In this document: positions 1 to 64,000 of the stretch, one piece after another
Layout of the letters: each line of letters begins with the position of its first letter
Position numbering within the stretch: the stretch's first letter is position 1
From: Spirulina sp.
GTDB lineage: Bacteria > Cyanobacteriota > Cyanobacteriia > Phormidesmidales > Phormidesmidaceae
Assembly (NCBI GenBank): GCA_044070495.1
Contig: JBIPSI010000004.1
Location: 1 to 64,000, forward strand
Direction: 5' to 3'
DNA: 64,000 nt
Notes under the pieces: generated by a model
Database searches by the model: none
Told to the model about the DNA's origin: nothing
What the model saw: the letters and a program-made list of their open reading frames with translations, nothing else
Translations under genes and position numbers: made by a program

Positions 1-322
1 GCCACATCCGGTTCACCCACAACCGCGACCCTGAACCCGCCATGGCCTCTTGCAAACAGCATGACCTGCGTACCGACCGTATCGAGTTCAAAATACACAC
101 GTACTGCTATGCTGCCGACTAGTTTTGTCAGTCAACCAGCCACAGCAGACACCCGACAAAGAGCCTAAAGCCTACTGTAGTCAGGGCCTTCACCAATTTT
201 TCTAGCCCAGGAGAGGAGAGGCATCCGCCGATGATACTCCCAAAAAACAGGATCGTTCGGCCTATGGCCTTGAATCAGACTGAAACCCTTGATTCCTCGA
301 TCTTCTCCATGGCTCAGTGGTT

Positions 323-1486
323 TTAGCCCTGCAGCGGGGCACTGGTTGTCAAAAAGGCGGCACCCTTTTGGACAATCACAAAGCGCTTGTAGAAAAAAAC
401 CTGGTCTTGGCGGTGGAGACGATCCGCCAGATCCGCCAGGGTTTGCCAAGGGGAATACCGGGGTGGACAGGTGCGGTCGCTGAGCCGATTCCAGAACGCC
501 ATACGGGCCTTGGGGGCGGCGTGGTGGTGCAGCGTTTCCAGCACCATTTGAAAGTGTGCTTCGGACATGTATTCAAACACATTACTGAGGTTGAAGCGGT
601 CGATGGAGTGCTGGTTTTGGCCCAAAAAGTCCTCCAGGGATGTGGTGTGCCACTCCAGGCGATCCAGGTTTTGGCGGATGGCTTCAAAATTTTCGGGCCG
701 CAGGGCGTAGGGCAGTATGGTGTCATAGCCGCTCAGAACAATCCATCGCAGGTAGGGGTTTTGGGCTGGATCTAAGGTGGTAAGGGCGTAGCGAGTGCGT
801 CCCAGCAGGTGGTCGGCCAAGGACTGATCGCCGTAGCGCAGAAATTCGGGGTCGGTGCCCAAATGCCCTAGCGTAAAGCGCGAGAAAAACGCCCGAAACA
901 ACCACCGCCACCGCCAGCTATCCCATTGTTCGGTGTACCAGGCCTCGCGTTCGGCGGGAGAAAGCCCCTTAAAAATCGGTCGCCAAACCTGGGGAGAATG
1001 AACCAAGGGCAGCACCCAGCGGCGAAATAGGGCCAGGTAGCGCTCAAACTTGCCGCTGTGAAGAATTCCTTGGGCAACGGTCTGGGGGCGGTGATCCCAA
1101 AATTCCCTGGCTGGGGGCGAGAGTTCCTTGCGGCAGCGCTGGTAAAGCTGCGCCCTGAAAGATCCCAGGGTTCTCAAAGAACCCTGGGATCTGGTTTCCT
1201 GGGATTGTGCCCCCAAAAGCATCAACATTTCGGGATAACTCAGGCTCCGAAAGGCGGCTACTTTGAGTTCCAAACAGGCGATTTGGGCAGGGCTGAGATC
1301 CACCGCCATCACCCGCTGGGGGCTGCGGCTCAGCAGGGCCAGGGTATTGTCGCCACCGGAGGCAATGGAGAGGCAGGTGTGGTGGGGCTGCACCGCCAGG
1401 GCTTCTAGCAAAACGTCGGCATCTTCCCAACACTGGGCATAGCGTAGATGGTCGAAGCGGGTGTGATGTTCTATTTCGCTAGGCAT
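323..1486 (-). CDS. DUF3419/BtaA-like SAM-dependent 3-amino-3-carboxypropyl transferase
   Basis: 387-aa ORF with RYAQCWED, SIASGGDN, VDLSPAQ, GKFERY and LSNVFEYM motifs typical of BtaA/DUF3419. Confidence 0.8.
   Translation of the reverse strand: MPSEIEHHTRFDHLRYAQCWEDADVLLEALAVQPHHTCLSIASGGDNTLALLSRSPQRVMAVDLSPAQIACLELKVAAFRSLSYPEMLMLLGAQSQETRSQGSLRTLGSFRAQLYQRCRKELSPPAREFWDHRPQTVAQGILHSGKFERYLALFRRWVLPLVHSPQVWRPIFKGLSPAEREAWYTEQWDSWRWRWLFRAFFSRFTLGHLGTDPEFLRYGDQSLADHLLGRTRYALTTLDPAQNPYLRWIVLSGYDTILPYALRPENFEAIRQNLDRLEWHTTSLEDFLGQNQHSIDRFNLSNVFEYMSEAHFQMVLETLHHHAAPKARMAFWNRLSDRTCPPRYSPWQTLADLADRLHRQDQVFFYKRFVIVQKGAAFLTTSAPLQG
1160..1192. repeat. 33-bp palindrome (AGATCCCAGGGTTCT-CAA-AGAACCCTGGGATCT) in frame inside the BtaA-like CDS
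   Basis: Perfect 15-bp inverted repeat; the same arms recur at 32560-32625 and 32656-32721. Confidence 0.85.
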
Positions 1487-1551
1487 GGGGCGATTCTATC
1501 GTTTCCTACCAACTCCAACTCCTGCCACCCCGATTTCTGACTCACCTGTCT

Positions 1552-1574
1552 GGGCGCGGGGACTGCGCCCCTAC
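1552..1574 (-). repeat. GTAG-type REP-like hairpin
   Basis: Minus strand reads GTAGGGGCGCAGTCCCCGCGCCC, intergenic. Confidence 0.65.
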
Positions 1575-1582
1575 CCACTCCA

Positions 1583-4540
1583 TTAGGATTGAGCCACCGC
1601 AGGCTGGATTCGCTGCACCCGTCCGGTGCAGCCATCCAGCGTTACCCAGTCGCCCTCTTGCAGAAGGGTGGTTAGGTTGGGCAGGTCGCTCACCATCGGC
1701 AGGCCCAGTTCCCGCGCCACAATCGCCACATGGGACAACACACTACCCCGCTCCACCAGCAACCCCTGGGCATGGGGAAACAGCAGCACCCAGCCCGGAT
1801 CCGTGGAAGTGGCTACCAGAATCTGGGGTTCCTGATTGTGGTGGGATACCCCCTGCCGCTGAAGCCACTGGCGCGGATGGCTCACCAAACACACCCGCCC
1901 CTGGACGGTTCCCGGCGCACAGCCCATACCCTGCCAGGTGTCGGGGTTGTCGGTGGTTTGTGAGATATCTGAATCCTTTGAGAGTCCTAAATCCAGCCTA
2001 GGCACGGATGGGGATGACAGACCCAAACTCGGCAGGCCAAAGGTTTCCAGGCGTCGAGGCAAGGCCGGAGTCGCGAGGTGTTGCTGATACTCGGCTTTGC
2101 GGATGGCCACTAATCCCCGCAGATCCAAGGTGGTAGCAGTGCCTTCCACCAGGCCCATAATTTCTTCGACCTCTAGGAAAAAGATGTCGGCAGGATCCTC
2201 CAGCCAGTCCAACGCATAGAAGCGTTTGCCCAGTTCCACAAACACCCGCCGAGCTTGGCCAAACACACGGGTGCGCTCGAAGCGGAGGTTCTCCCGATTT
2301 CGCACCAGGCGACGGGTGTTGTGCAGCACCCAGCGAAAGAGGATGGCTTTGGGGCCGTTGACGTTCATCGACATCGACGTTGTTGGGGATTGATCCCCCC
2401 TAGCCCCCCTTGAGAAGGGGGGAACTGGAGCCAAAGTCTTCCTTGGGAAGGGGGGAACTGGAGTCAAAGTCCCCCTTTTTAAGGGGGATTTAGGGGGATC
2501 TCCAGGCCTAGAGCTACTGTCCGGTCTTCCCTCTCCTACAGGGCGAGGGGTTGGGGGTGAGGGCTTCTGCGCCATGTAACCCACGGTTCGCAGCAGGGGC
2601 AGAGGATCGTCGGCTAGGGTGGGGCTTTCCAGCTTGAGTTCTTCGAGGCAGCGATCCCCAAATTTTTCCAAATACTGCTGATAAGCCGTTTCTAAGGACG
2701 GGATAGTCCTCAAAGTGCGCTGAATTTCGGCTAGCGACCCGTTGCAGAAGATCTCGATCTGATCAGGATCATCTGCCAAGAGGGTCGCCATTGCCGTCAT
2801 GCGCTGGGCGGGTTCGGTGCTGATGATGTCGCCCGTTAGGCTGATTAGGGTATTTTGCAAAGCTCCAGTGGTGTCGCCGCCCCAGCGCGTGACGAGTTTT
2901 TTCAGTACGCCGTAGAAAATCATGGCAAAGAAGTCGTTAATCAGCGGCGCATCCCAGTGGGTGAGGAGTTCGCCTTCGATGCGGCGATAGATTTTCACCA
3001 GTTCGTCGGGCCGTTGGTCGGGCAGGGTGGCCAGCTGGTCTGCCGTCATCAGCACCCGACCCAGCCGCTGGTGGTAGCGCTGGATGCGGTGGTTGAGGGT
3101 GAGGTAGTTGGTCACAATGCGCCCGGTAGACCAGGCCAGTCGCAGGGCATCGGCCACGGGATGGGTCTGATTTTGGCGACGAATCTCGGCCATCACCGCA
3201 TCGGGCAGGCCCTGCTGTACCCCCAGCATTTGCTCTAAAAACCGCGCATTCAGCCGATATCCCGGCAAAAAGGTCAACACCCGATACCAGCTCAGCAGAT
3301 TGTAGTAAATCCGCCCCTGCAAGAAGCCAATCATGGTCTGAAACACCTGGCGATGCTGGGCAATCACCCCATTGGGCACCCCCATAAAACGGCAAAACTG
3401 TTGATACACCTCGGTATAGGCCTTGCGGGCAAAGGAAAAGGTCAAGGGCGTCGTGACGCCGCTGTAGCTCTCCACGATGTTACTGTTGTCCCACAGGCCA
3501 TAGGTGCCATCGGGGTCGGGTTGAGTGGCCAGCGTGGTGATGGGGCGGGCTTGCAAGAGGTAGAGGTTGGCCCTTGCCCTCACCCTAAATCCCTCTCCCA
3601 AGGTGGGAGAGGGACTTTGAAGATCGGCCTCCCCCTCTCCCACGGGGAGAGGGGGACTGAGGGGGTGAGGGCTCCAGGCCCACTCGATATCCTGGGGGCG
3701 GGCTTGGTGGTGGCCGATGGTTCGGGCCAGATGGGCAATTTCGAGGATTTGGCTATCCGTTAGCACCGCCCGCTGTTGGGCTTCGGCGGGGACGGCTTCC
3801 CAGGTGAGATCCCCTGATGTGCTGGTCTGCTGGCGCTGGGTTTGCAGGGCTAAGCGGCGTTCTAGAATCTGTCCTTCCCGGCTCACCAGGTAGGTATCGC
3901 CCACCACGTCTCCGTTGACCAAGGCCGCAGATAGTCCGTAGACCGCTTGGATGACCGTTACCCCCCGCTTCCCACTCACCGGATCGGCACTGAAGGCCAC
4001 CCCAGCCGCCACGGGATTGAGCATGGGCTGAATGAGGACGGCGGGTGGTTGTAGGTCGGCAGGGCGCGGGTCATCGGATGGGCGAGGAGACCTCGCCCCT
4101 ACGGTGTGATAGGTTTGCAGGGCTTCAGAAAAGGCGGATTGCCAAACCCGCAGAATGGCGTTGTCCAAGTCCGCTAGCGCTACCCCTAGGACGGTTTCCA
4201 ACTGTCCGGCGTAGCTTTGCTGGGTACCGTCCTCCGCCAAGGCCGACGACCGCACGGCCCACCGCTGTTCTGGCCTTCCCACCAATTCTAGGCACTGCCT
4301 CACTTCCGCCATCACGGCTGGGGCAAGGCGGGTTGGGAGTCGGTGGTTTCCCAAAGTTAGGGCGTCGCCATTACAGAGATGCAGCGAATCCCAAAAGGCC
4401 TGGGGCAGCAGAACAACGCCTGGTAGCGCGGGAAAACCTGCCAGGACTAGGTGCGCTAGGGTCGCCGCTTTGCCACCGAGGTGAGGCAGGGCTTCGGGTG
4501 AAGGGGGATGTTCTGAGCTGAACCAGGTGCAGTAGGACAT
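1583..4540 (-). CDS. PEP/pyruvate-binding (ATP-grasp) plus C-terminal phospho-His swivel protein; rifampin phosphotransferase-like small-molecule dikinase
   Basis: GGKA, RSSALAEDG..SYAGQ, DIEWA and QARPIT motifs, and C-terminal TDPGW...GSVLSHVAIVARELG with the catalytic His; start set at MSYCTW because the upstream extension is repeat-derived. Confidence 0.85.
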   Translation of the reverse strand: MSYCTWFSSEHPPSPEALPHLGGKAATLAHLVLAGFPALPGVVLLPQAFWDSLHLCNGDALTLGNHRLPTRLAPAVMAEVRQCLELVGRPEQRWAVRSSALAEDGTQQSYAGQLETVLGVALADLDNAILRVWQSAFSEALQTYHTVGARSPRPSDDPRPADLQPPAVLIQPMLNPVAAGVAFSADPVSGKRGVTVIQAVYGLSAALVNGDVVGDTYLVSREGQILERRLALQTQRQQTSTSGDLTWEAVPAEAQQRAVLTDSQILEIAHLARTIGHHQARPQDIEWAWSPHPLSPPLPVGEGEADLQSPSPTLGEGFRVRARANLYLLQARPITTLATQPDPDGTYGLWDNSNIVESYSGVTTPLTFSFARKAYTEVYQQFCRFMGVPNGVIAQHRQVFQTMIGFLQGRIYYNLLSWYRVLTFLPGYRLNARFLEQMLGVQQGLPDAVMAEIRRQNQTHPVADALRLAWSTGRIVTNYLTLNHRIQRYHQRLGRVLMTADQLATLPDQRPDELVKIYRRIEGELLTHWDAPLINDFFAMIFYGVLKKLVTRWGGDTTGALQNTLISLTGDIISTEPAQRMTAMATLLADDPDQIEIFCNGSLAEIQRTLRTIPSLETAYQQYLEKFGDRCLEELKLESPTLADDPLPLLRTVGYMAQKPSPPTPRPVGEGRPDSSSRPGDPPKSPLKRGTLTPVPPFPRKTLAPVPPFSRGARGDQSPTTSMSMNVNGPKAILFRWVLHNTRRLVRNRENLRFERTRVFGQARRVFVELGKRFYALDWLEDPADIFFLEVEEIMGLVEGTATTLDLRGLVAIRKAEYQQHLATPALPRRLETFGLPSLGLSSPSVPRLDLGLSKDSDISQTTDNPDTWQGMGCAPGTVQGRVCLVSHPRQWLQRQGVSHHNQEPQILVATSTDPGWVLLFPHAQGLLVERGSVLSHVAIVARELGLPMVSDLPNLTTLLQEGDWVTLDGCTGRVQRIQPAVAQS
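2392..2500. repeat. GATCCCCC...GGGGGATC element with three CCTT-NNN-AAGG hairpins at 33-bp period, in frame in the dikinase CDS
   Basis: Same termini and unit as the copies at 17441-17650 and 23904-24037. Confidence 0.85.
2529..2564. repeat. CCCTCTCC-hairpin/GGTGAGGGC short dispersed repeat inside the dikinase CDS
   Basis: Encodes PSPPTPRPVGEG; matches the copies at 3576-3672, 4758-4797, 5648-5681 and 57132-57162. Confidence 0.75.
3576..3672. repeat. Double CCCTCTCCC-N-GGGAGAGGG hairpin element with GCCCTCACC/GGTGAGGGC inverted ends, in frame
   Basis: Lies between the conserved DIEWA and LYLLQARPIT motifs, which are normally only a few residues apart. Confidence 0.85.
4080..4102 (-). repeat. 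GTAG-type REP-like hairpin inside the dikinase CDS
   Basis: Minus strand reads GTAGGGGCGAGGTCTCCTCGCCC, encoding VGARSPRP. Confidence 0.7.
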
Positions 4541-4552
4541 GGGGTGGAGAAA

Positions 4553-4587
4553 TCGGGAGTCGGGAGTCGGGAGTCGGGAGTCGGGGT
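4553..4587. repeat. Heptamer tandem repeat (TCGGGAG)x4-5, STRR-like
   Basis: Read directly; 7-mer tandem repeats are typical of filamentous cyanobacteria. Confidence 0.85.
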
Positions 4588-4642
4588 GGTGCATTGCTTC
4601 GCGCTGGCGCTAGCCTCGCCCTTGGCGTTATGCACCCTACGA
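4588..4642 (-). repeat. GTAG-type REP (TCGTAGGGTGCAT...AATGCACC) carrying an internal ~25-nt insert
   Basis: Matches the copy at 57181-57214 apart from the extra segment at 4604-4629. Confidence 0.7.
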
Positions 4643-4649
4643 ATGTTTT

Positions 4650-5744
4650 CTATTTCCCCAAAAGCCAGGGCAACCAGCCCAGGCTGAGGTAGACGCCCAA
4701 AGTCCAAATCGCGGTGGGTGTATCCAAAATGTCGTAGATCTTTCGCGTCGATTCCGTCCCCCCCTCTCCCACGGGGAGAGGGGCCGGGGGTGAGGGCCGA
4801 GGACTCTGGGCAGCAGAAAACTTACCCAGCCAAGGCCATGTCTTCAACCCAATCCATCCCATCAGCGCCGCCAAAATGGGGACGGCAATTGCTAGGGCAT
4901 TGATAGACCAAGCCGTCCAAAAGGAAAAGATCGCCGTCAACAAAATGGCCCCCAACCAAAGCCGCACCGCCCCAGACAGACCCCACAAAGCGCTATAGGT
5001 TTCTACGCCCGGCTCTTCTCCGGCGGGTAGGCGAATTTTGCGGCCTAGTTCAATCACTAAGCCATTGCAAAAACAAGCCAGCAGAAAGGGAAAAATACCC
5101 TGAGAAAAGACGGTTCCAGCGGTCAAAATCGTTTGTGTGGCAACGGCATAACCTGCAATCAGCGGCACAATCACCATGTGGCTGAGTACGTAGGCGACGG
5201 GATGGGACTTCAGCCAATGGCGCACGAAAAATTCTTTACACATCAGCCCAAAGTAGGCCCAGACGCCAATCAAAAATCCCAGCAAAGTAGGTGCTAACCA
5301 GAGGGCTAAACTCGCCTGAATCACGGCGCTAATCAGTCCTAAAATAGCCAACTCTCGCAAACTCACTAGGCCACGGGGAACGGGGCGATAGGGGCGATAT
5401 TGGGTGTCGTCAGCAAGGTCTTTGAATTCGTCCGCCACCCGCATTTGCCAGAAAAAAGCAAAGGTACTCGCAAAGGCCACAAAGGCCGAGGAAAGGGCCG
5501 GACGAGTATCGGTAAGACTGGCTCCATAGCCCACAGCGGCCCCACTAAAGATGAGGATCAATAGGCCATGCTTAACTAGGGGAAAGCGTTCTTTTTGGTA
5601 AATCCATGCCCGTGTAAATAGGCTTTTTCTAAGTAGAGTTTTGCGGTCCTCACCCCTGCCCCTCTCCCCTAGGGAAAGGGGTTCTGAAGTGTCCCAGGGT
5701 TCCTGAGAAGGGGCAGAACTGGGCACATCGGAATCAGGGACCAT
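4650..5744 (-). CDS. UbiA-superfamily prenyltransferase (divergent)
   Basis: Polytopic membrane protein with Asp-rich motif RVADEFKDLADD..RPYRPVPRG; second motif region ELGRK...EEPGVETYS. Confidence 0.75.
   Translation of the reverse strand: MVPDSDVPSSAPSQEPWDTSEPLSLGERGRGEDRKTLLRKSLFTRAWIYQKERFPLVKHGLLILIFSGAAVGYGASLTDTRPALSSAFVAFASTFAFFWQMRVADEFKDLADDTQYRPYRPVPRGLVSLRELAILGLISAVIQASLALWLAPTLLGFLIGVWAYFGLMCKEFFVRHWLKSHPVAYVLSHMVIVPLIAGYAVATQTILTAGTVFSQGIFPFLLACFCNGLVIELGRKIRLPAGEEPGVETYSALWGLSGAVRLWLGAILLTAIFSFWTAWSINALAIAVPILAALMGWIGLKTWPWLGKFSAAQSPRPSPPAPLPVGEGGTESTRKIYDILDTPTAIWTLGVYLSLGWLPWLLGK
4758..4797. repeat. CCCTCTCCC hairpin repeat inside the UbiA CDS (a second copy lies at 5648-5681)
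   Basis: Encodes PSPPAPLPVGEG; the 5648 copy encodes PLSLGERGRGE. Confidence 0.75.
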
Positions 5745-5871
5745 GGTAAGGGAATGTAATGTGGGCGCGACGGCAGTTGGGTAAGTGGCCAATCTAACCA
5801 CCAATAACCAATAACAAGTAGCTCTAATCTAAGCCTCTAATGACGGGATAAGCCCCACCCTAGGACAGTCC

Positions 5872-6282
5872 CTAAGCTGCACCAGGGGCGTTGGGCGCAT
5901 CAGGATTGCCCTGCACCCGCGCAATGGCCTGGGTGATCTCGGATTCTGTCCAACCCTGGCGCTGTAGGCGGCGTTGGAGTTGGTCGTCGTTGGCCCCCGC
6001 TTGCAGGGCACGGCCCACATAGGTTGTCAGGGCTTCGGCTTGGGGATCGGATTCGGGATGGGCAGGGGCATGATCACCCCGAATGGCTTCCCAAAGGGTG
6101 ATTATGAGTAGCCCCACACCAAAGGCTAAGGCCATCCAAAAGATGCCACCAATACCGAGGGTGCAAAGGATCGAGTAAAAGAACAGTTGTCCTGCTGAAC
6201 TGGGGCCAAGGGTTAAGACTAAACCACCCGCCACCATTAGGCCACCTAAGATTGTGCTAAACGCAATTTTGGAGAAGGGCAT
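5872..6282 (-). CDS. Hypothetical membrane protein (2-3 TM plus small C-terminal helical domain)
   Basis: ATG lies 7 bp after the upstream stop; hydrophobic N-half and LQRQGWTESEI-type C-terminal motif. Confidence 0.65.
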   Translation of the reverse strand: MPFSKIAFSTILGGLMVAGGLVLTLGPSSAGQLFFYSILCTLGIGGIFWMALAFGVGLLIITLWEAIRGDHAPAHPESDPQAEALTTYVGRALQAGANDDQLQRRLQRQGWTESEITQAIARVQGNPDAPNAPGAA

Positions 6283-6289
6283 CACATCC

Positions 6290-7312
6290 TCACAGACGAT
6301 TATCGAGGGCAATTTCCCAGTAGCGTACTAGGCCGATGACTAGGGCCATATAGCAGGGAATAGCGAAGGCAATTTCGACAGGAGCATTAATGACAGGAAT
6401 CAGAAAACCTGTGAAGTTAGCAACGGCACTAGGCCCATAGACTCGAATACCGTTGACGAACAAATAATATTCAATGGGCAGGGCAATGGCAGTACAAATG
6501 GATAGGGCCATCACAAAACGAGTGGCGATGGGATAGTGAGGAAAGAATCGATAAACAAGCAGGGCCGTAATGGCAATTACCCCCACCCAAATCCCGGTCA
6601 TAATAAAGCTGATGTCGTGGAAAATAAACGACCAACTGGGGAAGCCTTGATTAAGAACCATTGGCTCTACCATTACCTCGAACATGAAAATCGCTAGGGC
6701 TGTCATGGCAATACCTCTGGCCCAGCGAATTTTCTTGAGGGGAATCAGCAGCCTGTCTTCTAGCACAAAGCCCCAGTATTTATAAAATCCAATTACCAGT
6801 CCTGCAAAGACAGGCACATAATAAACTAGTTCAATCGGTACACTGGCAATGGTGAGGCCACTAAGGGAGTCTAATACCTCTGGGGCATAGCTCCGAATAC
6901 CAATATTAACAACCCAAATTTCTAGAGGAAGAGTCAGCAATACAAGAACGCTCAAGTACAGAAAAAATCGTTTCCATTCTCGCCAACTGGGCAACAGTTT
7001 ATCGACAATTTCAACGACTCCCAAAAACAGAATGGCCCAGCCGATGGTCAAAATCCAGCTCACATCATGATACAAATAGGCCCATTGCCCTAGACGAGCA
7101 TTGCGCCACATGGGAGCAGTAAATAGCTCAAAAATCAGCACGCCCACCGCCATAATGCCAAATCGAATCAGGATTTGACTTTGAATTTTGCTGAGGAACC
7201 ATAGCCCTAATCCTAAGGCCAAAAAGACCACTCCTTGAAAGAATAAAGTGGCCGGAGTCGCTGTTTTTTCAAAGGCACAATGGCCCAATAGCCAAAGGGA
7301 ATTTATGAGCAT
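6290..7312 (-). CDS. Internally duplicated polytopic membrane protein, lycopene cyclase (CrtYcd)/CruF-like motifs
   Basis: Two homologous halves (FELFTAPM/FEVMVEPM, YHDVSW/FHDISF, PLE..GIRSY/PIE..GIRVY, VPIE/APVE); AT-richer DNA. The ORF is solid but the family call is tentative. Confidence 0.6.
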   Translation of the reverse strand: MLINSLWLLGHCAFEKTATPATLFFQGVVFLALGLGLWFLSKIQSQILIRFGIMAVGVLIFELFTAPMWRNARLGQWAYLYHDVSWILTIGWAILFLGVVEIVDKLLPSWREWKRFFLYLSVLVLLTLPLEIWVVNIGIRSYAPEVLDSLSGLTIASVPIELVYYVPVFAGLVIGFYKYWGFVLEDRLLIPLKKIRWARGIAMTALAIFMFEVMVEPMVLNQGFPSWSFIFHDISFIMTGIWVGVIAITALLVYRFFPHYPIATRFVMALSICTAIALPIEYYLFVNGIRVYGPSAVANFTGFLIPVINAPVEIAFAIPCYMALVIGLVRYWEIALDNRL

Positions 7313-7589
7313 TGTTATGGCGTCCTAGTTTACGCACGGCACTGTGGACAGTTTCTTAAAGCAAGGTTAGCACCAAGTTATCCGTCCATCCGTGTGCTAA
7401 CGTCAGCCAGCATGGTACACCGATAGACAGCTTCAACAGCATAGTAGCGGGTCTTTTAGAGTCCGCCGTCTATTGAACAAACTTCTTATCGCGATGGCTG
7501 GATCAGTAAGGACAGAGAGAATGCCATAGGGCAACGCAATAAATTGTCATTCTTTGTAACAATATAAATTAGTCAAGATGGCACCTGCC

Positions 7590-9341
7590 CTACTCAAAAA
7601 CGACGGCGGCTTGCTGTTCCTTCAGTTGTTTTTGTTCTCGTTTGGTCAGGGGGCGCTGGGCTTCGTCGAGCTGGTGCTGGAGTCGTTCGCGACGGTCGAT
7701 CTCGGGCAGCTTGAGCACAATGCCCGCCGCCAGCCAGTAGTAGACGTTCACCGGATCCACATCCAGGGGATAGTAGTAGGGAAAAATACTAATAAACAGC
7801 ACAAACACCCACATGGCGGCTCCATAGCCCTTGAGGTTGGGATCTTGGATAGATCGGTAGGCCTTGAAGGTGGCGGCGGTAAGGCTGAGGTACACCGCGA
7901 GGGTGGCTAGCAGCCCTAGCGGGCCAATTTCGTAGAGCAATTTGGGGTGGTAGGTTTCCACTAGTTCCGTTTGGCCAAAGATGCGGGCGGCGTTGGTGGC
8001 GCGGCCTACCCCTCGGCCTAAAATGCCCTGCTGCTGCCGTTGCGCCCACTGAAATTGCTGAATGATGAACTCCTGGGGTGGGGAGGCGGCCCAGCGGCTT
8101 TGGAAGCTGGCGAGGCGTTCGTTGACCACCTCAGGGTTTTGGAACATAAAGATGCCCACCAACAGCACCAGACCCAGCCCCACGGGCAGAAAGCGCTTGA
8201 GGTTGGCCACCTGCCCTGTCAGGATCAGCAGCCCTACAATCGTGGTGGGCACCAGGGCCAAGGCAATCCGCTGGCCCGAAACCACCGCCATCACCCCCAC
8301 CGCCGCCAGGGTTACCAAACCCACAATGCGCCAGAGGAGGGATCGGTCGCTGAAGGCGGTGCCAAAGGCAAAGAAACTGCTGGAAATGAGAAACCAGCCC
8401 CACTGCCAAGGGGCATTAAAGGTACCCGGCAGCCGAATCTGCCCCTGGGATGGGGAATACAGCAGGGAACCACCCACAAAACAGCGGGCCTCTAGGGACG
8501 CCTTAAACAGGTCGGCCCCTTCCCCTACGGTGCCCCGGCAAATTCCGGTTTTGAGCATTAAAAACTGGGTGAACCCCAGCAGGCAGCAGATTAAAATCAC
8601 CACCACCTGCGCCCGCAGCAGCACATAGACATCCTGCCGATCCCGCAGCAGGTAGTAAATACAAGGAATTAGCAGCACATAGCCCAGCAGCACCTTCAGC
8701 CCCAAAACGCCCAGCAGGATTGGAATTTCCCCAGAGGCCGAGAGTTGTTGGCTACCGTTGACCACCAGCAGCGTCAGCATACACAGCCCCACCAGGGCGA
8801 TTAGAGGCCCCTTGATGGCGGGAGGAATAATCAAGGGCTGCTGGGTTTTGCGGCAAAACTGCACCACTCCCCACAGGGCCGGAAAGAACAGGGCATCCTT
8901 GGCCAACTGCAAAATGCCGCTGCCGCCCAAGGCATAGATCACCGTGCCGCTGAAGGGGACGTAGAAAATAAAGGCATAAATCGCCTGCCGGGGATAGCGA
9001 TAGGCCATAGCCATCGTAATAATGGCTGCTGGGGCTGCTAATCCCACCTTTGGCCCCGCCACCAACACCGCCAACACGCCGATTACCCCCGCCACCAGCA
9101 GGATCGTAGACAGGTAACGAATCAAGGCTTGGCGTTCCTTTTTAATCTTGCGCTGTCTAGCCCGTTCCTCCCGGCGGGCCTGTTTGGGGTCTAGGGTATC
9201 CGCCGCTAGGGCCGTAGAATTGGCCACCGACCGTTTTTTCCTTGACCGTTTTTGCTTGGATCGTTTGCCCTTGGCACCCTTGGCACCCTTGGTTGAGGAT
9301 GACGGGGATGAACAAGAGGAGGGACGGGTCGCTCTGGCCAT
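7590..9341 (-). CDS. hpsL: Hormogonium polysaccharide biosynthesis protein HpsL (O-antigen ligase/polymerase-like)
   Basis: RLPGTF.APWQW.WFLI, SGQR, ETYHPKLLYEIG and YYPLDVDPV.VYYW motifs; basic N-terminus. Confidence 0.75.
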   Translation of the reverse strand: MARATRPSSCSSPSSSTKGAKGAKGKRSKQKRSRKKRSVANSTALAADTLDPKQARREERARQRKIKKERQALIRYLSTILLVAGVIGVLAVLVAGPKVGLAAPAAIITMAMAYRYPRQAIYAFIFYVPFSGTVIYALGGSGILQLAKDALFFPALWGVVQFCRKTQQPLIIPPAIKGPLIALVGLCMLTLLVVNGSQQLSASGEIPILLGVLGLKVLLGYVLLIPCIYYLLRDRQDVYVLLRAQVVVILICCLLGFTQFLMLKTGICRGTVGEGADLFKASLEARCFVGGSLLYSPSQGQIRLPGTFNAPWQWGWFLISSSFFAFGTAFSDRSLLWRIVGLVTLAAVGVMAVVSGQRIALALVPTTIVGLLILTGQVANLKRFLPVGLGLVLLVGIFMFQNPEVVNERLASFQSRWAASPPQEFIIQQFQWAQRQQQGILGRGVGRATNAARIFGQTELVETYHPKLLYEIGPLGLLATLAVYLSLTAATFKAYRSIQDPNLKGYGAAMWVFVLFISIFPYYYPLDVDPVNVYYWLAAGIVLKLPEIDRRERLQHQLDEAQRPLTKREQKQLKEQQAAVVFE

Positions 9342-9483
9342 AGATCAACGGCGGTGGGGGCCACTCCACTCTAGCGAAATCTACGGAAACCCAAGACTTG
9401 CCCTCAACCCTGCTTGGCGACCGCCATGTTCTGCCCATTGCGGATGATGGCGTTGAACGGGGGATTCTCTGGGCTGCAAGGGT

Positions 9484-10518
9484 CTAAAAATGTTGAAAGC
9501 CCTGGCTAAAGGAGAGGTCTAGGGTGGTAACAGAGTTCTTATCGTCGGAGGTTTGGCCGTTAGCGGAAAGTTGCAGCTTAACCGTGGGTTCAGCCGTGAG
9601 GTAGCCCAGCAGTTTGCCCTCTGGGCCGAGGTGGCCTTGCAGCACTTGGGCCATGGATTCTGGCAGACAGAGCACCAGTTCAAAATCCTCGCCACCGTAG
9701 AGGCACCAGTCACGGGCTTTTTCTAGCCCCACCCAGGCCACCAGGGCCGGATCGATGGGTAACTGATCGGCATTGAGGACAACTCCGACACCGCTAGCTT
9801 GACATAGGTGCAGCACCGCATTGGCGAGGCCGTCACTGGAATCCATGGCGGTGATGGTGATGGGCTTAGCAAAGGCCCGTAGCAAATTCCGCAGGTGGGC
9901 CACCACATCCAGCCGGGGTTTGGGCCGTTGATGGGCCTGAATCCACCGCTGGCGAACCTCGTCATGGAGAAAAGCCCCCTGGTCAGGGGCTAGCAACAGT
10001 TCCAACCCTGCCCGCGAGAGGCCGTGGTAGCCCGTGGCTAAAAGTACCTGTCCGGGCTGGGCGGTGTGACGATAGAACGCCTTGCCCAGTTCCACCGATC
10101 CAAGGGCGGTGATGGCGATGCTGATGGTGTCTGACCGACAGAGATCGCCACCGATGAGTTGTCCGCCCCAGGTTTCCAGGCAAGCGGCCATGCCTTGGTA
10201 GACCCCTTCCACCCAGGCCACGGGGGTCGCGCTGGGTAAACTCAGGGCCACGGTGATCCCCTGGGGCTCGGCCCCCATGGCGGCAAGGTCAGACAAATTC
10301 GCGGCCATGGCCCGCCAGCCCACATCCTCTGGGGCGGTGGTTTGGTCGCTAAAATGCACCCCGTCCACCAGCATGTCCGTCGTCACCACCAGTTGATGTC
10401 CGGGGGGCAGGGCCAGCACCGCCGCATCGTCTCCGACGAGGTCGATGGGGCAGTAGCGAAAGAGCCGCTGGAGCAGGCCCAGTTCGCCGACCTGCCCAAC
10501 GGTGAGGGATTCAGTCAT
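9484..10518 (-). CDS. thiL: Thiamine-monophosphate kinase
   Basis: GDDAA, TTDMLVDGVHF, NLSDLAAMGA, GGD, DSSDGL and GGEDFEL motifs. Confidence 0.95.
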   Translation of the reverse strand: MTESLTVGQVGELGLLQRLFRYCPIDLVGDDAAVLALPPGHQLVVTTDMLVDGVHFSDQTTAPEDVGWRAMAANLSDLAAMGAEPQGITVALSLPSATPVAWVEGVYQGMAACLETWGGQLIGGDLCRSDTISIAITALGSVELGKAFYRHTAQPGQVLLATGYHGLSRAGLELLLAPDQGAFLHDEVRQRWIQAHQRPKPRLDVVAHLRNLLRAFAKPITITAMDSSDGLANAVLHLCQASGVGVVLNADQLPIDPALVAWVGLEKARDWCLYGGEDFELVLCLPESMAQVLQGHLGPEGKLLGYLTAEPTVKLQLSANGQTSDDKNSVTTLDLSFSQGFQHF

Positions 10519-10519
10519 G

Positions 10520-11692
10520 CTAGGTGGGCTGTACCAGGTTTTCGGCCCCGGATACCACACGGGCCGATTCGATGCGGTCGCCTTGGCCCAACTGCTCTAG
10601 CACCTCTTTGTTCTCGACGACGTAGCCAAACACGGCGTAGCGGCCATCCAGCAGGTTGAGACCAGCGGGGGTCAGTTCCGGCTCGAAGAGGAAGAAGAAG
10701 AACTGGGAGGATCCGCCGTTGGGGTCATCGCCGGGACGGGCCATGCCCAGGGTGCCAAAGGCAGAAAAGGGCAGGACGGGATCATCCAAATAGCGGCCCA
10801 GGTCTTCCAGGGTGGTGCCATAGACGGGGGCATCGTCGCCCTTCACCAAAATTTCCAGGGGCACGGCGCGGTAGGCCTTAGTTTTGGGATCGATAAAGCC
10901 TTCCTCTGGCCCAGCGGGGTCGCCCGTTTGCAGCACGTAGTTTTCTTCGGCGCGAATAAATTCCATGCCGTCGTAGAAGCCTCGCTGCACCAAGTCTACA
11001 AAGTTGCCAGCGGTGACGGGGGCGCTATAGCCATCCACCACGGCCCGCATAGAGCCCTTGTTGGTGACAAACTCTATCGTGGCCCGCCCCTTAAGCTGGG
11101 GCAGGTTGTCGTATTCTTCCGGCACCGCAAAGGGGAAATCCGTCACCATCAGTTCTTCAATGCGGCCCACATCGTCGAGCATGGCGGATCGAGTCATCCA
11201 CACCGCTTCTCGATCCTTGAGATCAATAGCTTCCTTGAGGGGTAGAAGCTGGGTCTGGAGATCGTCTAAATAGCTCACTGCCGCCGCCCGCTTGCCGTCG
11301 GGAATCGCCGCCAGGATGGTCTCTCGATCCCGGCCCAGCAGACGCTCTACCTTAGCCACATCCTTGGCCACTGGACCCCAGCGCTTACTGCGCAGCCATT
11401 CCGACAGGCCCTCTAGGGTGCCCTGAATGTCGCGAATTGCCTTGTTTTCAATGGGCAACGAGTTCCGCAATAGCGCCCGTCCATCGGTGATGGCGTTTCC
11501 GGGCGGCAGGTAGGCCACCGTCAGGGTTGCGCCCAGGGTTTCACCCAGAGCCCCGTTCAGACTGAGCGCCTGGGCCTGACTCGGTTGCCCCGCCCACAGG
11601 CCCATCATCACCAACAGCACCCCAAGCACGGAGAGGAGGGTGCGGGAACTATGCTGCCACCAAGGGCGGCTTACCGTCATGCCTTTGGCCAT
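10520..11692 (-). CDS. Thylakoid lumen cyclophilin-type peptidyl-prolyl isomerase (CYP38/TLP40 homolog)
   Basis: Signal peptide, LPPGNAITDGRALLR, helical domain, then cyclophilin motifs APVTAGNFVDLV and SSQFFFFL. Confidence 0.9.
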   Translation of the reverse strand: MAKGMTVSRPWWQHSSRTLLSVLGVLLVMMGLWAGQPSQAQALSLNGALGETLGATLTVAYLPPGNAITDGRALLRNSLPIENKAIRDIQGTLEGLSEWLRSKRWGPVAKDVAKVERLLGRDRETILAAIPDGKRAAAVSYLDDLQTQLLPLKEAIDLKDREAVWMTRSAMLDDVGRIEELMVTDFPFAVPEEYDNLPQLKGRATIEFVTNKGSMRAVVDGYSAPVTAGNFVDLVQRGFYDGMEFIRAEENYVLQTGDPAGPEEGFIDPKTKAYRAVPLEILVKGDDAPVYGTTLEDLGRYLDDPVLPFSAFGTLGMARPGDDPNGGSSQFFFFLFEPELTPAGLNLLDGRYAVFGYVVENKEVLEQLGQGDRIESARVVSGAENLVQPT

Positions 11693-11766
11693 TTTTCTTA
11701 ATTTGCCTGCAATACCAGAACAACAACTGCGTGGGCGAGGTCGCCTCTACAATCTTGTCACACTGT

Positions 11767-11808
11767 TGGATCTTGGCCAAAACCTGGATCTTGACCAAAA
11801 CCTGGATC
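11767..11808. repeat. 18-bp direct repeat TGGATCTTGRCCAAAACC x2.3
   Basis: Copies start at 11767, 11785 and 11803 (partial) in the divergent promoter region. Confidence 0.75.
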
Positions 11809-11887
11809 GTCGTCACAGGGAAAGGGCCACTGGGGGGTAAAATGAGATGCCAAAACAATTATCTATCCGACCACTAGAGCCAGCGTT

Positions 11888-12445
11888 ATGATTTCCAGCA
11901 ATGATTTCCGCCCCGGTACAACCATTGAGCTTGATGGCTCTGTTTGGCGTGTTGTGGAATTTCTGCATGTTAAGCCTGGTAAAGGGTCGGCCTTCGTGCG
12001 TACCAAGCTCAAGAACGTGCAGTCTGGCAACACCGTAGAGCGTACCTTCCGGGCCGGGGAAACCGTGCCCCAGGCGGTGATTGAAAAGAAAGACATGCAG
12101 CACACCTACCGCGACGGTGACGACCTCGTCTTTATGGACATGGAAACCTACGAAGAGGGTCGTCTGACCGCCGACCAAATCGGGGATCGGGTGAAGTATC
12201 TAAAAGAAGAGATGGTCGTCAGCGTAGTGACCTGGAATGGCCAAGTGCTAGAGGTGGAACTGCCCAACTCCATCGTGTTGGAAGTCACCCAGACCGACCC
12301 CGGCGTGAAGGGCGACACGGCCACCGGCGGCACCAAGCCCGCCATCCTCGAAACCGGAGCCCAGGTGATGGTACCGCTGTTTATTTCTATCGGTGAACGC
12401 ATTAAAGTAGACACCCGCACCGATGCTTACCTAGGGCGGGAATAG
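11888..12445 (+). CDS. efp: Translation elongation factor P
   Basis: [17 protein letters not shown] and PGVKGDTA motifs. Confidence 0.98.
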
Positions 12446-12561
12446 GTCGTCTTGGCCTTAGCCTATCGTTAGGGCCATTCACAAGGGGCATTAACAAAGG
12501 CCGGGTTGCGCCTAAATTGGGAATCGCCGGTATAAAGGCATGATGGAGTGAGGGTTGCTCA

Positions 12562-13062
12562 GTGGAACTAAACGTTAACGAACTAAGAGAGTTGGTCGCC
12601 GCCCTGAGCCAGAGCGACGTGGCCGAATTAACTTTAAAAAGCTCCACCTTCGAGCTGACCCTCCGCAAGCAAGGCGTTGTGGCGGCGAGTGCGCCGACCA
12701 TGGTGGTGGCTGCGGAGTCTGTGGCGGCGGCCCCAGCTAAACCCGTAGAGGCGGCTATCCCCGCCGTTGGGGTCGCCACGTCGACTACGCCCCCAGCTAC
12801 GCCCCCCGGCAAAAATTCTGACCTGTTGACCATCAGTTCGCCCATGGTGGGTACCTTCTACCGTTCCCCCGCCCCCGACGAAGCGCCCTTTGTCAACGTG
12901 GGCGACCGAATTAGCACGGGCCAAACCGTCTGTATCATCGAAGCCATGAAGCTGATGAACGAGCTAGAGGCGGAAGTGTCTGGCGAAATCGTCGAGATTC
13001 TGGTCAACAACGCCGAACCTGTGGAATTTGGCCAAGCCCTGATGCTGGTGCGCCCCAACTAG
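12562..13062 (+). CDS. accB: Acetyl-CoA carboxylase biotin carboxyl carrier protein
   Basis: SPMVGTFY and EAMKLMNE motifs; efp-accB order typical of cyanobacteria; GTG start. Confidence 0.97.
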
Positions 13063-13198
13063 ACCAATCAGCGTTGTGAGATCTAGTCGTGGGTTGTTGG
13101 ATTCCGCTATCGCTGTACCCAACCTCTAGGTCTAGGCTTGCAATATCCACAGGATGCCTTAGGCTCCTCTGTAATGCATCAAAGGCATGTAGAGTCGC

Positions 13199-13963
13199 AT
13201 GATGGATCAAGGGGATCAACTCGTGGATCAATTCGATCAATTAACGGTGGATCAACGGATCATCGTGCCCTTGGACGTTCCCACGGCTGAGGCGGCGTTG
13301 ACGTTGGTAGATAGCCTGCCCCATGTTGGCTTTTGGAAGGTGGGCCTAGAGCTTTTTATCAGCGCTGGGCCAGGTATTCTTCAGGAACTCAAGGCCAGGG
13401 ACAAGCGGATTTTCTTGGATCTCAAACTCCACGATATTCCCAATACCATGGCCGGAGCCTGCGCCGCCGCTACCCGCTACGGGGTAGACATCCTCACCCT
13501 CCATGCCTCAGCCGGGAAAGTAGCCCTCAGGGCCGCCCTCGCCGCCGCTCAAGCGGAAGCCGAAGCGAATCAGATCCCTCTGCCGCTGATTGTGGCGGTA
13601 ACCCTACTCACCAGCATTTCCGCCGAAGCCCTAGCCACGGAATTGCGCGTGCCCCTGAATGTGGGAGACTATGCCCTACAAATGGCGCTACTCACCCAGG
13701 AAGTCGGCCTAGGCGGCGTGGTTTGTTCGCCCCAGGAAGTGACGCAACTGCGCCGCTTTGTGTCGCCAGACTTTGCCCTGGTGTGCCCCGGCGTACGCCC
13801 CACCTGGGCCAGCGCCAACGACCAACAGCGTACCCTCACCCCTGCCCAAGCCCTCCAGGCCGGAGCCACCTACCTGGTCATCGGTCGCCCCATCACCGCC
13901 AGCCCCGACCCCGCCACCGCCTTCCAACGCATCTGCGACGAATGCGCCCAGGCTCTCACCTAG
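13199..13963 (+). CDS. pyrF: Orotidine-5'-phosphate decarboxylase
   Basis: [23 protein letters not shown] and VIGRPIT motifs. Confidence 0.97.
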
Positions 13964-13974
13964 ATCGCTGGTAT

Positions 13975-14040
13975 AGAAACCCGGTTTCTTGGCTCAACGG
14001 TCAGGCATGGTGAGAGTAGCGACGAAGAAACCGGGTTTTC
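13975..14040. repeat. Inverted pair AGAAACCCGGTTTCT / AGAAACCGGGTTTTC with a 36-nt spacer
   Basis: Directly after the pyrF stop; a second pair lies at 28800-28867. Confidence 0.8.
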
Positions 14041-14087
14041 AGTCGTGCCGTGCCGATTCCCTAGGGTCTCATCTGAAAGGTTGCCCC

Positions 14088-14981
14088 ATGTCAAAAGGCC
14101 GTAGGGTGGGCACTGCCCACCATCCCATCCACAGCCAGCGTCAGAATCATCCCCAATCCCAACCATCTCGATGCTGGGGGGCGGCACTGCTAACCATTCT
14201 GCCCATGGTGATGTTTTGGCCCCGGATTGCCACGGGACAACTGCTCCAAACTTCCGCTGGCGGGATGGGATTAAATTTGGCTGAATCAACGCAGCCCCTT
14301 GATTCAGAGACTTCCCCTAATCTGGAATGGGGTGAGCCTTTGCCAACCGATCCCGAAGATCCGGATCCTGAAACTGCCGATGAATTGGATACGGAGAACC
14401 AGCCTGACGCGGGTTCTCCCCCTGGAAATGAATCGCCGGATCCGGTCTATCTGCGTCCCTCGGAGGCTTGCCCAGCGGAGTATGAAACCCTGGTGACCAC
14501 CCTGCTGAGGGATTTGCCCCAGTACGCCAACTTGGTGGCGGCGCGCAGTTTCCGTCCGCCCATCGTTTCCCCAGCCACGGATACCGAAAACCCAGCTACG
14601 CCAGCCGTTCCGGCCCCGCTGGGAACGATGCTGATTGCCAGCCAGCCAGACTTTGAGCCGATTGATTTGACGGATCGAGCCTTCGGGGCGGGTCTGGATG
14701 CAGAATCCGACCTGCGCCAGGTGTTTTTTACCACCCTGGAGCGACAGTATCTCAGTGATCAGGTGGTGTCGTTGCAGCAGTTTCACTGGCTGTTTTTGGT
14801 GCAAACCGAGGATGGCTGGCGTTCGGTGCTGCTCTATTCCAGTTTAGGGGGCTATCCCGATCCCCAGCGGTTGACGCCACCCCAGGAAAGCAGCCAGGGC
14901 ATTGTGGGGCAGGCGGTGCGGCTGTGGCTGCGGGATTGTCGGGCTGGGGCGGTGTTGCCTCCGGCGTCATCCCACTTGTAA
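14088..14981 (+). CDS. Conserved cyanobacterial hypothetical exported protein
   Basis: Hydrophobic leader, acidic linker, CP....[19 protein letters not shown] and WLRDCRAG motifs; start uncertain, and the N-terminus contains a REP (GTAGGGTGGGCACTGCCCACC at 14101). Confidence 0.7.
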
Positions 14982-16127
14982 CGCTGGGACTTGGCTTTGG
15001 ACTGGAGCATACAAGGTCTCCCGCTGCTGGGCCGGACGACCGAGGGAGGCGATGGCCCCTTGCAGGTCGGCGACGGTCATGCAGGTGCCGCCCTGGGCTC
15101 CGGCCATGGAGGTAATGTGCTCTTCCATCAGGGTGCCGCCGAGGTCGTTGCAGCCCCAGCGCAGGGCTTCGGTGGCCCCAGAAAGCCCCAACTTCACCCA
15201 ACTGGGCTGGTGGTTGACGATCCAATTTCCCAAATAAATACGGGCTACGGCGGTGAGTTTAAGGGCATCGGCAAGCACGGGTTGATCGCGCCCCACCCGA
15301 CGGCGCAGGGGTTTGGGCGCTTCTTGGCCCACAAAGGGCAGCAGAATAAATTCGCTGATGGCGGCTCCGGTGCCTCGATCTAGGGTCGCTTGCTGTAACT
15401 GGCGAAGCTGGTCTAGGTGATAGATTTGCTGAGCCGGGGTTTCGATGTGGCCCGATAGCAGGGTGCTGGTGGTGGGTAGGCCGATTTGGTGGGCGAGGCC
15501 AACAATCTCTAACCAGGTGGCGCTGTTGATTTTTTCGGGGCACAGCACCCGTCGCACCTCATCATCCAACACCTCCGCCGCTGTTCCGGGCAGTGATCCT
15601 ACCCCCGCCCCTTGCAAAGCTTTTAGGACTTCAACGTAGCTCAACCCATCCTCACGGGCGATGAACTGCACCTCCTGGGGAGAAAAGGCGTGGAGATGAA
15701 GCTGGGGAAACTGGGCTTTAATCGTGTCCACCAGTTTGAGGTAATACCCCAGGGAGGTGCCCTGTACCTTGGCGTAGGGATTGAGGCCACCCTGCATACA
15801 AATTTCCGTTGCGCCCTGGGCCACGGCATCGGCAGCTTTGGCGAGGATGGTATTAAACTCTAGCCAGTAGGAGCCCGATTCGCCCTGATCCCGCCGAAAA
15901 GCACAGAAACTACAGTGTTGCTCGCAGATGTTGGTGTAGTTGATGTTGCGGTTAATCACGTAGGTGACCCTATCGCCCACCTGGCGCTGGCGGAGGGTAT
16001 CCGCAACAGCGCGTAACGCCTCAATATCGGCGGGTTCTTTCGCTTGCAGCAGGGCTACTCCCTCCTCTGGAGTGAGATCAGCTCCGTCTAAAGCCCGGTC
16101 TAGAATGGCTTGAATTCCTGCGCCCAT
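14967..16127 (-). CDS. cofH: FO synthase subunit CofH (radical SAM)
   Basis: [32 protein letters not shown] and [12 protein letters not shown] motifs. Confidence 0.93.
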
Positions 16128-16169
16128 GGTATGCCCTCACTCTGCCTCGTCCGTCTCTCACTATAAACG

Positions 16170-16386
16170 CACAGCATGGGTGAACCGATTTTGTCACCGG
16201 AGTCGCTTGCTTGTTGGGGCAGATAATCAAGGACATCTGATGGTGTGGGATGTGGCTTCTGGGGCGTTGCTCGATACGGTTGCCGCCCACAGCCCAGGAA
16301 AAGTTCAGGTGATCGCCGTCGATGATGCGCTACTCAGTGCCGGAGCCGATGGCGGCATTCGTCAGTGGCGTCTTCAGATACCCTAA
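16170..16386 (+). pseudogene. WD40-repeat protein fragment (about 2 blades)
   Basis: TAWVN...GADNQGHLMVWDV...AAH...LLSAGADGGIRQW; too short to form a propeller. Confidence 0.45.
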
Positions 16387-16450
16387 TCCGATTTCCGCCT
16401 GGGGATAAAGGCGGCTCTGTGGCAAGTAAGTTATCAACCTACCATTGTCT

Positions 16451-17320
16451 TTAAATGGTCTCCGGGGGCCATTCCAGCACCCAGGCACCCAGCAGCCCTG
16501 TACGGAAGTCGTTGAGGATGCGTTTGGCGGTGCGTTCTCGGTCATCCTGGAATTTCTGGGTGGCCACTTCGGCCACAAAGCTTTCCCCGGTGTAGGTTTC
16601 CAGGGCCAACCCGTAGCGTTGCTGCAAGGCGGTTTGGTAGTCGTCGGGAAGCTGGCGTTGATCTAGGGTTTTAAGGATTTCTAAAAAGGCGGCGGCGGTG
16701 CGTTGGGTGTCGTAGGCGGCTTCGCCGATGTCGTCGCAGATGGCTAGTTTGAGGGCGGCCCCTTGGTCGTCCAAACGGGCGGGGATGACACCCGGTGCAT
16801 CGAGCAGGTCGAGGTCGCCGGAAACGCGCACCCAGCGGAGTTGTCGGGTGATTCCGGCGCGACGGGCGCTGGCCACCACTTTGCGGTTCAGCAAGCGGTT
16901 AATCAAGGCCGACTTGCCCACATTGGGGAAGCCAATCACCACGGCGCGGATCGGTCTGGGCTTCATGCCCCGTGCCTGACGCCGTTGGTTGACGGCTTCT
17001 CCGGCAGATTGGGCCGCTTTGGTAATGGCTTTGACCCCTTGGCCCTGCTGGGCGTTGGTGAATAGGGGCACTTCGCCCTGTTGTCGAAACCAGGTTTCCC
17101 AGGCGTCTCTGGCCTCAGGGGAAATCATATCCACCCGATTGAGGACGAGCACCCTGGGCTTTTCGCCTACCCAACCGTTGACGCTGGGATGCTGGGTGGC
17201 CAGGGGAATCCGCGCATCCCGCACCTCTAGCACCACATCCACCCGACTGAGCTGATCCACCAGGGCCTTTTCGGCTTTGGCGATGTGTCCGGGATACCAC
17301 TGGATGTCGGGGGTTGTCAT
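16451..17320 (-). CDS. ylqF: Ribosome biogenesis GTPase YlqF/RbgA
   Basis: IQWYPGHIAKA, EVRDARIP, GFPNVGKS and DAPG motifs. Confidence 0.96.
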   Translation of the reverse strand: MTTPDIQWYPGHIAKAEKALVDQLSRVDVVLEVRDARIPLATQHPSVNGWVGEKPRVLVLNRVDMISPEARDAWETWFRQQGEVPLFTNAQQGQGVKAITKAAQSAGEAVNQRRQARGMKPRPIRAVVIGFPNVGKSALINRLLNRKVVASARRAGITRQLRWVRVSGDLDLLDAPGVIPARLDDQGAALKLAICDDIGEAAYDTQRTAAAFLEILKTLDQRQLPDDYQTALQQRYGLALETYTGESFVAEVATQKFQDDRERTAKRILNDFRTGLLGAWVLEWPPETI

Positions 17321-17440
17321 GGGGCTAGGGAAGAGGGAATCGCTGTTGCCACTATGGCATGGGGACAGATCCTTTGGACACTCCTCTGGCTGGGCAGCTA
17401 CGGCTCATACGTATCTTGTTCTCATACCGTCATGTCTGTG

Positions 17441-17650
17441 GGATCCCCCTAAATCCCCCTTGGTAAGGGGGACTTTGAATCCGGTTCCCTCCTTGGTAAG
17501 GGGGACTTTGAATCCGGTTCCCTCCTTGGTAAGGGGGACTTTGAATCCGATTCCCCCCTTGGTAAGGGAGACTTTGAATCCGATTCCCCCCTTGGTAAGG
17601 GAGACTTTGAATCCGATTCCCCCCTTGGTAAGGGGGGCTAGGGGGGATCC
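17441..17650. repeat. Tandem array of six 33-bp-period hairpin units (CCTTGGTAAGG core) with GGATCCCCC/GGGGGATCC ends
   Basis: CCTTGGTAAGG occurs at 17458, 17491, 17524, 17557, 17590 and 17623; no unique spacers. Confidence 0.92.
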
Positions 17651-17733
17651 ACCATAAACACTAAGGGGAATAGAGACCTATGTATAAGCGGTCGGGTTTG
17701 GCAGGAGGCGATACTACAGTCCCGCAGAGGTGC

Positions 17734-20700
17734 CTAGGGATGGTCGCTGGGGGTGTAATCGGGATCTGGCTTAGGCAGGGCTGGGGTCGGGGTGTGTTCC
17801 CAGACAAAGAGCCAGTCCTCGATTTGTTTCAAGATGACGTAGAGGACGGGAACGACGAGCAGGCTGAGCACCGTGGCCACCAGCAAGCCGCCGAATACCG
17901 TGTAGCCGACCGACCAACGGCTGGCGCTGCCCGCCCCGGTGGCAATCAGCAGCGGGAAAAAGCCGACCAGGGAGGAAATGGCGGTCATGATGATGGGGCG
18001 GAACCGCTGTTCGGCGGCACTCACGGCGGCATCAAAAAGACCTACCCCCTGGCTGCGGGCTTGGTTGGCAAATTCCACAATCAGGATGGCGTTTTTGCTG
18101 GCGAGGCCGATTAGCATCACCAAGCCTACCTGGGCATAGACATTCAGGTCTAGCCCGCGCAGGTAGAGGAAGGTGAGCGCCCCCAGGATGGCCAGGGGCA
18201 CCGTCAGCAGAATAATAATCGGGTCGATGTAGTTTTCGTACTGGGCGGCCAGCACCAAAAACACCACCACAACCCCCAGACCAAAGATAATCCCGGCCAA
18301 CCCGCCGGAGGCAATTTCCTCCTTGGCGGTGCCCTGCCAGGCCATCCCCACCACGGGTAGAGCGGCCTGGGCGTGGGCATCGGTCATGGCTTGGATCAAC
18401 TGTCCGGTGCTGGCCCCAGGGGCAGGCAAGCCCTCCAGCTTGATCGACCGCAGCAGATTGAAGTGGTTAATTGTGGCTGGCCCCACCACCTCCCGCTGAC
18501 TCACCACCTCGCCCAGGGGTACCATGCTGCCCTGGCTGGAGCGCACATAGAGGTTGTTGATCTGCTCTGGGTTGCTGCGGAAGGGGGCATCGGCCTGCAC
18601 ATAGACCCGATAGTTGCGTCCGCCAAAGGTAAAGTCGTTGACGTAGCGGGAACCGAGGTAGGTGCTGAGGACGTTGAGGGCGTCATCCACATCCACATCC
18701 AGGGCCTTAAGCCGATCTCGATCTACGTCAAGCTGGATTTGGGGCGAACTGGCGGTGAACTGGGTGAACACCCCCATGGAGGCGGTCGACTGGTTGGCCA
18801 CGCCCATGATTTCGTAGGTGTTGCCGAGAAATTCCGCGATGCTCATTTGGTTGCCACTGCGGTCTTGTAACTGCATTTCCAGGGCACCCGTGGGGCTAAA
18901 GCCTGGCACCGGGGGGGCATTAAAGGCAATCACCATAGCTTCTTGAATGCCCTGGAGGGCACCGTTGACCTGCGGCAGCAAACCCATCACCGAGGACTGT
19001 GGCCCCCGCCGCTGATCCCAGGGGGCGAGGGTGGCAAAGAATACGCCTCGGTTGGGGGATGGCCCATCAAAGCCAAAGCCGCTGATTAAAAACGTGCTTT
19101 CCACCTCTGGAAATTGGGAAATAATCTCGTTGGTCTGGGCCATTACCCGCTCGGTGTATTCCAGGGAAACGCCATCGGGGGCCTGCACAATGCCCAGGAA
19201 GTAGCCCTGGTCTTCCTCCGGCACAAACCCTGTGGGCACCAGGCGCGACATAAACAGGGTGAGAAATAGCCCCACCACAAAGACCGCCAAAATTCCGTAG
19301 CGCAATCCCAGCAAGATCTGCACGATCCGTTGGTAGCGGGCCACCGTCCAGGCTAGCCCTTGGTTAAAGCGGTTGAACAGCCCCGATAACAGCGGCCCCC
19401 CATAGCCCTCGGTTGGGCGGGGACGCAGCAGCAGAGCCGACATGGTGGGAGAAAAGCTGAGGGCGTTGAACGTAGAGACCAACACCGTGAAGGCGATGGT
19501 GAGGGCGAATTGCTGATAGATCTTGCCCGTGCTGCCGGGGAAAAAGGCCACGGGAATAAATACCGCCATCAACACTAGGGACGTAGCGACCACCGCCCCA
19601 GAGAGTTCCTGCATGGCATCGAGGGCGGCGCGGCGGGGGTGAATGCCCTGGTCAATCTTGGCGGCGATGGCCTCCACAATCACGATGGCGTCATCCACCA
19701 CCAGACCCGAGGCCAAAATGCAGCCAAACAGGGTGAGGGTGTTGATGGAGAAGCCGAAGATTAGCAAAAAGGCCATAGCCCCAATCAACGACACCGGAAT
19801 GGCGATGGCTGGAATGAGGGTGGCTCGCCAGTCTTGCAAGAAAATAAATAAAATCAGCAGCACCAGCAGCACCGCCTGGGCCAGGGTAATCAGCACCTCC
19901 CGCAGTGACACCTTCACAAAGTCGGTGGTGTCAAACACCAGCTCGGCCCGCAGCCCAGGAGGAAAGCGGCTTTGCAGATCCGCGAGGCGATCCCGTACCG
20001 CCGTGGCTACCTCCAGGGCGTTGCTCCCCGGCAGTTGGTAGACCAGCAGCCCCGCCCCCAGTTTGCCCTCGGTTTTGACATCAAAACTGTAACTTTCCGA
20101 GCCGAGTTCCGCCCGACCCACATCCCGCAGCCGAATCAGGGTGCCCCCTTGGCCCACCTGCACCACCAGGTCTTCAAACTCCCTGGCCTCCGCTAGCCGA
20201 CCGGGCAGCCGCACCGTGAGCTGATAGTCCTGATCGCCCGGTGTGGGGGGTGCGCCAATGGCTCCGCCGCCAATTTGCACATTCTGTTCCCGCAGGGCGT
20301 TGATCACATCCTGGGGGGTAAGCCCCTGCCGCGCCAGGGCCGGAGGATCGAGCCAAATTCTCATGGCGTAGCGCCCTGCCCCAAACACCTGGGCGTTCCC
20401 CACGCCGTTGATCTGCTTCATTTCATCCAGCACAAACTGATCGACGTAGTTATTGAGGAACAGGGCGTCGTAGCGGTCATCGTCGGTGAAAAAGCGGTAG
20501 ACCAGCAAAATACTGGGGGACTGGGCATCCACCGTCACCCCCAGTTGGGTGACCTCGGCGGGCAGCAAGGGTTCCGCCTTAGACACCCGATTTTGCACGT
20601 TGACCTGGGCAATGTCCGGGTCTCGTCCGGGCTGAAACACCACATTAATGCTGGTTTGCCCCGTGTTGGTACTGCTGGAGGTGATGTAGTCCATCCCCTG

Positions 20701-20931
20701 CACCCCGTTAATTTCCCGCTCTAGCACGGTGGTCACGGCACTTTCCACGGTTTCGGCATCGGCCCCGCTGTAGTTGGCGGATACCTGAATTTGCAGGGGC
20801 GCTATCTCCGGCAGTTGCTCGATGGGCAGCAGCGGAATGGCCACCGCCCCCACCAGCACAATCAGCAGGGTGCAAACGGTGGTCAACACCGGGCGACGGA
20901 TGAAGGGTTCGGCCAGGGAAAAGATTGCCAT
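17734..20931 (-). CDS. RND efflux permease (AcrB/HAE1 family)
   Basis: FIRRPV, GLVVDDAIVIVE, GLASKNAILIVEFA and RFRPIIMT motifs. Confidence 0.96.
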   Translation of the reverse strand: MAIFSLAEPFIRRPVLTTVCTLLIVLVGAVAIPLLPIEQLPEIAPLQIQVSANYSGADAETVESAVTTVLEREINGVQGMDYITSSSTNTGQTSINVVFQPGRDPDIAQVNVQNRVSKAEPLLPAEVTQLGVTVDAQSPSILLVYRFFTDDDRYDALFLNNYVDQFVLDEMKQINGVGNAQVFGAGRYAMRIWLDPPALARQGLTPQDVINALREQNVQIGGGAIGAPPTPGDQDYQLTVRLPGRLAEAREFEDLVVQVGQGGTLIRLRDVGRAELGSESYSFDVKTEGKLGAGLLVYQLPGSNALEVATAVRDRLADLQSRFPPGLRAELVFDTTDFVKVSLREVLITLAQAVLLVLLILFIFLQDWRATLIPAIAIPVSLIGAMAFLLIFGFSINTLTLFGCILASGLVVDDAIVIVEAIAAKIDQGIHPRRAALDAMQELSGAVVATSLVLMAVFIPVAFFPGSTGKIYQQFALTIAFTVLVSTFNALSFSPTMSALLLRPRPTEGYGGPLLSGLFNRFNQGLAWTVARYQRIVQILLGLRYGILAVFVVGLFLTLFMSRLVPTGFVPEEDQGYFLGIVQAPDGVSLEYTERVMAQTNEIISQFPEVESTFLISGFGFDGPSPNRGVFFATLAPWDQRRGPQSSVMGLLPQVNGALQGIQEAMVIAFNAPPVPGFSPTGALEMQLQDRSGNQMSIAEFLGNTYEIMGVANQSTASMGVFTQFTASSPQIQLDVDRDRLKALDVDVDDALNVLSTYLGSRYVNDFTFGGRNYRVYVQADAPFRSNPEQINNLYVRSSQGSMVPLGEVVSQREVVGPATINHFNLLRSIKLEGLPAPGASTGQLIQAMTDAHAQAALPVVGMAWQGTAKEEIASGGLAGIIFGLGVVVVFLVLAAQYENYIDPIIILLTVPLAILGALTFLYLRGLDLNVYAQVGLVMLIGLASKNAILIVEFANQARSQGVGLFDAAVSAAEQRFRPIIMTAISSLVGFFPLLIATGAGSASRWSVGYTVFGGLLVATVLSLLVVPVLYVILKQIEDWLFVWEHTPTPALPKPDPDYTPSDHP

Positions 20932-21080
20932 GGGGCTTCAGCTAAAGGGCAACGGAGAACCGCTATGGGGGCGTTTCAGGGGAACGAGTCAGTCGAGGAG
21001 ATCAAAAACAACACAGTAGGGTAGGCATCTTGCCTGCCACGGAACCAGCCAAGATGGCTGTTCTACGTAGGGTTTGCGAT

Positions 21081-22385
21081 CTACTGAGTCTGAGAAGTCT
21101 GGGCAGGGGCCTGGGAACTCGAGGTCGAACCAGGGGCCGATCCAGGAGCCGCTTCAGGGGCAATGGGTACTCCGTCCTGGAGCTTGAGGATATTGGTAAT
21201 CACGACGCTATCCCCCGACTGAAGCCCGTCCAGCACCTGGTAGCTATTGCCCTGGATGGTGCCTAGGGTAACCGGGCGCTGGCTAGCTACCACCTGGGTT
21301 TGGCCGTCCTCGGTGGGGCGATCCTCGGCCACAAACACAAAGTTTTGCCCCGCCAGCCGCGACACTGCCACTGTGGGCAGCAACAGCGAGGGGGTCGTGT
21401 TCCAAATAATCCGGGCGCGTACCAGTTGGCCATCCCGCAGCCGCCCACCGCCATTGGGAAAGCGGGCCTTCACCAGCACTGCCTGGGCTGCTTCGTCCAC
21501 CTCTGGGGCAATAAAGCCAATGCTTCCGGTGCCCAAGGGCGCTCCGGTTTCCGAGTCAATCAGCTCCACGGCAAGCCCTAGGCGCAGTTGGTTCGACCGC
21601 GTGGTGGGTACCTGAATCCGTAGGAACAAGTCTTGGTTTTGGATGATGGTGGTAATGGTTTGCCCCGCGTTGACAAAATCCCCCACTCGCACCGGCACAT
21701 CCCCCACAATCCCCGCCACCGGAGCTGTCACCTGGGTAAAGCCAAGGGATTCTTGGTTGACGCTAACTTGGGCCTGGGCCTGATTCACAGTCGCTTGGGC
21801 CTGGGCTAGCTGAGCCTGGGCAGCCCGGAGGTTTTCCGTGGCCTGCCGCTGGGCCGCCTGGGCCACCGCTAGGCGATTGCGGGCCTCATCTAAATCCTGA
21901 CGGCTGAGGGCACCCTGGCTAGCAAGGCGCTCGGTGCGACCAAATTCCACCTGGGCCAGTTGCACCTCCGCATTAGCCCGATCCACCTGGGCCTGGGCCG
22001 CATCGATCTGAGCCTGGGCCGCCTGTTGACCAAACTGAGCCGCCTGGGCACCCGCCGCCGCCCCCGCCACCTGGGCCTGGGCTTGGTCGGGGCGAAGCTG
22101 CACCACGGGCTGCCCTGGATTAACCGCCGCCCCCGCCGCCACAAAAAGCTGGCTAATGCGCCCTGCCACCTCTGGCCTGAGGATCACCCGCTGCTCGGCC
22201 TCTAGGGCACCGATAAACTCGGAACTTTCCGCCAAAGGTTCAGCCTGTAACGCCTGCACCTGCACGGGCACAGCGGGGGGAGCCATCATCTGAGGAGCCG
22301 AACGGCTACAGGCAACGCCCACCACCGAACAAACGGCTATGGCTCCAGAGATACGCCAAGACGAAGGAAAACGATGGATGGCCAT
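21081..22385 (-). CDS. RND periplasmic adaptor (membrane fusion) lipoprotein
   Basis: Lipobox-like VAC, lipoyl halves, long Ala/Gln coiled coil; adjacent to the RND permease. Confidence 0.93.
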   Translation of the reverse strand: MAIHRFPSSWRISGAIAVCSVVGVACSRSAPQMMAPPAVPVQVQALQAEPLAESSEFIGALEAEQRVILRPEVAGRISQLFVAAGAAVNPGQPVVQLRPDQAQAQVAGAAAGAQAAQFGQQAAQAQIDAAQAQVDRANAEVQLAQVEFGRTERLASQGALSRQDLDEARNRLAVAQAAQRQATENLRAAQAQLAQAQATVNQAQAQVSVNQESLGFTQVTAPVAGIVGDVPVRVGDFVNAGQTITTIIQNQDLFLRIQVPTTRSNQLRLGLAVELIDSETGAPLGTGSIGFIAPEVDEAAQAVLVKARFPNGGGRLRDGQLVRARIIWNTTPSLLLPTVAVSRLAGQNFVFVAEDRPTEDGQTQVVASQRPVTLGTIQGNSYQVLDGLQSGDSVVITNILKLQDGVPIAPEAAPGSAPGSTSSSQAPAQTSQTQ

Positions 22386-22482
22386 AGGCGCTCAGAAAAA
22401 TTGCACCCACCCATCTTAAAACAGAAACTAAACTGATGAGTAAAGTTGTAAAAGTTGGCAGGTCTAGCCTAACCCTCTGTCC

Positions 22483-22920
22483 CTAGCGGCGCACCATGCC
22501 CGCAAACCCTGATGCCTTGAACTGCCTCAGTTGTAACGGTTCGGGCTGGTTGGCGGCCACGGAAATGCGGATTTCAAACTCACTTTCGCCGGGGAGCACT
22601 TCGGGAATGCCGCCTAGACGGGTGCGGTTTTGCATGACTGGGTTATCGTCGGCGTCGTAGATGCGGCCAAAGATATCCACATCCATCACGGGCTTGCCGG
22701 AACGGTTAATGGCCTTGCCCGTAATCAAAAAACAGTTGGCCTCTTGGATGGAACCCGCTGCCACCATGCCATCGGCGTATTCCGGGGGACAGGGCTTATA
22801 GGCAATGTCGCTCAGATCAATGGGGGTCAGGGCTTCGGCGGTGAGTCCCCAGCCGCTCAACAGCCAGAGCATCGCCACCAAAATGCCCGTTACAATACTG
22901 CGGAATACCATAGTTCCCAT
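22483..22920 (-). CDS. Conserved cyanobacterial exported hypothetical protein
   Basis: Signal peptide (AEA), paired Cys, and D.FGRIYDA..NPV..NRTRLG motif. Confidence 0.75.
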   Translation of the reverse strand: MGTMVFRSIVTGILVAMLWLLSGWGLTAEALTPIDLSDIAYKPCPPEYADGMVAAGSIQEANCFLITGKAINRSGKPVMDVDIFGRIYDADDNPVMQNRTRLGGIPEVLPGESEFEIRISVAANQPEPLQLRQFKASGFAGMVRR

Positions 22921-22994
22921 CGCCCTTCAACATAAGCCGTTACTAGGGTAACGCTGTTTTGGGCGATAGGGAAATCGCCGGGGGATCGGTCATT

Positions 22995-23858
22995 CTAGGC
23001 CGTTTGATCTAGCCAAGCCACCAAAGCCTGCCGCATGGTATCCACGGGAACGGGCCGCTGGAGCCATTGTTCTAGGGCGATGGCTCCCTGTTGCACCAGC
23101 ATTTCTAGACCGTCCTGGGTCGATAATCCCCGCTCCGCTGCCAGGGTAAGCAAGCGGGTGGGGCGAGGGGTGTAAATCAGGTCGTACATCAGACCGTGAG
23201 CCGGAATCAGCGCCAGTTCATCGACGCCTAACGGGGTTTGATCGGCGGTGTGGTGCATCCCGATGGGGGTGGTGTTGATGACGAGATCCGCTTGTGGCAA
23301 AAGTTGGGGTAACTCTTCCCAGCCATGGACAGACAGCGGCGGGGTGAGGGGAGAATTGGCCCAGCTTGCTTCAAATTCAGCTAATTTAGACTGATTTCGT
23401 CCTACGACCTGAATGTTGGTCAAGCCCAATCGCTGACAACCTACGACCACCGCCCGCGCCGCGCCGCCATTGCCCAGCACCACCGCCGTTGCCGCCGACC
23501 AGTCTTGCCCTTGCAGCGGCACCATAAAGCCCGCCACATCAGTATTCGTACCTGCCCAGCCCTGTTCCGTGCGCCACACCGTGTTCACCGCCCCCACCGC
23601 CTGGGCCTCTGGTGTTACCGTGGCCAAAAGGGACAAAATCGCCTGCTTGTGGGGAATGGTGATGCTAAACCCCTTCACTCCCACCGCCGCCAAACCCGCT
23701 ACGGCCCTGGCTAAGTCCTCTGCTTTAACCGGAAACGGCACATAGGCGTAGTCCACCCCCAGTTCCGCTAGGGCGGCATTGTGCATCACTGGGGAGAGGG
23801 AATGGGCTACTGGGTCGCCAATAATGCCAAGCAGTTGAGTCGTTCCAGTAATCGTCAT
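22995..23858 (-). CDS. aroE: Shikimate dehydrogenase
   Basis: HSLSPVMHN, TIPHK, GAVNT, NTD, GNGGAARA and DGLEMLVQQG motifs; the longer ORF start is repeat-derived. Confidence 0.96.
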   Translation of the reverse strand: MTITGTTQLLGIIGDPVAHSLSPVMHNAALAELGVDYAYVPFPVKAEDLARAVAGLAAVGVKGFSITIPHKQAILSLLATVTPEAQAVGAVNTVWRTEQGWAGTNTDVAGFMVPLQGQDWSAATAVVLGNGGAARAVVVGCQRLGLTNIQVVGRNQSKLAEFEASWANSPLTPPLSVHGWEELPQLLPQADLVINTTPIGMHHTADQTPLGVDELALIPAHGLMYDLIYTPRPTRLLTLAAERGLSTQDGLEMLVQQGAIALEQWLQRPVPVDTMRQALVAWLDQTA

Positions 23859-23903
23859 AGGAATCAGAGAAACAACAGAATTGAGTGTGGGCAACGACTT
23901 TGG

Positions 23904-24037
23904 GATCCCCCCAGCCCCCCTACCCTGCGGGAAGTCGCAAGCGTCTATAAAAAGGGGGGAATTGGAGTTAAAGTCTCCCTTCAAAAGGGCTAAGTCCGAT
24001 TCAAAGTCCCCCTTCCCAAGGGGGATTTAGGGGGATC
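23904..24037. repeat. GATCCCCC...GGGGGATC hairpin element (3 units) with a nested 26-bp insert
   Basis: Same ends as 2392-2500; the insert at 23922-23947 interrupts CCCCCCTTAAAAAGGGGGG. Confidence 0.8.
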
Positions 24038-24064
24038 GGATTGCTCTCGTTGGCCGTCAGTCCC

Positions 24065-25663
24065 CTAATTGATAGGTACGTCCCCAACCCTGTCTTCGTA
24101 CATCAGGACAATTTTATCCACCACCTGACCAATAGACAGACCATCAGTAATCAGTTCCACCGCATCCTCGGCCTTTTTCAAGGGGGCCACGCGGCGGGTG
24201 CTGTCCTTGCGGTCGCGGTCGTCAATGGCGCGTTCTAGGGCAGCGAGGCTTTCCACGGGTTGCTGCTGGGCCTTTAGGTCTTGCTGGCGACGACGCGCCC
24301 GTTCGGCCACGGAAGCGGTGAGGAAAATCTTTAGTTCGGCGTGGGGAAACACTTGGGTGCCAATGTCGCGACCTTCCATCACCACGCCCCCGGCAATGCC
24401 GTACTGCTGTTGTTGCTTCAGCAGCACCTTGCGAACAATGGGCTGGGCGGCAATGGTGGAGACCTGGGCGGTGACGCTAGGATGGCGGATGAGTTCTGTG
24501 ACCTCTTGGCCGTTTAGCCAAATGCGGCTGGGGTAGGCGGCAAAGGCGGGGTCATCCCCAGAGGCGGCGAGTTTCAGATGGCAATCCTGCAACAGTTCCG
24601 CCACGGCGACTTCGTCCTGGAGGTCAATCCCCTGCTGAAGGGCTTGCCAGGTGATGGCGCGATACATGGCCCCACTGTCTAAATACAGCAGGCCCAAACG
24701 CTTAGCCACCTGGCGGGCCACGGTGGATTTCCCGGCTCCGGCGGGGCCATCAATGGCCAAAATGGGCTGACGGTGGCGCAGCAGAATATTGTCAATCAGG
24801 CGGGTTTGGCCCAGGTAGGCGGCTACGGCCAGCAGCCCTGTGGATTCAACCTTGTCCAGAGGCACCAGGGTTTCAGGATGCACGAGTTCCACATACTGGG
24901 GCTGCACCGCTGGCACCTGACCCAAGGTGCGATCCACCGCTTCAATCAGCACGGGGCTAGATCGTTCCCCCGCCTTAAACTTCGCCTGGGCCGCCATCAA
25001 CCCCCGATACAGTACTGTGCCCTCCTCCCGCTCCGCCTCACTCAGGTAGGCATTGCGAGAACTGAGGGCGAGGCCGCTGTCTTCTCGCACGGTGGGGCAA
25101 CCGACAATTTGGGTGGGCAGGTTCAAATCCTGGGCGAGGCGCTTAATGATGGCAAACTGCTGAGCATCCTTGCGGCCAAAGTAGGCCCGTTCCGGCTGCA
25201 CTAGACTCAGCAACTTCGTCACCACCGTGGCCACCCCCTCAAAATGGCCGGGGCGATGGGGGCCACAGAGCACCGCCATCATCGCCGCCGGGGGCACCAC
25301 CTGGGTCAGCCCTGCCGAGGCCGGACTATCGCTACCGTAGAACCCCTGGGGCGTCGGCATAAACACCGCGTCTATCCCCATCTGCTCACAGATTTGCAGG
25401 TCTTGGCTGGGGGTTTGGGGATAGCGGGCCAAATCCTCCCCCGGCGCAAACTGGATGGGGTTGAGGAAAATGCTGACCACCACCAGATCGTTCTCCCGCC
25501 GCGCCCGCTCCATCAGGCTTTGGTGCCCTGCATGGAGTCCTCCCATCGTAGGCACAAGACCCACCGTCAGCGTCCCCGTTCGGCCCTGGCGCTTTTGGGC
25601 CAAGTAACAGGTCAGTCCGTCCACGGTCTTCAGTATTCGCACCACCTGCGTTCTCTCCGTCAT
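24065..25663 (-). CDS. panC/cmk: Bifunctional pantoate-beta-alanine ligase / cytidylate kinase
   Basis: VPTMGGLHAGH, FGRKDAQQ and RLIDN, followed by IDGPAGAGKST and EGRDIGT; start approximate. Confidence 0.96.
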   Translation of the reverse strand: MTERTQVVRILKTVDGLTCYLAQKRQGRTGTLTVGLVPTMGGLHAGHQSLMERARRENDLVVVSIFLNPIQFAPGEDLARYPQTPSQDLQICEQMGIDAVFMPTPQGFYGSDSPASAGLTQVVPPAAMMAVLCGPHRPGHFEGVATVVTKLLSLVQPERAYFGRKDAQQFAIIKRLAQDLNLPTQIVGCPTVREDSGLALSSRNAYLSEAEREEGTVLYRGLMAAQAKFKAGERSSPVLIEAVDRTLGQVPAVQPQYVELVHPETLVPLDKVESTGLLAVAAYLGQTRLIDNILLRHRQPILAIDGPAGAGKSTVARQVAKRLGLLYLDSGAMYRAITWQALQQGIDLQDEVAVAELLQDCHLKLAASGDDPAFAAYPSRIWLNGQEVTELIRHPSVTAQVSTIAAQPIVRKVLLKQQQQYGIAGGVVMEGRDIGTQVFPHAELKIFLTASVAERARRRQQDLKAQQQPVESLAALERAIDDRDRKDSTRRVAPLKKAEDAVELITDGLSIGQVVDKIVLMYEDRVGDVPIN

Positions 25664-25801
25664 CGTTCCAGTACCGTTTCCGTGGGCCACCCCTGTGACA
25701 GATGAACATCTGGCCACTCTTAGCCAAAGCTAATACCCTATCAGATTATCGTTAGCCACAGATAGCCGCCTAGATGACCGTCATCCATTCCTCAGCCCAT
25801 C

Positions 25802-25830
25802 AAAAAAGCCCTACGGCAAATCCGCAGGGC
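25802..25830 (-). terminator. Intrinsic terminator downstream of rlpA
   Basis: Minus strand GCCCTGCGG-ATTTG-CCGTAGGGC followed by T6. Confidence 0.7.
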
Positions 25831-25935
25831 ATCCTTGAAAATCAACCTTGAAAACTAGAGAAAAGGGCGAGGGTAAGCCTTAGCCAAGCTCCCATAGGCA
25901 TTCCCTGATCGAGGCATACCTAGACCGTCCTTAAC

Positions 25936-26955
25936 CTAAGGATTGGACAGCACCTCAACTTGTACCTGACCCACCCCACTAGCCCGCAGACCAATTTGGC
26001 CCGCCGCAGCGGCAGAGAGGTCAATAATGCGGCCACGGCTGAAGGGGCCACGGTCGTTGATGCGAACAATCACCTGCTGTCCGGTGCGAAGATTCGTTAC
26101 CCGCACACGGGTGCCAAAGGGCAGGGTGCGGTGGGCAGCGGTTAGGTCGTTTTGGTTGAATACTTCGCCACTGGCACTGCGCCGACCATGGAACCCAGGC
26201 CCATACCAGGAGGCGGTTCCAGTCAACGTTGAGGTGACAACGCCTACCTGGGGAGCCGCAGGACGCACGGGTTCAGGCATTCCTTCCACTCGGCTGAGGG
26301 CGGGGGCATCCCCTAGCAAGCGGCGCATCCGATTGGCAATGTGGAGTACGTCTTCGGCGGGGTTTTCGGTGGTGTCGGGCAGAATAGTCTGGCGATTCAC
26401 CGTCAACAGCACTTCATCTTCCCAGGCCACTACGAAGGCTTGCTGATCGGCCAGCCAGCGGGCCTCAATGTCGGCGGGATCTTCGGTTTCGGCCAGGGCC
26501 AGCAGCCGATCTACAATTTCGTTGGCGCGATCCACCGGGTCTGGATCGGCTTCAGTTGGGGCGTTGGGGGTTTCCTTCGATTCGCCCAGGGTAGCGAGTT
26601 CGTCACCAATCAGCGTGATCACCGGGATGGAACGCAGGTAGACCGTAGCGGCTTGGTTGGCATCAAGGGCGTGGGGGAAAACCGCCACAAGGTCGTCAGA
26701 AATGGGTTGACGAGGATTGGAAGTTACTAAATTAGCTTCGTCGCTCGTCTCAGCCTCGGCAGAGGAGGGATCGGCGGTGAGGGCCGTTGTAGCGGTTTCG
26801 GGGAGAACTGAGGCAGCGGAGGCTAGGAGAAAATCAAGTTCGGACTCTGAGGATTGGCGAGAATCGCCGGTGGACTGCGCGTGACTGGGCAGAGGTGCTC
26901 CAAAGGTGGACAGGATAACGGCAGCCGTTAGCCCACCCAATACAGACTGTTTCAT
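25936..26955 (-). CDS. rlpA: Septal ring lytic transglycosylase RlpA family protein
   Basis: C-terminal DPBB domain: ASWYGPGFHG, TAAHRTLPFGT, VRINDRGP, IIDLS. Confidence 0.92.
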   Translation of the reverse strand: MKQSVLGGLTAAVILSTFGAPLPSHAQSTGDSRQSSESELDFLLASAASVLPETATTALTADPSSAEAETSDEANLVTSNPRQPISDDLVAVFPHALDANQAATVYLRSIPVITLIGDELATLGESKETPNAPTEADPDPVDRANEIVDRLLALAETEDPADIEARWLADQQAFVVAWEDEVLLTVNRQTILPDTTENPAEDVLHIANRMRRLLGDAPALSRVEGMPEPVRPAAPQVGVVTSTLTGTASWYGPGFHGRRSASGEVFNQNDLTAAHRTLPFGTRVRVTNLRTGQQVIVRINDRGPFSRGRIIDLSAAAAGQIGLRASGVGQVQVEVLSNP

Positions 26956-27722
26956 ACACACCAGAAGAGATCAACAGGGAGGACGGTGCTCAATCCTGGG
27001 GCCAAAACTGGCAACAAGACAGGTTTCACGGGACAACCTTGCGGCACGAATCCGTTACAAAGGTTTACTCTCGGCTTTTTGTCGAAACGTAACTTAGCAC
27101 GAAGCTCTTGGGTTGCGAATCCGGGGAAAATCCCGAGATTAATCTCTGGCAGCCAAAAATAGCAGGTGACTAACCTAGCCCAATTTTTGCAACCGCCCAT
27201 CATATCGGGCTTTGGGAGCGTTAGCCTAGGGGGTAGAGAATTTTAATTTTCTTATATTTAAGGGATGCTTTGTTTACTAAAACTCATCAATACATCCGTC
27301 GAAAAGGGGAGGGTAAATCCAAAATCAGGCCCCATGAAACCCAAGTCGATGATCCTTGAGGGACAGGGCTCTAAGCAAATATAAGGTCGCTGAGTTGCCT
27401 TTGCTACCCCAAAGTCGCGCATCTTACGGAGGACTGGGGCTTTGTTGCGACCAAGGTGAGGCACACCAGATTTGCGGTGGCCCTACGACAATGCCCTGCC
27501 GCAATAATGCGGTGATTCCTAGAATTTCTGGTTCGCCATGGGTGGCTGCGTCAACGGCTGTAAGGGTTGTGGCTTGGCCCATCTTTAGGCCATCGTCACC
27601 TATCCATCGGCCCATCAACGTCTGATCAACCTAGATAGCGTCCCTATATAAGGTTCGATAACGTCCTATAAATAAGAGACGAATTAACGCAACAAACGAC
27701 AGTTAAGGAAGACGTTTCCCCT

Positions 27723-28775
27723 ATGGATTATCGTGAGGCCGGAGTGGACGTGGTGGCAGGGCGCGACTTTGTGCAGCGCATTCGGGCCATGGTGGAGGGC
27801 ACCCGTCGCCCGGAGGTGCTCGGAGCCTTGGGGGGCTTTAGCGGGCTGTGCGAAATACCGGCGGGCTATCGGCAACCCGTGCTGGTTTCCGGCACCGATG
27901 GGGTGGGCACCAAGCTCAAAATTGCCCAACTCACCCAGCGCCACAGCACCGTCGGCATCGACCTGGTGGCCATGTGCGTCAACGATATTTTGACCTGTGG
28001 GGCCGAACCCCTATTTTTCTTGGACTACCTCGCCACGGGTAAGCTAGAACCCGAAACCCTGGCCCAGGTGGTCTCTGGTATTACCCAGGGCTGTGGGCAG
28101 GCGGGCTGTGCCCTGCTGGGGGGGGAAACGGCGGAAATGCCAGGGTTTTACGCCCCTGGGGAATACGACTTGGCTGGGTTTTGCGTTGGCGTGGTGGAAA
28201 AATCCCAAATCCTCGACGGCAGCCAGGTGCAGCTTGGCGACCGGGTGATCGGCCTCGCCAGCAGCGGCGTTCACAGCAACGGCTTTAGCCTGGTGCGCAA
28301 GGTAGTCAGCGAAGGCAAGCGCCTCGACGGTGACGGCAGGGGCTACGACTGGGCCGAGGTGGTGCCGAGTCTGGGGAATCGTTCCCTGGGAGAGGTTTTC
28401 CTCACCCCCACCACGATTTATGTAGAAGCTGTGCTGGCGGCCCGTCGGGAGGGCTTGCCCATCCACGCCATGGCCCACATTACGGGCGGCGGTTTGCCCG
28501 AAAACCTGCCCCGCTGCCTTGCCCCCGGTCAAAGCCTGCACCTTACTCCCGGCACCTGGCCCGTGCTACCTGTGTTTGAATGGCTAGCGGCGGCGGGGGA
28601 CGTTCCCCTGCGGGACATGTACCACACCTTTAATATGGGCATCGGCTTTGCGCTGATTGTCCCCGCCGATCAGGCCGAGACTGTCCTAAATTGGCTGACC
28701 CAGCGCCAAATCTCCGCCTACGCCATCGGTGAGGTTGTGGCTGGCGAAGGTGAAGTCCTAGGACTACCCGATTGA
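27723..28775 (+). CDS. purM: Phosphoribosylformylglycinamidine cyclo-ligase
   Basis: [31 protein letters not shown] and HITGGG motifs. Confidence 0.98.
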
Positions 28776-28799
28776 GCCTTGCCCCCACAATGCCGGTAC

Positions 28800-28867
28800 A
28801 GAAACCCGGTTTCTGCCCTTGGAAGGGCTAAACCTCGTCGGCACACCAACGAAGAAACCGGGTTTCT
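28800..28867. repeat. Inverted pair AGAAACCCGGTTTCT / AGAAACCGGGTTTCT with a 38-nt spacer
   Basis: Between the convergent purM and tenA-like stops. Confidence 0.82.
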
Positions 28868-28887
28868 CTGAGTACTGAACCGAGGTT

Positions 28888-29508
28888 CTAGGCCACAAAG
28901 GCCATTTGCCAAAAGGATGTTTCTAGGTTGGCGATGCGCAGGAAGGTGGTGGAGGCGAGGGCTTGGGTGTGGTCGCTGGCCTGGGTGAGTACCTCATCGG
29001 CCTGGGCGGCAAGGAGTTTGACGTAGTCGGTAAAGCCGGGGTTGCCCCAGCGGTCGGCAAATTCGGTGTAGGGGGCGGGCATGGGGCCAGGTTTTTGCCA
29101 GCCTTGGTTATAGGCCGCTTCGATGGCCCAGAGGGCGGTGGCCTGGACGGGGTAGGGTTCTAGCACCAGGCCCGCCATGAAGTCGCAGTATTGGGAACAG
29201 GTGGCTTGGCGGGGAGCCTCTAGGGTCAACCCCCGTTCCTCCGCCTTGGCCTGGAACCAGAGGAGTTCATCCTTGAGGGCGACTAAGCCTGCTAACAGCA
29301 CATCCAAATGATGATCGGGGGCGGCGGACAGCATCTTGCCCACCATGCGGGTGAAGTCTTTCACAAACAGGTAATCCTGCACCAGCCAGGTATTGAACTG
29401 GGCGGCGGTGATGGTACCCCGCTGGCATCCGGTCAAAAACGGATGGACGGTGGCCCGTTCCCAGGCCTCGGCATGGATAGTGACCAAATCCTTGCAGATC
29501 AAAGTCAT
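28888..29508 (-). CDS. TenA/THI-4 family protein (TenA_E type, thiamine salvage)
   Basis: HPFL, WLVQDYLF, ELLWF, AIEAAY, RWGN and E.SFWQMA motifs. Confidence 0.85.
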   Translation of the reverse strand: MTLICKDLVTIHAEAWERATVHPFLTGCQRGTITAAQFNTWLVQDYLFVKDFTRMVGKMLSAAPDHHLDVLLAGLVALKDELLWFQAKAEERGLTLEAPRQATCSQYCDFMAGLVLEPYPVQATALWAIEAAYNQGWQKPGPMPAPYTEFADRWGNPGFTDYVKLLAAQADEVLTQASDHTQALASTTFLRIANLETSFWQMAFVA

Positions 29509-29827
29509 CGGTACGTCCTGATTGTTGCGTTTGCCCATAACTCTATAGCAAAAGGCGGCTGAAAATAGCGATGTTCCACCTAAAGAGGGGGGTAAGTCAG
29601 AAACGTTGGGCAGCGCCTAGGGAAATCCCCCTACAGTGCCGGGATAGCAGCGGATGACGGCACTGTCCAGAGCAGCGGCAGGATGGCTCTTAGGGTAGCG
29701 GCAGGATCGCCTTAATCAAGGACGCTGTGGCCCTGGGGAACCGTCGCCGCTATCGACTACTATGCTTAATGGACGTTGCTAAATGAACGTTCCTGTTCAC
29801 CTGCTTTAGCCCACCCTGGAGATTCCC

Positions 29828-31639
29828 ATGCGCCTGTCTCAAATGCTGTTTGTTACCCTGCGGGAGAACCCGGCGGAGGCCGAAATCCCCAGCCACAAGC
29901 TGCTGCTGCGGGCGGGCTACATTCGGCGGGTGGCCAGCGGGGTGTATGCCTATATGCCGCTGCTGTGGCGGGTGCTGACCAAAATTTCTGCCATTGTGCG
30001 CGAGGAAATGAACGCGACCGGGGCGCAGGAATGTTTGCTGCCCCAGCTTCAGCCCGCCGACCTCTGGCGCGAATCGGGGCGCTGGGACACCTACACCAAG
30101 GCCGAGGGGATTATGTTTTCCCTGACGGATCGCCGTCAGCAGGAAATGGGCCTTGGCCCCACCCACGAGGAAATCATCACCGCCATTGCGCGGGATATGA
30201 TCCGCTCCTATCGCCAACTGCCGCTGCACCTGTACCAAATTCAAACCAAGTTCCGCGACGAAATTCGGCCCCGTTTCGGCCTCATGCGCGGACGCGAGTT
30301 CATCATGAAGGACGGCTACTCCTTCCACGCCGACGAGGACAGCCTGAAGCAGACCTACAACGAGATGTACACCGCCTACAGCACTATTCTGCGCCGCTGC
30401 GGGCTGGAGTTCCGCGCCGTGGATGCCGACTCTGGGGCGATTGGTGGCTCTGGCTCGACAGAATTTATGGTGCTGGCCGAGGCCGGAGAAGACGAAGTGC
30501 TCTACACCGAGGACGGTATCTACGCCGCCAACGTGGAAAAGGCCGTTTCCCTGCCCGCCGATGCCGTGCCTTCTGAGTTCAAGACCTTTGAAAAGCTCGA
30601 CACCCCCAACACGCCCACCATCGAATCCCTGGCGAAATTCCTCAAGTGTTCGCCCACCCAGATCGTCAAAAACGTCCTCTATCAGGCGGTGCTAGACAAC
30701 GGCAAGACGGTGCTGGTGATCGTCAGCATCCGGGGCGATCAGGATGTCAACGACGTAAAGCTCACCAACGAACTCACCAAACTGGCCCCCACCTACGGCG
30801 GCACCACCGTCCTCTCGCTCACCGTTCCCGACGAGGAAGCCCAGGCCAAATGGGCCGCGAAACCCCTGCCCCTGGGCTACATGGCCCCCGACTTGGGCGA
30901 CGACTATATTCAATCCGGCGTTAAAGACCTGGAACCCAAATTCCTGCGTTTGGTGGATGCCACCGCTGTTGACCTGACGGGCTTTGTTACCGGGTCAAAC
31001 GAATCCGGCTTCCACGTCGTTGGGGCCAACTGGGGCCAAGACTTCACCCTGCCCAAGATCACCGTGGATGTGCGTAAAGCCATGGCAGGAGATCGGGCCG
31101 TCCACGACCCCGGCCAGCTTTTGCAAACCGCACGGGGCATCGAAATCGGCCATATCTTCCAGCTTGGCATCAAATATTCCAACGCACTGGGGGCCACCTA
31201 CACCAGCGAAAGCGGCGACTATGTGCCCCTGGTGATGGGCTGCTACGGCATTGGGGTTTCCCGGTTGGCCCAGGCGGCAGTAGAACAGTCCTACGACAAA
31301 AACGGCATCGTCTGGCCCGTGGCCATTGCTCCCTACCACGCCATCGTGGTTGTCCCCAACATTGGCGACGAGAACCAAATGGCCGCCGCCACCGAGATCT
31401 ACACCGCCCTCAACGCCGCCGGAGTAGAAACCCTGCTGGATGACCGCGACGAACGGGCGGGCGTGAAGTTCAAAGACTCCGAACTGATCGGCATTCCCTA
31501 CCGCATCGTCACCGGACGCGCCCTAGCCGATGGCTTTGTGGAAGTGGTGGATCGGGCCACCGGAGAAGCCGAAGAAATCGCCCTGGATGCGGTGGTAGAC
31601 ATCATCAAAGACCGAGTCGCCGCCGCCCTGGCTGGGTAG
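29828..31639 (+). CDS. proS: Proline--tRNA ligase
   Basis: [24 protein letters not shown], editing domain, GIEIGHIF and GCYGIG motifs. Confidence 0.98.
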
Positions 31640-32539
31640 ATGGGTGAACGGGTTTCTGGGATAGACCTGGCACAGTGGCGCAATCGGGCGATGGCCGAGG
31701 CCCACGCGGCAGGCATTGACTCGCAAGAGGTGGACTGGCTGCTGCGGGCGATTAGTGATGTGGATAGCCTCACTCTGCGGTTGGGGCTGTCCACAAGGGC
31801 AGGCGTTGACCTGAAATTGTCCTTGGCCGACCTAGACCAGCGCTGGCAGCAGCGGCTTCAGCAGCGTGTACCCGTGCAGTATCTCGTGGGCGAAACCCCC
31901 TGGCGGCAGTTTTCCCTAAAAGTCTCTCCGGCGGTACTGATCCCCCGTCCCGAAACGGAGTTAATTATTGATCTTGCGGTCGATGCCGTGGAACGCAGCC
32001 CCCAACGGGACGCCCTCGCCACCGGAATTTGGGTGGATATGGGCACCGGCAGCGGAGCCATCGCCCTTGGGTTAGCCGATGCCTTCCCCCAGGCCCAAAT
32101 TCTCGCTGTGGATCAAAGCATCGATGCCCTCGCCATCGCCCAAGAAAACATCCAGCGTTACAGCCTCACCGACCGCATTACCCTGTGCCACGGGTCTTGG
32201 TTTCAGCCCTTGGCGGCCTATCGAGGCAAGCTCAGTGCCGTGGTCTCCAACCCGCCTTACATTCCCTCTGGCGTGTTGCCAACCCTTCAGACCGAAGTGA
32301 TTGATCACGAACCCACCACCGCCCTCGATGGCGGCCCCGATGGCCTCGATGATCTGCGTATCCTCGCCACCCAAGCCCCGGATTACCTGATTGCTGGCGG
32401 GCTGTGGCTGGCGGAAATGATGGCGGGGCAGGGCCAAGCCGTCACAGACTTACTCACCCAAGTGGGAGACTACCAAGACCTTCAGGTGATCGAAGACCTG
32501 GCTGGACGGGATCGGTTTACCTTGGCGTTTCGTCGGTGA
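31640..32539 (+). CDS. prmC: Release factor glutamine methyltransferase
   Basis: VLIPRPETE, DMGTGSGAIA, SNPPY and ALDGG motifs. Confidence 0.95.
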   Translation: MGERVSGIDLAQWRNRAMAEAHAAGIDSQEVDWLLRAISDVDSLTLRLGLSTRAGVDLKLSLADLDQRWQQRLQQRVPVQYLVGETPWRQFSLKVSPAVLIPRPETELIIDLAVDAVERSPQRDALATGIWVDMGTGSGAIALGLADAFPQAQILAVDQSIDALAIAQENIQRYSLTDRITLCHGSWFQPLAAYRGKLSAVVSNPPYIPSGVLPTLQTEVIDHEPTTALDGGPDGLDDLRILATQAPDYLIAGGLWLAEMMAGQGQAVTDLLTQVGDYQDLQVIEDLAGRDRFTLAFRR

Positions 32540-32730
32540 CGGAGATCCCCTGTCACCCCAGATCCCAGGGTTCTGCGATGGGTCACACCGATGGCTCTGT
32601 GTCAGCCGTGAGAACCCTGGGATCTAGCCCTCACACGGAGATCCCCTGTCACCCTAGATCCCAGGGTTCTGCTATGGGTCACACCGATGGCCTTGCATTA
32701 GCCGCTAGAACCCTGGGATCTGGCCCTCAC
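32539..32730. repeat. Two tandem 96-bp units, each with AGATCCCAGGGTTCT / AGAACCCTGGGATCT arms around a 36-nt core
   Basis: Units start at 32539 and 32635; the cores are partly diverged. Confidence 0.9.
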
Positions 32731-32875
32731 CCGAATCTGGCCCCTTTCCCTCTCCCCTGCGCCCCAAAACCCTCGGAACTGGGCACAATGCTATCCTAGA
32801 CGGGACTTGCTGCATGGGTTTTGCGGGGCAACCGTTGGGGATCATCTCTAACTAGGTTCGCCGCTAAAGAGAGTT

Positions 32876-34846
32876 ATGGACAACGCCTTCGAGCTAACGC
32901 TGCAAATGGTGCTGACGGTTTTAGCCGGGGTGACTGCTCAGGTGGTGGGCGAGTTTGCGCGGGTGCCCAGCATCATTTTTTTGCTGATCTTTGGCATTGG
33001 CCTAGGGCCGGATGGGCTGGGGCTGATTCATCCCCAATCTTTGGGGGTGGGGCTGGAGGTGATGGTCTCCCTCAGTGTGGCGCTAATTTTGTTTGAGGGC
33101 GGCCTCAGTCTGGAGCTGAGCGAGTTGGGTCAGGTGTCTAGCAGCTTGCGGAATCTGGTTACCATTGGCGTGTTTGTCACCCTGATTGGCGGCGGCGTGG
33201 CGGCCCACTGGCTGGGGGAATTTCCCTGGTCGCTGGCCTTTCTCTATGCCTCCCTGGTGGTGGTGACTGGCCCCACGGTGATTACCCCCCTGCTGCGTCA
33301 GGTACAGGTGGATCGCAAGGTCTCCACCCTGCTGGAGGGAGAGGGGGTGCTGATCGACCCAGTGGGGGCGGTGCTGGCCGTGGTGGTGCTGGGCATCATC
33401 CTCAATGGCGACGCCAACCCAGGGGCGGTAGTCGGTGGTCTGACCCTGCGCCTGGGCATTGGTACAGTGATTGGGGCCATCGGCGGCGGGCTGATCGGCT
33501 GGTTCCTGAAGCGGGCCAGTTTTGTGAGTGACGACCTGCGGAACCTGGTGGTGCTGGCGGGGCTGTGGGGCATTTTTGGCCTCGCCCAAACGGTTCGCAG
33601 TGAATCGGGTCTGATGGCGACGGTGGTGGCGGGGCTGGTGGTGCGTGCCCTCTCGGTGCCCGACGAACGGCTGCTACGGCGCTTTAAGGGCCAGCTTACG
33701 GTGCTGGCGGTGTCGGTGCTGTTCATTCTGCTGGCGGCGGATCTCTCCATTGCCAGTGTGTTTGCCCTGGGCTGGGGGGCGGTGGGCACGGTGCTGGTGT
33801 TGATGCTGCTGGTGCGGCCCGTCAGTATTTGGCTCTGCACCCAGTCCAGCGATATGAACTGGCGGCAAAAGATCTTTCTCGGCTGGATTGCCCCCCGTGG
33901 CATTGTGTCGGCCTCGGTGGCCTCGCTGTTTGCCATTTTGCTGACGGAAAAGGGGATTAGCGGCGGCGATGCCATTAAGGCCCTAGTCTTTCTCACCATT
34001 ATTATGACGGTGCTGGTGCAGGGGTTGACCGCCCGCTGGGTGGCCCGCTGGCTGGGCATCGCCAAAACCGAGGCGGTGGGGGCCGTGGTGGTGGGCTGCA
34101 ATCCCCTCAGTTTGCTGATCGCCCGCCTAATCCAAGATTATGGCGACCCCGTGGTGCTGATCGACACCAACGACACCGCCCAGGATGAAGCCGCCAAGGA
34201 GGGCATTCAAGTGTTAACCAGCAGCGCCCTCGACCACGATGTGTTGGAGCAGGCTGGACTGAGCCGAGTCGGCACGTTCCTGGCCATCACCAAAAACGGC
34301 GAGGTGAATGCCGTGGTGGCCCAACGCGCCCTAGAGGAATTTCAGCCCCCCAGGGTGATCGCCGTGATGCCCAAGGACAAAGACCTGGGCGACCTGCCCA
34401 ACCAAGGCAAGCTGAAGGAGGCCCAAACCCCCAGCCTCTCTTTGAAAAAGTGGAACCGCTACATTACCGATGGCGAAGTGCGCCTGGGGGAAACTCGCCT
34501 GCGCTCCGACGCCACCGAACTGCAACAGGCTCACCTAGCGGCTCTAGTGCGCGGCGGCGAAATGATTCCCCTGCTGGTAGAACGGGACGGTAGCCTCCAG
34601 ATCGCCCTCGGCCAAGACGCCTGGAAGGTGGGGGATCGCCTCATCTACTTGCTCCACGACGCCACCCCCAAACTGCTCAAACGCCTGGGGGGCGGCACCC
34701 AACCCACCAAACTTACCCCCGAACCCCTGCCCACCGTGGAGGATGTGCCCCTTGCTCCACCGCCGCCCGTAACCGAATCCCTCCCTACCCTGCCCCTCCC
34801 CGATCCCCTCAATGGCGGGAATTCACAGGATTCATCCTTGGGTTAA
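32876..34846 (+). CDS. CPA1 (NhaP-type) cation:proton antiporter with TrkA-N-like domain
   Basis: ILFEGGL, VVTGPTV, EGVLIDP and PRGIV motifs; C-terminal Rossmann-like domain. Confidence 0.9.
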   Translation: MDNAFELTLQMVLTVLAGVTAQVVGEFARVPSIIFLLIFGIGLGPDGLGLIHPQSLGVGLEVMVSLSVALILFEGGLSLELSELGQVSSSLRNLVTIGVFVTLIGGGVAAHWLGEFPWSLAFLYASLVVVTGPTVITPLLRQVQVDRKVSTLLEGEGVLIDPVGAVLAVVVLGIILNGDANPGAVVGGLTLRLGIGTVIGAIGGGLIGWFLKRASFVSDDLRNLVVLAGLWGIFGLAQTVRSESGLMATVVAGLVVRALSVPDERLLRRFKGQLTVLAVSVLFILLAADLSIASVFALGWGAVGTVLVLMLLVRPVSIWLCTQSSDMNWRQKIFLGWIAPRGIVSASVASLFAILLTEKGISGGDAIKALVFLTIIMTVLVQGLTARWVARWLGIAKTEAVGAVVVGCNPLSLLIARLIQDYGDPVVLIDTNDTAQDEAAKEGIQVLTSSALDHDVLEQAGLSRVGTFLAITKNGEVNAVVAQRALEEFQPPRVIAVMPKDKDLGDLPNQGKLKEAQTPSLSLKKWNRYITDGEVRLGETRLRSDATELQQAHLAALVRGGEMIPLLVERDGSLQIALGQDAWKVGDRLIYLLHDATPKLLKRLGGGTQPTKLTPEPLPTVEDVPLAPPPPVTESLPTLPLPDPLNGGNSQDSSLG

Positions 34847-34925
34847 CTTTCCAACAGGTCAATCACACAGTCCCTCGGAAGGGGGAACATTAGGGAAACC
34901 ATCTACTCCCTGACTTGGTTTCGCT

Positions 34926-37727
34926 ATGACCCATGACCCCCCTCCAACCTCCCCTACGCCACAGTTGCCTTGGCATTTGTGGATTGTTTTGCTCTGCGGG
35001 ACATTGAGTTTAGGGATCGGTGTGGTGGTGGCATGGCCTCTCAAATGGGGCGATAACCTAGGCACGCAACTGCCGGGATTGTCCAAGGAGGTCAGCGCCC
35101 TGCTGGATCCGGTGGCCAATGTCATTTTGTTGCAGGGCGTTTTGCTAGCGGTGCTGGTGGCGGGGCTGTTGCGGGTGGATCAACGGCTGCGGGCTAATGC
35201 TAGGACGATCAAACACCTCAGCGACCAACAGGCTGCCACCGCCTCGGCCCTAGAATCTATCCTAGAATCCACCGCCGATGGCATTTTAGTGCTCGATCAG
35301 ACCATGCATCTGACCCACTGGAACCAGCGCTTCCTCAAGATGTGGAGCATTCCTGCGGCATTGGCAGAGGAGGTGCGTAGCGGTAGTGGAATCCCCAATT
35401 TCTATCCCGTTGTGCTCGATCAACTTCAGGATCCCGACCAGTTCCGTCGGGCCACCGAGGCGATGATGGCGGCGATGGACAAAAAGACGATGGATGTCAT
35501 CACCCTCAAGGACGGGCGGATTTTTGAACGCCATGCCCGCCCCCAGTGGCAAGGGAAGCAGGCGGTGGCCAAGGTACTCAGCTATCGGGATGTAACGGAA
35601 CGCTACCGGGCCGAAGCCGTCCTGCGAGACAGTGAGGAGCGCTATCGATCCCTAGTGTCGGCCCTGGCGGAGGGGATTGTGTTGCAGGATGCCGAGGGGG
35701 TGGTGCAGGCCAGCAACGACCGAGCCGAGGAGATCCTGGGCCTCAGCATGGAGCAATTGCAAGGGCGCACCTCGTCAGATCCGCGCTGGCGCAGCATCCA
35801 CGAAGACGGCACCCCCTTTGCCGGAGAAGATCATCCCGCCATGGTGGCCCTTCGCACCGGGGAACCCTGCCGCCATGTGGTGATGGGCGTCCACAAACCC
35901 AGCGGCGAACTCACCTGGATTTCCATCAATTCTCAGCCGATGACCCGTCCTGGGGAGGAAAAGCCCTACGCCGTGGTCACTTCCTTTGCCGATATCACCG
36001 ACCGCAAGCACGTGGAAGAGATGCTCTTCTACGAAAAAGAACTGGCCCAGGTGACGCTGCACTCCATCGGCGATGCGGTGGTAACGACGGATGTGGCGGG
36101 GCGGGTGCAGTTTATCAACCCGGTGACGGAAAGCCTGACCGGATGGAGCTTGGCGGAGGCCCTAGGCCGACCGATCTCTGAGATCATTCGCCTGCTGAAC
36201 GAGGAGACCCGCGAATCCGTCGAAAATCCGGTTTTCCAAGCTTTGCGGGAAAGTACCATCGTTGAATTGGCGACGGACACCGTGCTTCTGTCCCGCGATG
36301 GCCGCGAAATCGCCATTGATGACTCCGCTGGCCCGATTCGGGATCGCAAAGGGCGCACCGTGGGGGCGGTGATGGTGTTCCACGATGTCACCCAGGCACG
36401 GCAGCTCACCCGTCAGGTCTTTTGGCAGGCCATGCACGACCCCCTCACTGGCTTGGTCAACCGTCGCGCCTTCGAGCACCGCCTAGAGCAGGCCATCCAC
36501 AACGCCCAGATTTATAACGATGGCCATGTGCTCTGCTACCTCGACCTCGACAAGTTCAAAATTGTCAACGATACCTGTGGACACAAAGTGGGGGATGAAT
36601 TGCTGCGCCAAATCACCGCCCTGCTGCAAACCCACATCCGCAAAACCGACACTCTAGCCCGCCTAGGGGGCGACGAATTTGGCCTCTTGCTGAACCAGTG
36701 TGAGCTAGACCAGGGGCTAAAGGTGGCGGACATTGTGCGAGAAACGGTGCAGGATTTTCGCTTCACCTGGGATAACCACCTCTTTACCATCGGCGTCAGC
36801 ATTGGCGTGGTGCCCATCACGGCCCAGGTGCGCGATCTAGAAACGCTGTTGGTCTCTGCCGATGCCGCCTGCTATGCCGCCAAAAACGGGGGCCGCAATC
36901 GGGTGCATCTCTTCCAAGCCGATGACGATGACCTGGTGCAACAACAGGGGGATATTCGCTGGGCCAACCGCATCACCTCTGCCCTAGAGCACCAGCAGTT
37001 TTGTCTGTTTGTACAGACCATCCAACCCACCCAGCGCCAGCCCCACCAGCTCGACCATGCCGAGGTGCTGATTCGCCTGATGGAGGACGATGGTACCCTG
37101 ATTCCGCCCATGGCCTTTATTCCCGCCGCCGAGCGCTACGGCATGATTGGGGCCATTGACCGCTGGGTGGTGAGCACCCTATTCCAAAACTGGGATCAGG
37201 TGCAGCCCGCCGCCGACCAGCCCCCCATGCAGTACGCCATTAATCTTTCGGCCAGTAGCCTCACAGACGACCGCATGATCGATTTTCTCCAGCAGCAGTT
37301 CATCGATTATCGAGTGCCGCCCCATCTCATCTGCTTTGAAATTACCGAAACAGCGGCGGTCGCCAACCTCGCCAAGGCCAGCCAATTCATTCAGCAGTTG
37401 CGGAAATTGGGCTGCCACTTTGCCCTCGACGACTTCGGTAGCGGCATGTCCTCCTTCACTTATCTCAAACACCTGCCCGTGGACTACCTCAAAATTGACG
37501 GCAGCTTCGTCAAAGACATGGTGGACGACCCCATCGACAGCGCCATGGTGGAAGCCATCAGCCGCATTAGCCAGGTGATGGGTCTTAAAACCGTGGCAGA
37601 ATACGTGGAAAACGATGCCATTCTCCAATGCCTGGAGGCTCTGGGGGTAGACTTTGCCCAGGGCTTTGGGATCGCCAAACCCATCCCCCTACTTGGCCCC
37701 TGTGTGTTATCCCCCCCACGGGGCTAA
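34926..37727 (+). CDS. Membrane-anchored PAS-PAS-PAS-GGDEF-EAL c-di-GMP protein
   Basis: Two TM segments, three PAS/PAC domains, RKTD I-site plus GGDEF, then EVL, EITET, DDFGSG and KIDGSF. Confidence 0.93.
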   Translation: MTHDPPPTSPTPQLPWHLWIVLLCGTLSLGIGVVVAWPLKWGDNLGTQLPGLSKEVSALLDPVANVILLQGVLLAVLVAGLLRVDQRLRANARTIKHLSDQQAATASALESILESTADGILVLDQTMHLTHWNQRFLKMWSIPAALAEEVRSGSGIPNFYPVVLDQLQDPDQFRRATEAMMAAMDKKTMDVITLKDGRIFERHARPQWQGKQAVAKVLSYRDVTERYRAEAVLRDSEERYRSLVSALAEGIVLQDAEGVVQASNDRAEEILGLSMEQLQGRTSSDPRWRSIHEDGTPFAGEDHPAMVALRTGEPCRHVVMGVHKPSGELTWISINSQPMTRPGEEKPYAVVTSFADITDRKHVEEMLFYEKELAQVTLHSIGDAVVTTDVAGRVQFINPVTESLTGWSLAEALGRPISEIIRLLNEETRESVENPVFQALRESTIVELATDTVLLSRDGREIAIDDSAGPIRDRKGRTVGAVMVFHDVTQARQLTRQVFWQAMHDPLTGLVNRRAFEHRLEQAIHNAQIYNDGHVLCYLDLDKFKIVNDTCGHKVGDELLRQITALLQTHIRKTDTLARLGGDEFGLLLNQCELDQGLKVADIVRETVQDFRFTWDNHLFTIGVSIGVVPITAQVRDLETLLVSADAACYAAKNGGRNRVHLFQADDDDLVQQQGDIRWANRITSALEHQQFCLFVQTIQPTQRQPHQLDHAEVLIRLMEDDGTLIPPMAFIPAAERYGMIGAIDRWVVSTLFQNWDQVQPAADQPPMQYAINLSASSLTDDRMIDFLQQQFIDYRVPPHLICFEITETAAVANLAKASQFIQQLRKLGCHFALDDFGSGMSSFTYLKHLPVDYLKIDGSFVKDMVDDPIDSAMVEAISRISQVMGLKTVAEYVENDAILQCLEALGVDFAQGFGIAKPIPLLGPCVLSPPRG

Positions 37728-37840
37728 GGTAATTCCTGGCATCGCAGGATTTCAGCGGCGGCGAATCTCGCCAAGGCGGACGATCCACATTAAGATACTC
37801 AAAGACACCCCAAACTAGCCGCTAATCCTTGGTTTGACCT

Positions 37841-39025
37841 ATGTCAATTATTGAAACTAAGACCGAACCCATGGTGATCAACCTGGGGCCACACCATCCC
37901 TCCATGCACGGGGTGTTGCGCCTGATTGTCACCCTGGATGGCGAAGATGTGCTCGACTGCGAGCCGGTGATTGGCTACCTGCACCGAGGTATGGAGAAAA
38001 TCGCCGAAAGCCGCACGAACGTAATGTTTGTGCCCTACGTCAGCCGTTGGGACTATGCGGCGGGGATGTTTAACGAGGCGATCACCGTCAACGCGCCGGA
38101 GAAGCTGGCGGACATTGAAGTGCCGAAGCGGGCCAGCTACATCCGGGTGATCATGCTGGAGCTAAACCGCATCGCCAACCACCTGCTCTGGCTTGGCCCC
38201 TTTTTGGCCGACGTGGGTGCCCAAACCCCCTTCTTCTATATCTTCCGCGAACGGGAAATGATCTACGACCTGTGGGAAGCGGCCACGGGGATGCGCCTGA
38301 TCAACAACAACTATTTCCGCATTGGCGGCGTGGCGGCGGATTTGCCCTACGGCTGGATCGATAAGTGCCTAGACTTCTGCGACTACTTCCTGCCCAAGGT
38401 AGACGAGTACGAAAAACTGATCACCAACAACCCCATCTTCCGCCGCCGCATCGAGGGCATCGGCACGATCACGCGGGATGAAGCCATTGCCTGGGGGCTG
38501 TCTGGCCCCATGCTGCGCGGTTCTGGCGTCAAGTGGGATCTGCGGAAGGTAGACCACTACGAATGCTACGACGAACTCGACTGGGACATCCACTACGAAA
38601 CCGCTGGCGACTGCATGGCCCGCTACCAGGTGCGGGTGCGGGAAATGCGCGAATCGGTGAAGATCATTCGCCAAGCCTGTAAGCAAATTCCCGGTGGCCC
38701 CTTCGAGAACCTAGAGGCCAAGCGCATCGCCGAAGGCCCCAAATCCGAATGGAACGGCTTCGACTACCAGTTCATCGGCAAGAAAATTGCCCCCACCTTC
38801 AAAATTCCCGCTGGCGAACACTACGTCCGCCTAGAAAGCGGCAAGGGCGAACTGGGCGTGTTCATCATGGGCGACGACAACGTCTTCCCCTGGCGATTCA
38901 AAATCCGCGCCGCCGACTTCAACAACCTGCAAATTCTGCCCCACCTGCTGAAGGGCGTAAAGGTGGCCGACATCATGGCCATCCTCGGCAGCATCGATGT
39001 CATCATGGGGTCGGTAGATCGCTAG
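37841..39025 (+). CDS. ndhH: NAD(P)H-quinone oxidoreductase subunit H
   Basis: [22 protein letters not shown] and C-terminal DVIMGSVDR. Confidence 0.98.
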
Positions 39026-39055
39026 GGTGCCCCAGCCTGAATGGCCCTGATCATA

Positions 39056-39086
39056 AAACCCCAGGGTTCTTACCACCCTGGGGTTT
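39056..39086. terminator. Hairpin between convergent ndhH and DUF6464 genes; likely terminator
   Basis: AAACCCCAGGGT-N7-ACCCTGGGGTTT. Confidence 0.6.
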
Positions 39087-39222
39087 GCTTTGGTTTATCC
39101 ATAACGGTACAGAAATCGCGGTGTACCCCCCGTCATTTCCGTGACCATGGCGATCCATGCACTCCCATTGTCTAGGCCGCTGGGTTAACTCCAATGGGTC
39201 GGATTATTGCCCATCCGCCGGA

Positions 39223-39534
39223 TCAAAACTGCCGATCAAACACCTTGGGGGCATAGGCGCTACAGCCATCACAAGGCCCCATGGGGTTCATCGCACAGCG
39301 CAGGTAAGGGGAACGGGCATTGAGGTCGCAGGTGATGTCGCCAATCATATAGCCCATGCCATCGACGTAGTGCAGGTCGTCATTGCCCTCCACTAACCGA
39401 GAAAGACCGCTACGCAGAGAGCCATCGCCCATGGCATCGTAGCCCTTTTCAGCGCGATCCTCGCGGACACTGAGGTAGGCCGAAATACAGGCAGGCGCAA
39501 GACCCACAACGAAAATGAGGACGATGATCAGCAT
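39223..39534 (-). CDS. DUF6464-like small Cys-rich membrane protein
   Basis: N-terminal TM; IGDITC.LNARSPYLRCAMNP.GPC..C..Y motif. Confidence 0.75.
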   Translation of the reverse strand: MLIIVLIFVVGLAPACISAYLSVREDRAEKGYDAMGDGSLRSGLSRLVEGNDDLHYVDGMGYMIGDITCDLNARSPYLRCAMNPMGPCDGCSAYAPKVFDRQF

Positions 39535-39746
39535 GGATGGCGATAAGAAATTGGCAAAATTATCCTAACCTGCTCCATAGACCTCCTTGTTTTTCTCCCC
39601 AGAGATTGGTACGTTGCGTTGCGTTCCTTATTGATCTGTAACGTAGCGCACGATCCTTTAAGGGCAGGTAGCCTTTAAAAGCAGGGCAGGGCTGAGCAAC
39701 GGGTCAGCGGCGTTTTGTAGGCAGTGAGATAAGTGAGATACAGTCC

Positions 39747-40982
39747 ATGGTGAGGCCAGTAGAAACCATTCGTCGAGATATCGAGCGGCTGACAGAGGCA
39801 ACGGACACTCTGGCGGCTGAGTTTCGTCGTCTGTACCAGGGCTACCTCGACAGCCTGGGGATAGCGGTGCGTCGCCAGGTGGTGATGGCCACCTATCACC
39901 TCTGTACCCAGGTCTATCCTGAAGGCTTCCTGACCCTCTCCGTGTCCCAACGGGAACACCTTCAGCGGGATGTGCGCCGCCTGGGGCAATCGGGGCAAAC
40001 CCAGCTAGGCCAACTGCTAGAATCCGCCGTGCGCCGCTCCTACCCAGACCCCGCCACCGATGGCCAATCTGGCTCCTCCCCAGCCTTTCTCAGCTTAACG
40101 GGCACCCCCAACTCAGCCCTGCGGTTTTTGCCGGGAGAGATGGAAGCCGAGGGGATCTCGCCAGCATCAGAGGTTGCCGCCGCCCCCGATACGTCTGAGA
40201 TGTTACCTTCTGAGATATCTCCTGCTGAGGTGGACACCCCTGAGATGGATGCCCCTGAGATGGATGCCCTAGGCCGATCTGAGAACTTTGAGGACTCTGG
40301 GGACTCTGGGGACTCTGATAACTCTGAGGACTCTGGCGAAGAGGGCCGATCCGACCTACCGCTACCCGATCTGCTCAAATCCATGGTGTTGGAAGCCTTG
40401 GCGGAGGAACAGGCAGAAATCTTTGGCCAACCGCTGTTCACGGGTGAAGCCATGACCCCGACCCGTTTGGCCAAGCAGCATATTTTCCTAGAGCAGCAAA
40501 TACGCGACACCCTCCAACACCTGTCTAAGCAGGTGAACCAGCGCCTCCAGGAAGCCCAGGTGATTCCCAACCTACCGGAGGCGGTGCTGGACGCGGCTTC
40601 GGAAACGGAAATGGGGCCGATGCGGGGTCGCGCCGTGCCGAACGTGTTGAGTGTGATTGTAGCCATGGCCAGCGCCATGGACGACGCCCTGGAGGAGGAG
40701 GATCTGGAGTCGGATTCCCTAGGGGATGACCCAGACGAGGATGAATTGGAGGACGAGGATGAGGATTCCAGGGATCGTCTGATGACCCACCTGGCTGCCG
40801 TTCACCTGCGCTTGACGGACTTAGAATTTGGCGATGTGCAAGCCTCAATGTGGCGGAGCAAGCTCCACAACGCCCTGGGGCATCTGCGTAAGATCGGCAA
40901 ACAATACCAAAAGGTGCAGCGGGAAATGGCCATTGCCGAGGCAGAACAAGCCTGGCGCGCCGTTTGGTATGACGAGACCTAA
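39747..40982 (+). CDS. Conserved cyanobacterial coiled-coil hypothetical protein upstream of vipp1
   Basis: YHLCTQVYPE.FL.LS, LRL.DLEF.D and EAEQAWR..W motifs; acidic low-complexity linkers. Confidence 0.8.
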   Translation: MVRPVETIRRDIERLTEATDTLAAEFRRLYQGYLDSLGIAVRRQVVMATYHLCTQVYPEGFLTLSVSQREHLQRDVRRLGQSGQTQLGQLLESAVRRSYPDPATDGQSGSSPAFLSLTGTPNSALRFLPGEMEAEGISPASEVAAAPDTSEMLPSEISPAEVDTPEMDAPEMDALGRSENFEDSGDSGDSDNSEDSGEEGRSDLPLPDLLKSMVLEALAEEQAEIFGQPLFTGEAMTPTRLAKQHIFLEQQIRDTLQHLSKQVNQRLQEAQVIPNLPEAVLDAASETEMGPMRGRAVPNVLSVIVAMASAMDDALEEEDLESDSLGDDPDEDELEDEDEDSRDRLMTHLAAVHLRLTDLEFGDVQASMWRSKLHNALGHLRKIGKQYQKVQREMAIAEAEQAWRAVWYDET

Positions 40983-41056
40983 CCCGGTCGATCCGGATCA
41001 CTTTGGGTAAACTAAGTACAGACATTGCGATACACCGTTTAAGGAAGCAGGACATC

Positions 41057-41827
41057 ATGGGCTTATTTGATCGGGTTAGCCGAGTGGTTCGCTCTAACCT
41101 CAATGCCGCCGTTAGCTCAGCGGAGGATCCTGAGAAAATCCTCGATCAGGCCATCATTGACATGCAGGAAGATCTGGTGCAGATGCGTCAGGCGGTGGCC
41201 ACGGCCATTGCTAGCCAAAAGCGCGTCCAGCAGCAGTACGACAAGGCCAACAGCGAGGCCAACACCTGGCAACAGCGTGCTCAACTGGCCCTGCAAAAGG
41301 GTGATGAGGAACTGGCCCGTCAAGCCCTGGTGCGTAAAAAGACCCAGGCCGAAACCGCCGCCGCCCTCAAGGCCCAATTGGATTCCCAAAGCACCACGGT
41401 GGATCAGCTCAAGCGCAACCTGATTGGCCTGGAGAGCAAACTCGCCGAAGCCAAGACCAAGAAGGACATGCTCAAGGCGCGGGCCAGCGCCGCCAAGGCC
41501 AACGAGCAATTGCAAAGCACCACCAGCAGCCTCAGTACCAGCAGCGCCATGGCCGCCTTTGAGCGCATGGAGGAAAAAGTGCTGCAAATGGAAGCTAAGT
41601 CCCAGGCCGTGGCAGAACTGGCCGGATCTGATCTGGAAAGCCAGTTTGTCGCCCTCGAAGCCGGGGGTGACGTGGATCTAGAGCTCGCCGCCATGAAATC
41701 CCAACTCTCTGGGGGCACCGTAGACCAAGGCCAACTCCCCGCCGGAGAAGCTGCCGCCGCCGCCCCCCAGAACGCCGAAGTGGATGCTGAACTGGAAGAA
41801 CTACGCTCCCAGATTGACAACATCTAA
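41057..41827 (+). CDS. vipp1: PspA/IM30 family protein Vipp1
   Basis: MGLFDRVSRVVRSNLN, AEDPEKIL and AFERMEEKV motifs, plus the Vipp1 C-terminal extension VDAELEELR. Confidence 0.93.
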   Translation: MGLFDRVSRVVRSNLNAAVSSAEDPEKILDQAIIDMQEDLVQMRQAVATAIASQKRVQQQYDKANSEANTWQQRAQLALQKGDEELARQALVRKKTQAETAAALKAQLDSQSTTVDQLKRNLIGLESKLAEAKTKKDMLKARASAAKANEQLQSTTSSLSTSSAMAAFERMEEKVLQMEAKSQAVAELAGSDLESQFVALEAGGDVDLELAAMKSQLSGGTVDQGQLPAGEAAAAAPQNAEVDAELEELRSQIDNI

Positions 41828-41868
41828 ACCCCCATCCGCACCCCCAACTCCCACCCCGTTCAACCACA

Positions 41869-42004
41869 GGTAGGGTGAGGTTTCCTCGCCAATGGGGATG
41901 TCTCGCCCACGGGGTCTCCTCACCCACCAGGTCTCGACACCTAGTGGACTGGCAGAACTGGCTAGAACCGAGATCGGTTAGAGGGTCAGGAGACCTGCCC
42001 CCTA
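41869..42004. repeat. REP-like hairpins downstream of vipp1
   Basis: GTAGGGTGAGG...CCTCACCC and GGGTCAGGAGACCTGCCCCTA resemble the GTAG family at 4080 and 1552. Confidence 0.5.
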
Positions 42005-42166
42005 AGGGATCCCAAGGCTAGAGGGGGCAGGTTGTCGCGCCCGGTGCAGAATCTTTTTGCCGATCCCGAAAACAGCCCAGCGAGTTGATCGCCGTTTTGA
42101 ACAATGCTCCTAGGCAAGGGCCCGTCAAGGTTTTAATATCTATTCGTTCCCCATCCTCCCCCCGCC

Positions 42167-43477
42167 GTGGCCCACGTCGCAATTGAAAACGTCTACAAGA
42201 CATTCCCAAAATCGAAGCAGTCCCCCGATACCGAGGCAGCCGCCACCGAGGCCCCCCCAGAGGGGACGGTGCTGAAGCGCATCAACCTCACGGTGGAGGA
42301 CGGGGAATTTATGGTGCTGGTGGGGCCATCGGGCTGTGGCAAAAGTACCCTGCTACGGCTGATTTCGGGCCTAGAACGCCTAACCGCCGGAAACATTTGG
42401 GTGGGAGAACGCAAGGTCAACGACCTGCCCCCCAAGCAACGGGATACGGCCATGGTCTTCCAGAGCTATGCCCTCTATCCCCACCTATCGGTGTACGACA
42501 ACCTTGCCTTTGGCCTGCGTCGTATGGGAGCCGACCTTGAAAAATCCCTGCCCGATTGGGAGCCAACCGCTAAGGCGATCCCCCTCAGCGACTCCCCCGC
42601 CAACCAAGAGCTAGAGCGCCTGCTGACCGAAAGCCGCTGGTGGGAAAAGCCCCTGGTCTCAGTGACGCGCCGCCTCCCCCCTAACCTGCGCTATGTCTCC
42701 GACGCAGAACGCCTAATTGATGAACGGGTGCGGGCAGTGGCCAAGATGCTGCAAATCGCCCCCCTGCTAAACCGCTACCCACGCCAGCTTTCCGGGGGCC
42801 AAAAGCAGCGGGTGGCCCTAGGTCGGGCCATGGCCCGCAACCCCCAGGTATTTTTGATGGACGAACCCCTCTCCAACCTAGACGCCAAACTGCGGATGGA
42901 AACCCGCGCCCAAATTGTGAACCTGCAACGGCAACTGGGCATCACCACCATTTACGTCACCCACGACCAAGTCGAGGCCATGACCATGGGCCATCGCATT
43001 GCCGTCATGTATCAGGGCCAAATTCAGCAGGTCGCCCCGCCCCTAGACCTCTACAACCGCCCCGCCAACCGCTTTGTGGCCGAATTCATTGGCTCGCCGC
43101 CGATGAACTTTATCCCCGTCCAGGTGCAGTCCCCCTACCTATTGATTCACCCCGAATTTCGCCTATCGCTACTGGGCGACTGGGAAGAACGACTGCACAG
43201 CTACGAAGGCCAATCCCTGCTCCTAGGCATTCGCCCCGAACATCTGAGCTTAGCCCTACCCGCCCCCAAAAATATTCGCGGCCAGGTCAGACACCTCGAA
43301 GCCCTCGGCAGCGAAACCTACCTCACTGTGCAGACCGAACGCCTCACCCTGCAAGCCAAAGTTCCCCCCGATCAACCCGTGCACATTGGCGACGAAGTGT
43401 GGCTCGGCATTGCCCCCGAAAAAGTGCATTTATTCGATCCCACCACCGAGCAGTCTCTGCTGAGCCAAGTTAACTAA
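42167..43477 (+). CDS. Carbohydrate ABC transporter ATP-binding protein (MalK/MsmK family)
   Basis: GPSGCGKST, VFQSYALYPH, LSGGQKQR, DEPLSNLD motifs and a TOBE-like tail. Confidence 0.93.
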   Translation: MAHVAIENVYKTFPKSKQSPDTEAAATEAPPEGTVLKRINLTVEDGEFMVLVGPSGCGKSTLLRLISGLERLTAGNIWVGERKVNDLPPKQRDTAMVFQSYALYPHLSVYDNLAFGLRRMGADLEKSLPDWEPTAKAIPLSDSPANQELERLLTESRWWEKPLVSVTRRLPPNLRYVSDAERLIDERVRAVAKMLQIAPLLNRYPRQLSGGQKQRVALGRAMARNPQVFLMDEPLSNLDAKLRMETRAQIVNLQRQLGITTIYVTHDQVEAMTMGHRIAVMYQGQIQQVAPPLDLYNRPANRFVAEFIGSPPMNFIPVQVQSPYLLIHPEFRLSLLGDWEERLHSYEGQSLLLGIRPEHLSLALPAPKNIRGQVRHLEALGSETYLTVQTERLTLQAKVPPDQPVHIGDEVWLGIAPEKVHLFDPTTEQSLLSQVN

Positions 43478-46400
43478 TCGTTCCAGTGATAGAGTACTGG
43501 CCTAGGCTGCCATACTGGGTATAACCGTAATCACTACCCGAAGCGGCCTTGCCAGTGCCTTCCACACTAATGTAGTAATCACCAGCGGCTAGGGCAACAT
43601 TCAAAGCAGCAGAGATATTGTCAATGGGGTTTACCGTTTGAATTAATTGCCCCAACGAATTGTATAACTTCACCAAGACATCAAGGTTAGCTCCCCTAGA
43701 GAAGGGGGTAACGTTGAGAGCAATTTTCCCAGTTGAAGAATAGAATTTGAACCAATCGACATCGGTATTTTGTTCAATAATCCCGTAGGTTTGAACGTTT
43801 GAACCGCTAAAGAAAAGCCTGCTTGCCGTAGTTCTTAAGTCGCTGTAATCATCTTTACGATACCCAAATCCATTCTGAGTTATGATGATATAGAGATCAT
43901 CCTCTTGCCTAGTAGCTCCATAGTATTCTCCCTTACTCCACTGGGTTAGCTCTTGATAGTAACCCACCCCCATAATTGAAGCCCAGCCCGTTACACCTGT
44001 GCCGTGCCCCGCATAGTACTCATTAGTTGGATCTCCATCATGACTTAGCCCTAAGGTATGGCCAACTTCGTGACTAACCGCCTCAGCAATAGACTTATCA
44101 CCACCATACAGATTCTTTGAGAAGATAAACGTGGGTGTATCAGTATTCCAGTTAAAAGAGTTACGATAAGCAACTCCCCCCGCTGATTCAGAATACCAGT
44201 CTGACCACGATCCCCCAATTGCAACCCGAATTCCCCATCGGGTATCGCTACTATCGCTTTTAATTAAGTCAGATAAGCTTGGAGCTACGGTTGTTACATT
44301 CACGTTGAAGGGAATAAAATCCTCAGCCACTCTTTGCCAGATTTTCCAAATTGTTTCCCTTTCAGTTACAGAAAAAGATGTGCTGTTTCCGTCTGTATCA
44401 AAGGCTGGAGTAATTATACTACTTCGATCCGCCAAATTCCACGAAGTTCCGGTTGTTACATGGCCATCAAAGTCTAAGTAGATTGTGTGACTAGCATCAG
44501 ACTTGCTATTTAGGGAAAATACAGTACTTGAATTAAAGTCTTGATAGGTTAGGGGCTTAACAGACTTGGCGTTGATGAAAATTGCTTGATAGGTGGAGTT
44601 ATTGATTTCATTGCTTTCAGCTACATAGCCATAGCCATCGGCCTCAAAGAGGATATATTTTACTCCCGTTCCCCAACTTACATCGTAGATGAAGGCAAGA
44701 GAATCGTATTCTAAACTACCTGTCGCTAAACTACCAACGGAGTTATTCCCTAGGTAGCGATCATTGCTCGTATTGAGGGTGATATCGTCAGATAGCCAGT
44801 AGCGTACATAGCTATAGCCAGCGGTGTTTGTCCCCTGATTTTTGGTGTAAGCACTCACGGTAATTGAATCACCAGCGTTGGCAGAGGTGGGTGCGTACTG
44901 ACCGGTGATAATTAGGTCTGACTTGCCATTAATTGTAATCGCTCGATAGGCTACATTGTTACTTTCGCTACTTTCAGCTACGTAATCATAGCCATCAGAT
45001 TGGAAGAGAATGTATTTATTTCCGGTGCCCCAGCTTGCATCATAGGTGAATGTTAGATCGTCATACTCTGAGTTTCCGGCAGACAGCGCGTTTACATAGT
45101 CAGAACCGAGGAAATAGTCATCGCTGCTGGCAATAGTGTCGTTGGAAAGCAGATAGCGCATGTAGCTGTAGCTAGCGGTGCCTGTCCCTTGATTTTTGGT
45201 GTAGGCACTCACGGTAATTGAATCACCGACGTTGACAGAGGTGGGTGCATATTGACTGGTGATGACTAAGTCTGGCTTGCCATTAATCGTGATCGCTCGA
45301 TAGGCAACGTTGTTACTTTCATTATTTTCAGCCACATAGCCATAGCCATCGGCCTCAAAGAGAATATATTTCGTCCCTGTTCCCCAGCTTGTGTCGTAGG
45401 TAAAGATTAGGGTGTCATACTCCGAAATACCTATGGCTAAACTACCAACGTAGTTATTCCCTAGGTAGCGATCACTACTACTATTGAGCGTGATATCGTC
45501 AGACAACCAATAGCGTAGATAGCTATAACCAGCGGTGGCAGATCCTTGATTTTTGGTGTAAGAGCTTACGGCAATTGAGTCACCGATGGTGGCTGATGTC
45601 GGCGTATACTGACTGGTAATAACTAGGTCTGGCTTACCATTAATCGTAATCGCTCGATAGGCTACATTGTTACTTTCGCTACTTTCAGCTACGTAATCAT
45701 AGCCATCAGCTTGGAAGAGAATGTATTTATTTCCAGTGCCCCAGCTTGCATCATAGGTAAATGTTAGATCGTCATACTCTGAACTTCCGACAGATAGAGC
45801 GTTTACATAGTCAGAACCAAGGAAATAGTCGTCGCTGCTGGCGATGGTATCGTTGGATAGCAGATAGCGCATGTAGCTGTAGCTAGCGGTGCCTGTCCCT
45901 TGATTTTTGGTGTAGGCACTCACGGTAATTGAATCACCGACGTTGGCAGAAGTGGGTGCATATTGACTGGTGATGACTAAGTCTGGCTTGCCATTAATCG
46001 TAATGGCTTGATAGGTGACGTTATTACTTTCATTGGCCTCAGTGACATAGCCATAGCCATCGGCTTCAAACAGAATGTATTTAGACCCCGTACCCCAGCT
46101 TGCGTCATAGGTGAAGGTAAGGGAATCATATTCTGAACTACCTGTTGTCAAACTGCCAACATAATTGTTTCCTAGGTAGCGATCACTACTGGTATTGAGG
46201 GTGGCATCATCAGACAACCAGTAGCGCATATAGCTGTAGCCAGCAGCGGCATCGCCTTGGTTTTTAGTGTAGGCGTTTATGGTAATTGAGTCGCCTGCAT
46301 TGGCGGAAGTAGGTACATACTGATTGGTAACGACTAAATCTGGATTGGTTGGCGGTTGCCAGCTTACTAGGTTAGGCGTCCAGCGACTATCAACGGTAGC

Positions 46401-47744
46401 GAGGCTAGCACTACCTGAGATTTGGGCGTTATTTGTACCACCCATAAACCAAAGCACATTTTGTCCGGCGATTCCATGTCGCCACAGAATATCAGGACGA
46501 TTATCGCTATTAAAATCTGCAATTCCCTTAATGTCCCAGCCGTTAGCTACAGTTGCGAGGCTAGCGCTACCTGAGATTTGGGTATTGTTGGTGCCTCCCA
46601 TAAACCAAAGCACATTTTGTCCGGCGATTCCATGTCGCCAAAGAATATCAGGACGACCGTCACTATTAAAGTCTGAAATCCCTTTGATATCCCATCCATT
46701 ATCTACGGTGGTCAGGCTGGCACTACCTGAGATTTGGGTGTTGTTTGTGCCCCCCATAAACCAAATCACATTTTGTCCGGCTGTTCCATGCCGCCAAAGA
46801 ATATCCGGGCGACCATCTCCATTAAAGTCTGAAATTCCTTTAATATCCCAGCCGTTATCTACAGAGATAAGATTAGTATTGCTTAAATTCTGGGTGTTGT
46901 TTGTGCCTCCCATAAACCAAAGTATATTTTGGCCTGTGGTTTTGTGCCTCCAGAGAATATCAGGGCGATCATCTCCGTTAAAATCTGAGATTCCTTTAAT
47001 ATCCCAATTTTTGTCAAAGGTGGATACGCCAGTACTGCTTAATAGTTGGGTATTATGAGTACCTCCCATAAACCAGACATCATTGAGTCCAGTAGCGGCA
47101 TTTCTCCAGAGTATGTCAGGGCGGCTATCTCCATTAAAATCTAGTGTTGTAGTACTTTGTTCGACAGCTATGAGCTGATTATCTAGCCATAGAAAAGCAC
47201 GGTCATCTTCATCGTGTAATCGTAGCTTATCTTGATCAGACAATGAAGTGCCAGAGATGGCAAGGCTGAACCACTCACCTTCATCGCCAAGGGTATCCTG
47301 GACACCATTAAAATAAACGTCTAAAGCATGGCCATACTCTTCAATTAAAACCTGTTTTAGTCCAGTTAAATTATCTCGACTAGCTAACGATTTGGCAATA
47401 TAGACATGATTACTATCAGCAGCGTAGGCTCCTTTAGCTCCATTTAGAATCTGGTCGTCTAGGATCTGTATGGAAGGTTTATTAACTAAAACTCCGCTAC
47501 TCCAGTAGTCTAGTAGAATAGAAACTTCTGTAGATTCTTGGATGCCATAGATCTCCTCTAGCTGAATTGGCGCAAGGGAATCTTGAGCATAGCGTTGAAG
47601 GCTCTGAGTAATACCTTGAAAAGCCTCTTCAATGACCCCAAGACTTAGCGAACTATACAATTTATCGGCAGCTAATGCTGATAAATTGATCAGATTGCTA
47701 GACAGATCAAGCATGCCTATATCGCTCGACATAGTAGTGCGCAT
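43470..47744 (-). CDS. Large repeat surface protein / zinc metalloprotease: EEYGH domain, 5 FG-GAP/VCBS-like repeats, 5 CARDB repeats, metzincin domain, PPC domain
   Basis: DFNxDxRPDILWR x5; PDLV/DLI CARDB x5; HEVGHTLGLSH plus SIMG Met-turn; DVDWF...LAAGDYYISV; AT-rich DNA. Confidence 0.85.
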   Translation of the reverse strand: MRTTMSSDIGMLDLSSNLINLSALAADKLYSSLSLGVIEEAFQGITQSLQRYAQDSLAPIQLEEIYGIQESTEVSILLDYWSSGVLVNKPSIQILDDQILNGAKGAYAADSNHVYIAKSLASRDNLTGLKQVLIEEYGHALDVYFNGVQDTLGDEGEWFSLAISGTSLSDQDKLRLHDEDDRAFLWLDNQLIAVEQSTTTLDFNGDSRPDILWRNAATGLNDVWFMGGTHNTQLLSSTGVSTFDKNWDIKGISDFNGDDRPDILWRHKTTGQNILWFMGGTNNTQNLSNTNLISVDNGWDIKGISDFNGDGRPDILWRHGTAGQNVIWFMGGTNNTQISGSASLTTVDNGWDIKGISDFNSDGRPDILWRHGIAGQNVLWFMGGTNNTQISGSASLATVANGWDIKGIADFNSDNRPDILWRHGIAGQNVLWFMGGTNNAQISGSASLATVDSRWTPNLVSWQPPTNPDLVVTNQYVPTSANAGDSITINAYTKNQGDAAAGYSYMRYWLSDDATLNTSSDRYLGNNYVGSLTTGSSEYDSLTFTYDASWGTGSKYILFEADGYGYVTEANESNNVTYQAITINGKPDLVITSQYAPTSANVGDSITVSAYTKNQGTGTASYSYMRYLLSNDTIASSDDYFLGSDYVNALSVGSSEYDDLTFTYDASWGTGNKYILFQADGYDYVAESSESNNVAYRAITINGKPDLVITSQYTPTSATIGDSIAVSSYTKNQGSATAGYSYLRYWLSDDITLNSSSDRYLGNNYVGSLAIGISEYDTLIFTYDTSWGTGTKYILFEADGYGYVAENNESNNVAYRAITINGKPDLVITSQYAPTSVNVGDSITVSAYTKNQGTGTASYSYMRYLLSNDTIASSDDYFLGSDYVNALSAGNSEYDDLTFTYDASWGTGNKYILFQSDGYDYVAESSESNNVAYRAITINGKSDLIITGQYAPTSANAGDSITVSAYTKNQGTNTAGYSYVRYWLSDDITLNTSNDRYLGNNSVGSLATGSLEYDSLAFIYDVSWGTGVKYILFEADGYGYVAESNEINNSTYQAIFINAKSVKPLTYQDFNSSTVFSLNSKSDASHTIYLDFDGHVTTGTSWNLADRSSIITPAFDTDGNSTSFSVTERETIWKIWQRVAEDFIPFNVNVTTVAPSLSDLIKSDSSDTRWGIRVAIGGSWSDWYSESAGGVAYRNSFNWNTDTPTFIFSKNLYGGDKSIAEAVSHEVGHTLGLSHDGDPTNEYYAGHGTGVTGWASIMGVGYYQELTQWSKGEYYGATRQEDDLYIIITQNGFGYRKDDYSDLRTTASRLFFSGSNVQTYGIIEQNTDVDWFKFYSSTGKIALNVTPFSRGANLDVLVKLYNSLGQLIQTVNPIDNISAALNVALAAGDYYISVEGTGKAASGSDYGYTQYGSLGQYSITGTIS

Positions 47745-48109
47745 CCTAATTGTGAAGGGATATCGATGACTGGCTTGACCAACCTGAGATGATAGACCAT
47801 TGAAGGTAGCAAGAAATCCTAGACTAATCTCAGCCTAGAGTCTGTCGAGGAGCTGTTTGTTTGAGGAAAGATTCCTTGCCCGGAGGTGTATAAAACGACC
47901 GTAAGAATAGAATTTGGAAGCCCAATATATTAGTTAAACTCCATGGGGCCAATAAGGGGAATCAGTAAAGTGACTGATTCTAGGGCTGTTTCCCACTTGA
48001 GCCTTATGCAACCTCAGTGATCTTGCTTGTTTTCTATGTCAATCTACATGGGCTATGGCTGGCGATGGGTCAGGCAATCAGGGGCATTGGTTATTTGTAG
48101 CAGCACTAA

Positions 48110-48157
48110 GAAACCCCCGACCGCCTAGGCTTTGGCCTAGAAGCCGGGGGTATGGTT
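48110..48157 (-). terminator. Hairpin downstream of sqr; possible terminator
   Basis: ACCCCCG..CCTAGGC/GGCCTAG..CGGGGGT stem with a T-rich tail on the minus strand. Confidence 0.45.
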
Positions 48158-48207
48158 TACGCTGGATGGAGTCTTCTGTGATCCTGCGGCTTATCGCAGG
48201 GAATGAA

Positions 48208-49533
48208 TTATTTAGAACGATAGCCGATGACGCCTTGCAGGGGCTTGAGTAGCTCGCCTTCAAAGGGTTTGCCCTTTAGCATTCGCTCCCAGTAGAGGTA
48301 GGGCAGCAGGTGCTTTTTCACCAGCCACATGCTCCAGCGTTCCTTGGCAGGGTTGATCAAAAAGCTGGCCACGGGGCGGTTGTCGTAGTCAAATTCGGCC
48401 ATAACGGTGTTGTTGTAGCCCGTAATTAGGGGGCAGCAGGTGTAGCCGTTGTAGGTTCCGGTGAGGGATTTTTGCTGCATGGTGGCGAGCAGGTTGGCCA
48501 CTAGGACGGGGGCCTCTCCGCGCACGGCGGCGGCGGTTTTGGAGGTGGGCAACGAGGAGGCATCGCCCAGGGAAAAGACGTTGGGGTAGCGATGGTGGCG
48601 CAGGGTGTGTTTATCTACATCCACCCAGCCGCCGGGGTTGTTGGGCACCGCCAGAGGGCTATTTTTGATGAAGTCTGGGGCGCTCATGGGCGGCACGACG
48701 TGGATCATGTCGTAGGGGATGATGGCCTGGTGGGTTTCGCCGTTTTCGGTGACATCGAAGACGGCTTCCTTGGTTTCGGCGCGAATTTCCACCAGGTTGT
48801 GATGGAATCGGGGTTCGATGCCGCGTCGGGCCACCACCTGATCCAGCACGTCGGAGTAGGTTTTTACCCCGAACATGGTGCCCCCAGCGGTGCAGAACAT
48901 CACCCGACTATTGACGCCGACGCCGCTACGTTGCTTAAAGGAATCGTCGGCCATGTACATGATTTTTTGGGGCGCACCGCCACATTTAATCGGCGTGTTG
49001 GGGTAGGTGAAAATGGCGGTGCCGCCGGTGAAATCTTGCTTAATCAACTGGCGGGTGTAGAGGGTGAGATCGCGGCGATAGTTGCTGGTAACGCCCCCTT
49101 TTCCGAGGGCTTCGGGCAGTCCTTTAATTTTGTGCCAGTCGATTTGAATGCCGGGGCAAACCACCAAATAATCGTACTGAATTTGCAGTCCGTCCTGGGT
49201 CAGCACCGTATTGTTATCGGGGTCGAGGGTCACCACCGCATCCTGAATCCAAGTGCTGCCCTTGGGGATGAGAGCTTTTTCTTCGCGGACGGTGTCCTCC
49301 ATGCGAAACTGCCCCCCCGCCACCAGCGTCCAGCCCGGTTGATAGTGGTGCTGTTCCGAGGGTTCAAGGATGGCAATGTCAAAACTGGGGTTGTAATCCA
49401 GCAGTTGAGCGGTCACGGTAATACCTGCCGCACCGCCGCCGATGACCACGATTTGGTGGCGCAGGGTTTGGCGGGGGCCATCCTGGTCTAGGTTGGCGGT
49501 GAGGGTCGTGGGAGCGTCGGAGGAAAGCGTCAT
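48208..49533 (-). CDS. sqr: Sulfide:quinone oxidoreductase (type II-like)
   Basis: GGGAAG, YQPGWTLV, IKCGGAPQKIMY, TSKTAAA, YTCCPL and AEFDY motifs. Confidence 0.85.
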   Translation of the reverse strand: MTLSSDAPTTLTANLDQDGPRQTLRHQIVVIGGGAAGITVTAQLLDYNPSFDIAILEPSEQHHYQPGWTLVAGGQFRMEDTVREEKALIPKGSTWIQDAVVTLDPDNNTVLTQDGLQIQYDYLVVCPGIQIDWHKIKGLPEALGKGGVTSNYRRDLTLYTRQLIKQDFTGGTAIFTYPNTPIKCGGAPQKIMYMADDSFKQRSGVGVNSRVMFCTAGGTMFGVKTYSDVLDQVVARRGIEPRFHHNLVEIRAETKEAVFDVTENGETHQAIIPYDMIHVVPPMSAPDFIKNSPLAVPNNPGGWVDVDKHTLRHHRYPNVFSLGDASSLPTSKTAAAVRGEAPVLVANLLATMQQKSLTGTYNGYTCCPLITGYNNTVMAEFDYDNRPVASFLINPAKERWSMWLVKKHLLPYLYWERMLKGKPFEGELLKPLQGVIGYRSK

Positions 49534-49783
49534 GGAATTGGCGGGTGAAGGGGAATTGGAATATTAAAACTGCTAATAACGAGCATCAGGGCTCATTATA
49601 GAAAGTCGCCAGGGGCCAACAGAAGAGGCCGCAGCGAAAGAAAACCTTAAGCTTGGGGCCATGCCTCTAGGTCAGCCGCTGTCACACATGTCGAGGATAG
49701 GGAGGATAGGGACTTTCCCCTGTTCCCGACGCCCCTAAGCTTTACAATCAGAGGGATTTTCCCTGGGATTCGTCCGCCCCGCC

Positions 49784-50713
49784 ATGACCGCCTCTCCCCG
49801 TCGCAATCTCTACCGTTTGGAACGTCTACCCGCCCAAATTCCCCAGGCGGCGGTGCCCTACCTGTTTTTGCTGCCCGCCCTAGTGGCGCTGACCATTTCC
49901 GTCTTCTGGCCCGCCCTGCGTGCGTTTTACCTCAGTTTCACCAGCTTTGGCCTGGATCTCACGGCCCCACCCACCTGGGTAGGTTTGGCCAATCTAAGGC
50001 GTCTGATGGCCGACGAGGTGTTTTGGCAAACGGTGCGCAATAGCCTGGTCTACCTGCTGGGAGTCGTCCCGGTGCTCACCTTTGCGCCCCTGGGGCTAGC
50101 GATTTTGGTGAACCGTCAACTGCGGGGCATCCACTGGCTGCGGGTGGCTTACTATTCTCCGGTGGTGGTGTCGATGGTGGTGGCGGGCATTGCCTGGCGC
50201 TGGCTCTATGCCGAAAATGGCCTGTTTAACCAACTGTTGCAGGCGACCGGATTGTTTCCCCAGGGCATCCCCTGGCTCACCAGCCCCAGCTTGGCGCTGT
50301 GGAGCGTGATGCTGGTGACGATTTGGAAGGGCATGGGCTACTACATGGTGATCTACCTGGCAGGGCTGCAAAGTATTCCCCAGGATCTCTATGAGGCGGC
50401 GGCGATTGATGGTTCCGACGGCTGGCGACGCCATTGGGACATCACCCTACCCCTGATGCGCCCCTACCTGTGGCTGGTGGCGATTATTTCCGCCATTGCC
50501 GCCACCAAGGTGTTTGAGGAGGTCTACATCATGACCCAGGGTGGCCCCCGTAATAGCTCTAAAACCGTGGTCTACTACATCTACGAGCAAGCCTTTGAAA
50601 AGCTGGAAATCAGCTATGCCTGCACCATCGGGCTAGCTCTATTTTTGGCGATTTTGGCCCTTTCGGCCCTGCGCTTAGCCCTCGGCAATCAGGACGTAAC
50701 GCCCCTAGGTTAG
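49784..50713 (+). CDS. Carbohydrate ABC transporter permease
   Basis: PYLFLLP, LAGLQSIP.DLYEAAAIDG (EAA motif) and ITLPLMRP. Confidence 0.93.
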   Translation: MTASPRRNLYRLERLPAQIPQAAVPYLFLLPALVALTISVFWPALRAFYLSFTSFGLDLTAPPTWVGLANLRRLMADEVFWQTVRNSLVYLLGVVPVLTFAPLGLAILVNRQLRGIHWLRVAYYSPVVVSMVVAGIAWRWLYAENGLFNQLLQATGLFPQGIPWLTSPSLALWSVMLVTIWKGMGYYMVIYLAGLQSIPQDLYEAAAIDGSDGWRRHWDITLPLMRPYLWLVAIISAIAATKVFEEVYIMTQGGPRNSSKTVVYYIYEQAFEKLEISYACTIGLALFLAILALSALRLALGNQDVTPLG

Positions 50714-50878
50714 GCGGGATCCCGCTAGTAAGGAGTGACGTTGATTCCAGATGCAGTATCTAAACAAAAATTCGCTGACCGCCTGAGTGGCGGTTTGAAC
50801 CACCAGAGGCCAAGGATTGTCCATGCACCCGAAGAGCAACGCCCTTTAAAGTAATCACTGTGACTACGGAACGATTTT

Positions 50879-51967
50879 ATGACGACTGAAAAAAATTTGT
50901 TCACCCCCATTTCTCTGGGGCGGTACGAACTCCCGAACCGCATTGCGATGGCCCCCCTCACCCGTAACCGGGCCGGATCTGGAAACGTGCCCCAGCCCTT
51001 GAATGCCCTTTACTACCAACAACGGTCTTCGGCGGGGCTGATTATTACGGAAGCCAGCCAGGTTTGCCCCCAGGGGCAGGGTTACCCCGCCACGCCGGGA
51101 ATTCATAGTGCCGAACAGGTGGAAGGCTGGAAGGCTGTCACCCAGGCGGTGCATGACAAGGGCGGACGCATCTTCCTGCAACTCTGGCATGTGGGCCGTA
51201 TTTCCCATCCCTCCTTCCAGCCCGATGGTGCCCTGCCCGTAGCCCCTAGTGCTATCCGGCCCAAGGGCGATGCCATGACCTACGACGGAATGCAGCCCTT
51301 TGTCGTCCCTCGCGCTTTGGAACTGGACGAAATTCCTGGCGTTATTGAACAGTATCGCCAAGGTGCTAAAAATGCCATGGAAGCCGGGTTTGATGGTGTG
51401 GAAGTGCATGGTGCAAACGGCTATCTATTGGATCAATTTTTGCGGGACGGCACCAACCAGCGCACCGATGCCTATGGCGGCTCCCTAGAAAATCGGGCGC
51501 GTCTACTGCTGGAAGTGACCCAGGCGGTGGTGGACGTATGGGGGAGCGACCGGGTGGGCGTGCGGCTTTCCCCCAGCAGCACCTTCAACGACATGGCCGA
51601 TTCCGACCCTAAAACAACGTTCAGCTACGCCATCCAGGCTCTGAATGCCTTCAGCCTGGCCTACCTGCATTTGCTAGAACCCAGCGAAGCCGACCTGCGC
51701 TACGGCGGCACCCCCATCCCCACCCGCAAGTTTCGGTCCCTATACAACGGGACGCTGATGGTGAACTGGGACTATGATCAAGCCTCTGGCCACCAAGCCA
51801 TTGCCGAGGGCCATGCTGACCTAGTGTCCTATGGCAAACTGTTCATCGCCAACCCTGATTTGCCCCGTCGATTTAAGGAAAACGCCCCCCTCAACGAACC
51901 CAATCCCGATACCTTCTACGGTGGCGGGGCCGAGGGCTACACCGACTACCCTAGCCTGGGAGACTAG
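50879..51967 (+). CDS. Alkene reductase, Old Yellow Enzyme (NemA-like)
   Basis: MAPLTRNRA, QLWHVGR, HGANGYLLDQF, ANPDLP and GYTDYP motifs. Confidence 0.95.
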   Translation: MTTEKNLFTPISLGRYELPNRIAMAPLTRNRAGSGNVPQPLNALYYQQRSSAGLIITEASQVCPQGQGYPATPGIHSAEQVEGWKAVTQAVHDKGGRIFLQLWHVGRISHPSFQPDGALPVAPSAIRPKGDAMTYDGMQPFVVPRALELDEIPGVIEQYRQGAKNAMEAGFDGVEVHGANGYLLDQFLRDGTNQRTDAYGGSLENRARLLLEVTQAVVDVWGSDRVGVRLSPSSTFNDMADSDPKTTFSYAIQALNAFSLAYLHLLEPSEADLRYGGTPIPTRKFRSLYNGTLMVNWDYDQASGHQAIAEGHADLVSYGKLFIANPDLPRRFKENAPLNEPNPDTFYGGGAEGYTDYPSLGD

Positions 51968-51996
51968 GGTATGACTTTGGAGGAAGGCAGGATAAG

Positions 51997-54300
51997 TTAG
52001 GCTTCCTTGGCATCGGGCAGTACCTGCACCCTGGCAAACTTGAGGCCGTTGACCCCTTGAAGGGGCTCCACGCTGCCCTCTTCAATCGTGTCGCTCACTA
52101 GGCCCTCTCGGTGCAGGTAGCGCAGGTATTGCTGATATTCCTCCCACTCCTCGGTGGTGGAGTAGACGATGGTGAGCATTCTGGGCTGGGTGATGCGCGC
52201 CTGGGTGGCGGCGTCGCGGGCCTTGTCGATGCGTTTTTTGACAATTTCATAGCGGGTGTCGCGGGTGCCGCGTACATCGAACAACCGCTCGGTGGTTTCG
52301 TCGTGGACGATATCCACCGTTACCGCCTGCACCAAGACGAGATGGGTGATCACCATATCGGTATTGCACTTGCGCTTCAGGGTAAGCCCCTGGCGGGCAC
52401 AGTCGCACACCGCCCGCAGTTGCTCGTAGCGCAGGGCTTTGAGCTGAAAGTCGGTAAATTTCGGGTCGATGGCCTTGCCGGTGTAGATCATGTGGTCGAT
52501 GCCATCGGTGGCCTCTAGATCGCAGTAGTGGGGGGTGATGGCCTGCATCGACTGCTGCCAGTGGTTCCAGGTTTCTCTCAGCAGGTTGTTGATGTAGTTG
52601 ATGGTTTGGTCGTAGACGGCGCGGGCGGTGTAAATACAGCCGTGCTCGTCATCCATGGCGTTTTGGTAGCGGCGGATCGCCTCACTGGCGGCGGGGCAGA
52701 CCTGTGCAAAGTAGGGGAAATGGGCCTCTACCTCGTTTTGGAGGTAGCGCAGTAGGGTTACTTCGGCATCCACCGTTACCCCCTGCTCTAGTTTGGTGAT
52801 GCGGTCTTGCAGATCTAGCCACAGTTGCTCTACCAGGGCATTGTGAACGGCGCTAGATCGCACGGCTTCGACCACGGCTAGGGCCAGACGGAACTGGGCC
52901 AGTAAATCTTCCTGGATGGCGCGGTTGCGTTCGTCGGAGGAACCGCGAATATCGGAAATGCCGTAGAGGGGATAGACCCCCTCAAACACAATCGGGGCCG
53001 GGGGTAGGCCCAGGCTGAGCCGTTCGGCCTCCTGCTCAAACCGCCACCGCACCGAGGGGTGAATGTTGGTGAATCGATCTCGCACGCTATAGCGCATGGA
53101 GGCATTGAGGGCAGGAATTAACGTGGTGGCGAGGCTACAGTCTGATTGGTTAAAGGCGTAGGGCTTGGTGCTGGTCAGCCCCACTAGGCCAAACATCTGG
53201 CTGGCCCCTTGGCCGAGGGTCGGGTTGCGCATCACCAAGGGAATCAGCAGCAGCGATCTAGCCCCCGCCGCTACCAAGGCCCGCTCCCCGGAGGTGCAAC
53301 AGGCCAGGCTCAGATCGGGGATGGTTAATACCTCCCCCCGCTCTGTGGTTTGCAGGAAGGAAGACTCCTGTAATTCCCCTAGGGTGTAGGTTTGGCTCTG
53401 CCAATCGGCCTGATCCAGTGCCGTCCAAAGCTGGGCGCGATCATTTTCCGCGATCAGCAAAAAGCTGTCCTGGGCTCCAAAGAGCTGCTTCATCAAGCCA
53501 TTGGCTTGGACAAACTGCTCCGTTCCTACCACCGATTCGCGGCCCACCAGCAGGTGGATTAGCGCCCGTGAGGTTTCCCGCTCGGTGACATCGGTGCCCT
53601 CAATCAACACCTGCCCTCGAATCGTGTAGCGGTGGGGATACAGCTTGTTCAGCAGCCGATTCAGGGGGGATGCCTTGGTTAAAAGCTGGGTGGTCACCTG
53701 TTGGGGGGTGGGGCCATCGGGCCAACAGTCACGCAAACTGGCCTCTAAATCCGAGGCAATGGCCAACACTTGAAGGCCGTCTTCAGCGGTGCGTAGCCGC
53801 AGTTCAATGTGACGGATTTGCTGGGTTTCTGGGTTGGTCAGCGACACCATCAGCGGCTCATGGCGCAGCCGAGGGGTCACCCACACCTCCGGCCCATACA
53901 GTTGCCCCAGCAGCGATTGGAGAAAGTGCAGTCGGAACCGATGGCGTAGCATCCGAGACACCGATGGCGTCAACCAGGCCAGATCGCTCATGGGCACCGG
54001 ATGGGCAGTGGGGCCAAGCCCCGTGAGACGGCCAAAATAGTCGTTGGCAAAGACAATCCGGTGGGCCTGGGGAGCGGCATTGAGACGGGTGCTCACCTCC
54101 ACGACGGCCATCACCAGTTGACTGTGGTGTTGCAGCAAATTAAACCAGGCCGGGGCCGCTCCCTCCGAGGTCAGCAGCGGGCTTCCCTCCGGGGCTACCC
54201 ACACGCTTCCCTTTAGCCCTGGGGTCAGGTTGTCCCTTTCTCCTCGGGCGCTACCCTCTAGACGGCTATGCTCAAGACTATGTAAAGAATCCGTGGCCAT
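51997..54300 (-). CDS. PAS-like plus GAF domain protein with a conserved uncharacterised C-terminal domain
   Basis: IVFANDYFGRLTG (PAS-like); ARSLLLIPL...FGLVGL (GAF); C-terminal SDIRGSS, TDGIDH and RYEIVKKRIDKA. Confidence 0.75.
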   Translation of the reverse strand: MATDSLHSLEHSRLEGSARGERDNLTPGLKGSVWVAPEGSPLLTSEGAAPAWFNLLQHHSQLVMAVVEVSTRLNAAPQAHRIVFANDYFGRLTGLGPTAHPVPMSDLAWLTPSVSRMLRHRFRLHFLQSLLGQLYGPEVWVTPRLRHEPLMVSLTNPETQQIRHIELRLRTAEDGLQVLAIASDLEASLRDCWPDGPTPQQVTTQLLTKASPLNRLLNKLYPHRYTIRGQVLIEGTDVTERETSRALIHLLVGRESVVGTEQFVQANGLMKQLFGAQDSFLLIAENDRAQLWTALDQADWQSQTYTLGELQESSFLQTTERGEVLTIPDLSLACCTSGERALVAAGARSLLLIPLVMRNPTLGQGASQMFGLVGLTSTKPYAFNQSDCSLATTLIPALNASMRYSVRDRFTNIHPSVRWRFEQEAERLSLGLPPAPIVFEGVYPLYGISDIRGSSDERNRAIQEDLLAQFRLALAVVEAVRSSAVHNALVEQLWLDLQDRITKLEQGVTVDAEVTLLRYLQNEVEAHFPYFAQVCPAASEAIRRYQNAMDDEHGCIYTARAVYDQTINYINNLLRETWNHWQQSMQAITPHYCDLEATDGIDHMIYTGKAIDPKFTDFQLKALRYEQLRAVCDCARQGLTLKRKCNTDMVITHLVLVQAVTVDIVHDETTERLFDVRGTRDTRYEIVKKRIDKARDAATQARITQPRMLTIVYSTTEEWEEYQQYLRYLHREGLVSDTIEEGSVEPLQGVNGLKFARVQVLPDAKEA

Positions 54301-54875
54301 AGTGCTTTTCTGAACGACACCCTAAACACTCATACAGACTCCCCTGATGGAATTCCGTACATCGCTAACCTATCGTTGCCATAGCCCTCAGTAAAGCTTG
54401 CCCCAGCCCAGTCGCTAAATCTAGGGCTAGGCCAAGGGCCGATCTCTGGGGTGGTGCCCACCGTCCAGCGGTGGGTGGTGTCGCCAAGCTAGACCTCTGG
54501 CAAGGATTGGGTTAACTGGGATGTAGTGAGATGCACTGGTTGGGTTGTAACGACCCGTTACAGAATTTGGGACAACCCCTAACCCTAGTCTGCCCAGAAA
54601 CAGCGTGAAATGAGCGCCCGCTTCAATAAATGTCGTGAAGGTGATGATCGTGATCTCGATCAGGGGTTGATCCCCCTTGGCGTTGACCCGCCCCCGCAGA
54701 TTGCCCCCTAACGTTGATCCATACGGTCTCTCCCCCTGGAGATAAGGGGCGCACCCAGAAACCCCAGGATCGTCGATGTATCAGCCAGCGCCAATTCAGG
54801 GGGGTGAAGCGTTTACAATAGAAAACTGGCCCTGCGGCTGTCGTTGATTGTATTTCTAAACGTCCCTGAACCACC

Positions 54876-56366
54876 ATGTTTGAAGCCCTGTCGGAACGCC
54901 TTGAGTCGGCCTGGAAAAGCCTGCGCGGCCAAGACAAAATTAGCGAAACCAACATCAACGAAGCCCTGCGGGAAGTGCGGCGGGCTCTGCTGGAGGCGGA
55001 CGTTAACCTCCAGGTGATCAAAGACTTCATCGCCGAGGTCAAAGAACAAGCCCTAGGGGCCGAGGTGGTCAAAGGAATCAGCCCCGACCAGCAGTTCATC
55101 AAAATCGTCCATGACGAACTCGTGCGGCTGATGGGCGACACCAACGTGCCCCTAGCCAGCACCGAGAAAAAACCCACCGTTGTGCTGATGGCGGGCCTGC
55201 AAGGGACAGGGAAAACCACCGCCACCGCCAAACTGGCCCTGCACCTGCGCAAGGAAAACCGCAGCACCATGCTGGTGGCCACCGACGTGTACCGTCCCGC
55301 AGCGGTAGATCAGCTCATCACCCTGGGCAAGCAAATTAACGTGCCTGTGTTTGATCTGGGGACGGATGCGAATCCTGTAGACATCGCCCGCCAGGGTCTA
55401 GAACGGGCCAAGGCCGAGGGCGTAGACACCGTGATTGTGGACACGGCAGGCCGCTTGCAGATTGACCCCAAAATGATGGCCGAACTGGCCGACATCAAAA
55501 CCGCCATCCAGCCCGATGAGGTGCTGCTGGTGGTAGATGCCATGACTGGGCAAGAGGCCGCCAACCTCACCCGCACCTTCCACGACCAGATCGGCATCAC
55601 CGGGGCCATTCTCACCAAAATGGACGGCGATGCTCGCGGCGGGGCGGCCCTCTCCGTGCGGCAAATTTCTGGACAGCCGATCAAATTTGTCGGCGTGGGC
55701 GAAAAGGTGGAAGCCCTGCAACCCTTCTACCCCGACCGCATGGCCTCCCGCATTTTGGGCATGGGCGACGTGCTTACCCTGGTGGAAAAAGCCCAGGAAG
55801 CGGTGGACATTGCCGACGCCGAAAAGTTGACCAAAAAAATCCTGGAAGCCGAGTTTGACTTCGACGACTTTCTCAAGCAAATGCGCTTCATGAAGAGCAT
55901 GGGCTCCCTAGGCAGCATCATGAAGCTGATTCCCGGCATGGGCAAGCAAATTTCTGGCGAAATGTTGGAACAGGGCGAAGTTCAGCTCAAACGCTGCGAA
56001 GCCATGATCAACTCCATGACGCGGGAGGAGCGCAAGAACCCCAACCTACTGTCTAGCTCCCCTAGCCGCCGCCGCCGCATTGCCGCTGGATCGGGACACC
56101 AGGAAAAAGAAGTCTCTAAGCTCATTACCGACTTCACCAAAATGCGCACCATGATGCAGCAAATGGGGCGCGGCGGTGGCTTCCCCGGTATGGGCGGAAT
56201 GCCCGGCATGGGTGGCGGAATGCCGGGCATGGGTGGCGGAATGCCCGGTATGGGCGGAATGCCCGGTATGCCCGGTATGGGCGGCGGCGCAATGCCTGGG
56301 TTCCGCGCCCCTAGCAACAAAAAGCAAAAGAAACAGAAGAAGAAAAAAGGCTTCGGTCAGTTGTAG
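54876..56366 (+). CDS. ffh: Signal recognition particle protein
   Basis: GLQGTGKTT, DTAGR, TKMDGDARGG, RILGMGD motifs and M domain. Confidence 0.98.
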   Translation: MFEALSERLESAWKSLRGQDKISETNINEALREVRRALLEADVNLQVIKDFIAEVKEQALGAEVVKGISPDQQFIKIVHDELVRLMGDTNVPLASTEKKPTVVLMAGLQGTGKTTATAKLALHLRKENRSTMLVATDVYRPAAVDQLITLGKQINVPVFDLGTDANPVDIARQGLERAKAEGVDTVIVDTAGRLQIDPKMMAELADIKTAIQPDEVLLVVDAMTGQEAANLTRTFHDQIGITGAILTKMDGDARGGAALSVRQISGQPIKFVGVGEKVEALQPFYPDRMASRILGMGDVLTLVEKAQEAVDIADAEKLTKKILEAEFDFDDFLKQMRFMKSMGSLGSIMKLIPGMGKQISGEMLEQGEVQLKRCEAMINSMTREERKNPNLLSSSPSRRRRIAAGSGHQEKEVSKLITDFTKMRTMMQQMGRGGGFPGMGGMPGMGGGMPGMGGGMPGMGGMPGMPGMGGGAMPGFRAPSNKKQKKQKKKKGFGQL

Positions 56367-56395
56367 GCATTCACCAAGATTAAACGGCACCCGGC

Positions 56396-57130
56396 ATGAC
56401 AAAACGGATTCGGCTTGGGATGTTGACCCCCTCCTCCAACACCGTGTTGGAGCCTGTGACCACGGCCCTACTGGCAAATTTGCCGGAGGTATCGGCTCAT
56501 TTCAGCCGCTTTTCGGTCACGGAAATTGCCCTCAGTAAAACCGCCCTCGGTCAGTTTGAGTTAGCCCCCCTACTGAAGGCGGCCCAATTGCTGGCCGACG
56601 CCAAGGTGGATGTGATCGCCTGGAACGGCACCTCGGCGGGCTGGTTGGGGTTGGAGACCGACCGAGAGCTGTGTCGGCAGATCACCGCCAAAACGGGCAT
56701 TCCAGCCACCACCTCAGTCTTGGCTCTTACGGAGCAATTTCGGGCGCGAGGATTCACCCGCTTGGGCTTAGTGACGCCCTACCTGCCCACGGTGCAGGAA
56801 CGTATCCTCCAAAACTACGCCCAGGAAGGGTTTGACTGCGTGGCCGAGCAGCACCTTAGCCTCCAGGATAATTTCTCCTTTGCGGAGGTCAGCCCCGATC
56901 AGCTTCGGGCCATGGTGCGCCAAGTCGCGGCCAGTCAACCCCAGGTGATTACCACCTTTTGCACCAACCTAGCCGCCGCCCCCCTAGTGGCCGATCTAGA
57001 GCAGGAATTGGGCATCCCCATCTTCGATACGATTGCCGTGGTGGTGTGGCAGTCCCTACGGCTGGCGGGGGTCGATCCCACCAGGGTCAAGGGATGGGGA
57101 CGGTTATTTAGCGACGTTGGGACAGCCTAG
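56396..57130 (+). CDS. Asp/Glu/hydantoin racemase - maleate isomerase / arylmalonate decarboxylase family protein
   Basis: LGMLTPSSNTVLE, WNGTS, LVTPY and FCTN motifs. Confidence 0.85.
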   Translation: MTKRIRLGMLTPSSNTVLEPVTTALLANLPEVSAHFSRFSVTEIALSKTALGQFELAPLLKAAQLLADAKVDVIAWNGTSAGWLGLETDRELCRQITAKTGIPATTSVLALTEQFRARGFTRLGLVTPYLPTVQERILQNYAQEGFDCVAEQHLSLQDNFSFAEVSPDQLRAMVRQVAASQPQVITTFCTNLAAAPLVADLEQELGIPIFDTIAVVVWQSLRLAGVDPTRVKGWGRLFSDVGTA

Positions 57131-57131
57131 A

Positions 57132-57214
57132 CCCTCACCCCCAGCCCCTCTCCCAATCTGGGCCATCCCTTAGGCAAAAGTCGTAGGGTGCATTCGCGAA
57201 GCAATGCACCACCC
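57132..57214. repeat. Truncated CCCTCACC/CCCTCTCCC repeat followed by a GTAG-type REP
   Basis: CCCTCACCCCCAGCCCCTCTCCC, then TCGTAGGGTGCATT-CGCGAAGC-AATGCACC at 57181. Confidence 0.7.
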
Positions 57215-57269
57215 AACGGCAATGCACCACCACTCCTCAAGACACCTCAAAACGCCAGGTAAACCAACC

Positions 57270-58814
57270 ATGTCGATCAGCTTAATTCGGGGCAAGGCCG
57301 TTATTTGTCGGGCCTTAGACAACGAAACGGTAGAGGTCATTGAGGACGGGGCCGTGGTTCAGCAGGACGGCACCCTTTTAGCCGTCGGCCCCTACACCGA
57401 CCTCTTCGCACAGTACCAGCCAGACGAAATCCTCGGATCGCCCCACCACATCATCCTGCCGGGGTTTGTGAATGGCCATCACCATGTGGGCCTTACCCCG
57501 TTTCAGTTAGGTTCGCTCGATTACCCCCTAGAGCTGTGGTTCGCCACACGGCTAGGGGCGCGGCAGGTGGATCCCTACCTCGATACCCTCTATTCTGCCT
57601 TCGAGATGATCGCCTCCGGCGTCACTACCGTGCAGCACATCCACACCTGGCGCAATGGCCCTGCCGCGTCCTGGCCCGCCCTGGCCGAACGGGTGATCCA
57701 GGCCTACCAGGATATTGGGATGCGGGTCTCCTACAGCTTTGCTGCCCGCGACCAAAACCGCCTGGTCTACGAAGCCGATGAGGTCTTTCTCCAGCGATTA
57801 CCTGCCGATTTGGCCACCGCCGTAGACGATCTCCTGAAGGATCAGCGGGTGCCCTTTGGGGAATACCTCAACCTGTTCGCCCACCTGTGGCAGCGGTGGC
57901 AACAGCATCCCAGTGGCCGAGTCAAAATCCAGCTCGCCCCGGCCAACCTGCACTGGTGCTCTGACCAAGCGCTACAGCTACAACAGGACTACGCCCAAAA
58001 ATACCAGGTGCCCATCCACCTACATCTGGTGGAAACGATCTACCAGAAAATCTACGCCCAGCGCCGCACCGGAAAAACCGCCGTCCAGCACCTGCAAAAC
58101 CTCGGCCTGCTGGGGCCACACCTCACCCTGGGCCACGGGGTTTGGCTCACAGAAGACGATCTGGACATTCTGGCGGAAACGGGCACCCACATCTGCCACA
58201 ACGCCAGCTCGAACCTGCGCCTCCAGAGCGGCATTGCCCCCCTCAACGCCTTTACCCAAAAGGGCATTCCTGTGGCCCTTGGCCTAGACGAAGCGGGCCT
58301 GAATGACGACCGCGACATGCTGCAAGAAATGCGTCTGGTGCTGAAGCTGCATCGAGTACCCGGCATCGATGCCCTGGTGCCCAAGGCTGCCCAAGTCTTC
58401 CGCATGGCGACGGAGCAAGGCGCAACCACCACCGGATTTGGCGACTGCATAGGCACCCTGGCCCCCGGCAAAGCCGCCGACCTGGTGCTGATGGATTGGC
58501 GCAAACTGGCCTACCCCTACCTCGATGCCGATATTCCCCTCATCGAAGCCGTGCTCCACCGAGGCCGCAGCACCGCCATTGATACCGTGATGATTAACGG
58601 CAACGTCGTCCTCCAAGAGGGCCAATTTACCGGGGTGAATCGCGATGCCGTGTTAGCCACCCTCGCCGAGCAGCTTCAAGCCCCCATCACCGAGGCCGAA
58701 GAACACCGCCGCCGCCTCGCCAAGGCCATTTTCCCCTACATGAAGCAAGTCTACGATGGCTGGCTGGCCGACACCAACGGGCATCCCTTCTATTGTCAAA
58801 ACTGTCGGCATTAA
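57270..58814 (+). CDS. Metal-dependent amidohydrolase (AtzA/TriA/MtaD-like deaminase family)
   Basis: PGFVNGHHH, SGVTT, HLHLVET, LGHGVW, GLD and GKAADLV motifs. Confidence 0.9.
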   Translation: MSISLIRGKAVICRALDNETVEVIEDGAVVQQDGTLLAVGPYTDLFAQYQPDEILGSPHHIILPGFVNGHHHVGLTPFQLGSLDYPLELWFATRLGARQVDPYLDTLYSAFEMIASGVTTVQHIHTWRNGPAASWPALAERVIQAYQDIGMRVSYSFAARDQNRLVYEADEVFLQRLPADLATAVDDLLKDQRVPFGEYLNLFAHLWQRWQQHPSGRVKIQLAPANLHWCSDQALQLQQDYAQKYQVPIHLHLVETIYQKIYAQRRTGKTAVQHLQNLGLLGPHLTLGHGVWLTEDDLDILAETGTHICHNASSNLRLQSGIAPLNAFTQKGIPVALGLDEAGLNDDRDMLQEMRLVLKLHRVPGIDALVPKAAQVFRMATEQGATTTGFGDCIGTLAPGKAADLVLMDWRKLAYPYLDADIPLIEAVLHRGRSTAIDTVMINGNVVLQEGQFTGVNRDAVLATLAEQLQAPITEAEEHRRRLAKAIFPYMKQVYDGWLADTNGHPFYCQNCRH

Positions 58815-59117
58815 CCAAGACCCCAAACCAGGGGTCACCCCACTGTTGTGATCTAAATCCAGAGCCTCACCCGTTTAGGGCACGTTCCAAAATCAGATTC
58901 CTAGGTTCAGTAAATCGCCCAGTCCCCACAGCCCACCCTTAGGGTGTAGCTCGCTTCCCATAAGGGTGGGCTGGATCTCGGCAAAAGAGCATGTTTGTGA
59001 TCACTCCCAGTCCTCCTAGACGAAGGGCTGGGAGTATAGCTTGTGCCCGTTCGCGTAGCGTCCTACAAGAAAGCGTAGACGGCGGGCAATTTGTGATTTG
59101 TGATCTGCTGAGACGCC

Positions 59118-59927
59118 CTAGTTGCGCTGAAACATATGCACATCCTGCTGAGGGAAGGGAATGGTGATACCTTCGGCGTCGAGGCGGGCCTTAATTTGCT
59201 CTGGTAGGGCGAGTTTGACCGCTAGGAAGTCGGGGGTAGTTGTCCAGGCCCATACCTGGAGGTTGACGCTGCTGTCGGCCAGGTCTATGACGCTGACGGA
59301 GGGGACGGGGTCTTGCAGAATGCGAACGTCCTTGGAGATCTCATCCAAAATGGCGAAACGGGCCTTTTCGATGCTGTCGCCGTAGCTAATCCCTACAATA
59401 GATTCTACTCGGCGGGTGGGCTTGAGGGTGAAGTTAGTGATGTTGTCGCCGCCAATCTTAGAATTGGGCACCACCACCGTTGCGTTGTCGGGGGTAACAA
59501 TGGTGGTAGTAAACAGTTGAATAGCCTCAACGGTGCCAAAGACACCGCCGCCTTCGATCACATCTCCTACGCCGAAGGGGCGGAAGATGATCATCAGCAC
59601 CCCCGCCGCAAAGTTGGATAGGGATCCTTGCAGGGCCAAACCAATGGCCAAACCTGCCGCCCCCAGCACCGCAATTAACGAGGCCGTTTGCACCCCAAGG
59701 CGATTCAAGGCGGCAATCACCACAAAAGCGAGGGCCGCGTAGTACACCAAACTGGTTGTGAAGTTAATCAGGGTTGGATCCACCCCACGACGGGTCATCA
59801 CTTTTTTGGTAGCGCGTCCCACCAGCTTGGCTAGCCATTGACCGATGACCAGGATAGCCAACGCGGCCAAAATATTCAAACCAAAGGTCATCACCAGGTC
59901 TTGAGCGGTGACGATCCACTGGGTCAT
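59118..59927 (-). CDS. mscS: Small-conductance mechanosensitive channel
   Basis: GAAGLAIGLALQGSLSNFAAG, RPF.VGD, VPNS and IPFPQ motifs. Confidence 0.93.
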   Translation of the reverse strand: MTQWIVTAQDLVMTFGLNILAALAILVIGQWLAKLVGRATKKVMTRRGVDPTLINFTTSLVYYAALAFVVIAALNRLGVQTASLIAVLGAAGLAIGLALQGSLSNFAAGVLMIIFRPFGVGDVIEGGGVFGTVEAIQLFTTTIVTPDNATVVVPNSKIGGDNITNFTLKPTRRVESIVGISYGDSIEKARFAILDEISKDVRILQDPVPSVSVIDLADSSVNLQVWAWTTTPDFLAVKLALPEQIKARLDAEGITIPFPQQDVHMFQRN

Positions 59928-60246
59928 GTTCTCCACGGATCTTGATCTCCTTGTGTTATCGAAAGGGTTATGGAAAATGATGGCGTTTGGGGTCGGGGTT
60001 GTTGGGGGGGCAGGGTATAGGAATCTAGGGAAAAATCCAGGCATGGCCCGATTTCAGGCATGACCGGAGAACTCGTGACAACCTAGAGTTGGGTACACTA
60101 ATCCCAGGGATGCCCTGATGTCCAGGGGGTGTCAGCAGGCTCAACAACCTACTTTTCTGGTCACAAAAGCAACCTTTCCGACCCAAAACTGGCCATACCG
60201 TACCACAGCCCCTTCCTCTGAGCCCTATACCTGGGGATACATCTCG

Positions 60247-60609
60247 ATGAAACCCAATGATCTCGGTGAAGGCACCACCCTAGAGCGCCTCAAGCTGATG
60301 ATTTACCTAGTACCCATCTTTGGCGTGGTGCCAGCAGCCTACAGCCTGTTGCAAAAACAGGGCAGCCGCCAAGAGCAAGCCATCAGCCGTCTAGTGATTA
60401 CCTTGGCCCTAACCTGGGTGATGATGTACGCGCTGTTGAGTACGGGTAGCCACCTGGCACCGGGGTTGTCGCTACGGTTTTTGGTTAGCAATACCCTCGT
60501 CACCACGGGCTATACCCTCACGAATCTGGTGCTGATGGTGCGGCTGTTGCAGGGTAAGTCGGTGAAACTGCCAGGGTTTAGCCGTCTCAGTCAGCGGTTA
60601 CCCCGCTAG
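60247..60609 (+). CDS. Conserved cyanobacterial small membrane protein
   Basis: IYLVPIFG, three hydrophobic segments and a C-terminal LPG motif. Confidence 0.65.
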   Translation: MKPNDLGEGTTLERLKLMIYLVPIFGVVPAAYSLLQKQGSRQEQAISRLVITLALTWVMMYALLSTGSHLAPGLSLRFLVSNTLVTTGYTLTNLVLMVRLLQGKSVKLPGFSRLSQRLPR

Positions 60610-61042
60610 GTCGTCTTCTAGGCAAGCTGTATTGACCTAAGAGGGCGTTTGAAAAGGGTTGCCTCAGGTGCGTTTGATCGTTAAATCGGTGCAAATCTAC
60701 GGAATTTTTGACGGCTGAGGCTAACCTCATCGGTATAGCTTGGGACACACTTCGGCTTCTCAAACGTCCTCTAACGGGGTGGCAGTTAGAAAAATTCGCT
60801 AATTTGGCGAATTGCTTGCGCCACTTTTGACCATTTGCCCCATAATGACCTCGATGAGTTATAAACCGTCTGGGCCAGACGGATTTGAGCCAGTTAGTTT
60901 CGGCCCATCCAGTTGTCCCCGGTTTCACAACATCCCCCTCACCCATGGTGTAGTCTGTCTCGCTATGTTATGGGTGCCCAGCAAGAAATAGCCTCTGCCG
61001 CGATCTTGCCTCCACCTCCACATTCCCAGGATGAGGTAGCCT

Positions 61043-62473
61043 GTGCCTTCCCGTAATCCCCGCCCGTCCTCTATGCGCCCTACTCCCCAGCATCCCCAGC
61101 CACCCACCGCCTGGTCTCGTACGGGGGTAAAGCGCAAACCTTCTCGCTGGCGTTGGCCTCGGGTGATTGGCATTAGTGTGGCTTTGGCGGGGGTGGCCAG
61201 TGTATCGGCGATGGCGGGGGCGCTGCTGGCGGTGTCGCTGTCGGCAACACCGCTTCAACAGCAGCAACTCACCGCCGATGATGCCAACGTCTTCAACCAA
61301 GACAACCCCATTTCCTCCGGCGGCAGTTTGCGGTTGCCCCGACTCACCCGTCCGGTCAACATTCTGGTGTTGGGTGTTAAGGTGCTGACCACCGATGTCA
61401 ATGAGGTACCCCCAGAACTGCGTAATCTGGGCTACCACGCCCTGGTCAACTCCTTTGAGGGGTTGTCCGATTCTATGCTGTTGATTCGGTTTAATCCGCA
61501 GACGGGGCAGTTGGTGGTGCTGTCTTTGCCCAGGGATACCCGCACCTACGTGCAAGGTCGCCTCACCAAACTCAATGAAGCCAATGCCCATGGCGGCCCT
61601 GCCCTAGCGGCAGAATCCGTCAGCGACTTACTGGGCGGAGTGGCGGTGGATCGCTACGTGCGCATCAACGTGCAGGGGGTAGAAAAACTGATCGATGCCC
61701 TGGGCGGGGTAACGGTGACGGTACCCCAGGACATGAAATACCAAGACGATAGCCAGCACCTCTACATCAACCTCAAGGCCGGAGAACAAAAGCTCAACGG
61801 CAACCAATCCCTACAATTCCTGAGATTCCGCTACGATGCCAACGGCGACATTGGCCGCATTCAGCGGCAGCAGATGTTTATGCGCGCCCTGGCAGAACAA
61901 ACCATCAACCCCGCTACCATTGCCCGCCTGCCCAAAATTCTGTCGGTGATTCAATCCAACGTCGATACCAACCTCTCGGTTGAGGAACTGCTGGCGCTGC
62001 TGGGCTATGCCTCCCAGGTCAACCGTTCCAATGTGCAAATGCTGATGCTGCCCGGAAACTTCAGTAGCCCCAGCGAATATTCCGTTAGCTACTGGTTACC
62101 CAGCTACGGCGACATCGACACCATGGTCGATCAATACTTTGGCTTTGGCACCCAAGCCGTATCCACCAGCCGCGAACCCAACCGTGTTCGCATCGCCATC
62201 CAAGACAGCACCAACAACCCTGTGGCGGTGCAAGCCCTCACCAACGCCCTACGGGAAAGCGGCTACTCCAACGTCTACGTGGACAAGGATCTCCAGACCC
62301 CCCTTCCCATCAGCCGCATTGTGGCCCAGCGGGGCGACATGGCCACCGCCGAAATGGTACAGCGATTCCTCGCCATCGGCGAAGCCCGCGTGGAAAGCAC
62401 CGGAGCCCTCAACTCCGACATCACCATCCAACTCGGCCAAGACTGGGCGCAAGGCCTAGGAGAAGCCCTCTAG
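61043..62473 (+). CDS. LCP (LytR-CpsA-Psr) family protein with LytR_C domain
   Basis: NILVLG, SDSMLL, LSLPRDT, KLNEA, RFRY..GDIGRIQRQQ and DITIQLG motifs. Confidence 0.93.
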   Translation: MPSRNPRPSSMRPTPQHPQPPTAWSRTGVKRKPSRWRWPRVIGISVALAGVASVSAMAGALLAVSLSATPLQQQQLTADDANVFNQDNPISSGGSLRLPRLTRPVNILVLGVKVLTTDVNEVPPELRNLGYHALVNSFEGLSDSMLLIRFNPQTGQLVVLSLPRDTRTYVQGRLTKLNEANAHGGPALAAESVSDLLGGVAVDRYVRINVQGVEKLIDALGGVTVTVPQDMKYQDDSQHLYINLKAGEQKLNGNQSLQFLRFRYDANGDIGRIQRQQMFMRALAEQTINPATIARLPKILSVIQSNVDTNLSVEELLALLGYASQVNRSNVQMLMLPGNFSSPSEYSVSYWLPSYGDIDTMVDQYFGFGTQAVSTSREPNRVRIAIQDSTNNPVAVQALTNALRESGYSNVYVDKDLQTPLPISRIVAQRGDMATAEMVQRFLAIGEARVESTGALNSDITIQLGQDWAQGLGEAL

Positions 62474-62583
62474 AACCATCCGCACATTAAGACATGGGCA
62501 GAAACATGAACAATCACATCATTCCCTAGCCAAGGTAGGAGAGGTCGTTTAGGATAAATCTAAAGAAATCCTTAAGTGTTGCC

Positions 62584-62793
62584 ATGAATCCCCATCTTCT
62601 GCGCCACTTGTGGTCCCTTGTAGACCGCTCCCAGAGTAGCTACCTCCTTGATTTGGACGATAACGGCCTCGTTCGCTGGCTGATAGACGAGTTCATGGTG
62701 CAACAGCCTATTAATCAAGCCGAAACCGTTCAGCTCGACCACTACATTCGCGCCAAAATCCCCCTCATCCGCGATCTCGCCCAGGAACATTAG
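62584..62793 (+). CDS. Small conserved cyanobacterial hypothetical protein
   Basis: LRHLWSLV...LL.LDD..LV...YI..KIPLIRDLA pattern. Confidence 0.7.
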   Translation: MNPHLLRHLWSLVDRSQSSYLLDLDDNGLVRWLIDEFMVQQPINQAETVQLDHYIRAKIPLIRDLAQEH

Positions 62794-62938
62794 CGCCTGA
62801 GCCGCCCGACTCACCTACCCACTCCCCCCACCAGTCCAGCGGCCCCAGCGTTCGGCCTGTTTTTTTGATATATCGTTCTATTTTGCCCGTAAATATACGG
62901 TAGTCGCAGTCTTTTCAGGCTGAAGGTCTCCGGTATAG

Positions 62939-62954
62939 TGTTACGTGTAATACA
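62939..62954 (+). promoter_or_regulatory. Putative NtcA-type box
   Basis: TGT-TACGTGTAAT-ACA (GTT-N8-TAC, one mismatch to GTA-N8-TAC) about 105 bp upstream of an amino-acid ABC gene. Confidence 0.4.
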
Positions 62955-63058
62955 AAATCAAAACCTAAACCAGTGGAATGTTAAGTAAGATTCTCATTTC
63001 TAGGGTTTAGGTTAGATTCTGTAACAGATCTTTGTTTTTGTGAGTGAGGTAGTGATTG

Positions 63059-64000
63059 ATGCGTAATAAGTGGGGTATTCTTGCGGCCACCCTGGGGCTA
63101 ACCCTAGCTGCCTGCGGTGGTGGCACCACGACCACCGATGGAGGCAGCGCACCTGCTGCTAGCGGTAGCCGTCTGGACGTTGTGAAGGAGCGCGGTCAAC
63201 TCCTCTGCGGGGTCGATGGTGGCATTCCTGGCTTTAGCTTTGTCGATGAAACCGGCACCTACTCTGGCCTAGACGTGGATGTGTGTAAGGCGGTGGCTGC
63301 CGCTGTGCTGGGCGATGCCGAAGCGGTAGAGTACCGTCGCCTCGATTCCACCGAGCGTTTCACCGCCCTGGCCGGGGGTGAGGTGGATATGCTTTCCCGG
63401 AACACCACCTGGACGATCAGCCGCGACACCAGCGTCGGTCTAGAGTTTGCCCCCACCACCTTCTTTGATGGCCAGGGCATGATGGTGCGGACGGACAGCG
63501 GTATTACCGAACTGGCCGATTTTGAGGGACGGGCCATCTGCGTGGAAACAGGCACCACCACCGAACTCAACCTGACCGACCAAATGCGTCAGCTCGGCGT
63601 AGACTTTGAGCCTGTGGTGTTCCAAGACGCCGACGCCGCCTATGCTGCCTACGACGAAGGTCGCTGCGAAGGCATGACCTCCGACAAATCTCAGCTCATC
63701 GCCCGCCGCAGCACCCTGCCCAACCCCGACGACCACACCCTGTTGGAAGTCACTATGTCCAAGGAACCCCTTGGCCCCGTGACCGTGAACAACGACTCTG
63801 CCTGGTTTGACGTGGTGAAATGGGTCACTTACGGCCTCATGCAGGCCGAGGAGTTTGGCATCACCTCCGCCAATATCGGCGACTTTGAAGCCTCGGATAA
63901 CCCCGACATCGCCCGTTTTCTAGGCCAAGAAGGCACGCTCGGCACCGACATGGGCTTGCCCAACGACTTCATGGTGCAGGTCATCACCCAAGTTGGCAAC
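63059..64000 (+). CDS. Polar amino acid ABC transporter substrate-binding lipoprotein (AapJ/BztA/NatF-like), truncated by the window end
   Basis: Not in the ORF track; translates as MRNKWGILAATLGLTLAAC (lipobox)...RGQLLCGV...GLDVDVC...SRNTTWT..RD...SKEPLGP. Confidence 0.92.
   Translation, partial: MRNKWGILAATLGLTLAACGGGTTTTDGGSAPAASGSRLDVVKERGQLLCGVDGGIPGFSFVDETGTYSGLDVDVCKAVAAAVLGDAEAVEYRRLDSTERFTALAGGEVDMLSRNTTWTISRDTSVGLEFAPTTFFDGQGMMVRTDSGITELADFEGRAICVETGTTTELNLTDQMRQLGVDFEPVVFQDADAAYAAYDEGRCEGMTSDKSQLIARRSTLPNPDDHTLLEVTMSKEPLGPVTVNNDSAWFDVVKWVTYGLMQAEEFGITSANIGDFEASDNPDIARFLGQEGTLGTDMGLPNDFMVQVITQVGN

Follow-up and report, generated by a model that had tools for sequence, protein, structure and literature searches.

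What is made by five adjacent genes that combine a cyclase-like membrane protein and its small neighbor with a UbiA-like protein, a dikinase and a BtaA-family protein? The genes lie near the start of a Spirulina sp. contig (JBIPSI010000004.1), of which we analyzed positions 1 to 64,000 (the window). We infer that the set probably builds an isoprenoid-based membrane lipid that bears an amino acid as its head group, rather than the betaine lipid that annotation suggests. The enzyme families involved are known ones; however, full-text literature searches, including DUF3419 with UbiA, found no published description of the cluster or of this combination.

Five intact genes fill the locus

ORF analysis revealed that the interval 323-7312 is filled exactly by five co-oriented minus-strand ORFs. 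These are g1 (7312..6290, 340 aa), g2 (ending at 5872 and starting at ATG 6282 or TTG 6312, for 136 or 146 aa), g3 (ending at 4650, with an uncertain start at ATG 5744 or TTG 5804, for 364 or 384 aa), g4 (4594..1583, 1003 aa) and g5 (1486..323, 387 aa). Depending on the g2 start, g1 and g2 are either separated by 7 bp (ATG) or overlap by 23 bp (TTG), and the remaining gaps measure 67 or 127 bp (g2-g3), 55 bp (g3-g4) and 96 bp (g4-g5), which bears out the range of 7-127 bp given in a first-pass annotation of this DNA. No terminator-like site lies within any of the gaps between g1 and g5, and the combined count of promoter-like and terminator-like sites was not above that of shuffled sequence. 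All five genes proved real and intact, and their dN/dS values against same-genus orthologs, 0.03-0.22, indicate purifying selection (g1, 0.03-0.06; g2, 0.15-0.21; g3, 0.12-0.21; g4, 0.16-0.22; g5, 0.09-0.16).

The upstream end of the cluster is AT-richer, as first described (GC 0.45-0.47 at 6501-7500 vs 0.57 for the whole window), and GC3 is 0.475 in g1, 0.68-0.69 in g4 and g5 and ~0.71 in flanking genes. An AT-rich spacer of 277 bp (7313..7589), presumed to be the promoter region, separates g1 from an hpsL-like gene. It holds one minus-strand promoter-like site (7576-7549), a count no higher than in shuffles, and its positions 3-186 (window 7315-7498) are 76% identical to the corresponding spacer of another locus, L003, which shares the hpsL-g1 junction.

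At the other end, the first-pass annotation had supposed that the cluster might continue leftward. No such continuation was visible: the module stops at DUF3419 in the three same-genus genomes with flanks read, and window bases 1-141, which lie 182 bp past the g5 stop, are a multi-copy contig-end repeat that matches one end of contig C62 at 100% identity and those of C56 and C20 at 88%. A gene beyond DUF3419 is annotated only in genome G453, and it is of the Uma2 family.

g1 and g2 belong to unnamed protein families

g1 is predicted to be a membrane protein of two homologous repeats, in a small unnamed family that remotely resembles the lycopene-cyclase domain (CrtYc/d). It has no match in Pfam or NCBIfam, and Lycopene_cyc (PF18916) was not matched even at E 10. 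The AlphaFold model (pLDDT 86, pTM 0.87) has nine long helices, the two halves align to each other (hhalign, 99.8%), and the family comprises 119 clusters (50% identity) among 1.84 billion representatives. The "cyclase/hydratase-like" reading of the first pass drew support at the family level, where 6 of 26 members have sub-threshold Lycopene_cyc matches of 15-20 bits (gathering score 27) and alignment with 31 bona fide cyclases gave an hhalign probability of 77% (E 2e-5, 106 columns; controls, 0.1%). No solved fold matches g1 clearly.

g2, a small membrane protein, adjoins g1 in 64 of 81 clustered loci and also lacks a Pfam match; both proteins are members of unnamed families. g2 consists of two helices carrying an S-I-x-C-T-A-G motif and a C-terminal helical domain of ~45 aa; in its alignment (A5), S37, C40, T41 and W49 are nearly invariant, and G43, L106, G110 and W111 are invariant.

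g3 resembles UbiA and g4 resembles Rph

The domain readings of the first pass held for all four genes it had named, with the UbiA match a weak one. g3 is predicted to be a divergent membrane protein of the UbiA superfamily: it scores 30.4 bits (E 3.1e-7) against PF01040, under the gathering cut-off of 34.2, and 75 bits against NCBIfam PRK13592 (cut-off 443). The first Asp-rich motif is present (R-x-x-DEFKD-xxx-D, with D125-E-F-K-D129-x-x-x-D133 invariant in 9 sequences) and aligns with those of DGGGP synthase and chlorophyll synthase. The second (D-x-x-x-D) is missing, and an invariant E252-x-x-R255-K-I-R258 is found instead. With a sub-threshold Pfam score and only the first of the two Asp-rich motifs, g3 may fall outside the canonical prenyltransferases. 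Among solved structures, DGGGP synthase comes closest to it (6m31, E 4e-4 with the family profile; chlorophyll synthase, 4.6e-3). Within NCBIfam, g3 reaches 16.7 bits on the DGGGP synthase model (cut-off 353), and no lycopene-elongase model was matched.

g4 is predicted to be an ATP-dependent dikinase of Rph architecture, with an ATP-grasp domain, a helical central domain and a C-terminal swivelling His domain. Pfam detects PPDK_N (150 bits) and PEP-utilizers (81 bits), PDB sequence matches include 5fbs and 5hv1 (~E 8e-39), and the top Foldseek match is Listeria Rph 5hv1 (E 2.4e-34, 1036 alignment columns, 19% identity), in agreement with the earlier "RPH-like" label. The catalytic His955 is invariant in 24 sequences. 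g4 is below every NCBIfam equivalog cut-off (RIF_Ptrans_rph, 198 bits vs 999) and scores 238-245 bits on the PigC and RedH ligase models (cut-offs 1300-1350). Pfam found no PEP/pyruvate-binding TIM-barrel and placed the mobile His domain at the very end of the chain (921-991). An assignment as PEP synthase (pyruvate, water dikinase) was not supported, with TIGR01418 at 154 bits vs 740 and a Foldseek alignment to PEP synthase 2ols (1.9e-13) over 401 columns only.

Both genes carry repeat-derived, in-frame sequence on the minus strand. An insert near the g3 C-terminus (4754..4829, 77 blastn-short matches in the genome) is found in the same-genus locus L005 and is absent from seven orthologs outside the genus (alignment A3). 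In g4, an insert in the ATP-grasp domain (3572..3673, residues 308-341) occupies the same site in 3 of 3 same-genus genomes compared and is absent from other-genus orthologs, while a second insert or linker (2369..2554, about residues 681-742) is variable yet present in same-genus orthologs. The g4 stretches searched for these two, 3559-3679 and 2314-2509, have 108 and 239 blastn-short matches in the genome, and the model falls below pLDDT 50 at residues 314-341 and 681-742. These multi-copy elements inside g4 and g3 are more striking than the repeats between genes. The first-pass annotation had two gaps filled by REP repeats, which stands for the g4-g3 gap (4595..4649, 18 blastn-short matches) but not for the g5-g4 gap (1487-1582), which holds a GC-rich hairpin and matches only itself.

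g5 is a putative aminocarboxypropyl transferase whose homologs are linked to a GNAT gene

g5 is assigned to the DUF3419/BtaA family and is presumed to be a SAM-dependent 3-amino-3-carboxypropyl transferase. It matches PF11899 at 234.8 bits (cut-off 28.2; positions 2-385 of 385) and is the sole DUF3419 copy in this assembly (G000); its homologs are annotated at source as "DUF3419 family" or "BtaA family". A Pfam search found no btaB-type methyltransferase ORF among the five genes, as the first pass had remarked. The recurrent partner is instead a GNAT gene, found downstream of DUF3419 in 48 of 55 metagenome loci and fused to it in one ORF in three loci (L042, L043 and L051). The GNAT gene of the genome studied here is not near g5 but on contig C1.

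The cluster joins two separable modules that recur across phyla

Among 80 loci found via g1, many keep the colinear order g1-g2-UbiA-dikinase(-DUF3419), and their labelled taxa include Cyanobacteria, Verrucomicrobia, a Cyclobacteriaceae genome and candidate-phyla bacteria. Linkage was counted only at loci with enough flank. Around g1, UbiA and dikinase are both present in 30 of 48 cyanobacterial and 8 of 20 other loci, and DUF3419 follows the dikinase in 18 of 25 cyanobacterial and 2 of 6 other dikinase-bearing loci. A radical-SAM/SPASM gene adjoins g1 in 44/51 cyanobacterial and 23/24 other loci and normally precedes it. Whether DUF3419 keeps its link to UbiA and dikinase across phyla had been left as a check by the first pass, and it does: of the DUF3419-centered metagenome loci, 37 of 39 have the dikinase gene immediately upstream, and 17 of 20 include UbiA. 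An HMG-CoA-reductase gene often lies immediately upstream of UbiA in these loci, and an acyl-CoA-ligase-like gene follows GNAT in other loci.

The cluster joins two modules that are separable. g1-g3 and g4-g5 lie at separate loci in relatives, and of 20 metagenome loci with the DUF3419 module, only 1 also has g1. Together with the difference in GC3 between g1-g3 and g4-g5, this suggests that g1/g2 and UbiA-dikinase-DUF3419 may serve separable functions. A sample of 121 genomes from the order yielded g1, g5 and GNAT each in the same 5 (two control genes, 83 and 115); because these five genomes form one subclade, the shared occurrence amounts to a single event rather than five.

Six non-cyanobacterial loci (four labelled candidate-phyla bacteria and two Gammaproteobacteria) carry CarS-like (CDP-archaeol-synthase-like) and archaetidylserine-synthase-like genes, and DUF3419 is present in 0 of these 6. 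tblastn found no CarS-like or CDP-alcohol-transferase homologs in the genome studied here. The annotated neighborhoods hold no polyprenyl synthase, glycerol-backbone, GGGP synthase or G1P dehydrogenase genes.

A proposed route to a modified isoprenoid lipid

We favor, with moderate confidence, the view that the five genes represent a local version of an accessory pathway, conserved, patchily distributed and probably horizontally transferred, for a modified isoprenoid-based polar membrane lipid. Domain identities, intact frames, purifying selection and cross-phylum linkage were computed, and we infer the following steps. UbiA-like g3 would couple a polyprenyl chain to a membrane acceptor. Lycopene-cyclase-domain enzymes carry out acid-catalysed double-bond chemistry, and g1 with its partner g2 may alter the isoprenoid tail in this way (by cyclisation or hydration), joined in complete systems by the upstream radical-SAM/SPASM enzyme; since the radical-SAM gene was not found in this genome, the step may be altered or incomplete here. 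g4 would then use a phospho-histidine to pass phosphate to a hydroxyl group on the lipid or on a precursor, converting ATP to AMP and phosphate as Rph does, and g5 would move the 3-amino-3-carboxypropyl group of SAM onto the lipid to give a homoserine-type head group, whose amine the GNAT acyltransferase may N-acylate. In the six CarS-like loci, the g5 step would be replaced by CarS-like CDP activation, after which the archaetidylserine-synthase-like CDP-alcohol transferase would attach the head group. Both the order of the steps and the substrate of the dikinase are guesses.

A further-reaching reading, which we consider possible but rather doubtful, is that these loci specify an unrecognised bacterial lipid class. 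Its isoprenoid chain would be attached by the DGGGP-synthase-like UbiA and remodelled by the cyclase-like protein and radical-SAM enzyme. An N-acylated amino acid would serve as head group, with SAM-derived homoserine in cyanobacteria and soil bacteria and phosphoserine, via archaeal-type CDP activation, in candidate-phyla bacteria.

Alternative products and the state of this copy

Could the genes instead modify a carotenoid or other terpenoid pigment, with UbiA as elongase, g1 as cyclase or hydratase, and the dikinase and BtaA-like protein adding a polar end group? C50 carotenoid synthesis offers precedents (CrtEb with CrtYe/Yf; LyeJ with CruF), the UbiA gene adjoins a two-domain protein resembling the lycopene-cyclase domain, and the host is, we suppose, a carotenoid-making cyanobacterium. 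However, phytoene synthase or desaturase genes occur in no annotated neighborhood, g3 matched no NCBIfam elongase model, and in candidate-phyla bacteria and Anaerolineae the set lies beside CarS-like, CDP-alcohol-transferase, PlsC-type and fatty-acyl-reductase genes, which indicate membrane lipids; we consider a pigment improbable. The same lipid-type accessory genes argue against a small-molecule or peptide product, which we judge a slim prospect. SPASM-type radical-SAM enzymes mostly act in peptide maturation, and one could modify g2, which has a nearly invariant Cys, or a PigC-like g4 could activate a carbonyl for condensation, as its scores on the PigC and RedH models might suggest. Yet those scores are far under the cut-offs, and g2 is a ~140-aa membrane protein whose conserved Cys sits in a hydrophobic segment (read as a membrane helix), unlike a leader-core precursor.

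A different concern is that this copy has decayed and works only in part or not at all. The assembly yielded no radical-SAM gene, nor a remnant of one in the spacer 7313..7589, whereas the gene is intact in 4 of 4 close relatives; moreover, g3 and g4 carry repeat-derived inserts and a mobile repeat ends the contig near g5. Against this, all five ORFs are intact with low dN/dS, the g4 inserts recur in all three of the same-genus orthologs compared and appear in the model as disordered loops, L003 has the same hpsL-g1 junction, and the radical-SAM gene may simply be unassembled, given an assembly of 74 contigs at 97% completeness. We think decay of this copy unlikely. Ordinary DGTS synthesis, in which g5 is a plain BtaA acting on diacylglycerol beside unrelated neighbors, is very unlikely, as the cluster holds no methyltransferase gene and DUF3419 is so regularly linked to the upstream dikinase and to the downstream, sometimes fused, GNAT.

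Implications for lipid diversity and for btaA as a marker

If the genes do make an isoprenoid amino-lipid, they add a lipid class for cyanobacteria, soil bacteria and candidate-phyla bacteria, and the set offers a testable case of archaeal-type lipid enzymes at work in bacteria. Should the lipid class prove to be an unrecognised one, at least seven labelled phyla would possess a mobile pathway, in part like that of archaea, for making isoprenoid polar lipids, and many "btaA" calls in metagenomes would mark a new lipid and not DGTS. One report describes the use of btaA (K13622) as a metagenomic phosphorus-limitation marker and a mat study in which btaA abundance tracked psbA (r = 0.995) (PMC7153904). 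Cyanobacterial DUF3419 genes of the g5 type could account for such a btaA-psbA signal without DGTS production.

Comparison with known systems

Like Rph (5hv1, 5fbs), g4 has the three-domain order, a whole-chain fold match and the catalytic His. It differs in its low equivalog score and identity, its two repeat-derived inserts and its lipid-biosynthesis gene context in place of antibiotic resistance. g1 shares with lycopene-cyclase-domain enzymes (CrtYc/Yd, CrtYe/Yf; PF18916) small, paired multi-helix membrane domains, as well as a helix acidic residue, an aromatic-x-P turn and then a (V/L)P-I-E motif; however, each g1 repeat has additional N-terminal helices with their own invariant motifs, and g1 lacks a Pfam match and a carotenoid gene context, its hhalign probability standing at 77%. 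The BtaA/BtaB system, reportedly described by Riekhof and colleagues in 2005 (as cited in PMC7153904), makes DGTS in Rhodobacter and other bacteria. g5 is a full-length member of BtaA's Pfam family, but g5-type loci have a GNAT acyltransferase, sometimes fused, instead of BtaB, and tie DUF3419 to a dikinase and a UbiA-like gene. Two features link these loci to the archaeal ether-lipid pathway: DGGGP synthase is the nearest solved relative of g3, and operons of related loci in other phyla include CarS-like and archaetidylserine-synthase-like genes. In contrast to that pathway, all matches are far under equivalog cut-offs, and the dikinase and g1/g2 are additional in these loci.

Gene organization of the cluster

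Five open reading frames, which we number g1 to g5 from the upstream end, fill positions 323-7312 of the window. They are co-oriented, as the first-pass annotation had described, and lie on the minus strand throughout. These are g1 (7312..6290, 340 aa), g2 (6282 or 6312..5872, 136 or 146 aa), g3 (5744 or 5804..4650, 364 or 384 aa), g4 (4594..1583, 1003 aa) and g5 (1486..323, 387 aa). Depending on the start of g2, g1 and g2 are 7 bp apart or overlap by 23 bp; the gaps that follow measure 67 or 127 bp (g2 to g3), 55 bp (g3 to g4) and 96 bp (g4 to g5). No terminator-like sites were found in these gaps, in a site scan that overall did not rise above shuffles. The upstream end was indeed AT-richer, with a GC content of 0.45-0.47 at the g1 end versus 0.57 window-wide. 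Upstream of g1, the stretch 7590-11692 carries typical cyanobacterial genes with the same orientation as g1-g5, which identify the host as a cyanobacterium: an hpsL-like gene for hormogonium polysaccharide (NCBIfam EPS_HpsL, 790 bits), thiL, and a gene for a CYP38-like peptidyl-prolyl isomerase.

Two of the gaps had been thought to consist mainly of REP repeats. This held for the gap between g4 and g3, which contains a repeat with 18 genomic matches, and failed for the gap between g5 and g4, which is single-copy. Palindromic multi-copy repeats also occur in frame within the genes themselves: at 3572-3673 (108 genomic matches) and 2369-2554 (239 matches) in g4, and at 4754-4829 (77 matches) in g3. 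All three same-genus orthologs in the comparison have the g4 inserts at identical sites, and the structural model renders these inserts as disordered loops; we thus consider them old and tolerated. The contig ends 322 bp beyond g5, and its terminal 141 bp (window 1-141) are a repeat common to other contig ends of this genome (100% identity to the end of C62, and 88% to the ends of C56 and C20). Probably this repeat belongs to a mobile element, at which the assembly broke just past g5.

Proteins encoded by g1-g5

g5 is a full-length DUF3419/BtaA-family protein (234.8 bits) and the sole copy of this family in the window genome. g4 has an ATP-grasp domain at its N-terminus (PPDK_N, 150 bits) and a mobile His domain at its extreme C-terminus (81 bits), where His955 is invariant across 24 orthologs. 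Pfam detected no PEP-binding barrel in g4, and none of the NCBIfam equivalog cut-offs was reached. The AlphaFold model of g4 (pLDDT 76.7) matched Listeria rifampin phosphotransferase (Rph) 5hv1 over the whole chain (E 2.4e-34, 1036 alignment columns), and PEP synthase 2ols over the ATP-grasp part only (E 1.9e-13, 401 columns). g3 is a divergent UbiA-superfamily protein that scores 30.4 bits against PF01040, under the 34.2 cut-off; its first Asp-rich motif is invariant, and E-x-x-RKIR stands in place of the second. Among solved structures, the g3 family profile matched DGGGP synthase (E 4e-4) and chlorophyll synthase (E 4.6e-3). The small membrane protein g2 is conserved; it ends in a helical domain, and one of its Cys residues is nearly invariant. 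In the g2-family alignment (window 5872-6312), this Cys falls within a hydrophobic segment that we read as the second membrane helix. The gene normally adjoins one for a radical-SAM/SPASM enzyme, which might act on g2 as its target, in which case g2 would not be a plain subunit.

g1 has no match in Pfam or NCBIfam. Its model is confident (pLDDT 86, pTM 0.87), and its two halves are homologous to each other (hhalign 99.8%). A Foldseek search of this fold against the PDB returned nothing at E ≤ 0.001 (best 0.13), and a likeness to a mycobacterial Insig homolog (Z 7.2 over 134 residues), the best from a wide VIA search, was within the noise for helical proteins and was rejected. In the ESM Atlas, g1 matched unnamed clusters only, and a metagenome DUF3419 homolog matched only generic DUF3419 clusters. 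A search for longer fused forms of g1 yielded one 603-aa protein, which is free of Pfam domains. Six of 26 g1-family members matched PF18916 below threshold, at a common position and over almost the full length (E 9e-4 to 0.04), and whole-genome scans with PF18916 picked g1 in four genomes. Against 31 bona fide two-domain cyclases, hhalign gave g1 a probability of 77% (E 2e-5), versus 0.1% for two control profiles. On these sequence comparisons, remote homology of g1 to the lycopene-cyclase domain is probable but unproven. g1 is rare: a search of 1.84 billion representatives gave 119 clusters at 50% identity for its family, and the gene was present in 2 genomes of a cyanobacterial sample of 301, one of them that of the window, and in 5 of the 121 sampled from the order.

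The cluster consists of two modules

Scanning species genomes with a g1 alignment yielded 80 loci, whose gene content was determined by ORF clustering and tblastn. Record titles placed them in Cyanobacteria, Planctomycetota, Chloroflexota, Verrucomicrobia, a Cyclobacteriaceae genome, Gammaproteobacteria, Riflebacteria and several candidate-phyla lineages. Where flanks sufficed, a radical-SAM/SPASM gene lay directly upstream of g1 in 44/51 cyanobacterial and 23/24 other loci, and g2 lay directly downstream. UbiA and dikinase genes, whose linkage with DUF3419 the first-pass annotation had proposed to check across phyla, were both present in 30/48 cyanobacterial and 8/20 other g1 loci. DUF3419 followed the dikinase in 18 of the 25 cyanobacterial loci that bear a dikinase and in 2 of the 6 others. 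Six non-cyanobacterial g1 loci, none with DUF3419, carried other genes in its place, namely those for a CDP-alcohol transferase (best NCBIfam match archaetidylserine synthase, 78 bits), a CarS-like protein (PF01864), small GNAT acyltransferases, PlsC-type acyltransferases and fatty-acyl reductases. An HMG-CoA reductase gene was found in Verrucomicrobia, Cyclobacteriaceae and one Caldilineaceae locus.

Some g1 loci have further neighbors. Genes for an acyl-AMP ligase, a carrier protein and a reductase lie beside the cluster in four Calothrix-type and Planctomycetota loci (L008-L010 and L062), separate from one another in L062 but fused in L008 to encode a single protein of 1029 aa, and class III aminotransferases occur in several other loci. 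These genes hint that a branch may lead to a fatty aldehyde or amine.

Another 80 loci (L153-L232) came from metagenomes scanned with a DUF3419 alignment, and counts refer to those with enough flank. The dikinase was directly upstream of DUF3419 in 37/39, and UbiA was present in 17/20, often with HMG-CoA reductase just upstream of it. Downstream of DUF3419, 48/55 loci encoded a GNAT of roughly 320 aa; in most cases a gene for a small membrane protein (F8) comes before it and an acyl-CoA-ligase-like gene after it. Only 1/20 had g1 and the radical-SAM gene. These loci display a widespread operon of HMG-CoA reductase, UbiA-like, Rph-like dikinase, DUF3419, F8, GNAT and acyl-CoA-ligase-like genes. 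DUF3419 and GNAT form a single ORF in three picocyanobacterial-type loci; ORF clustering had merged the two families because of such fused ORFs, and BLASTP showed no homology between them (E 1.2).

By the linkage patterns in the two sets of loci, the cluster is made of two modules: radical SAM, g1 and g2; and (HMG-CoA reductase), UbiA, dikinase and DUF3419 with (F8, GNAT and ligase). Cyanobacteria have the two side by side, as do a small number of other lineages; loci L012 and L056 are examples of a complete operon, with radical SAM, g1, g2, UbiA, dikinase, DUF3419, GNAT and acyl ligase. GC3 is 0.475-0.577 in g1-g3 and steps to 0.68-0.69 in g4-g5, which fits modules with different histories.

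Distribution in the window genome and its relatives

Contiguous g1-g5 occurred only in the window, in two short loci (L003 and L153) and in more distant cyanobacteria. The window genome encodes a GNAT homolog away from the cluster (contig C1, 280704-281675; 7705-8679 of locus L083), adjoining a DUF92 membrane-protein gene and 32% identical to the operon-linked GNAT of locus L012. tblastn found no radical-SAM gene of the cluster type in this genome, the best match being a generic paralog (33% identity). In the 121-genome sample of the order, g1, g5 and this GNAT homolog were each present in the same five genomes, versus 83 and 115 genomes for two control genes. Because these five genomes are each other's closest relatives by a control gene, their co-occurrence represents one event and not independent evidence.

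In the four relatives the cluster genes are scattered and all intact. The same-genus genome G453, for example, has radical SAM-g1-g2-UbiA at 0.70 Mb, GNAT at 1.86 Mb and dikinase-DUF3419 at 4.2 Mb, between hisF-like and Uma2-family genes. Stop codons flagged in the radical-SAM and UbiA matches of the relatives had suggested gene decay, but on translation they proved to be where these intact genes naturally terminate, and decay in the relatives was rejected. Contig C6 of the window genome has an F8-like ORF that was considered as a scattered member of the pathway; it was rejected because it is a core gene (115/121 genomes) amid housekeeping genes.

Proposed product and its alternatives

All of the recurrent partners suggest a membrane lipid that would combine an isoprenoid part with an N-acylated amino-acid head group. 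This reading draws on the HMG-CoA reductase and the DGGGP-synthase-like UbiA enzyme, on the CarS-like and CDP-alcohol-transferase genes that serve as alternatives to the BtaA-like enzyme, and on the GNAT, acyl-ligase, acyltransferase and acyl-reductase genes. As an Rph-type dikinase, g4 would phosphorylate a hydroxyl on the lipid or a lipid precursor. The isoprenoid tail may be remodelled by g1 and g2, together with the radical-SAM enzyme in loci that have one. A full-text search of literature available without subscription found no paper describing this gene set.

We give lower odds to three other explanations, in which the cluster modifies carotenoids, makes a natural product other than a lipid, or is in functional decay in the window genome itself. 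Bearing on decay, dN/dS of all five genes against same-genus orthologs was 0.03-0.22, although dS was high (0.6-2.4) and recent relaxation is compatible with these pairwise values.

Synthesis of plain DGTS, the betaine lipid made by BtaA and BtaB, is unlikely because BtaB is missing from the cluster and the partners of DUF3419 are conserved, in line with the earlier view that this is not a canonical btaAB locus. Passages of a mat study (PMC7153904) treat btaA (K13622) as a metagenomic marker of phosphorus limitation and report its correlation with psbA (r = 0.995). Set against the marker use described in those passages, cyanobacterial DUF3419 genes like g5 could yield a btaA signal without DGTS.
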